DNA of 52,254 nt. Source: Girardia tigrina (lineage: Eukaryota). The position numbers and the translations under genes were made by a program. This document shows positions 1 through 52,254 of this stretch, piece after piece. The notes below the pieces were generated by a model. The model saw nothing but the letters and a program-made list of their open reading frames with translations. It did not search any database and had not been told where the DNA came from. Numbering within the stretch: position 1 is the stretch's first letter; each line of letters begins with the position of its first letter. The DNA is taken from assembly GCA_001938485.1 (NCBI GenBank), contig MQRK01174037.1, positions 1-52,254 on the forward strand, written 5' to 3'.

Positions 1-300
1 CATTCGTAAGAGTAGCTTCTGCCATGTCTACCAGCAAAAATAAAATTATGTAATTATAACACACAAAAGGATATGGTGTCTATATTACGTGTTCTCAAAT
101 AGCTGCCGCACCCTGTATAAATTGAAAAGAATTATTATTAGGGCACGGAATTTAATGACCTTAAAAATCAAAAAAATGACTATTTTATTTCCTCTCTTTC
201 CGAGTGAGATATTATTTTGTTCTTCCCCTCTGCCAATAGAGTCGCCACCGTCACCAATCCGCCGCAGTCACACCACTACGCAACCAACTCTGTTATCAAT

Positions 301-301
301 G

Positions 302-346
<45 letters not shown>
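301..346. repeat. (ATT)n microsatellite
   Basis: About 14 perfect ATT units. Explains the poly-I and poly-Y runs in ORFs 89..442 and 217..639. Confidence 0.95.
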
Positions 347-347
<1 letters not shown>

Positions 348-500
348 TGTCAAAAAGAAGGATGGATTGCTCAGAATTTGCGGGGACTACAGTGGAGTCA
401 TCAATGTCCCCATACCTGACTCATACCACATTCCGCTTATAACCGACATTCTCCAGCGTTTTACAAGATGTAAGGTATTCTTTTCACTTGACTTGAGCAA
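346..500 (+). mobile_element. Ty3/Gypsy reverse transcriptase N-terminal fragment
   Basis: Translates IVKKKDGLLRICGDYS...DSYHIPLITDILQRFTRCKVFFSLDLS, the canonical gypsy RT start (VxKKDGxxRxCxDY...YPxP...FSxLDL). Near-identical inverted copy at 1161-1312. Confidence 0.9.
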
Positions 501-900
501 CAGGAGAATATTTAAACGCATCGTTACATACAAAGAAAGGATCAGACTGGGAGGAACTACTACCGGAAATAGAATTCACATTAAACGCAAATTTTCAGAA
601 AACAATAGGGAAAAGCCCAGCGGAAATTATATTCGGTAAGAAAATATACAGAGAAGGATGGCATAGTCAACACATAAAGTTACAGCAAGAAAAAGAAGAC
701 ACAACAACCAGAAGAAATTTCGAAATTGGAGATGAAGTACTAGTAAAGGTGGAAACAGGGATAAAGAGTAAAGATAAATATGAAGTGCCGTATAAAGTGG
801 TAGAGAAAACACACAACAGAAGGTATAAACTAATAAATGAAGATGGAAGAATTTTAGATCTAAACGTGGAAAAATTTCGAAAATTCTTAAAGAAGGGGGA
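501..900 (+). mobile_element. Gypsy integrase C-terminus with polypurine tract
   Basis: GDEVLVKVETGIKSKDKYEVPYKVVEKTHNRRYKLINEDGRILDLNVEKFRKFLKKGG is a GPY/F-like tail. It ends in the purine tract aagaagggggga immediately before an LTR start. Confidence 0.8.
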
Positions 901-1066
901 TATGAGGGGTTAATTTAAATTTGCAACTCGCTAGAATAATTTATTTTTTTTAATATAAAAGGTAAAATATTTTAATGTTTATATGCTTATTAAATATTTT
1001 AAAATTAAAAATGATATAATAAATTTTGGTGTTAAAAAAATGAATTCTGATATTGATGTTGCAACC
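901..1066 (+). mobile_element. 3' LTR, internally deleted and truncated
   Basis: Starts tatgaggggttaatttaaattt right after the PPT. Homologous to the solo LTRs at 1939-2474 and 25560-25906; shares ...gaattctgatat-ga-gttgcaacc with the latter. Confidence 0.8.
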
Positions 1067-1860
1067 CATTGGCAAAAGCATGTACTAGTAGAGACCGAAC
1101 GGCGTAGTGACGGCGGTTTCCGGGATAGATGCTTCATCCATTGAGATCTGGTGGTACGCCTTGCTCAAGTCAAGTTAAAAGAATACCTTACACCTTGTAA
1201 AACGCTGGAGAATGTCGGTTATAAGCGGAATGCGGTATGAGTCAGGTATAGTGACATTAATGACTCCACTGTACTCCCCGCAAATTCTGAGCAATCCATC
1301 CTTCTTTTTAACTATCTGAAGTGGAACGTCCCAAGGGAAATAGCAGTGCTTGACGATTTCAGCTGCCTGTAATCTCTGGAATTATTCTGCGGCTTGTGGT
1401 CGGATCGCTTGTAACAGTTCCCTACACCATTGATGAACTGGAGCACACAAGTCATTGGCTTGTCAGCATTCGCGTCATCGAGAAGGCCTGGAAATTGCTC
1501 GTGAATCTGTCTGGTGATGTTGGCTGCAAGTGTCTTCATGGAACGTTCTGTTGTGGTCGTCAGCGTGACGGCTGGTTCCTGTTGGTGGTTGTTGTCAATG
1601 TTGTGATGGCCACTAGAGTTTGAGCGATTTAGTCGGCCAAGATCCTGAAGAGCTCCAAGAAAGTGGCCTCAAGAATGGGTTATGTAACCCTGGCAATGAT
1701 GAATTTCCAAGTTAAATGATTTATCCATATTAAATATATGTTGTAATAAGATTAGCGGTTCGACCTGAACCGTCCCGGCAGTAAGTATGACCGATAGAAA
1801 ATTCGGTTCGTATGGTCACCGAGTCGACCATTCAGCTCGTGGGGCGTCATTTGGGACGTC
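1066..1860 (-). mobile_element. Gypsy pol fragment (linker plus RT), decayed
   Basis: Minus strand reads IVKKKDGLLRICGEYSG...LDLSKAYHQISMDEASIPETAVTTPFGLY*YMLLPMG. The upstream ORF 1312..1539 resembles the protease-RT linker. Confidence 0.85.
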
Positions 1861-1938
1861 AAGTGCATTTACTTAAATTAAAAATATTATTTTTAATTAT
1901 TAAAAAAACAGCTATTTTAAAATAACTAATGTTGTTTT

Positions 1939-2474
1939 TATGAGAGGTTAATTTAAATTTACATTTCGCCACAATAATTTATTATTTTTTTAATTTAAAA
2001 GTTAAAATATTTTTAAGTTAATATACTTATTAAATATTTTAAAATTAAAAATGATTAATAAAGTAAACTATTAAAAAATCAAATACTTATTTAAAAATAA
2101 AAAATGTTTTTTAATGAATCTATTAAATATCTTAAAATTAAAAATGATAAGAAAACCCTTAAAGAATAAATACTTATTTATAAACTAAAATATTTTTACA
2201 GCCATAACAATTTATATATTTTAATAGAATGTATGAAACAATTTTAAATAAATTTTTAGTTTTAATGTGAAAATTATTTAATAAATTTAAAGTTTAAAAT
2301 TAGCAAGATTTTAAAAATTGAATCGAAAAGAATTTAATAGATTAATTCTGGCGATATAATTGAATTAACAGAAAATTGTTTAAATATGTGAATTGTTGTT
2401 ATAATAAATATTGTGGTGTTAAATTATGAGGTCTGAATTTGATAATAATGAAAGTGGCATAAACGCTACTTACA
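1939..2474 (+). mobile_element. Solo LTR with 5-bp TSD
   Basis: tatgagagg...cttaca flanked by GTTTT on both sides (1934-1938, 2475-2479). Similar to 901-1066 and 25560-25906. Confidence 0.75.
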
Positions 2475-3469
2475 GTTTTTTTAATCAGCATTATTAAACA
2501 AAAAATTCAAAAATCGTGTTTTCTTGTTTTTAATAGTCGATGGATGAAATTTAAACATTTATAAATTGCATCAAATTTTACAAAGCCTAAATTAAAATCT
2601 TTTTTTGGGAACTTGTAAAATGACAAACTCGTAGGATAAGTTAACTACGTTCATCTTCCTAATATTTCCTTCCACATTAAAAAGAACCAAAGATTAAATA
2701 CTTTTCTTATTTTAAAATTACTTCAATTTAGATTTTACACTGTTTAATGCAGAAAACCATCTCTCATCCGACATATTCCTATCTGAAATCGATAATTATA
2801 CCCGAATTAGTATTTCATCGTTTGAAGAACTAGATAAAAAATTAACATCTATTGAAAACACTAACAATTTCAAACTGTTGGAAGGATTTTTGTAAAAATA
2901 GGAAAATTCTTTACACTTGATAAATTTAACTGTATCTTTTATAGAATAAGTAGTAATTAAAATTTATCTATGTATTTCTTGCATATTATCAAGATGCAGC
3001 GAATAATTAATTTACTTATTATTAAACTTAAAAACCAACTTGAACGAATCCTCTATTTTATAGGTCTTAGATATAGCTCGATAGTAAAATATGCCATGGA
3101 TAAAATTGTTATTAATTAAAATTTAAAATTACCAAGCAAAATCTTATTGATTTTAGAAATTACAAATTCATGTATTTTGAAATTCAAATTGTAAATAAAA
3201 AATAATACCCATTTTAATTATATTTGCAAAATGCAATACTCATGCTATATGGCTTACGTGTTACAAGATTTTCATAAACCATTTACAAGAATGTAGAAAA
3301 AAAACAATCAAAATGTAAAGAAGAAAGAATAATGTTTATACATTTCATGGTACCGAGTGTCTAAATTCGTCGTTTGATAAAAAGTATGTACATTTAGTAG
3401 GCCTGTTGTAAGTTCTTAAATTTGAGTGGACCCTCAAACGATTATTAAAGCTAAAAAATGAAAAAAATA

Positions 3470-4095
3470 GAGCGTCATATTAGAAAGGTTAATGTACATT
3501 AATGGCTCTACGATCACAAAAAATGGTGGAATGGAAGAACAAATAAGAAACCAGATTGGTTTTGGAGCAAGCGCAATGAATGTGATCTGCACAGTTTTTA
3601 ATCTCCAAGAAATGAACCTCAAAACCAGGATAAAGATCAATAAGGCTATTGTCTGGACAACACTTCTCTCTTGATGCGAGAGTTGGACAATAAATCAGAA
3701 GAGTATGGATAGACTTAGAGCGTTCAAAATGAAGTTATACAAGAGAATGCTAAAAATCATATGGAAAGAAAGGAAGACCATTGACTTTGACTGCAAAATA
3801 GTGACAGAAATACGGGATAAAAGACCGGAATCAAAAGAAGCTATTAAGAGAAGGTAACTAAAATTTTACAGACATCAGATAAGAAAACAAGCACTATTGA
3901 AGGTTATGATTGAAGGAAGAGCTTGAGGAAGACAAAGAGTAAGGAAAAAGAGGCAATGGACGGACGACTTAAAAGAATGAGAGGGATTTAACATGGAAGG
4001 TCTGAGAAGAGATACTACAAAAAGAAAGAGGTGGTGAAGGCGTCTGCGTAATTAGGTGCTCTCACGGACCAACGACTAAGGTTCAAAAAAAGAAA
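3470..4095 (+). mobile_element. 5'-truncated RTE-like LINE, ORF2 C-terminal remnant
   Basis: GSTITKNGG..EQIRNQIG...LKTRIKINKAIVWTTLLS*CESWTI...RLRAFKMKLYKRMLKIIW..IKRR*LKFYRH..IEGR..WTDDLKE*. Short A-rich tail. Confidence 0.85.
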
Positions 4096-4141
4096 GCACA
4101 TTACTAAACACTGAGTTTGTAATATGGTTAAACTATTTTAC

Positions 4142-4894
4142 AGAGATTAGTGAATATTCTAAATTTGATAAGATTGAGTAAAGTTAGAGATCAGTACACT
4201 TCCACCAGCTATACTATATATCAAAATTTATCAGATACATCTGAATTAGTAACAATTATTCAGTCATAGTAAATTACTAAACCATATCTTTTTACAAGAG
4301 CAATTTTTTGTTTAAACTTGATGTTAAAAATGAATCAACAAAAAATGGCCGATTTTTTTGATAATAATTTACAAAAATCAGAATATTTGCTATTAAAATG
4401 AATGACTCAGTAGCATATGGACTAAATAATATTATTTATAAGTAAATAAAGAAGAAAATAAAGCATTATCAATATATTGATAAATGATATATCATTTTAA
4501 GCAACTTAAAACATCACTAACTTAACTGAAAGTGTTCAGAAAATTGTTTATAAATAACCTGGGTGGAAATTTAAAATATTACAAAATTTATAAAAAATAA
4601 AAATATCAATTATCAAAAGTTTTAATCAAGTTTTGTTCGTATTCAAAATTGAATTGAATTTTAGAAAGAGGTTTGATAGAAATGTCAATCACATCGTTCA
4701 TATTGAGGATGGCCAACCCACTCGATTGTTTTAAAATGGCTGCGTTTGAATGTTTCACATGTCTAGGAGAAAACAGGAAATCAGATCAAAATAATACGCG
4801 ATCAAAATATTTACAACTTATCCACATTAGCCCTACTAAATTTTAACATAATTGAGCAATCTCGAACGGTTAAACAAACCAGATACTTTTTCAA
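4142..4894 (-). pseudogene. Decayed multi-exon host gene fragment, identity uncertain
   Basis: Several pyrimidine-AG acceptors (atttag, ctcctag, ccacccag, aattcag) spaced by 40-60 nt AT-rich intron-like gaps. Reading frame ambiguous and stops present. Confidence 0.45.
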
Positions 4895-5139
4895 CTAAAT
4901 AAAAAATTTTAATATTATTGGAAATATATCTCATATAAAACTCAATAAAATTTAATCTCTTCAGTTTGCTAGGTTTTGAATTATCAATTCAGTTACAAAA
5001 ATTATAAAATATAGTTTACAACAATTAAAATCCATGCAAGCATAAACACCAGTGCTCGAAATGAGAGCTGAGAAGTGACAGAATGGTTGAAAACACTTTA
5101 CCGACGAAATAACAAGAGAATATGTTGATGATTAATATT

Positions 5140-5480
5140 GAGGAGATGTTGGTTTTGTTCTTTTGATTTACCATACTCTTTAACTTAGGAGTTTGCACAT
5201 TCAGTCATTAACTTCCATCCCTGAGTCTATGTTGTTCCCAAATATCTCAGTGATCTACAAATTGTGCATCCTAATCCCAATTTTTGAAAGGTGATGGTTA
5301 ATGCTTAAAATTTTCATGCCCCTGTTTTTTGTTTAATAATCTGGAAACTTGAAAGCGACGGATTTAGTGGATGTAACATAACTATTGAAAGCACTTTGAT
5401 GCCTGATATTTCATTTACCAATTCGTTTTACTTCGTTCTTTTATCATCTATATGTTGTACTTCATCATTTTTTTCAGCTT
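5140..5480 (-). mobile_element. hAT transposase N-terminal remnant (KIAA1586-like)
   Basis: LGLGCTICRSLRYLGTT*TQGWKLMTECANS*VKEYGKSKEQ resembles the LGCxxC...TQG.KLS.EW....V..YG motif of KIAA1586-type hAT proteins. Confidence 0.6.
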
Positions 5481-6059
5481 TTTAATAATAACTTGCTAAT
5501 AATTATCATTTTAATAATTAACTGATTAAAATAAAAGAATTCGTAAATCGAATAAACGTTTTAATCAAAGTATAAAAATAAGTTTATTTTTAGAAAACAA
5601 AGCATGAAAAACGTATTTATTTCAAATTTCGAAACCACAGCAAACTCAAATTTTTTCAAATAAAAATGCAAGAGAAATATATACACAAAATAACCCCCTC
5701 TTCGGAAAAATAGTTAAAATGACTAAAACGCATTAGAAAATAAGTATTGAACTTAACAATAAAAATAAAAAATAGATTTTAGAAATTATAACCATCAAAA
5801 TAAATAATAAATTAAACAATAGAAACAACTTCATAAGGCATAAATAAAAAATCGATTTTTAAATCTTTTTGGATTTATATTAGAATTTACATATATTTAC
5901 CATTATGAATTATGAAGAAGAGTAGAAGGATGGTTAAAGAATTTCTAAAAAGATGTTGGATGAATAATTCGACCTTCCCACCAGATTTCAAACTACTTTG
6001 ACAGGCCATAACTTAGTTATAGAATTATAATATAATAATATAATATATTTTTAACATAT

Positions 6060-7530
6060 TGTATAGTGTAGCCTAGTGCATACATGGTACATACATATTC
6101 GAAAAAACACTAGGCATTGATTTCTGCTCACTTTTGGATAATGTAAGAGTGAAATCTGACTCTTCACCTGTGTTTCTATCCATGCGTTCAAGCTGAATTT
6201 CGATATTGTGCTTTATTCTAGCTGTACACCATGTGCCCGTTCACCGTCACTGCGCACTGTGAACGAAAAATGGATATATTAATTTTTTTCGGAAATGTTG
6301 ACATGGATTCTGACAATTCATATATAAGTTCCTATCCAAGTGCATTAGCACTTTTTTAATACAATACTTCATTGGAAATCTATACCCTATGGGCATTCTC
6401 CCCACTCTACATTATAATACACAACATATCAATAATCGATTTCTGTTAACTTTTTAGATAATGTTAAAGTGGAATCTTGCTATTTACCCATGGGTTTCTA
6501 TCAATATATTCAAACAGATTTTTGATATTGTGCTTCCTTCGACCTCTGTATTCTATGTATGTTCTCCCCCACTTTACACTCTAAAACACAACATGTCAAT
6601 AAATCACTAGGTATCGATTTTTTTTCGAAAATCTAAGATCATATTCCAACTTTTTACTTATGGGTTTTTATCCATGTGTTCAAACAGAGTTTTCAAATTT
6701 TGCTTTCATCGACCTCTATACCATATGGACATTCGACACACAATTGGCATTCAACCTCACACCATTTTCAACTTTAAACTCTATTATATTAAAAACAAAT
6801 AAATATATAAAAAATATAATTGCACGTTGCGCATCGTGAATTTATTGACTTTGAACACTTACACATGTGCAGTATTGATTAACACTTTTTTGCACTCTTT
6901 TTCTGATTTTGATGGTTTTTAAGGTAATTTTGATGGTTTTTAATTTGTACACTTGCGCATGTGCAAATATTGATTAGCACATGTGTAACCTAGTGCAGCA
7001 CTGTGCAGTATTGATTAGCACATTTTCGTGTAATTTTGGTGGTTTTTAGGTGTTTTCAATGATTTCTAAGGTGTTTTCGATGATTTGTAACGTGATTTGA
7101 TTGGTTGTTGATTGAATTTTGATGATTTTTATGGTCACGGTGACAGTTGTCGAGGTGTTTTCGATGGTTGTCAACGTGATTTTAAGGTGTTTTCAGTGAT
7201 TTTTAAGATCACAGTGACAGTTGTCAAGGTTTTCGAGTGATTTAATTGGTTGTTTAAGTGATTTCGATGGTTATAAAGTGATGATAACCGTTACCAAGGT
7301 ACCGGGAACCAATCAGAAGCATTTGGGGGGTGATTACGACCGTTGCTAAGGAAATTGTGACCGTTGGTAGGGTACCAAAGACCAATCAAAAGCGTTGCCA
7401 ATGTGATAGCGACCGTTACTAGGGTACCGGGGACCAATAAGAAGCGTTGCTAAATGAACCGTGACCATTACCATGGTTACGGGTACCCCCCGCCCCACGG
7501 GTGGGTTCTTGGGTGGAAGAGAACATATAT
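6060..7530. repeat. Unclassified composite repeat: about four ~165-bp degenerate units, short-unit arrays and a GC-rich tip
   Basis: Units near 6100, 6270, 6430 and 6600 share tttctatccatg-gttcaa...gatattgtgctt. gtgcagtattgatta recurs at 6866-7020. ggtaccgggaaccaatcagaagc-like units occur three times at 7298-7447. GC-rich end at 7481-7520. Confidence 0.75.
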
Positions 7531-7802
7531 TTTTCCCCTAATCATATTATTGCTCATTTATGTATTTAACAATGTTTATAAAATAAAATAAGCTTTGAAA
7601 GACGTTTAACAAACAGATTTAAGAATAACTAATTATGTTGTTTTCAGTAGAAAACTTAAATGTAAATGACGAATCAGCATATAAGTTTTCTTTAAATACA
7701 AAAGATAAAAATTCAATTACAAAATATATTCGTATAGTATATAAATCACACACATTTATTGAGTTACTTTAAAATATAATCCAATAAACAATAATGAAGC
7801 AC

Positions 7803-8511
7803 CTTTCTTTACAACCACTTAACTAAGAAAATGATCTTAAAATGAGTGATAAGATAATTTCAGATATGATAATTCAGAGAAAAAACTTTAATTCCTGCTC
7901 GACAGAAACATGATTGCATTATGAATATCCTGAACCTAAACAAAAATAGGATTTTTTATAGAAAAGATGAAAAAAAATAATGCGGGATATAATTGTAAAA
8001 GAAAAAATGATTTTGCATAGAAATATTCGAATTCTAAGTATTTATAAATTAGTCTGAATTTTTTTCACCAAATAAATGTCCTCATACGAAAATTCGCAGC
8101 AGTCTGGAAGAGAGATTTATCAAGAATCTGTTAATATTTCCCAACGGACATCACATAATGGAATAAGTGTTAAGTACTGCATTAATTGTGAGCTATGTTA
8201 CAATCTTCAGATCAGGAGTATCTCTCTCTTTAAGTGAATTCAATTGCAATGAAACAAAAGTAATCAAAACAACGTTCAGATAGGAGGGAACAGTCATGTG
8301 ATTTATTCAGCTCTGCGATTTTCCAACAACATTTTTCGAATTATTTTAGAAATAGTAAATGATTTTATCATAGTTGTTTAAAAATATATAAAAACTATAT
8401 AAAACCATGAAAAATATAAAATAACTGACCATTCGAACAGCTTCAATAGTCTCTTTAGATAAATCTAACGGAAGCAAATACTCATTCCATAAATCAAATA
8501 TATTCTCGCAC
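7803..8511 (-). pseudogene. Decayed three-exon host gene fragment, unidentified
   Basis: Exon 8430-8511 (tttag|...CENIFDLWNEYLLPLDLSKETIEAVRM|gtcagt) and exon 7803-7935 (tgtttag|VQDIHNAIMF...|gtgct) have canonical sites. The middle exon (about 8069-8344) has stops in all frames. Confidence 0.5.
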
Positions 8512-8848
8512 CTAAAATATAAATTGATGATAAGTATAATATAATGAATAATATGACCTAATAAAATCAGTATCACATTTAAAAAGTAAATAAATAAAAT
8601 TGTTCTGATGAGGATTTAGTTAAAATTTAATATCGTCAAATAACTTATTTAGAAAATTCAAATTTAATGTTACAATTTCAAAAATTGAAAACAAATTTAA
8701 TTCCAAATCTCACAATCATATAAAAAATTTATAATAAAAGGGCAATTTAAAATATACAAAAATTAAAACATATTAATTCAAAATTTAAAAAAAATTAAAA
8801 AGATAATTTAAAAAATCTCACAAAAAACTAATGCATCTTCAATTAAAA

Positions 8849-10937
8849 CAGGGGTCGGAAACATTTGGCTATGTGGGGCCGGATTGCGTCTTATGAGAGA
8901 GTGGCGGGCCAGAGGATTTTTAAAAAAATATTATAAGAAAAAGCTTACCAAAAAGCTTGTTTTCAAATTACTTAAAATCAATAAAATAATGAAAATTCTT
9001 AAAAATATTTTAGTTCTACTTATAAACAAATAAGTTAACAAAAGACAATGAATTTTAAAAATCTTTTGTACTCAAAAATCCAAAATTTGAATAAGTAATG
9101 GGAAACTTGATGTTCTTTGTCACATAAAAGCTTCTCAATATTGGCTGTCGATGCCAACAACAAAACATTATCTAAATTACTATAGGTTAATTTTGTTCTC
9201 AAATTGTTTTTAGTATATTTCAATTTTGAAAATAATTGCTCACATTGGTAAGTACTTCTAAACAAAGATGTTCACAAGGTTAGGATACTTCTTATTATAA
9301 TAAATATATTTCGAATAAAAATCAAGAAAAGATTCATGATCGTAGTGAAATTTTGATTTCATTAAGTCGTCACGTTACATTTAAATCATCTAAATTTGAA
9401 AGCATTCTGATACAGTACACACTTCCACGTCAAAAGGATGAACAAAAAACTGGAATTCATCTTCGTGCAAGCAAAGGTCAGTAAAGCGAGATGAGAACTC
9501 ATTCCTCAGATCTTTGATCATATTCACAAATATTTTTGGATTTTGTGGTTTTCATTCTGGAATGGATGGAAAATGTGCATAATTTTCATGTTGAAGCCGG
9601 TATTCCCACAGGTTTAGTTTTCTTTCAAATACAAGATTATTACCAAACATTTTATTTATAAGTTGAGCTTTACCTTGCGCAAGTGTAAATTAAAGTTATT
9701 TAAATGACGTGTAATGTCCACAAAAAATGTCAAAGATACAAGCCAATCAAGAGAGTGAAAATGTGATGCATCCACAGATTTGCTTTGAAGGGAAATTACA
9801 ATTTCAATATGTAATTTTAATATTCTTTTAAGAATTGAACCTCTGCTTAGCCAGCGAACATTGAAAAAATGGACTAGGTCTCCATAATCAGCCTCTCTTT
9901 CCACCAAAAATTGCCTGAGTTGGCTATGATTTAATCCACGAGATATGATCAGATTAACAACTTTTACAACAATGTCCATTACTTTCTTCATTTTCAAAGA
10001 TTTTACACATAATGCTTCTTGATAAATAATACAATGAATTTTCACCAGCTTCTGAAGAATTCCAAAACTTTCCATGCGTTCCTGTAATAGTACAACAAAT
10101 CCTTTTTTATTTCTAACCATTGCCGGTGCTCCATCAGTTGTGATGCCAATTAGTTTTGAAATATCTAAGTTCATTTTCGATATAACATTAATCATTACTT
10201 CAAAAATGTCTACTCTAGTTACTGTATCCTTCAAATCAATTAACTAAATAAATTCTTCAAAAACATGGAAACTCAATGTCCCTCCTTGCTATAAGCTGAG
10301 CAGTATCATTTAAGTCTGTACTTTCATCAACTGCAATTGAAAAATATTGGAATTTGTTACAGGCCTTCGTTAAAGAACTTTTAACATCTAATGACATCTC
10401 TTCAATGCGTCTTGTGAAAGTTCTAGCAGATAAACTTATGGAATAAAATAAAGACTTTTTTCAAAACAAAATTATCCGCCACTGTCATTAAACATTGTTT
10501 AACTAATTTACCATCCATAAACGGTTTCATCTTTTCAGCAATAAGTCTTGACACTTCATAGCTTGCACGGATATTAGTTTCATATTCACTTTTTTTATTC
10601 GTAAAAAATGATGTTTGTTTTTCTAACTTTGATTTCAGCTGCTTAATTCATCTCTTCTTGTTTCTCCAGTAATGTTTTTAAATTTTCAAATGATGGATCA
10701 TGTGATGGCGCCTGATATTTGCCACTTTATTCACAGCAACTTTTTCAAGGCAAATAAGACATGTTGGCTTTCCGTTTTTCTCGATAAAAAATAATCAAAC
10801 GTCCAAGTATCTTCAAAATTCGAGATTCGCTTCAGAATTCGAGACTACTTTCCTGATCTTTAATATTAAAACAATTTTTGTTTATTAAATTTATTATTGT
10901 CGAAATCTGTTCGCGGGACGTAGGATGCCGACTCCTG
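8849..10937 (-). mobile_element. Full-length decayed hAT transposon (Buster/Charlie/SPIN group, GTF2IRD2-like transposase)
   Basis: TIRs caggggtcggaaac and (rc) caggagtcggcatc. Perfect 8-bp TSD AATTAAAA (8841-8848, 10938-10945). Motifs FSIAVDESTD, ITTDGAPAM, IHCIIYQEAL, VRWLSRG, STYQCEQLFS. Frameshifted. Confidence 0.95.
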
Positions 10938-10997
10938 AATTAAAACATTGTTGTGGTGAGGTCATTCCTAAAGACATTCAATAATATCGAACTTCGA

Positions 10998-11061
10998 TGA
11001 TGTCACATCTCATAACATCACTTGAGTTCGAATTCCGGTGATTTCATATGTAATGACATCA
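10998..11061. repeat. Imperfect ~64-bp palindrome
   Basis: tgatgtca...tgacatca arms around a central tcacttgagttcgaattccggtga. Confidence 0.6.
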
Positions 11062-11309
11062 CTGGAATATTCAATTATAATGTTAGATTGAATTGCATAA
11101 ACTGCCCAAATGGCATATTATATAATATTTCCTCAATATAAAAGGAATATTATAATTTTAATCGTTTATTTAACCCCTCATTTATTTCGAATTAATTTTT
11201 TTAAATAATTCATGTTCTTTACAATTGACATAAACATAAAAATTAAAAAAATATATTTTAAAAATCACTAAGATTAAATAATCCAAAAAGTCCAATAAAT
11301 ACTTATATA

Positions 11310-11698
11310 AAACGAAAATCCCGTGATCATCCAAAAGAAAGAACAAATACAAAAGGATCGTTGTCTACTACAGATGCTTTTCAACGTAAGAATTGCCAAA
11401 TATGATACTGTAAAGAAAATAAAATGAACAAAATTTGCTCTAAATGTAAAAAATATGTTTGTGGAATATGTACAATGGACATTTATATGTAAATAATGCA
11501 ATGAGCAATAAATTAAAAATTCTTATTTTTTGCGTTTGTTATTATACTATATTGTTTAATTATAATAAATTTAATTTTCATTTTTATTTCCATCCTAACG
11601 TCCATATTTCATACATTGAAGTAGGAAACATATAGCGGGTCATTTGACCCGCTATTGTAGAAATATGTATCTATAAAGTGTTGGTATGATTAGTGTTG
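11310..11698 (+). mobile_element. piggyBac 3' end remnant
   Basis: RKNCQI*YCKENKMNKICSKCKKYVCGICT is a piggyBac-type C-terminal cysteine-rich domain. Subterminal palindrome gcgggtcatttgacccgc. End ...tagtg followed by ttga (degenerate TTAA). Confidence 0.75.
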
Positions 11699-11934
11699 AA
11701 TAATACATAAAAGAAATATAAACAGATAATAAAATATTTAATTTAAAATAATAAATTATTTAAAACAAAATAATTTAATTAACAACAATTGCAATAATTC
11801 TATAAAATTTTAAAAGAAAAATGATTAACTAAATAAATGAATATCGATTCAATTTTTAATCAATTCTACGTTGTCTTTTTACCACTTCAAAATATAATGT
11901 TAATGGTAATAAAGTGATAAAATTAAAGCTCATT

Positions 11935-12520
11935 TTTCCATTCTTTTTATTAGCTTACTTTCTATATATATATATATATATATCCATGAAATTTAGAAAC
12001 CTGTTTTTGAAGGCTTTTTACTCAATCGATTTTCTTTAATCTTTGCACACTTACTCATTCTCGATGACAATAAATGATTATGTAAAAATTTGATCAAAAA
12101 AGCTTTTTAATTCGGAGTTCCCGAAAATATGAATTACAAGATACCTACTTATAAATTATGTGTTTTTTAATTAAAATTTTTTAAATTTTAAAAACTTTGT
12201 TGGCAAAGTAGAGTTCTGTCTGCATAAAGAATGGATATAAAAAATTTAATTTTTTGATTTACTAGTTACATTTATCGATATAGATTTAAATTATAGAAAT
12301 AAAATATATTATGATCAAGGATTGATAGGAAACTTTTATTTTAATACAAAACCCTCACAAATAGCTTTTAACAGAAATTAGCACTTATAGATTTTTCCAA
12401 TGTAAAATTTAGAAAAGTCACTTTTTAGACAAAAAGAAGAACTTAACTGGATTTTTTCTTTTCCTCTAAATCTTATTAAGGAAGAATCACAGCCAAGCAA
12501 AAGAAACATTTTAAACTTTT
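11935..12520 (+). mobile_element. Possible non-autonomous HINE/DINE-1-like element
   Basis: Starts ttttattagctt followed by a microsatellite, the same layout as the 32669-33207 element. The right boundary is a guess. Confidence 0.3.
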
Positions 12521-14247
12521 TTGATTTAATTTGATTAAGCAATAACGGTGAACGATAAACGCATTAAAATATTAAATAAACGAAAAAATTAAATTAGTTT
12601 TTGGGAGACTAATCAACGAAAGCCATCATTATTAAATTGCTTTTTTTAGTAGAAACCAATATAATTGAATACCATTAAAATAAAATTACAGTCAAACGAT
12701 ATATAATGGCTTAAAATTTTATATTTTTTCATATAATGAGATACTAGAATATTTCTACAATTATCACTAAATTTGATGGAAGATCGATTCCGATCAGAAA
12801 ATGGAGAACAAAGTTCTAAATCATCAACATCATCCACGGGATACGTTATGAGGAGTTTTTACCAGACAACAAGAAATAAAAACTTCATTTTTTATGTTTA
12901 AATAAGTTACAATTAATAAGTTATAAACAAGAGCAAAAAAACTTATTTGTGGAAAAAATTACATTTATTTTTAAAATTTTCTGTTACATTTACACATTCA
13001 AACAATTTAAAATATTCCTCACATAATGAATGTTTAGAAAATGTTAAACTATAAAACTTTATTAAACGTTTTCTATCTTTTATGAGTTTTGGTAAACGCA
13101 TTTAATGGAACAAATGATATCTACAGCGGGAGCGACATTGAGTAAAAATGAGTAAGATTATAAATACGAGAAATTCGAAAAATAGAATATTCAAACAAAA
13201 CATAAAAACGCAATTCCAACAACTTTAATCTACATGATACTTATACTTTCACAACCATTTATAATTTTTGATATGAATTCAATATTTTAACATTTACTGA
13301 TTCTATTTTTATTAAAAATAATCCTGCAAAATAAGGAAGTTTTGTAATGATTAATTATGTTTTTATATTTAATTAATATTTGTTGTTTTAACAATTTTCA
13401 TAACGAGTGTGAGCCAAAATTTTAATTGTCGTGTGGATAATCAAAAATTTAGTTGTTATAAGCTATCGGGGAAAATGATTATCATTATACTTCTAGCCGT
13501 GATCACTACAGAGTGAAAAAAGATCGATTCCGATCAAGGAATGATAAAATATACAATCAGAAGGATGATTAAGTAAAGAGTATTTTAAAAAAGACTTTTA
13601 ATCTAAAAAAATTGATAAATATGAACGATTAATAAATCAAAAGCAAAGAAATTGTGAAACTGTGGCCGAAAATTGCTCCGACATAAACAGTCTCGCAATG
13701 AGAGTCTACAACGCAGCTATATGCAGATTTTCCCAAAATCTCTAACTCTAGTATGAATAAGAAACCTAAAAGTGAGCTATATTTGCTTCCAAAGATGTCA
13801 AAATTTAGTAGAGAATTGTTAAAAATTGTAATAAAAACTTTTTTGTATGAGATCTTAATTGATCGCATAATAAACTAATATTACAAGATGTCATGATAGT
13901 TTTAATATTGATTATGTTAACACTTTTAAAGTCACATGAGCGCTATGCTATAAGGGATAAAGAAAAGTTCTACGTAGCCGGAAAAGAAACATTAATGTAA
14001 TATGATTCAAATTTGTGCATCAGAGTCACTTTGGTAACAAATGCTGAAATGCATTAAAATGTAAATTATGTAAATGACATTCTTTTAGTAATTGTTACTT
14101 AAAGAACAAAGAAGTAAATATTTCGCATTAAATGCCGGAAGTACTCCTTGATCCAAGCTAATTACTCGGTCTCTTATCATTACTGACTAAATTTAACACT
14201 TTAATTCATATCATGATGTATGGGCTAACAATTGAAATTCTATAAAA

Positions 14248-14288
<41 letters not shown>

Positions 14289-14355
14289 AGTCTTGTGAAC
14301 GCAAGTTTAGTATTTCGAAAATATAATTTGATTAAAGCTTTTTTTTGATATTCGG

Positions 14356-14478
14356 ATGAAGAATATTAAATTTACCACAGAATTGGAAGTAGATAATAAA
14401 CTTCCCTTTCTGGACATTCTTGTCACTAGGATGAATGGAGGCTATAAAACTGAATTATTCAGAAAGGCAACAGATACA
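14356..14478 (+). mobile_element. Penelope-like element RT C-terminal fragment running into the gap
   Basis: NIKFTTELEVDNKLPFLDILVTRMNGGYKTELFRKATDT matches the PLE motif IKFTxExE...LPFLD...T.VYRKPT. Confidence 0.85.
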
Positions 14479-15331
14479 NNNNNNNNNNNNNNNNNNNNNN
14501 NNNNNNNNNNNNNNNNNNNNNNNNNNNNNNNNNNNNNNNNNNNNNNNNNNNNNNNNNNNNNNNNNNNNNNNNNNNNNNNNNNNNNNNNNNNNNNNNNNNN
14601 NNNNNNNNNNNNNNNNNNNNNNNNNNNNNNNNNNNNNNNNNNNNNNNNNNNNNNNNNNNNNNNNNNNNNNNNNNNNNNNNNNNNNNNNNNNNNNNNNNNN
14701 NNNNNNNNNNNNNNNNNNNNNNNNNNNNNNNNNNNNNNNNNNNNNNNNNNNNNNNNNNNNNNNNNNNNNNNNNNNNNNNNNNNNNNNNNNNNNNNNNNNN
14801 NNNNNNNNNNNNNNNNNNNNNNNNNNNNNNNNNNNNNNNNNNNNNNNNNNNNNNNNNNNNNNNNNNNNNNNNNNNNNNNNNNNNNNNNNNNNNNNNNNNN
14901 NNNNNNNNNNNNNNNNNNNNNNNNNNNNNNNNNNNNNNNNNNNNNNNNNNNNNNNNNNNNNNNNNNNNNNNNNNNNNNNNNNNNNNNNNNNNNNNNNNNN
15001 NNNNNNNNNNNNNNNNNNNNNNNNNNNNNNNNNNNNNNNNNNNNNNNNNNNNNNNNNNNNNNNNNNNNNNNNNNNNNNNNNNNNNNNNNNNNNNNNNNNN
15101 NNNNNNNNNNNNNNNNNNNNNNNNNNNNNNNNNNNNNNNNNNNNNNNNNNNNNNNNNNNNNNNNNNNNNNNNNNNNNNNNNNNNNNNNNNNNNNNNNNNN
15201 NNNNNNNNNNNNNNNNNNNNNNNNNNNNNNNNNNNNNNNNNNNNNNNNNNNNNNNNNNNNNNNNNNNNNNNNNNNNNNNNNNNNNNNNNNNNNNNNNNNN
15301 NNNNNNNNNNNNNNNNNNNNNNNNNNNNNNN
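14479..15331. other. Assembly gap, followed by (TA)n
   Basis: Run of N characters. Confidence 1.
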
Positions 15332-15368
<37 letters not shown>

Positions 15369-17948
15369 AGTTGATTGTTAATATTATATTTCACAGTGAT
15401 AAAATAATGATATTTTGAACGTAAGATTGGTCCAATGAAGTTTACTTTTTCTTCGCTAGTTCAACCATTTATAAGAAAACTTCGTCCTGTTTTCGATTTC
15501 ATAAGTATAAATAAGTATGGATACATTTATATTGAAGTATAGGGGTCATTTCTAAAAAACTTCGGAATTTGAGAAAAATTCTGACAATTGTGCAATATGA
15601 AATCTGAAGGATGCAAATATACAAGTGAATATAAAGGAAGAAATGCTGTCCTATCAAACAGTATTCTATAAAATAAGAAATGTGACTTAACCATGAAGTT
15701 TTATCATTGAAAGGTGAGACCAATGGTATTGAAAAATAATGGAGAAAGTTTTGTCAATGCATCATGACATCAGTAGAGCGACACAGTGTGTATGTAGAGG
15801 ATAACCTCAAAACATTTTAATAAATTTAGAACAATCTTAAACAACAGTGAAAAATTTCAAGAAAATAAGTGAGTCATAGGCATGAAACTATATCGAGATG
15901 GTTATGATGTGTTTCGTTTGAAGCGGGCAAATAATTTCAACTTAAATCAAAATGATATAAAATACAAGATGAAGTTTATATTCTTCCTGTGATCAAATCA
16001 TAGATATTAACATCGTTTGTAGGTAGTTAAGAAACACAATTGTGTATCTCAAATGGCAATCTTCCAGCGATTGAGATAGTCAGAACGCAATGATAAAAAT
16101 CAAACAATACGTGACATAATTGAGAAGGTAAAGGGTATTTCAGAAATCTAGCTATCTTGCGAAAGAACTGAATACTTATTTCAAATATCTTACTGTTACT
16201 GATTGTGAATCATCAACGTATTCAATATGGAGAAAATCATGGAAATATTTTCTATGGTTGTGGAACTCAAATAGATTCTAGGTAACAATTATTCAACTAA
16301 AGAAATAAAAAGATCAAAAAATAATATATTGATTTTTCTCTTCAAATATTTTAAAACTTAAATGGGGAAAAAATAACAGTGCTGTATAAAATATGATTAA
16401 ATAAAATATTTGTAAATACAAAAATAAAACTTCAAATTTTAAAAAAGTATGTAAAACATACATTTTATATAGTATTTAATGTCACATTAATGCTAATGAT
16501 TAATTAAAAAAAATATGAAAGAAAATTGTAATATTATAGAAATTAATTTTTTTATAAAAAGTTTAATTGTTAACAAAACAAACAAGACTCTTTTTCTCGA
16601 TAGTCAATCAGACTCTCGACTGTTAATTAATTATTAAACACAATTTTCTAGGATATTAACAATAATATTTCAAAGATGTTACTTTACTTTTAACTGTTAT
16701 AGAAGAATGTTAACTGTTATTTCTTAAAGATGAATTCAATTAATAAATAATAGTTCGCATTTTATATTACTTTTAAAAGAAAGTTATAATAATATTATTT
16801 TTATTGAAAAGTATAGGATGTAATACGAAATAAAAGGTAAAGCACTTTCACATGTAAACGAAATGCTCAGTAATTCACGTGTTGATTAATTGAATATCAT
16901 TTCAAGTGTCTCAAATCAATATTGTTAAGTTCTTGATCAATTTGTTTGATTTTATTTCTATAACAATTAACTATTTTTAAACAAATTTCGGATGAACATT
17001 TTATTTTGTACAAACCAGTATTAAATATAAATATCGATACAAATTTTAATTTTATAAATTGATATTTATTGTTTAAAACAGATTTGATTACTTATCACAC
17101 CCTTTTGTTAAATTTTATTATGTCTTTCATATTCAATTTTGTGAGGGATAATTGTGAATGTTGTAAGTTTGTTGTTTTTATGCTGTTTAGATTTGTGACT
17201 CTCCTACTCAGATGGGATTGATATGTTATTTGATTAATTATTTGAATCTAATGATATTAATTTAATGATATTAAATTAAAGTACTAATTAATTAAAGTTT
17301 GATAATTATGAATTTTAATAATATTTTCAGTAAACGATTTTAACTTATTAAATTTAATATTTTTAAAAATTAATGTTTATTTTAAAAATTACATAATGTA
17401 TTTTTATCCAATAAAAATTAAGAGAAATTAAAATGTAATATTAATATTTCCCCATTCATTAATTTTTTCATATTTAAGTAGTTAGTCAAAAACTATATTA
17501 ATCAAAGAAAGATGACCATTGACAATTGTTGTGAAGAATCTGTGTGTGTTGTAAATAAATGTTTGCATTCAAATTGTGATGTTGTTAATAAATTTATTAT
17601 AATTTTTTATTAACGTAAAATTTACTTTAATTGTAACTTATAATTAAACATTAAATTTCATATATTCGAATTTAGTTTCGTAACGTTAATCCTAATTTTA
17701 AATATTCAATTTTGATATTTGATTTTATTTCTTCATTAAATAATATTAAATTACAATCTGATTTTAAGTTACATTAATCCTAAAAAAATTATATTCAAAT
17801 GAAATTCAATTATTGGTAAAAATACACTTTCTTGATTATCATCAAAACAAAAAAGTCATTTGCAGGGTCTCAATTGAAATTGTTTTTTAAAAATTGAATT
17901 ATGTTTAGTAAAAACTAATTGTAAAATTATATAAGAAATATAACATAC

Positions 17949-19240
17949 TTTGTTATATTATTTTCTTCTAAAAATGTCAGAAACTTATTGCAAATTTCAT
18001 GAATTTCTTCAGTTTTATAATCTACAAGGCACCCTGTGCTAATTAATCTTCCTAAAACAGATCCACTATAAACACGAGGAACATCTAAATGATCTCGGTA
18101 AGTAAATGTACAATCTTTAATTAAGAAAAACCTGTTATATCTTCCGCTTGTGACCATGAATGAGCTTGACAATTTGTTGAAACTTTAAATGGAACTTGAA
18201 GTAAACAATTTTTGTTGGATACATCAAATTTCAAAGCTTCTATTATTAAGTCACAAAATTTTTCTACAGACCTAAAAATTAAAAAAAATATTAACTCAAA
18301 ATAATAATTAAAATTTATTGTACAATAAAAACGTAACCTAAAAGACTTTTTTTGATTCCTAATGTTATCTTTTATTTACTAAGAAAATGAAAGAAAATTT
18401 CGAAAACTAAAGGTAATGTGTTTGTGTTGCGAAATTTTAAATAATATAATGCCTTTGATGTTACATTAGTGGATAATAGGAAAACAAACTTCAGTCGTTC
18501 TATATTATATTTATTTAATTATCTTTTTGATAATAATGATTTTCTCTATAAACGATAATTTTGAATAAATAACTATAAAACTAATAAATATTAATTAATT
18601 AAGATTTAGTAAATGCTACAACTGACCACAGTTGAATGACTGTCAGTCCCTAATATAAAAATAATATTTTTTAAAATCAAAATACATATTTCAAATTATG
18701 ATGATTGACATTTAAAATATTGATGGAAACAAAATATAATCATTTTTTAAAATTTCTTCGTTTTTTAATTATTTTTCACAATTGTTTTGCTGTTTATTTA
18801 ATTTACTCTTGCAATGTTTTTATTAATAAAACGACATAATGTATGAAAATGTTATTTTTCATTCACATGTCATTAGTTAAGCTACATAACCGCGAAGGAA
18901 TGTTAATTCGTTGGAAATTATTATTATTTCTCCTATCTCAATGTAACCTATAATTTGTAATTTACTGTATAAAGAATAACTTTAAGTATAATAAAACCAT
19001 TTATAAAATAAGGAATGAAATAAAAAAACTAACTCTTCCTCACTGATATGTGTTTCTTGAAATAAATGTTCAACTATTTGATTAATTAAACGTTTATCAA
19101 TAATATCGACTCTATGTCCATCCTTCGTTTAATAAATCATCTAATTCAGTTACATAAAAAATCCTACCTGGAAAATTCTTAATTTTTCCAAAGGATTTTT
19201 AATCAATGCCTTCAAAGCTCTCGACATTCTTTCTGATTTC
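17949..19240 (-). pseudogene. Three-exon fragment with MA3/MI (eIF4G/PDCD4-type) domain similarity
   Basis: Exons 19168-19240, 19034-19140 and 17949-18271 all have GT-AG sites and compatible phases. Translation ...KRLINQIVEHLFQETHISEEESVEKFCDLIIEAL...HLDVPRVYSGSVLGRLISTGCL resembles MA3 (LDIP...ARLISDGIL). One TAA and at least one frameshift. Confidence 0.55.
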
Positions 19241-19460
19241 CTACAGGTTAAATTAGAAATCAATCATTAAAAAAATATAACTACTAAGACTAAAATATTA
19301 ATTCGCAATTATTAATAGATAGACTTTTAATAAAATATGAAGGTGGATTATATCAAAATAAAAGGCAAAGAGGAAAAGAACTTGATATTAAAAAAAATAA
19401 AATAAAATAAGATTGTAAAAAAGGAATATTGGATTGAAAGCATAAAAACACGCATCCCCC

Positions 19461-19513
<53 letters not shown>

Positions 19514-19587
19514 ATAGTCTCGAAAAATTTATTAGGCAATCATTGATTGTGATACTTATGAGGACCGTTTCTCGTTCTCTTTTGTAG

Positions 19588-20400
19588 ATTATTCGTTTAC
19601 AACTACCGAAAATGTCTACTTGAACGTATATCGATACGATTGAATTCATTTCTGACACGAGTTTCTGAATTTTAGCAACGTATTGCATTTCTTAAAAAAA
19701 AACTTCCAGATTTTCTAATTGCTGTCCGACGATTGGTAATTAACTTTTATCAATTAGTTTTTGATTTAATTAATTTTAACTTTAATAATGTAATTTTAGT
19801 TTTTATATTTTAATTTTAACTTTTATATGTCTTGAATTCGATCAACCATAATCCAATTTCCGCATCACACGTTGATCTATCATCTTCCATTTCTAACAAC
19901 ATTACAGGTTCGTAAATGAGGTCAATCACCGATAACTGAATACAACTGATTTTAGATTACAATATATCTTTTGGCTTTTAATAATTTTCTGACAACGTAA
20001 GATGTTCAGAATTTACTTAAAGGAAGACCATTTCTAACAGTCATGTTGTTAATATAGTTTTGCAACTGGAACAATTGACTTTTTAAAGGTGTTTCGAGTC
20101 GAACACCTTTCCAGTCTGTTTTACTTTTACCAAATTAATATTGTATAGGTTTAGAGATGATGGTGCATACCACTTATATTTCCACATTTACTTTTGATTG
20201 ATTTATCAAAACATTCGATTTTACATATTCCTACACTGCCATCAGTAGACTTTGTAAAATAATTTCACGGTAATTTGTTTGTTTTTCCTTTTCAAAGTTA
20301 ATATTTTTAATAGGTTCTTTGTTGCATACATTAGTAATTATAATAAATAAAGATCTGGCCAAAAGAAAAAAATCTTTGCATTACATTGCAATTGTATTTA
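19588..20400 (+). pseudogene. Five-exon host gene fragment, weak INTS1 C-terminal similarity
   Basis: Exons 19588-19735, about 19836-19907, 19956-20088, 20149-20269 and 20314 onward, with consistent phases and GT-AG introns of 48, 60 and 44 nt. DFLIAVRRL..YHLPFLTTL..LLKGRPFL..LEMM..FIKT..RFFVAYISNYN. About six in-frame stops. Confidence 0.5.
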
Positions 20401-20527
20401 CCTCAATTTATTATCAAAAGACATTTGCTTTCTTGAATTGAAATGAAAGCGATTATTTGAAATAAAATAGGAACAACAAATCTGTATTTACAAGTGAATA
20501 ATATAAGTCTGTAAAATATTATATACC

Positions 20528-20705
20528 ATTTCCAAGACGTTAGTATAATTTTCCAAATCATTATTATAATTTTCCAAATCATTATTATAATTTTCCAAAT
20601 CATTATTATAATTTTCCTAATCATTAGTATAGTTTTCCAAGTAATTAGCATAGTTTACCAAATCAATAGCATAATTTTTCAAACCATTACCATAATTTTT
20701 AAAAT
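20528..20705. repeat. 21-bp minisatellite (ataattttccaaatcattatt), about 8 units
   Basis: Directly visible. Creates the spurious ORF 20403..20651. Confidence 0.9.
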
Positions 20706-20966
20706 ATTCAAAAACGAATATAATTTTTCATTTTTTTCGTTTTGAACTAATTTGAAATATAAATTCAATTTGAAATATAAATTCAATTTTTAAAAATACT
20801 TATTTATTTTATCATTTTTTACTTAAATGTAAATATTTTTACTCCGTATTTCTAACTGAAGTCGAAAACATGTTTTTAATTCGAGAGAACACTTACTAGG
20901 GTCAATGATCCTAATTGACAATCCATATAAGAAGCTATCTTGAGGGAGTCATTTCTGGGTTTGAAT

Positions 20967-22590
20967 CAGCCCCTTTCCGTGACACCTTTTGTGGGGGGGG
21001 GCAGACTCTTATTAAGGGGGCCAGTAGTTCTCGTGTAATAAATGAATACTTATTGAAAACACCCAGTCTGAATGTTTAAATTTCGAATGATTAAGGAAAA
21101 CAAAATAGACCTTTTATCTGGACATTATATTGCGGCATTATTGCCTATATGAAATTATTTTCGCACATTTCCCGAAATAAAGACAAAAATCAATTACAGT
21201 AGCTGCATATTTTATTATGTTTGCACAATGGATAATTGAGCATAGAGAGTACAGACAGTCAGACAGATTTGCTATAACATAGGATGAGTGTAGTAGTATA
21301 CAATAGAAATAATATAGCAATTACATACGGAAGTAAGAAATTATATGCATGAGAGGTTAATGTGACTCAAAATAACTGTAGTCGATGATTTTTCATTTCA
21401 TTAAACCGTCGAAGAAAGTCATCAGATTTGATGTTATTAGGGATGTCACTTTCAAACTACAGCAATACAAGGTTTACTTTACGAGAATGGGTCATAGATG
21501 TACGAAAGGGAGTTAGAACACGAGATAAAGTACTAAAACTCGCCTCACATGTGGTAGTTGTTCTGGCTGTCCCACAGATCCAAACAAAGCGAAATTCTCC
21601 AATTGTGAGTTCATCTTAGATCGTCTTCTTTTCAGTCTCGGTTCCATATCAATATGACTTTTAAATTTCTCAAAAAGAACTTGGAATTCCTCTTCATTAC
21701 AGAGGCTGCGAATGCGCTCTATGACGGCATCCATAACATCACATGCAGATGAAAGATCCATTGCTTGACCCTGTAAGTTATTGTTGGCTGGTTCGAGGAT
21801 GGTCAGCAACGAGAGAACCATGTGTGCAATGAACTGAAACTCCACTTCATTGAATCGATGCAAGAGTCCAGTAGCTTCTAATTGAATATCAATGGAAAAG
21901 CGAGAATCTTCAATACAATCAGAATTGTCTTTTGGACAACTCTCAGCAAAACTCTCGTAATTCGACATCGTTCTAAATTGATAACTTTTAGTTAATGTTT
22001 GTTAATAAATGTTTGTTATTCGAACAAATTTTTCATTATTTTCAGATTTTATTTTTAAAGTTCAAATTTTGTAATTTTAGTATTAATTTTATTTACATAT
22101 TAATTTTATTTGAAAATTATTTTATGGAAAGAAAGAACATTTATTTAATTCAAAACTTAGTTAAAACTATTTATTTTATTTAAATTTTAATATGAAAATT
22201 TGAAAAGATTTAATATTTTTAATGTTTTTATGCTGTATATCTTATGCTGTACTTTAAAATGTAAATTATACTCGAATAATTATTCATCGTGAACATCCAA
22301 AATATCAATTTTCCATCTGGGTGAGAGAAACACATTTCAAAATACTAAACTCAACATACAAAATTCATCAAACCAATTTCAACATACCAAATTTAAAATA
22401 TTCCTCACACTCATCAATGTCATTTCTACTGAAACTGTTACCCCGAAAAGTTAATTCATTTGTCACAAGAAACTTCACGATGTTAACAATTGCGTCGACA
22501 TAATATCGGTTGTTTTTGAATTGTGTTTCATTAATCAAAGTGCAAACTTCCTCTCCTCTTTCACATTCTAGCTGCCTCTCCTTCTTAGTT
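20967..22590 (-). mobile_element. Deleted hAT element (ZMYM1-like/Tip100 group)
   Basis: 22280-22590 gives KNNRYYVDAIVNIVKFLVTNELTFRGN (DUF4371-like). 21513-21968 gives EATGLL..EFQFIAHMV..ILEPANNNLQGQAMDL. C-terminus DDFLRRFNEMKNHRLQLF*. Terminus cagcccc...ggggggggc. AT-rich insert at about 21970-22270. Confidence 0.8.
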
Positions 22591-24250
22591 TTTTATTAGT
22601 TTTATTTTTGTGGTGTAATAATTAATATCTTAATAATCTTTTTCTTTATATTTTAACATAAGACATGTATTTAAAACATGGACATAAGCCAAAGTATTTG
22701 AATAAAATTAAGAAGCAAATAATATTTAAATTTAAGTAAAAAAGTAAATATGAAATAAAATATTTAAATTTTTATAAATTTTTATATTTATATTTTATAA
22801 AAATGAAAAATTCTCAAGTTAAATAAAAAAAATAGTTAAAGTGTGTACGACCAATATTTCAGTCGAAGATCAATTCAAAAACCGGTAATGCAATCTCTAG
22901 AGTCTAGATGGTACCTATATTCTTTATTAGATTGAATTGTTATCCAATGAGTTTCCGAAACATTAATTTCACAAATATGTGATCAATGTTTAGAACAATG
23001 AAATCTAATTCTAGTCAGATAAAAGGATATGTTTAAAAAATAATGTAAATCTTTTATATGTTTTTTAATACACAAATAAGTAAAGTAATGTTTAAGATGA
23101 ATACTTTTTTATTTTCTTTATGAGTGAAAAATAAATAATACCCGCTAAATAAATCGCATGGACAATAATCCGTTTTGTCGTTTGTTTTCTAAATGACAAT
23201 TTAATTAAATAAACAAGTTTTGTAACACTTGAAAAATTACTTTTAACTGGCCAATACAGAATCGACTCATTTTATTTCGACAATCTAAAGGCTTGTTGCT
23301 ACTTGGTTGAAATAAAATACCAAACTTTGTCTAAAAAATATTAATCGAAAATAAATTGAAAACATAAGTAAATTAATTTTTTTAAGTTTTGATTGCACTA
23401 AATAAAAAAAACAATTATTCATTATCTCCATTATTTTATTTAGTAATACAATTCTCGGTTGTAAGGATATTATCAATATTTAAATATTATACAAAGAAAG
23501 ATCTGTCACTATTTTAATTTATTATTAATTAATTATCACATAAGATATTTAATTATGAACTTTTTAATAAACCCTGATTCGCTTCTATATAGAAAATATT
23601 CATTCTTACAGAGAAAAATTTGTTTTTATCTCATATATAAAGAAATAACGAAATTTAAATTCACATTGGCATTTCTTTTCTATTTCGCTGTATTCACAAT
23701 TATAAAAAAAAGTTTTCAAAAGTTCGAAGATACTGTAATCTGATTAGTTGAGATTTTCCTTTGTTACATTATTTTTTTCGAATAAAAGTTGATTTCGACC
23801 TGCCCTTGTGTATGAAGAAGTGTTTTAGAAAGTAAGGCTACATTTGGTCATACCACCTTTAATTGATGCTCGAACAGACACAGAGGTAGTAGAATGGAGA
23901 ACACAGTGCTTTCTCCGATGGTATACTATTTTTTTTTAAAAAAAAGTTGACGTTGATCTATCCTTGTTTATGAATAAAGTTTTATTGCATTTGATCAAAC
24001 TTATTTCAATCGATGCGCGAAGAGACAAACAGCCAATCATCTTTATATATAAGATTGACTATCTGTACATCAATTGAAGATAATATGACCAAATGCTATC
24101 AAACTTTCCACAAACCTTCTTCATACACGTGGACATGTTTTTCTTAAAGTCTGTGCATACCAACGTTTGGGTTATAATAACTTTTTTTTCAATTTTTGAA
24201 ACTTTCAACGCATTTTTCAGTCCATATTATCGTATTATATTTATTCTTAC

Positions 24251-24529
24251 CACACAAACCCTCCAATACTTATATTATATATTTCAACGATGTTGCCTCT
24301 TTTACGATAGTTGACAAGTTGACGGTTCTGCATTTGGAGAAAGTTGCATAATGAATCCGCATAGGAAAGGAGTTGACATATAGATGGTAAATTTTCAGAA
24401 TTTTGGAAACGTAAACTTTGAATTTCTGACAATAGAGCTTTTAACGTTTATCCAAACCATTTTCGCTAAATTGTTGTCAGAAATCGTAATTTTACTTTTA
24501 ATTCTACATATTATCGAATGTCGTCAGCA
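24251..24529 (-). pseudogene. Isolated exon of an unidentified gene
   Basis: ttttctag|...|gtaaga. 92 codons in one frame (ADDIR*YVELKVKLRFLTTI*RKWFG*TLKALLSEIQSLRF...GGFVW) with three stops. Confidence 0.45.
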
Positions 24530-24829
24530 CTAGAAAATCTTAATCAACTGAACTATTTATGCAAATAAAAAAATTCGCAAGTTTTATATATAATTAATTA
24601 AATATAAATATTTTAAAACCAAATAAAAATAAAAATTGTTTTTATTTACGGTCAATTTTTAAGTTGAAAAATTTGTGTGAAATTATTGATGTCTAAGTGT
24701 AACTAACAAATTTTGATTAAAAATATAATTTATTGGATTTGCATTTATCGTCGTTGTATGATTGACCTTCATTTTATTCATTTCTGATTCAAGTAAAAGT
24801 GTTGTTTGAGTGTTGCCGTCTTGCACCTA

Positions 24830-25340
24830 ATAGAGGTGCTTACAGAAGTACCACAATCAGATAGTTAATGGATAAATGGAAAATTGGACAATGTTTTAAG
24901 TCAGCCTATCGACATCAAGGAAACGGGATGTAAAAAAGAAAACATCGAACCAAAAAAACAATGGCAGCGAGATCTAAAAAGATTATTAGTGAATGTATTT
25001 CGGTATAATAGCACAACATGTCATGTTGGGCCGTAAGCATTGATGTTCCGTGTAAAATCTCGACTGTCTGTGATACGAGATGAGTGCCAGAGGAAATGTA
25101 AATTCATTTCAAAATGTAACTGGAATGATGATTTAGACAACATAGAGAAAATTCTTTTCAGTATTGGTAAAAGTCATTGTTTGAGATTCATTGAAAATGC
25201 GATGAACTATTAATTGAGCCACATGTAATAACATTTAAATCCGCAGTTCGGATAGAGTTCGATGACAATGGAATTATACGGCCCATACATCACAACAGAA
25301 GAGCAACAAAAATTCGAGAATCTACTACAGTTGGTTAAAT
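24830..25340 (+). mobile_element. Old gypsy integrase fragment, same family as 29200-31520
   Basis: YNSTTCHVGP*ALMFRVKSRLSVIRDECQRKCKFISKC...PHVI..KSAVRIEFDDNGIIRPIHH aligns by eye to ORFs 29510..30091 and 29199..29513. Confidence 0.8.
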
Positions 25341-25559
25341 ATTTGGTATTATATTTGTTTAAAAATATTATCGATATAAACAAGTAACTTATAAAAATCT
25401 TATTATGAAATTGTAATATAGAAAATGTGCAATAATCAATTTCTTAAAAAAAGCTTTATCCAAATTAGTTATTAATATTGATTATTTTATTTATTGATTA
25501 TTCAATTTATTGATAGATCAAATTACTTTAGACAGGTAACAAAATTTCCTGATAATCCA

Positions 25560-25906
25560 TACGAGGGGTTAATTTTAAATTTTTATCTCGCCTGAATAGT
25601 TTATTATTTTTTTAATTTGAAGGGTAAAATATTTTTATGTTAATTTGCTTATTAAATATTTTAAAAAATTAAAAATTATATAATAAAAGAAAATCATAAA
25701 AAAGTAAAATATTTATTTAAAAATAAAAAATATCTTTANNNNNNNNNNNNNNNNNNNNNNNNNNNNNNNNNNNNNNNNNNNNNNNNNNGAGATAATTAAA
25801 TTAAATTAACAGGAAAATTTGTTTTAGAAATGTGAATTGTTATAGTAATAAATTTTGGTGTTTAAAAAAATGAATTCTGATATAGACGTTGCAACCACCT
25901 CTCACA
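25560..25906 (+). mobile_element. Solo LTR with 5-bp TSD (spans a 50-N gap)
   Basis: tacgagggg...cctctcaca terminal inverted ends. TSD ATCCA at 25555-25559 and 25907-25911. Confidence 0.85.
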
Positions 25907-26635
25907 ATCCAAAAACCCATACGGAAATAATTTTTCTTAACATATTAATATATTTTAATATTTAAAAACCAAATATCATTTGTAAATTTTGAATTTTCTT
26001 ATCTCTTAAATAAATTAAATATGAAATTTAATTTTCTATGTATTATATTTGTATTTTGTGAATGTAAATACAATGTGCAATTATATTATGAAAATAGAAA
26101 TACAGTTAATTAAATAAATAAAATTAACCTTTAATTCAATACAATAAGTAATTCCGTTCGTAAAAACATTGTATTCCAGGGGTAGTCTGGTAAGATCGGA
26201 CTGAATTTCGATAAATTTGGTTTCAATAATTATTCTTTTAAACTTTCTGGAATCTAAAATATGCAAATGTTATCAACAAAATTTTATAACTCTTCATGGT
26301 CCCTAGATCCAATTAAGTCTGTCTAAACCAATAATTAAGAAAGATACGAAATTCTTTGATTTTTACATTTCTTTATTACAAAAATGGACACAATAGAAAT
26401 AATATTATTTATTTCTTTCAAGTTCAACGATCGTATCCATGATTGTACTCAAATTTTTAAAATACAATTTTATATAATATAAAAAATAAAATTATGAATT
26501 AATTAAAAAAGTTACAACTGTAAGAAGTTACGAAATATATTTATAGAGAAATCAATATTTTATCAATAAACCGAAAGAAAAATAAAGTTGTTTTATAAAA
26601 CTTTAATTTATTTAATATATTAAATACTGGAAATA

Positions 26636-27817
26636 CGGTCGAATCAGGTTTATTATGAATCCGCATATAATAAATTTTGTACAATAGAGATTATTATCAT
26701 GCCAATAAAAATGCTAACTAGATTTTAAGCATTTCTAAAAAAATTATAAATATATGTATAAAAGCCCAGAGTTTCATCTGCGTAACGCTCATAGTTTGCT
26801 GGGATCAAATTTTTTTCTTGCTTTTGCATGGCTTAATTTTTTAATCAATGCATAATAACTCCGGTTAATATAAAATTACAAGCCAAAAATAAGCAGCGTC
26901 TGCAGAACGGCTATATATATATGAATAATGTGATAGAACGATTGCAGACTTTTAAAATAGTATCTAACACATGCATATAGAATATATTTATTTTAGAATA
27001 ATAATGATTTTAAAATTAAAACAGAAACTTTCAAAGAAGAAAATTCAGCTCTTCCGTCATATATGACGGGTCTTTTTCTATTAATCGAATAGGAGCCTTA
27101 GAGGATTGAAATAAACCAAAGCATTTTAATGTTCGTTGACCATTGTATTCTCTCATTTAGGAGATGTTGATCTCCTAGCCAATATAAATTGATTTTCTTT
27201 ACACATCTTGCACACGTGTTTTACCAGAACTGGACATATAATTATAAAAAACTTGAAGATTTTTAGAAGAAAGGATTCATCTCAAAATTATTACACAATA
27301 TCAATATTAATAAAAGAATGTTGTAACAGTGCCTCATAATTGAGCTCTAATAATAATGCATAATGATAATTTAAATGTTCAAATTCTAAATGAATTAATC
27401 GATTATGCTAATAATGACAAATTCGTCTCAATATTTGGAACAAATATATCATTAAATGGTTATTTGATGGCTGATTCTACAGTAGAGGTTTTTAGAGATC
27501 ATGAAGTTAACGAGTCCTCTCTAAAATTGACGGAAGGTGAGGATATTGTGAATGAAAATTTCGAGATTAAAAAGCAATAGTTGATCACTGTAAAAAATAG
27601 ATTTGATGAAATTTATTAGGATATGGTGTAAAATATGGAAAGAGATATTAAAATAAATGCTTAAAAAAATTCTACTCAAATATAAATAACTGAAGTTTTA
27701 TTGAATAAGCAAATAAATTTTTCTGCAAATTTGGTATTTTATTGTAAATTATTTGTTCAGTTATAATGAATAACTTTTTAAATCTCCGGAATTCTTCATT
27801 ATAACCTGATTCGACTG
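26636..27817 (+). mobile_element. Deleted pogo/Tigger-like element
   Basis: TA-flanked TIRs cggtcgaatcaggtttattatgaa and (rc) cagtcgaatcaggttataatgaa. DDE_1 remnants (MFVDHC...CTRVLPELD..IIKNLK). Acidic tail is ORF 27356..27580. Confidence 0.8.
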
Positions 27818-28356
27818 TAGATCAAATAGTATAATAGTATTTGTGAAACAGTAAGACATACCAAGTCTTTGATCTTCTAAATAATCTGCAATTTGCTCTA
27901 TAATTTGTTTAGGTATAAGAAAGGACCACTGAAAAATAGTTTTTCAAAAATTTTCAAAAGTAAAAGATCATATAAAACATTAATAGTTTTTACAAATATA
28001 ATAATATTAAATTATATTAGAAAATTAATGTTATAAACAGATCGAAAATCATGTACTGTTGGCTATTAAACTAGAAATCAAAAATATTTCGAGTTATAAA
28101 ATTAATTTTAATAGTATTCAACATTTTAAATTATAGCTAAGCTAAATAAATTAAAACATGTTATTTTTATGTTTATAAATATTTATAATATATTGATTTG
28201 TCAAGATCTTTCCTCTCGAAATTTAAAAACTGATGTTTAAAAAATTTTTAAAAACAGAAATTTATTTTAATAATTTGCATTCGTGATATTAATACATTTT
28301 TCTTGAAAGTAAAAATCAATTTCGATATGATTGAAAATTCAAATTTTTCAATACAG

Positions 28357-28739
28357 AATTATGATAACATAGTATTTTCGACAATGAATCCAAACCTGTC
28401 TAATTGATGAATGACGATAAATTAATATTAAGATGTCTACCAGAAACATAAAAATTAAAAAAAATAAATTAAGAATGGATGATTTTACTCTTTGAATACG
28501 AATTAGATAATACATTCCAACCAATTAAATATAAGTCCAGTTAAATAAACAAGTACAAGAAACAAGTTATTTGAATCCCAATTGTATGTTATAAGTTACT
28601 TTAGAGCGTCATTTTTATACATTGTTAAACAAATTGTTATAACTTATCATTTGTAGAATTTGATTTTGCAGTGGTACCATCTCCTGTCATACTTATGGAT
28701 GTTAATGTATTGTTTTATCAATAATTGAAGCTAAGAATG
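28357..28739 (+). pseudogene. Possible PTEN-type C2 domain exons, heavily decayed
   Basis: ESKPV*LMNDDKLILRCLP / PIKYKSS / FDFAVVPSPVILMDVNVLFYQ appear in the same order as PTEN C2 motifs, each after an AG acceptor. Frameshifts are required to join them. Confidence 0.3.
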
Positions 28740-29199
28740 TAAATATCAAGTATATTTATCTAACTATAGTAGCCACAAAAGTTTTAGAAATATTTTATTA
28801 TTATAACTATTTTTATTATTAAGATATTTTTTGCTTTTACAAGGTAGGTTAATACGTCTCAACTGTATTTATCGGATATTTTTTTCGAATGAGCAGGCAT
28901 TTGGAAGAGAAACAAATATCTACGAAGAACAGTGGCAATGATGAATGTGAGTATTCTGGTATGTCTTCTGCTTCCAATAAAGAAAGTGATTCGAGTTCTG
29001 ATGAACAAAATGAAGCTGATTAAAATGTCTCTCGGTATATGCAAATTGAGATATCAATTAACTTCAATATTCTATGGTTTAAGTCTACACTTTTTTTATT
29101 AAAAATTGAAATGTATGGAATACAAAGTGTAAAATAAGATGATTTTTTCGATTTACAAAAAAACTATATTACTCAAACAAATTAAATGATCCAATTAAT

Positions 29200-31520
29200 T
29201 ACACTCCCCCATGATCTCCAGATAAAATCCCATAATCGTCCAGATATTGAGGAGGTTTCTGCACCCGCACCGGTCGTTCAGCGGAATCTGTAGCTACTTC
29301 TTGCGTTGTCGGTCCACTCATTTCGTTTTCACTGTCTGAAATGCGATCATCGGAATCCACTAACATCAGTTGTCGATTGTCCACTGCTCTCCTGATGTGG
29401 AATATATGTCTCGTGATTCCATCGTCGTTCAGCTCCACCTCAACTGCAGACTTCAATGATTTAATTACATGCGGCCCCGCCCATGGTTCATTGCATTTCC
29501 CGCCGACTCTCAAATAAACATTCTCACCAATGCTGAACGGCTTTTCTTCGTAGCGTCATACTCATCATTTGAGATGCATTCCGAGATGAATTTGCATTCA
29601 ACCTGATGCTCATCTCGAATCATTGGTAGTGGGGACTTGGCATGGAACATCAATTCATAAGGCCCCGCATCCCGGTGACCAGTTGTACTGTTGTAACAAA
29701 ACACGCATTCACTGATCGACTTTGCAGATCTCGCCGCCATTGTCTTAATAGTGCGGTGATTTATCTTGCACATCCCATTCCCTTGATGGCGATAGGCTGA
29801 GGTGAACCCTTGCTCGATTCTCCATTTATCTAGCAACCGTCTCATTGGGGCACTTCGGTAGACAGCCGCATTGTCGGAAAAGAAACGTTTCGGCGGTCCA
29901 AATTCAGAGCATACGCTATCTATATGCCAACCTATTTCCTCGGTGGATTCACTGCGCAAATTTCTCCAAATACAAAATCTTGTTGCTGAATCCACTATGG
30001 TCAGATACGCGACACCGTTGAAATAAGTCCCATCGCTATAAAGTTGGTACCATACCTTGTCAGTTGACAATTGCCCATGTCGATACTCCATTCGTGGGGC
30101 TTGACAGATCTTTGAACACTCAACACATTGCTTGATAACTTCTTTAACTTGACTCGACTTTATTGCATTAGACCAATATTTTTTCCCCTACAGTTCACTC
30201 GTCCTGTCGACTCCAAAGTGACAGATATCATGATTTTTCTTGATCTCATCATCACTTGGATACTGATTTACTTCAATGGCGTTTACTTCCACTTTCCTGT
30301 TTAGCCATTGCTTTGGAACCCTGGTCAAACAATCTGCCATATTCAATTGAGATTTCACCAATTCCAGTTTTTCTTGATCTTTCAACTCTCTCATGATATC
30401 GAGTCTTCGCCGTACCAAATGTTTAGATAACGTGCTGGTTCTTGGGTTGTGTGTATTCTTGAATACTGTCATGAGCCATCCATACACTGTTGCTGAGTCC
30501 GTCATCAGCTTGAACTTATGAAAGCCCCAGGTTATTGTCAAGTTTATTCCCCTTATGGCCGCATTCAGTTAACTCATATGGCTTGTATCGTCTTCTTTCA
30601 TTAACCAAGCAGCGTCTTCAACGATATTACCGTTAACGCACAGTAGTACGCCCACTGCTATACTACTTGCAACTGTCCAAACGACAACATTATTATTGCA
30701 ATTTACCACCCACTTGTCTGTTGCTGGATCTCCATCAATCCTCAGCCTTTGACAAATTTCATTAACTTTCTCTATGATGTCTTTTGGAACTAATTCATCC
30801 CAGCCTATCTTGTATTTTGTGGTTAATCTCATGGCCTATCCACTCCCCCAAAATTCCATGTACTTCTCTCCTCGTTGCTTTCTCAAGCTCCCTAGTTACG
30901 AGCTCTTGGTCTCTTTTTACTGCAAATTTCTTTGTACATTCAGTCCAATCACCATGACATCTTTGGCTAAGCCAATCCGTTCTATGGGTTTAGACTCCAA
31001 CACAAACCGGCAAAAAATTCCTACTAGATCCTCTGCATTACAAGAACTTTCCGCAAAGATCACGACATCAATATAACCAGAAGCAGTTATCATCTACTAT
31101 TCCTTGATAATCGTTTCAACTATTCTTGACATGACCTTTGGCGCAATGGATAGACCAAACCCTAACCTGGTCATCACATACACTTCGCCATTCCACATAA
31201 CCGCCTGATATTTCCACAAATCTGGAGCCACCCTTACTTATAGACAAGCCTTTTTTAAATCCATTATAGCGGAGTTGGGTCCCAATTTTCTCCACTCCCG
31301 TAATCGTGACTGGCAACTGGCATAACTACTGCCCGGATAGCTATGAATTTGTTCGTTCAGTAACCTGTAGTCTAATATCAGTCATATTCGTGTCGTTTTG
31401 CCTTTGACTTGCCACACTCCGATCAACGGTATCATGTTACGAATCTTCCCGTTTCGCTTTTCATCCCACTTTATCAGAACACCTTCGCTTACCCACTCAT
31501 TCACTTCATCTTGAAATGGT
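29200..31520 (-). mobile_element. Ty3/Gypsy pol (RT-RNaseH-integrase), decayed, with PPT
   Basis: RT: LDYRLLN, DLKK, MTRLGFGLSIAP, YIDV. RNase H: VWTVASSIAVG, TDSATVYGW, NMADCLTR. Zinc finger HDICHFG. rve core: LTIVD, SDNAAVYRS. PPT gggggag then TGT at 29203. Confidence 0.93.
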
Positions 31521-31639
31521 TCTTAAAATTATTTGGAAATAAAATTATTTGAAAACTAAATATTATTTTTAAACCGAATTATATAAATTTCTAAGTTTAA
31601 AAATTAAAATGGTTCAAAAATAAGATAAATGTATTATTT

Positions 31640-32105
31640 CAGAAGAAAGAGACGCCTTCAATTCATTTAACGCCCACCAGCTGCGACAGACAAGAAAAGC
31701 CGTCCAATGGGAAAATGCGACGCTGATTCATGGCAATGCGCCAGTCCATGTATCCAGGGCAACTACCACTTTCCTGAAGACGAAACGTTGCCATCCTCTT
31801 CACCAACCCCCATACTCTCCTGACACTAACATTTTCAACCGCCACATACTCCCTCTCCTGGAAATGCGTCGCAAAAATATCGTTTTCGTTGATTCTCATT
31901 CCTTGGAGACCATCCTGGAAGATTCCAAGGAGAGTATGAGTAGTGAGATCATTAGATATGAGTTTGATAAACTGAAACACCACTACCAGCTGATAATTTA
32001 GCTTTATGGAAATTTTGTGTAATTATATTTTTTAATGTCATTGGTGCAAAGTTATTTCTTTATTATCTGAATTTGTTAAAACGATCTTTTTGAAAGGACA
32101 ATCTG
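31640..32105 (+). mobile_element. Mariner-like transposase 3' half and right end
   Basis: TLIHGNAPVHVSRATTTFL...QP(P)YSPDTN..., C-terminus YQLII*LYGNFV*. Ends ...ggacaatctg followed by TA. Confidence 0.75.
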
Positions 32106-32367
32106 TATAGCTACTTAAAAATTAAATTTTAAGATAAAATTATGTTTCATTAATACATATAGCTTGGAATTTCTTGGCAAAAAACGTAATATTGAACACA
32201 ATGTGCGAAAATTTCATTTTTAGAGAACTTCATAATATGTTGCAAGGATAACTGAAATTTCAACTGTATTAAATTGATGTTTTCATTTTTATTGGAAATC
32301 GTTTTCGAAAAAATAACAATAATCTGAAGATAAGAAAGAAATCGAAGGATCATTAGATATTAATAAT

Positions 32368-33374
32368 GTGCCTAAATATTGTTTAATTATACCTTATACG
32401 GAAGGATTTAAGAACTTTAAAAATGCATTGTTAAAAGCAACTAACAATGAATTAAATTTAAAAATGATATCACGATCTAATAAAATTCAAAACATGTTCA
32501 GTAATAAATCTATTACACCTTTGACACTTTGTTCTGATATTGTTTATGAATATAAATGTAATGGGTGCGATGCCACATACATTGGAGAGACTACTCGTCA
32601 TCTCTGCAAACAAATTCAAGAACATAGTCTAAAAGAGAGTAAGAGTAATATTGCAGAACATAGAAAAATAGTAAAATAATATTATTAATAAAAATTTTTT
32701 TTTATAAAAACAACCACGTTTTTCAAGCATTACCAATGCACTAAAAAGAGGAAAACAATTTTTTTCTAGACATGTGCGAAATTTTATACCTAACCAAAAA
32801 CGTGGGGCGGATTTCTGAATTACTGCTATTAGTAACTGATATTTCCTCTTTACTGCTTTTTAGTAACAATCGATCATTTCTATGCCCCGAATAACAGAAA
32901 TGATAATAAAACCAAAATAACAAAGTTTTATTTTAATAAAAGCAAGTTTTATTTCAAAATAATTTTTAAACCTAATTTTAATACTTCTACATTTAATTAT
33001 CACTTGATTTTCACAATATTTGTTCAATTTATTGATTTTTTCCGTACATCCGTAAAGTAAATGTTTTAAAATATTGTATTGTCATCGGAAGCAAGCCTGT
33101 ATAAAAAAATTCAGCTCAATTGGATGACTGAAAGTGGTCGAAAAATCAATCGCAATATTTGTTCCAGACAGACAGACAAGAAACCAAGCTAAGAAAAACG
33201 TGGTAATAAAAATGTAAATGTGATGTTAATATTTATAATTTCAAAATTCTGTGTAAGCATTTTGATAGTTCTTGGGAGAGAGTGTTGTGTGAAGCTCTGT
33301 TAATTAGGTCATGTTGCCCTAAAATCAATGTTCAATCGGCAGTCTCAACCAGCTTATTGAGAATTTTTGATTAG
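32368..33374 (+). mobile_element. Penelope-like GIY-YIG endonuclease region, split by an insertion
   Basis: IVYEYKCNGCDATYIGETTRHL..IQEH..SNIAEHRK resumes after 33207 as KCKCDVNIYNFKILCKH..ERVLCEALLIR..PKINVQ...LLRIFD*. Confidence 0.9.
32669..33207 (-). mobile_element. Helentron-associated HINE/DINE-1-like non-autonomous element
   Basis: 12-bp subterminal inverted repeats accacgtttttc (32713-32724) and gaaaaacgtggt (33193-33204), a (GTCT)n microsatellite near one end, T-rich termini and no clear TSD. Interrupts the Penelope ORF. Confidence 0.7.
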
Positions 33375-35439
33375 CATGATTTCATGCAATTGATGCATAA
33401 TCATTATTTTTGTATTTATATACAGGTGAATTGATTATTAATAAGTGACGCGAAGGTGAGGGCTGATCCGTCTAAATATATTGTCTATAAATATATTTTT
33501 TAATGGATGAGTGTTGTTTTTAATATAAAGATAGATTTATATTTTATTAATTAATTTTTTTTCCAAAGATCACACCAAATTAATGATTCCAGTAATGATT
33601 AAGCCTTTTCTTTCTAGTCTTAAGACAGCTACATTTCATAGATGTTATCAAAGGTGTTACTTATTTGGTTCTTGATCAAAAGACGTTGTCATTAACACAA
33701 AACTTTATTTCTACCACAATTTGAGTTTTTTAAACAAATATTTTAGAGAAACTTTTGCACTTTTTTTACACAAACCATTATAAATAATAATTGATATAAA
33801 TATAAATATGTTTATTGTATTTTTTCGAATTAAAATTATATAGTTTTTAATTAAAAAATATAAAGTGAATTTATTAAAATTTTGTCACAAAGATTTGTTG
33901 CATCTTTTATTAAATTTCAATTTTACTGTTCATTTAAATTTACCTGGTTCTCAATTAAATTTCCCAATTCTATACAATAGCATTTTTCATTTCGTTTTCA
34001 TAATATTTTTAAAAATTACTTTGGATTTAATAAAATAATGTTTTGAAAATAGAATTTAAAATCGCAATTTCGTTTAATTTAACAACTTTTAAATTACCCC
34101 TTTTTTACATAAAAATAAAATTATATTTCCATTAATAATTATGTTTTCCAAAATAAAATTAAAGTCGCATTTTCATTTAAGTTGATTTAATTGTTTTACT
34201 ATAAATTTGATTCCAATTACAATTTACAAAAAAAATTATAATTACATTTTTAATTAACTTCGATTTAATCGTGTAAAATAAAAGTTACAAAAAATAGTTT
34301 AGTTTACTTTCATTTCGCAAATAAAATATTAAATTTTATATTACTTTTGATTTTATTTCAATTAAATATTTTCATCAAATTTGAAATTAACTTTTTTACT
34401 TTATAATAAATCTTTGCATAAATCTTTTAATAAACCTACCGTAAAATTTATTTTATTTCTTACATAAATTAATTTTTACATTAAATTTCTGAAAATCTTA
34501 TTTTAACATATCTATAACAATATTTTACGGAATGTAATTGTTTAATTATTAATTTGATAAGATCCTAAATTAAAAAATTTTATGAACTCAACAACGCTCC
34601 CAACATAACTTATGAAATTTTATAGCTATTTATTTGTCCTTATATATATTCAATATCAATTTAACTTGTTCAAAATAATATTTTTAAAAGAAATATAAAA
34701 ATATATGAGTATTTACCATTTAAAATCTTTAGTCCATTTCCATGGTGTTTTACACTAATCTAATTTTAGACATTCAAGAAAAATAATACAAATTATATTT
34801 TGATAACTACCAAAACAAAGTCAAGTATTCTGCCATAAATAATATTATAAAAGAAAATTAGAAACTGAACAAATTTACTAATTTGCATACAAATTGGATT
34901 AACCTAAGGCGGCAATAAAGTTGTAGGAAAATTTATTCTGAATAATACTCCCAAAAGGTATGTCTTACTAGACTTGATTAAAAAGCTGATACCACCCATA
35001 ATTAAAATCACTTTACAAGTTTCCTATTTCTAAATCTTATTTTAGCATTTATAAAAGAAGAAAAAATAAGATAAATATGCTTTTATAACAAATGAAATTA
35101 AACCTTAATATTTTGAAAAAATCTTTAATGATAATCGATGTTAAAAAAATCGATTTAATTTTAAAAAAATATGAATCACTTAAATTTAAAATTAATAGAA
35201 TAAAATATTTCAATATTTTTTCCAAATTTTTAGATATCTTTCAAACAATTATAATTTCATTCAGGATTACTAAAAGGTTTATAGGCGGCAAACCACCAGT
35301 GGAAGAAAAGTAAAAAATTTAGTAATTTTTTAAAAGTTTTTTACACTTCACCTGAAAGTTTTCAATAAAAAGTCCCTCAATTACTTTTAAATTTTTATTT
35401 AAATTTTCATCAAAATTTGAGTTATAATAATTACTGCGC

Positions 35440-35680
35440 CGCTCTTGAGATCGTGAGTTGTTGTTATATCGTTAGCCTGCAGAAGCAGTTATCCAGACCG
35501 ACCACGTGGAGGAATACGCCTGCTGTCCTTTGAGATTTTTATCCCCATTGCTGAGTTGTTTACATGCGGAAGACTTCCTTGAACACGACATTTCGTGTGA
35601 AATATCGGGTGTCATTCTTAAGAAACTGTCCCTGTTGATTGCTTTCAGCAACTTTGACTATGATTCGGTCTCTACATTGT
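35440..35680 (-). mobile_element. Probable gypsy gag fragment
   Basis: GC-richer island. RDRIIVKVAESNQQGQFLKNDT resembles the gag motif RDRxVxG...LL. Confidence 0.45.
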
Positions 35681-35938
35681 GAAAGGAATTAGGCAACGTA
35701 GAGAGTGCCTAATCACTCTTACCTAATAAAGTCAGTGCTTTATATTCAAATAACCTTAAAATAAATCTTATCAATTTAATTTCGATTTTTTAATAAAGAA
35801 AATTTCTCATTTGCTTACTTAGATTCACATTGAGTTTGATTGTAAATTTTAGGTTTTTTATGAATAACTTGTGAATCAAATTACTTTGTTGAAGTGCATT
35901 TTTTCCATCGCCTACTACTTGCAATTGTAAGTAAACTA

Positions 35939-35983
<45 letters not shown>

Positions 35984-35985
<2 letters not shown>

Positions 35986-37528
35986 ATTTTCCGTTCAATT
36001 GGAACATTTTGCTTTTCAAATTGAACATTTTAGCAATGAATCGCAACATTTTATTATTCAAATTGAACATGTATAAAATAAAAAAAACAAGATATGATAA
36101 TAGTTTATTAATATATTAACAAATCGTAATAACAACTTGTTTAATGATGAATGTATGGCAATTCAGCTACGCAGTTTATAATATTTCGAAGAATGTTCCT
36201 TAAATATCTTGCGCTATCTGATGCCGTTATGTTATGCGTTTCAGATAACATCAGTTCAGACAACAATAATCCATTAGTCCCCAATCTTAATTTTGATCTT
36301 ACACCTTTCTTAAATTTTGAAAAAGCATTTACAATAGGGTTAAGCATATAAGAATAAAGTGAAAGGAATTTAAATTCAAAATTAAATTCTGAAGTTAGTC
36401 TTTCAATTTCTTTTTTTTATGTATTCTGGCGTTATCCATTATTAAACAAGTTTTTCGCATATGAAGAACACATCTCAAATAGCAACATAGTTCAGTAATA
36501 TATTCAGTAAAAATATTAGCATTGACGGTAGAGTTAGCAATTGTTTAGCAATAGCCCATTCCGTTGATTGTCATACTTGCAATTAAAGAACTTTATCTAC
36601 CTCTTACTGTTGGTGTTGATACTATAGCACGAGTTCCTTGCTTTGATCTCGCATGAGATCTTTTTAAATGTAAATTGAAAGATGATTCATCGATAACCAT
36701 TGTAATCTTCTTGCATTATTTAAATATTTGATAATTTAAATAGATAAAAGAAAACGAGATAGGTTATTTGAAAAATAAGTCGTTTATTTAGTCGTTTATT
36801 CATTCATCGCCCCTCAAAAGTCATTGTTTAAATGGTAGTTAAACCATAGCACATATTCCTTTCTCAAAATGATTTTTTCGCCGAATTAACTCTATCCAGC
36901 TCTCTAGGGGAAAGTTTCATAGTTAATTTTAGCTCTTCTAGGCATCTATTAATGCTAGAAATTGATATCGAAATTTTCGGTTTAGCTACTTGCTCAAGCT
37001 TTTCTTTAATTTCTTTAAGTGTAAACTGTGGGTTAAATGCAACGATCTTCTCATTTTTGTTTATATTATGCGCTGTGAGAACTGTTCTTATTGAACCAAC
37101 CTTTGCTTTGAGTTTAACAATATTGTGCTTGTTATATTTATTGACTATTACTCTTGCTGAATTATAGTTAATTTGAACGATCTCTGATGCTTATAATATA
37201 CTCTGTCCTTCTTCACAGACGAGTCTAATTAAGCTTTGACGTTTTTCATTTGATATTTTAGCATATGAAATTCTTGTTGGGGTTTCATTTTCAGAATAAC
37301 TGTCAAGGCAATATTGTTCGAATTATTTGAATCCATTTTGATTTTTGAAAAAAAGCGAGAAATTGCGTTAAAGAAATTTAAACAAATTAATTTCTTTTTT
37401 ATATTTCTATATTTAATATTAACCCTAATTTATTTATTAGGTTAGTTATTAGTTAAAATTTTTGATTTAAATTTTTGAACAAAATGTTGCGATTCATTGA
37501 TAAAATGTTCAATTTGACCGGAAAATGG
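35984..37528 (-). mobile_element. Full-length decayed Tc1/IS630-like (DDE_3) transposon in a (TA)n site
   Basis: TIRs ccattttccgttcaattggaacatttt and aaaatgttcaatttgaccggaaaatgg. HTH (ISNEKRQSLIRLV..INYNSARVIV, PQFTLKEI), IDESSFNLH, LIMDNARI, FLSLYSYMLNPIVNAFSKFK. Confidence 0.92.
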
Positions 37529-38099
37529 TATATATATATATATATATATATATCATAGTTTACTTACAATTGCAAGTCATAGATCATTGAACGTGATGTG
37601 CAAACAATTTTTAGTCTATTATATTATATATTATTTTGAAAAAAAATCAATTTGCAATAAAAATCATAGATTAATTTAATTTTGTATAATAAAAATAAAG
37701 GAAAATTCGAGATGAAAATGCCGAACGTTGAAATTATTTTTCAACCAATAATTACATGTATGAAACAAGCAATTGTTTATTATTGTTGTTATTTATTGGA
37801 TAATGTTATTTTATTTGAATTTAATGATTCTAGAATTCATTTTATAAGTAAAAATATTAAAATAACATATAGTGCAATATATAAATAAGTTTTTATAGAC
37901 TTAAAACACATTTTTAACAAACATCCATATTTTCTTTTAAAAATTGCATATTATTTAACGTCAAATCAAATATTCTAATTTCACAAAAGCAAATTGAATA
38001 TATTGATATACATTTACTATTATTTGAATAAAATTTTAAATGATGGTTTTATGCTTTTTTTGACTTGCAATAATTTCTATCTGTTCTTGAAAGTTTTGT

Positions 38100-38730
38100 A
38101 GTTCAATCGGTTAATACAGAGAAAAAAACTACCACATATAGAAGCAAAAATTGCAAAAAGTGCCTAACTGCGTCTAGCACCACTAGACTTAAAGAACATG
38201 TGGGCAGTTGATATTTGAGTATCGGTCTTTTGATTGATATTGTTAAAAATAATGAAAACAATGCAACACAGTCATTAGATTCATTAGCACATGTACAATT
38301 ATCTTCAGTATTCAGTCAAGAAGACCCTTCTACTATTTCGTCTCAAAGCTGTCTGAAATCAATGGAATAACGTTTTCATGCATCATCCAGTGACAGTGTG
38401 ATTACAAAATCTAGTCATTCATAGAAAACGTTCCGTTTGTATTTTCTCAAGTGATCTCGGCTGTAAGAGATGAAAGAACATTGTTTCATACTACATTTGA
38501 GTAATTTACAATAACTAAGTTGATCACATTAGTTATTGCCGCTCTTCGCGCAATTCATACAAAACTTGTATATCGAACTTCATCTATTTACCGAGTTTTT
38601 ATGATACTGAAAGTTCCTAGTTTTCGATTTTGGATTTCTCTGCAAGAATTTTGAGATTTGTTGATAGTCATTATGACGAATGAAAATAAATATTTCAAGT
38701 CGTCTAAGCTGTGAACTTGACATCTCAGAT
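38100..38730 (+). mobile_element. BED zinc finger hAT remnant
   Basis: YRSKNCKKCLTASSTTRLKEHVGS* is a degenerate zf-BED. Later RFWISLQEF*DLL. Confidence 0.5.
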
Positions 38731-41160
38731 AGTATAATTAATAATTTACAAGATTAATAATATTTATTTTATTGATTTTTACAATTTTGTGAGGGGTTTC
38801 TGCTATATAATTTTACTTACCATATTTAAGCAATAACATTTTTACAACATTATTAACACGCTATAGAGATGATTTTAAATTTAAAAATTCAGTGTCTTTT
38901 CTGTGATAATCAATTTCGATTTTATCAAAGGTCATCGCAACAGCGGATTTTTTTGTTTCAGTTTAATATTCATTTTGCTTTTATATTATTAAACTGCTCA
39001 TTTTAATTACAATTAAAACATTTATAAATTATAAAAAATTAATTAATTTAATTAACTTTAGATGTCGCAGATTCTGTCAATCATCCAAAAACTTTCTCCA
39101 GTCGATGGGCAATCGATCAAGCGGCAGTGAGGAAACTGATTGACTCGTGAATAAATGATCATAATAACAATTTTTTGAATTCTGATATAATGATGATTTT
39201 CATTGAAGAAATCATAAGTTTAATGGAGAGTCAGAACTCGCTAGAATCGGACATCAAAGAAAATGATGAATATATTCACCAGTGTCACAGTTTATCAAAT
39301 AAATTTCGATTACAATTTAGAAGAGGAACCAGTTTATGAAATTGACCGAAATTCATGATCAAGTGGTTAAGCTTCTGCTTTTCCTTATGATTATTTTAGA
39401 TACACTCTTATGGACCCAAATTTCCTTAAATCTCCTCGTGACGAAAAACATATGTTTAAATTTTTCTTGTCTTTATATACCATTGTAAATTAAAGATAAT
39501 AAAAGATTAATTTAATATACAAAAACTATGATAGCAATACCAAAAAATGATTTACAACTCTAACTTAATTTATTATATATTTTTTTTAAAATCTTTTAAG
39601 ATCAAATATTAACTTGTTTATTTGTCGATGACTTTTAAACCAATGAAGAAGCATGGTACCTATTTTCACAAAACATTTCATAAGAAAGAATTAATAGTCT
39701 TATATATGATATTATCTTCTGAGCAAGAGTTTTAATTAGTTTCTAACATTTTCAAAGCATTTAAATATTTTTTTATTTCATGTTTAAAATATTACTTAAA
39801 TTACACATATTATTGCAAAGCCAGAAACAAAATGTGAGTGTTAAGAATCTATATTTTATTAACGTATTTTTATGCCTATAAGTTGAACGTTTTTGCAAGA
39901 AAATCACTTTACAAAACAAATACATGAGTATTATTTTTCATTCCAAAACTGTTTTTTTCTTGAACAAAAATCATCCAGTACTTTAATAATGTAAAAATGA
40001 TTCTTAAAACTGGAATAAATCTTATACATATAAAAATACGGTGCTTCAATAATATTAACCGTAGCGGTCGATCGGCCACAATATTGACACAGAAAAAAAC
40101 GTACATCAAATAATGGTCGATGTAAACAAATAATACATTAAATAAAAGAAATCGAAGTACAACGAAAATTGTTATTTCTTTGATAAAAACTTCCTTAATT
40201 TTTTATGTTTATACATTTAAATAAATAATTCCATATTGGCTACAGAGCTTTTTAATTTCAGTTGTTGTGGATATGGAAAAAAGAAATGCAAGAAATAAAA
40301 ATTTGCATGATTTCAGACAATTAAAAAATATCTTTAAGACCTATGCTAAAAATTTGCCTAATACTTGAAACAGAGCAAATTATTTCAACACCATCTATCT
40401 TGGAAGTATATGCTTACAAGTGAGGCTAGACGAAGACTCTAAAATTATTATTAAATTCGAATTCCTTCATTCTTATACTGAATCAAAATACATTTACAAC
40501 TAAAATATAATATTAAAATATAGTCCAATTTTTTTTACAAAATCTGTATTTAAAAACTCAATATGTCAACTAAATATTTTAAAAAGAATAATACCGCAAT
40601 TTTCTTTAAGATGTAAAGAATAAAATTGCAATGAAAATATAAAAGTAAATGCAACCAGCAAAATAGAGTCAATATTTCAAAATTTTGATTGTTTATCTTT
40701 TATAATTTATTTAATATTGTTTGAATTTGTTATCAAAGCAAAACACAAAATTTAAAGAAAATTTTCAAACACATTTTTGGTAAAATTTAGTAATTTATTT
40801 TAATTTGAAATAATAAAAAGATAACTTTTTATTCTACAAAGAACATTTGGATTTGGAACATATGTTGGATTTGGAACTATAATTTATTAGACATCAGAGT
40901 TCATTGGTTGACATTCAGAATAGGAAAAGCAATGGAATCTTAGAGTTAAATACCTTTTACTGAGTAAATACTATTATTATCCGAGCATTTATATCTCTTG
41001 TTTCATTTAATTTTTATTTCCTTCAGGTTTTGAAAAAGATGACGCTTTCTTGAAGACGAGCAGTCAGATATCCTACAGAATTTTTTTAAATAAACTTTAT
41101 TTTGCATTATTCTTTTTTATTTAAAAAATCTTTTTCACTCAATTATTTTAAATTGATTTA

Positions 41161-42752
41161 TCGTATTTATCGGACTATAAGTCGCACTAGCGTATAAGTC
41201 GCATATTTTTGTGACTTGAAAACTTAAATCAAAAACTTATTTTAAATTATGCAAATGAAGTAATCATTAAATTTAAATTAATATTATTTTTGTTTTATTA
41301 AAATAATTTGAATTTAAAATTCACGTTAAAAATGAAGAAAACAAGAAGACCGTTTACGGTCGAAAGAAAATTTGAAATTATTGCTTATGCTGAAAAAGAT
41401 GGTAACAGAGAAGCAGAAAGAAAATTCAATATAAATGAAAAAAACATTCGGGATTGGAGAAAATCGAAAAATCTTTTAAACGTAATGCCGAAAGAAAATA
41501 AAGCAAAAAGAGGGGGATTTGCACATTCGCGCGATTTAGAAAAGGCCGTTAACAAGTATGTAATTGAGAAAAGGGAGAAAGGTTTTAAAGTTTCTACAAT
41601 TGATATCAGATTAACAGCGAAAAAAATGGCAAAATATGATTTTAATATAGAAAATTTTAAAGGAACGAATGGTTGGTGCATAAGATTTATGAAAAGAAAT
41701 AATTTAAGCATGAGAGCAGTAACTTCAGTCGGACAATCGTTGCCAGCTGATTGAGAAGAATAACAGAATCATTTTTACTTTTTATTAAAGGTAAAAAGAG
41801 AGATCAATTTGAAGCATCTTGGGAATATGGATGAATTTTCTGTTAGTTTCGATATTCCGGATACAAGGACAGTTGATGAAAAAGGAAAAAAGATATTCTG
41901 ATCAAAACAACCGGAAATGAAAAATATAATTTTACAGTTATATTAACTGTAACTGCCGATGGAAAAAATGTAAACCAATGGTGATATTTAAAAGACTAAC
42001 AATACCCAAAGAAAATTTTCCAAAAGGAATTATTGTTGAAGTCAATAAAAATGGATGGTCAAATAGTGAAATAATTGAAAAAAGGAATACAAAAAATTTC
42101 GATAAAAAGAAATTATTGCTTTTTTAAGTCAAAATCACTTTTAATATACGATTCTGCTAGATGTCATCTTACTGAGGAAGTTAAAAATGAAGTCAAAAAA
42201 TATTCTGAACTTGCAGTGATCCCTGGTGGCCTCACTAAAAGCTTTCAACCACTTGATCTATCAGTTAACAAATTGTTCAAATCTAAGCTAAAGATATATT
42301 GGGAAAATTGGATTATCAATGGTTGTCACATTTACAACAAACGGGGAAAATCAAAAGAGCGACATAATCAGAAATATGCGATTGGATTGTTAAAAGCTGG
42401 GAAGATGATATACCACAAAGTATTAAAAATGGATTTAAGAAAGAGGGATTCAAACTTATGATGAAAATATCGAAGGTAATGATGATTCAGAAATTGAAAC
42501 TGGAAGTGAGGATAAAGATTTACAAGAAATCCAAACGGAATTTTTGCACATTTTCGAAACATTTGAAATAATAGATGAAGATTTAGATGGATTCGAGGAA
42601 ATAGAATAATTTAAAATAAAATTATTGGTTTTGTTTCTATATATTGATCTTTTTATTTTTATATAAGTCACACACGCGTATAAGTCTAACCATTTTTTTA
42701 ATTTTCATACTTTTTTTCATATAAGCCGCGGCTTATAGTTCGATAAATACGG
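41161..42752 (+). mobile_element. Full-length decayed pogo transposon (BrkDBD, CENP-B HTH, DDE_1)
   Basis: TA-flanked TIRs (t/c)cgtatttatcg(g/a)actataag. Motifs FTVERKFEII, FKGTNGWCIRFMKRNNLSMR, GNMDE, VTADG, LLIYDSARCH, IPGGLTKSFQPLDLSVNK and an acidic tail. Frameshifted. Confidence 0.95.
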
Positions 42753-43301
42753 TATAATACCAAAAAATCATTTTACAATACATATTTAAAAGTATTAATG
42801 ATACTACATTAAAAAGACTTTTTTTTAAAAAACCACGCTTATATTTGTTTAGTTTCAAAAATAAATTTAAACCAATCAGTAACCTACAAAATACTTTGAA
42901 GCCATATGCTATCTCCAGAGTTTCTTACTCCTTTACAAAAAGATTTTAAGATAAGTGAAAAATTATTGTTAGGTTGGAGCAAACGAATAATATGTTTGGA
43001 GTATTTATTATATTTTCGTATTAATTTTATCTTACGCATACTTTCAAAATAAAAACCCATGTCTATTTGGGGAAACTTTGAGAGGATAAAAATATCAAAA
43101 CCAAATACAAACCAATGGGCCTGGACAGGAAGCCGTGTCTCCGCGATATTTTAGAAAGAGAAGAATTGTTTTTCATTGTGCACGTCAGTTGAAAAGTGCT
43201 TTTCATTTTATTGAACAAAATATTCAGCGGAATCCCATCTCGTTTACGCAATTCAAATGTGGCGATATGCCAACCGAGAAAATGATGACACGCATCTTTA
43301 T

Positions 43302-43603
43302 CATAGATCAACCGCACAATAAACGGGTAATTAATCGCCACCAAAATGTTGTGCTCCATTTGTGTTCGCAATCGATCTCTCAATTTTAATGAAGCTTTCC
43401 GCAACACTTTCATCGCATAGAGATTTCCGGAATTAATACCTTTAGTTTTTCGAACTAAATAGACCTGGCCGAAAAGATCCTTGACCTAAAATTCTCAATA
43501 ACTGAAATTGTGACGGATCAACTTTTTCATCTTGATTCACTAATTCCGTCACATTGACCTCAGTAATCAACTCATGATTGTCAAAATTAAAAACAAAATC
43601 CAT
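43302..43603 (-). pseudogene. RPS6KA: p90 ribosomal S6 kinase N-terminal kinase lobe, single-exon frameshifted fragment
   Basis: [75 protein letters not shown]. +1 frameshift in the T-run at about 43472-43475. Downstream kinase exons not found. Confidence 0.9.
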
Positions 43604-44532
43604 TTAAATCAACAATGTTTCAAGTTTTCAAAAACTTATTTTTTAAATTGAATTAAGAGAACTCTTTTTGAAAGCTTTTTATTTAAAAGAAATTGGAAAT
43701 TGAAATTGATTTATTTATGCACATTTTTTTGGAACCTTTTTAAATTGATTTAAAAAAATTGAAATTGTGATTGTAATTCACAAAAAAACTTTACACACGC
43801 ACATAACAAACAGACCAATCATTTTACATATCATACACAATACATATCACATATTAACACACATGCATGCAGACAATTCATTCACACAACACAAACATAC
43901 TTACATGCAGAGAAAATCCATTTATTGCAATTAAACAAAATAAAAAGAATGAGGCTCACCATTTGGTAACGACTCCAACGAAATTTGTGATTATGTAATT
44001 TCACATTAACAAACCTTTACATAAAAAACAATTGATTGATTTTTAAAATTATTCACTAGTTCTCTTTTTTTTTATTTTGAGGAATTTCCGACTTATTTTA
44101 TACTTTTCGCTCCTCATTTATTTTGTTATTTAATCAATTTTCCATATTTAATTATTTATTCAATTTATTTATTTTATCCAATTTAATTTGTTTATTTTTA
44201 ACTTTATTTAATTATTTACTTTTAATTTAATTAATTATTTAATTTATTAAGTTAATTATATTTTTTATTTATATTTTTCCGGAAACTAGCAAAAATGTTC
44301 GGTCAAATCAGCAATTCTCCGCTCCAGGGCCTCTTTACGAAAAACTCCTACACTTGGGCCAAAAGAAACACATGTATTCGCACAAATCTAAAAATCTCGC
44401 AGAAGAGGATCAAAAGTATTAAGGTAGAATACTCAAACTCAAACATCAAATGCTCTTAGGCACAATTGACATGCTAAAGAGATGGGGAGTGCCACGGCAC
44501 AAAATAGATTGTATTGGGAGCAGGTTTTTTTT

Positions 44533-45940
44533 GGTACCACCGTTATGGTCCCAGACCGTTATGGTACCGCCGTTTTGGTACCACCAAAATTATTATACTA
44601 CGTTACATTATACTAATATTCGTAAATTTTATTTCAAAAAATAACTAGTAAATCAAAATAAATTTTTTAATCTATTCTTTATGCGGACGGAACTCTACTT
44701 GGTCAACATAATATTTTACCGAATTCACTGACTATATGAAAAATTTTCATTGTTATTTGAAAATTTCACAATTAAAAGTGAAAGATTATGTATTTAATAT
44801 GAGAAAATATCAATTAAATATGAAAAATTATATATTAAACAGTTTTTTTAAGGTTTCCAGCTGGATGTAGCCTAAGAAAATGTGGGTGTACAGTAAAACA
44901 AATTTATTTTTACTCAAAAATTGTTACATCAGGCATGCACACTGGATTTAAAGGGTTAAAAACAAAAGAATGTTCTATACTTATTAAATAAGTATACAAT
45001 TATAAATGGCCTTGTGTAGGAGCGTGTATGTGTGAGAGGGAGAGAGTGTGGGTGTTATAGCAGTGTGTGCATTTTTATTGAACCAATACTTTATCTATAA
45101 ATAGCTAAATTTTTTGGTGTACATCAACAAAAGTTGGGTGTACATTGTAAACCCAAAATGGTCTTAAAAACCTTGTATCAAATATGAAAAAAAATCTTAA
45201 TTTATTATGCAAAAGGACTCCCAATGTAAAATTTTTATTCTGTTATTTAAAATTCTTCCTTGCTGGTAAGTTGAATTACAAATGTGTATTTTTAAAACAT
45301 TTGTCATATTAAATTGATAATTTTTGGGGGCACGACAATTAAGTCTCGAAAATTAAAATTTAAAAAAATGGAAAATTCGGGTAAATTTTAGAAAAGAATT
45401 TAATTTAATAAAATATAAAATAAAAGAAAAAATATAAACAAACAATCTGACTTAATTTTTTGATTATAAGGAATTAGTTAATTTTCATTTCGCTTACTGA
45501 GATGTAAATAATTAAATTTTATTTAAATTATTTTTTTACTTAAATTTTTCATTTTTCTAAAATATACACGAATTTTTTATTTTTTTAAATTTTACTTGAA
45601 TATTTCATTTTTTTCTAAATTTTAATTGAATTTTTAATTTTTTAAATTTTAATTTCCAAGACTTAATTTTCCGAGAATTAGTTTTCCGAGACTTAATTTT
45701 CGAGACATAATTGTCCTGATCCGATAATATTTCATATTACATATATATTTTTTATATTTGAATATTTTAAATACATATGTACATATACATATATTTTAAA
45801 TACATATTTATTTCATAATTTAATTAAAAAATTTTTGAAAAAAATTGCCTATTTCGTGAATTACACAATATTTTAGAAATAAACTTACCAAGGACCAAAA
45901 CAGTGGTACCAAAACGGTATGAGACCAAAACGGCGGTACC
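44533..45940. mobile_element. MULE-type non-autonomous element with modular ~50-bp TIRs
   Basis: ggtaccaccgttatggtcccagaccgttatggtaccgccgttttggtacc is inverted at 45892-45940, built of 15-bp subunits. No clear TSD. Confidence 0.75.
45326..45723. mobile_element. Nested MULE-type MITE with 9-bp TSD
   Basis: TIRs gg-cacgacaattaagtctcgaaaattaa and (rc) ggatcaggacaattatgtctcgaaaattaa. Flanks ataattttt and ataatattt (one mismatch). Confidence 0.8.
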
Positions 45941-46397
45941 TATATAGATAAAGACAACTCGGATGCAGATGATAAACATTTGACCATGAAGCATGATAGC
46001 AGTAATATCGTAAATAATTTTCGTTGAGACGAAAGAGTTAAAAAACTAATCATCAAAATATTTTATTGAAGGATCAAACTTAATTTCAGAATTTAATTTA
46101 CGTGCAAGAGACAAGTAAAATGTTTTAAAAAAGAAGATTTAAAAAACTTAATTTGCTTTTTTATTTTGCAATAACAACTTTCTAATAGCGAAAAAATAAT
46201 CGGGATCACAGTATTGTGTATTGATTTATTCTGTAGTACCTATCAATAATAACAATCAGTAAACGTTTTATTTTTAGATATTGTAAAGAATATCAGATTA
46301 AGGTTACATTAGCATAATGAATGAAGTAAAATTGAAAATTATTAGCAAAATTAAAAATGATAGTGCTTTTGGTAGTTAAAAAATAAATTTAGTAGAA

Positions 46398-48030
46398 AAA
46401 TTGTATTTTAAATTCGTAAATTGTATTTTAAAAATTAACAATTGCATTTCAAAAAATTAAATTGTATTTCAAAGAATAACATTTGCATTTCAAAAAATAA
46501 AAATTGTATTTCAAAGAATGACAAAAATATTTCATAATTTTTTAATTTTAATTTAATTTTTACATTTTAAATTTCTAAGGTGCTTTTTGATATTATTTTC
46601 AGTTTAAATTTAATCTTAAGTTTTAGAAATTAATCTATAAGACAAATGCAGCATTTGTCAGATTTCATTGTTACGGAAGCCGGTTGTGAGATATAACCCA
46701 TGCTGTCATCTCTTACATGATAAGTGCTGTGATGTCTTATTCACCAATGGGGAAGCAACTTGCCGAAACTGTCGCTCACTGCTTACAGGATGTGAAGTAA
46801 TTAAGAGGCAAACGTATGCAAGATACTCCGATAAGGAGCGTCGACTCATTGTGGAGGCCTCAAACAGGGGGATGATTGGATCCCACTGGCAGAATCCCTT
46901 GGCGTGCGGTACAATACAGCGTATTCATGGGTACGTTCTGGTGAGGCCAAATCAAAACACACAGCATTCATCATCCTTTTTTGAGGCTGCTCTGAGTATG
47001 AGTGACATGTCTGTGGGTTTATAAAATAAAATTTTTGTTTGACTTACCAAATTTTGTCTTTGTTTATTTTTTGTTTTTGTATTATGAAAGAATTAAAAAT
47101 ATTTAATTATTGAACAAAGTTCAATTATTTTTGCGTTTGTATTAAGAAGAGATGACATGATTTGATTTGTCAGCGATTAGATTTGGAGTTGTAGGAAGCT
47201 TTATTTGTTAAGAGTCCCAAATATATAAATACATATTAACGTTTATTGGTAATTAGATCTTTCTCTTTTTTTATGGATCTTCAGTAGCTAGAAGATGACG
47301 CTTATTATTTTTTTTAAAATAAGAGTGTTTTTCACTGGAAGGAAATTGTAATATTTATCTTGATTATAAGGTTAATTCAGTTGTAAGGTGATTTTTAAAA
47401 ATTTTTATTCAAAATAAAAATATTTAATTATTGAACAAAGTTCAATTATTATTTTACATTTTCTTATTTCACTAAATTCTTTTATAATTAATTTTTCTTT
47501 TTTCATATTTAAATATTTATAAATCATCATAAAAATGCAAAATAATTCAGTGATTACAATGCAGTAATTTTCATTCGAATTAAGATTTTCATATGACAGA
47601 AGAGAAAACTTGAAACATAAATAAACAAAACAAGATGATAATTTTAACTTATTTTCCGTAATATATGATTTACTGAAGCTATATAATATTAGATTGCGTT
47701 TAAGAACAAATTTATTTATTCAAAATTGTTATGACTAATAAATTGTCGTTTATGTTTTTCTAATACAGTGAAGATCAAATACTCAAGATACACCTAAATA
47801 AATTTTGTGTCTGATCAGTACAATTTTTATTTTTTGAAACACAAATGTTAATTTTTGAAAAACAATTATTATTCTTTGAATATAATTTTTATTTTTTAAA
47901 ACACAATTATTAATTTTTGAAATACAATTGTTATTATTTTTAATACAATTTACGAATTTAAAATACAATTGTTATTATTTAAAATAGAATTCATGTATTT
48001 GAAAGTCAATTGTTATTCTTTGAAATACAT
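46398..48030 (+). mobile_element. Internally deleted Tc1/IS630-like element encoding RING-H2 plus HTH, with repeat-array TIRs
   Basis: Inverted arrays of ~21-bp units (46398-46520 versus 47818-48030). Coding region 46641-47024 holds a RING-H2, then YSDKERRLIVEASNRG/DDWIPLAESLGVRYNTAYSWVRSG, joined to QHSSSFFEAALSMSDMSVGL*. Confidence 0.75.
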
Positions 48031-48592
48031 GTTGAAATGGTGCATAAGTTGATGAAAACAAAGTTATGTCTTCAAAATGTACAAAAAGTCTTTATTTATA
48101 ATTTACTTATAATTCATAAAACAAATTTATAAATATGAAGTTAAAAAAACAATATTTATAAACTCTTGTATAATATGATTAAAAATATTGAAAAATCTTC
48201 AGTCAATAATTATCGAAAAAATCAATTTATTAATAATTTTCAGTGGTATTTACTTGACAATTAACTGTTTGAAATGCTTTTTGAAATTTTTGTACATGTA
48301 TTTACAAGCGGTCAAAAAATCGTACGCGTTCGAAAATGAGATATCTCTGTTCTGTCATATTTGTACTGCTTATTTAATTAGCCCCATATGTATCGCATAC
48401 AGTTCGTACAGACAGACGATCTGGTGCACAAATATTAACGACATATTTTTGTAATATTATTAAATATCAAGAAATTACAAAATAATAATTTTTGTTTGAT
48501 GTGCCTAAATTTGTATTTGATTTTACGCCCATTTTGGAGATCAAATTACAATTACATTGTTTTTAACACAATAAAAAAGAAATTATACATTT

Positions 48593-48629
<37 letters not shown>

Positions 48630-48870
48630 GGTTATAAAAATAGAACGATTGAAGAAATCTGATTAAAAATATTTCCACTGAAAATAACACATCAAAAGAT
48701 ACACTAAAAGAACGACAGTTTTATATAAAAAAGAAAAAGAAAGAATCATTTTGAATTCAAAAAATTATAACAAAATCTAATTTCATCAATAAAACAAAAA
48801 TGAGCAAATCAAAATTTATAAAAAAATTGTCAAAGTACAAATCTCAAGTTTCGTAGATCAAAATCTATAG

Positions 48871-49703
48871 CATATATGCCCAACCCCGCTGCCCATGGGT
48901 CACATGCGGCTAAAATGAAGTTTTAATCTGTCTATCTCTTTGTAATAGTTAAATTTTCCAAATTATTAATGTTAAGAGAACTCACATTTTTTTATTATTA
49001 CAGTTTGGATTATTTTATGAATAATCCGCAGTAAGACTTTTGTACATCAATATTGTTCTTGATTGAAAATAAATTAAGTGACCTTTTAACTATTCTTATT
49101 TGAACAAACTTTTTCATTAAAATATCTAATAGATTATTCATTTTAATAATAATAATTTAAATATGAAATTCAATTCAAAGATACAATACCAAAAAACAAT
49201 ATACTGAATGTTTCGAAATATTCATCGAAATTATGAATCGAATAATCATTTTGATTTTGTTTAAATACATTAAAAAAATGTTGGTGAAAAATTAAAGTTT
49301 TCGTTTAATAATTAAGAAACGTCATCTTTATTTCTTTACTGGACAGTTATATCAATCAAAACAAGTGCAATCTGATCGACTTTCAACTTTATTGTAATTG
49401 TAATCTGTGTTTGAGATAAAATAGTGATACTCCATGTTTTCTAAAGATCCCTGTAAGTTCATCGCGGTAATTTCATCGCCAGTAATTTAGAAAACTTGAC
49501 CAATCAACTACGATGTGCGTCGACTAAATTATCGGTTTTTATTAAAAAAAATCTCAAGTGATATACAAAAACAAGTGTCACATTAATTGTTTTATAATAA
49601 AATATTTTGAATAATTTTTTGTTTTAATTTTTTTATGTACGGCCAACCTCAGCTCAGTAATTTTATTTTTGGCCCACGAAATGATTTGCGTTGGGCAGCC
49701 CTG
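48871..49703. mobile_element. Non-autonomous hAT (Charlie/Buster-type)
   Basis: Perfect TSD ATCTATAG (48863-48870, 49704-49711). TIRs catatatgcccaac and (rc) cagggctgcccaac. Confidence 0.85.
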
Positions 49704-49889
49704 ATCTATAGCAAAACAAACTTAAAATAAGGATATCAAGCAATGTTACTAAAAATAACATTTTAGATGATTGACCAACAGATAGTTTTCTAATTTATGG
49801 GAGAGATATTTACTTTAAACATATTAACATTTAATTGGTAATATAAATGATGACATCTCTTTGAGGCTGAGTTTCTATTTATTTTCAAT

Positions 49890-51770
49890 CATTAGTGGGC
49901 CTCCCATCTCTTTCAATAGTATTGAGCCTAAGGCTCTTTAGAGGGTCCACCCAAACTAAAATCCTTAAGGGCCCCCGTTAGGCCTCCTACGAGGTCAGTG
50001 GCTTTCCAGTGACGAATGACCAACCATGGAACTTGGTACCATGGCCATATATACCTTTAGCTGTTACGGTGGACGCGTAACAACCGCGAAATGGACACTG
50101 AAATTTTCCTTTTGCCTTAATGTCGGGTAATCGGTAATCTCTGTGTGTTTCTCCAATGTCTTGTTCGTTCTGGGTCCCCGGCATACCCACAGTTGCGTCC
50201 AGAAACTGAGGGTTCGATTGGATTGTTGTCAGCTCTTCCTCTTCTTCTCTTACCAAGTTGTCGTCTCTCTGGGTGTTGGATTGCTCTGGTTCTTCTCGGT
50301 GATTCTTCTATAAGTGGATTTTTAACCATCCTATGCAGTTGTATTCCTTTGGACAGTGAATGTATTTGTACTCCTTTCTTCTGTCGTGGCTGGGTTGTCT
50401 TCTGTCTCTGTTTTCTCGATATTGGCTCTGCTCCGATATGATCCCGCCGGAGATGTATGTTCAATTCTTTGATCTCCGCGAATTGATTATAGCAGTCTTC
50501 CATTGGGCAGCTGTGTTCTTTGAGTCGTGGGAGAATTAATCGCATCGTGTTCTCATCTCCTCTTCTCTCCACTTTCTTTAGCTTGATGACTCTCTCTATT
50601 CTTGCCTTTGTTATTAGTAGGATTTCCTGCTGAATGTCTTTACAAAAATCATTAATGCTATACTGGTCTCCTAAGAGCGAGTGCATGTCCACCTTGAGAC
50701 ATTCATCCAGATGTTGCTTCCGTCATCCGCTTATCTTCTTCCCTCCGATAAGTTCGCATTTTTAGATTTGATGTACCACTCCTTGACATTCATTCATCTC
50801 GATCTTCACATTGTGAATAATTCTTCTTAATCCAATGGATAACTCGTCCATTCTAATCCTCTCGGCCTTCGATATTCAAAGTGTTCTTCTGGTACACAAA
50901 TTGTGAAATGCTTTAAGCTTCTTCACGTGCTCTACGTTTGTCCTCCAGTTTTCACAACTGTAGTATACCACAGAGAATACACAACTTGTGATGATGTTCT
51001 TTTTGCTTCGGAGGGACAACTTGTTGTTCTTCAATACTGGTCTAATCGTTCTCAGCTTTATCGATCCTTTATTGAATCTGGCTTTGATGTCTGCTACTGA
51101 TCCTCCTCTCTTCTCGATGATCGAACCAAGGTGGCAGAACTCATCCACCTATTCTACACAGGCACTCAGTTCGTTCCCTGCCGTTGCATATCTGGCTCCA
51201 TTGAGATTAAGGATATTCGTCTTCCAAATGTTGATCTTCAGCCCTATTTTCAGAAACACAGTATTTAGGTACGTTAGGTTTTTCTCTGTTTCCGTAATCC
51301 TCATCCAGTAAACACAGGTGATCAGCATATGCCAGCCTGTTAACAGCTAGTGTTTCTCCGTCTTTACATTTGACATTCACACCTCCACTTAGTCCTGATT
51401 GGATAGCAGTTTTGATTGCGCAGTCGAATACTAGGTTGAATAGTAAGGGACCGAGTACACAACCTTATCGGACTCCTTTCTCCATTGTGAAAATGCTCTT
51501 ACCAACACTTCCTGTAAATCCTTCATGAAAATCCATTATCATGCTTAATATGCGACCCTGTACTCCCATTCCTTGAAGGCAGTCCCAGAAAACTTTCTTG
51601 GGCACGCTGTCGAATGTCTTTTCAAGGTCGATAAATATTGCATACACGTTGATATTGCGGTATCTTTCCTGTTCTTGCACCTTTCTTGTTCCTCTTTTGG
51701 GCCTGAATCCAAATTACCAGTCGTCCAGTATCCTCTCAAGGTGTGGCATTAGTCTGTTTGCAATGATTTG
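49890..51770 (-). mobile_element. 5'-truncated RTE-like LINE with C-terminal C2H2 zinc fingers
   Basis: FGFRP, FIDLEKTFDSVP, GVR*GCVLGPLLFNL, LAYADH, GLKIN..KT, FCHLGS, YSCENW. Tail has CPMEDC..HLRRDH and CPFRGC..GHGTKFH. GC-rich 3' UTR at 49890-49986. Confidence 0.92.
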
Positions 51771-52254
51771 CAATGATGATCATCAGTACTATTTTTATCA
51801 CCTTTAGATCTTTAAAATATGTGGTCACTGAATAAGAATAACTTCTATACATGTTTACATGTTATCCAAAAGCAGTTCATCATCTCAAAATAGATGATTA
51901 TTTAGATTAATTTTCCTTAGTTTTCGTAAGCAACTTTTTGTTCTTATTTTTAAATGGATTTAAGGAACAGCTTTTATTTTAATTTTTAGATCCTGTGATA
52001 ATTTATTCTAATAGCCTAGAATATTCTCTTGTTTCTTTGAATTATTCTAATTTAGTAACTATCTTCAGTATGTTAAGTCGAGGAAATGGTTCTCGGGGAC
52101 CATCAAACACGTGTTTTGACTGTCCATATATATCAAAAAAAACAAAAAACTCGCAAAACTTCAAAGATTGTCAGGTGTAACAAAATTTAATGTTAAGAAT
52201 TCTTTAATTAACTTATCTAACTTTGAGCTAACTAATGAGGAACGGGAAATTTTA

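Follow-up and report, generated by a model that had tools for sequence, protein, structure and literature searches.

The window, a 52,254-nt stretch of the Girardia tigrina genome, contains a dead transposon copy with an internal deletion; it belongs to a widespread DD32E family of the IS630/Tc1-mariner group, in which the transposase carries a RING finger. The left subterminal array of ~21-bp repeats lies at 46391–46535 on the + strand (period 21, 5.1 copies at 46419–46524); the outer ~55–60 bp of this end, including the CACCATTTCAAC tip, are missing, and the match to a longer copy in the same genome (L052) begins at base 57 of that copy. Alignment to other copies locates the decayed gene start at 46629–46640 (+), with ATT (46629–46631) where other copies have ATG, and a premature TAA (46638–46640) just ahead of the RING. 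The RING-H2 (C3H2C3) finger, detected by Pfam and by its ligand pattern, occupies 46647–46772 (+) and translates as C-x2-C-x14-C-x-H-x2-H-x2-C-x11-C-x2-C, with eight of eight zinc ligands. Homolog alignment assigns the linker and first transposase helix-turn-helix (HTH) to 46773–46958 (+), where the RING frame continues to ...VEASNRG and then passes into the HTH frame through a one-base loss at the G run 46867–46871. The C-terminal QHSSSFF...SVGL* is reached by a jump at 46958–46960 (+), the junction of a ~2.5-kb internal deletion that skips L052 positions 623 to 3172, and the last ~20 transposase codons with the TAA stop (47022–47024) occupy 46960–47024 (+) by alignment to copies. The deletion extends from the last part of exon 1 through exon 2 and both introns into the DDE exon, most of which is gone; its junction is unique, spanned by one of 41 matches, namely the window itself, and it is thus rejected as a subfamily mark. 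A 3′ noncoding element body common to other copies follows (47025–47818, +; 83–90% identity to L051, L060, L070, and L096). Repeat and tip searches place the 21-bp subterminal array of the right end, together with its terminal inverted repeat, at 47819–48042 on the − strand: 10.2 units at 47819–48029, inverted relative to the left array, and the tip at 48031–48042, which reads GTTGAAATGGTG on the forward strand and CACCATTTCAAC on the other. This right tip is followed by CA, rather than the TA found elsewhere in the family, and the tip motif is absent at the left end. With its ATG mutated to ATT, a stop codon ahead of the RING, and no left tip, the window copy is unable to make the protein.

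The original prediction, made from this DNA alone, had recognized the eight-ligand RING-H2, the frame jump to the transposase C terminus, and the inverted ~21-bp arrays, and all three hold at the positions given above. The ligand pattern occurs once in the window and in none of 100 block shuffles, which rules out a chance origin. The proposed frameshift is real as a one-base loss, but the lost base is A, as the aligned copies show, and not the G that had been restored; the ATT start, the TAA before the RING, and the true right end at 48031–48042 had been overlooked. Pfam zf-RING_2 scores the window peptide alone at 22.4 bits, below the cutoff of 27.3, and the intact homolog P0001 at 31.7 bits. 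Elsewhere in the window, we observed further remnants of mobile elements: an integrase core (rve) (29510–30187, −), a separate DDE_3 fragment (31624–32001, +), and a pogo-like HTH_Tnp_Tc5 plus DDE_1 (41302–42461, +). By eye, frames at 208–913 (+), 9656–10243 (−), 43063–43485 (−), and 50117–50722 (−) look like retroelement, hAT-like, protein-kinase, and non-LTR fragments; no Pfam match to any of the four was as good as E 0.001. Upstream of the element, positions 45310–45739 form another, separate small inverted-repeat structure, which contains 15-bp tandem units.

The 1.43-Gb G. tigrina genome was searched with the RING peptide, giving 132 matches among 150 candidates scored, and 80 stretches around RING and DDE matches were collected. 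RING and DDE lie on one element in L051–L055, L059, and L060, and several copies carry RING, HTH, and DDE_3 domain on a single element; the DDE_3 domain, deleted in the window copy, is matched by Pfam in copy L007 at E 1.8e-8. These longer copies, which link the RING to a DDE_3 domain, bear out the earlier view of the locus as a deletion derivative of a RING-bearing family, and a one-off RING capture is rejected by retention of the RING in the 132 matches and in cross-species homologs. One long copy, L051, measures 3,846 bp between TA-flanked ends. In the long copies, exons of 384 and 112 nt precede the DDE exon, and the introns that follow them, both GT-AG, measure 1,701 and 53 nt, respectively. 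A majority sequence, derived from 61, 4, and 15 de-duplicated rows for exons 1, 2, and 3, respectively, becomes a 401-aa open frame with no internal stops when spliced at the two GT-AG introns; its domain order is RING-HTH-HTH-DDE, its D-to-E spacer is 32, and it is identical to the outside protein P0001 at 235 of 401 positions, and the alignment runs ungapped through the two splice junctions. The two introns occupy identical positions in L164, which represents an older sister subfamily (~76% identity); intron 1 is ~50 nt there (1436–1485) vs. 1.7 kb in the younger subfamily (L052). In sequencing run X1, tentatively RNA, one contig skips exactly the 53-nt intron, a skip present in none of 25 genomic matches to that region; the same run also contains deletion-type junctions known from DNA. 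Because X1 is only guessed to be RNA, the splice-like skip is a hint, not proof, of expression. Among the sequencing runs listed as containing the family, none was labeled as RNA.

Copies in the G. tigrina genome decay neutrally. They differ from the majority by a median of 5.7% in the RING (55 copies), and an intact ATG-RING is kept in one of 29 RING-only rows and two of 22 longer rows. A comparison of RINGs, of the kind suggested with the original prediction, detected no purifying selection among these copies, with ratios of 0.89 in the 29 RING-only rows and 0.97 in the 22 longer ones, and none of the copies among the stretches collected has a gene that is intact throughout. At least 14 loci (L086, L096, L103, L111, L127, and others) share one junction and form a RING-only deletion subfamily, which consists of RING codons joined to the 3′ region and has been amplified in nonautonomous form; L086, L087, and L096 span about 1.2–1.3 kb, and the subfamily is abundant in run X1. 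Selection on the RING-only copies is rejected by their ratio and their single intact member. In a second compact derivative subfamily (L059/L060, L053, and L054), intron 1 and exon 2 are gone and the DDE exon is kept; L059 and L060 represent a single insertion found at two related loci, next to an exon with a resemblance to CAAX proteases.

The family ends are CACCATTTC with TA flanks, mostly CTAG, plus 21-bp arrays, and the element reads CACCATTTCAAC...GTTGAAATGGTG from end to end. Across 57 flanks, which include a few duplicated loci, T is at −2 in 54, A at −1 in 55, and C at −3 in 39. Tenzen and Ohtsubo reportedly found in 1991 that IS630 prefers TA within CTAG, a preference that matches the CTAG-biased flanks of the RING family. 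Long repeat arrays are found at element ends in both hosts examined. L072, an intact, intronless metagenome element, ends at the right in an identical tip and carries an array of 21-bp period and 113 bp of perfect inverted repeat, features that make it look young.

With the DDE part as the query, we identified 12 longer proteins, eight of them annotated with zf-RING_2 and DDE_3; the RING peptide alone as the query gave no longer homologs (six candidates). A nine-member profile (A4) detected 195 proteins at E ≤ 1e-10, and the full RING pattern is present in 46 of the 120 matches listed, 38 of these 46 being at least 385 aa long. DDE_3, zf-RING_2, and HTH_32 each match nine of nine members of A4, HTH_32 being found in nine of nine homologs at E ≤ 0.01. 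The domain-profile check proposed earlier thus gave the expected result, and intact ~400-aa RING-HTH-DDE_3 proteins in other organisms substantiate the full architecture that had been predicted. Its encoding in a single open reading frame, also anticipated, holds for the intronless homologs outside; in this genome, two introns interrupt the gene. Named RING-bearing hosts are the beetle Zophobas morio (intact homolog KAJ3659040.1) and the flies Rhagoletis pomonella, Rhagoletis zephyria, and Lucilia cuprina (intact homolog XP_046806359.1), and Callosobruchus contains DDE-only fragments of the family. Among 14 metagenome loci, two (L071 and L072) contain the complete gene as an intronless sequence. 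Of the 144 new rows that an exhaustive search of 50%-identity representatives contributed, 13 carry the RING, all as partial proteins. In the ESM Atlas, RING plus HTH as the query produced nothing usable and P0001 only leads below 0.9, all of them DDE_3 clusters without a listed RING family; in viral contigs, 44 pattern matches included no confirmed relative.

The D-to-E spacer is 32 in 39 of 41 RING-bearing proteins of at least 330 aa. We constructed a quick tree on the DDE domain alone, comprising 112 rows, with nine rows of short DDE dropped. The RING-bearing rows and the G. tigrina copy fall within a 68-row clade (SH-aLRT 85), except for two RING-bearing rows outside it that adjoin a DD33E clade of seven rows without a RING; the rest of the tree is mostly DD35E and also RING-less. 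Several RING-less rows inside the 68-row clade are truncated gene calls (P0012 vs. P0025, P0065 vs. P0298, and P0067 vs. L071), and further RING-less rows, e.g., P0003, P0007, and P0063, are also found there. RING distances track DDE distances with a rho of 0.63, vs. 0.65 for HTH1 (0 of 2000 permutations). The RING follows the DDE domain as closely as the HTH does. The overall pattern fits a putative single RING capture followed by joint inheritance, possibly with RING loss in the DD33E clade. Three RING-less relatives (P0140, P0144, and P0160) carry other long N-terminal extensions that resemble MADF, THAP, and zinc-finger domains by eye and are possibly domesticated genes or mis-joined gene models.

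An AlphaFold model of a family transposase (mean pLDDT 70.9, pTM 0.48) contains two three-helix units, the HTH pair, and matches Mos1 (E 1e-13) and Sleeping Beauty (E 2e-9). The RING family shares the DDE_3 domain and fold, two N-terminal HTHs, and TA-flanked inverted repeats with Mos1, Sleeping Beauty, and ISY100/IS630, as expected of an ITm element, and differs from these reference elements in adding an N-terminal RING-H2, DD32E, two introns (in this host lineage), and 21-bp arrays. That a transposon family with the RING-HTH-HTH-DDE architecture exists is virtually certain. The earlier Tc1/IS630 assignment stands as to the DDE_3 type and fails as to Tc1 itself: Tc1, Gambol, and HvSm are all DD34E, with a spacer of 34 vs. 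32 in the RING family. Hiker (DD35E) has a spacer of 35, a value found mostly in the RING-less neighbors of the clade, and, because many RING-less neighbors in the DDE tree are DD35E, Hiker may be a sister group of the RING clade. Hiker, Gambol, HvSm, and Dici are likewise ITm clades outside Tc1 proper, from which the RING clade is set apart by its spacer of 32.

A word search found "RING" absent from the main text of PMC7325037, PMC8533490, and PMC13469147; the family motifs were not found in the non-sequence supplements of PMC7325037 or in the supplements of PMC8533490, although gapped alignments can hide motifs, and none of the searched words is present in PMC7010608. The sole literature match to "DD32E" was an unrelated clinical paper, and no ITm transposase with a RING was found in the literature searched, a body that leaves Repbase, Dfam, the Hiker paper, and subscription journals, any of which may include members, outside its scope. 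A RING-bearing DD32E clade with intact members is apparently undescribed. A RING N-terminal to a DDE core is also found in RAG1 and Chapaev of the Transib superfamily, the RAG1 RING being a working E3. These proteins belong to another superfamily with another catalytic core and have a Chapa domain before the RING; no Transib/RAG1-type core with a Chapa domain was found in our family, which matches DDE_3 in Pfam and Mos1 and Sleeping Beauty in fold. In 2015, Kapitonov and Koonin reported no RING fingers in other known transposable elements beyond Chapaev and RAG1 (PMC4411706). Because the RING is otherwise reported to be confined to RAG1 and Chapaev, RING-DD32E would represent an independent fusion.

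The transposase begins six residues ahead of the RING. Mean pairwise identity among 39 full-length proteins is 0.47 for the RING, 0.55 and 0.45 for the two HTHs, and 64% for the DDE domain, and the eight zinc ligands and start Met are invariant in 38 aligned sequences, full-length members being about 50% identical. In proteins with a complete RING, Ile or Val is found at C1+2 (57 of 59), Pro at C7+1 (54 of 59), and Arg at C8+1 (57 of 59). The best PDB sequence matches of the family profile are the RING domains of Arkadia, ARK2C, and RNF38 (Arkadia E 1.7e-9), and the C8+1 Arg falls opposite the arginine of the Arkadia CPICR motif; counting residues identifies this arginine as the "linchpin" R983. 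PMC9954413 describes R983 as needed for ubiquitin transfer and the helix tryptophan W972 as contacting E2 and needed for E2 binding. At the position of W972 in our family, Trp is outside the seven commonest residues, and Ile or Leu is present in 37 of 59 proteins. Some active RING E3s lack the helix Trp. The transposase RING shares its C3H2C3 ligands, an LPCxHxFH-like core, and CPxCR with the linchpin Arg with the RING-H2 E3s Arkadia/RNF111, ARK2C/RNF165, RNF38, and RNF126; it differs from them in being without the helix Trp, in having a basic M-x-R loop, and in being fused to a transposase. Predicting the complex of a RING from L007 and a UBE2D-like E2 from the same genome, without alignments, yielded a score of 0.11 (mark 0.34), which speaks neither for nor against E3 activity. 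E2 genes are greatly expanded in the G. tigrina genome: no fewer than 150 intronless UQ_con reading frames are present, frequently with several on one contig (e.g., C249919, C244919, and C212210; L145–L156).

We consider it reasonably probable that this is a DD32E family whose transposase starts with a conserved RING-H2 acting at the transposon ends as a tethered ubiquitin ligase; the chance that the RING has E3 activity is somewhat better than even. The HTH pair would bind the end repeats and the DDE domain would cut and paste into TA, following the established biochemistry of Tc1/mariner/IS630 elements. The RING may have been captured once from a RING-H2 E3 gene and retained by selection on active elements, and at the transpososome it would recruit an E2~ubiquitin conjugate and ubiquitinate the transposase itself or nearby chromatin, perhaps tuning enzyme level, excision, or repair as the RAG1 RING does. 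We favor a tethered E3 because the Ile/Val, Pro, and linchpin Arg are kept, the best matches are RING-H2 E3s, and RAG1 provides a precedent: according to PMC8374863, the RAG1 RING has itself and histone H3 as ubiquitination substrates, keeps RAG1 levels down, and makes recombination more efficient. Weighing against this, Arg, Pro, and Ile are common in RING folds and could stem from the donor gene. The missing helix Trp, the basic RING with its M-x-R motif, the lack of purifying selection among the G. tigrina copies, and a clade support of SH-aLRT 85 with two RING-bearing rows outside count on the same side. The existence of close DD33E and DD35E relatives without a RING shows that it is dispensable for transposition as such.

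The main rival sees the RING as a noncatalytic module, like the piggyBac cysteine-rich domain, for binding chromatin or the subterminal 21-bp arrays or for dimerizing the transposase; it draws on the basic charge and invariant M-x-R of the RING and on the binding of end repeats by the cross-brace finger of piggyBac. That domain is likewise a cross-brace zinc finger of a transposase, and the piggyBac ends also have internal repeats. It is C-terminal and PHD-like, and the finger of the RING family is N-terminal and RING-H2; PMC8086355 describes the piggyBac domain as binding repeated DNA at the ends and that of PiggyMac as binding histone H3. The RING has a net positive charge, mostly +2 to +4, and a family-specific M-x-R motif comprising a near-invariant surface Met at C2+4 (74 of 76 RINGs) and Arg at C2+6 (67 of 76), and the missing E2-contact Trp and the long end arrays of both hosts point the same way. 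Against a binding role stand the retention of the linchpin Arg and loop Ile and Pro (54–57 of 59 proteins) and the fact that, among solved sequences, RING-H2 E3 ligases come closest. The protein also already has two HTH domains, the usual end-binding module according to PMC2170065. On balance, we judge the binding module unlikely.

If the tethered RING is an E3, it could instead be aimed at host defense, with the transposase or RING-only transcripts ubiquitinating piRNA or heterochromatin silencing factors in trans. The E3 hallmarks of the RING agree with this, as does the RING-only subfamily, with its one junction at many loci and its abundance in run X1, but the RING-only copies decay neutrally and the protein has no substrate-binding domain other than the transposase itself. 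This is a sub-case of the tethered-E3 explanation, with its weight counted inside it, and we regard it as improbable. That the RING is a passenger, a captured host gene fragment carried without function, is suggested by its neutral decay among G. tigrina copies and the amplified nonautonomous copies that retain only the RING, yet it is very improbable and largely refuted by the cross-species record, in which the invariant ligands and start Met and a RING conservation equal to that of the HTHs contradict it, and dead copies are all expected to decay neutrally whatever the domain did in the active element.

Returning to the tethered E3, its fullest form, in which an undescribed, widespread DD32E clade, intact-looking in insects, would be a second independent RAG1-type "E3 on a DDE transposase" that ubiquitinates itself or cut-site chromatin, is put forward tentatively, as slightly less than an even chance. 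The window copy itself is a nonfunctional relic that points to a robust clade. The family adds a recognizable clade to the ITm group, marked by DD32E, CACCATTTC ends, and a CTAG preference, whose members genome annotations now file as "RING-type domain-containing" or uncharacterized host genes. As a second RING-transposase family, with dozens of intact 400-aa members, it would offer a small, testable model for the question, also posed by RAG1, of why cut-and-paste enzymes keep a ubiquitin ligase.
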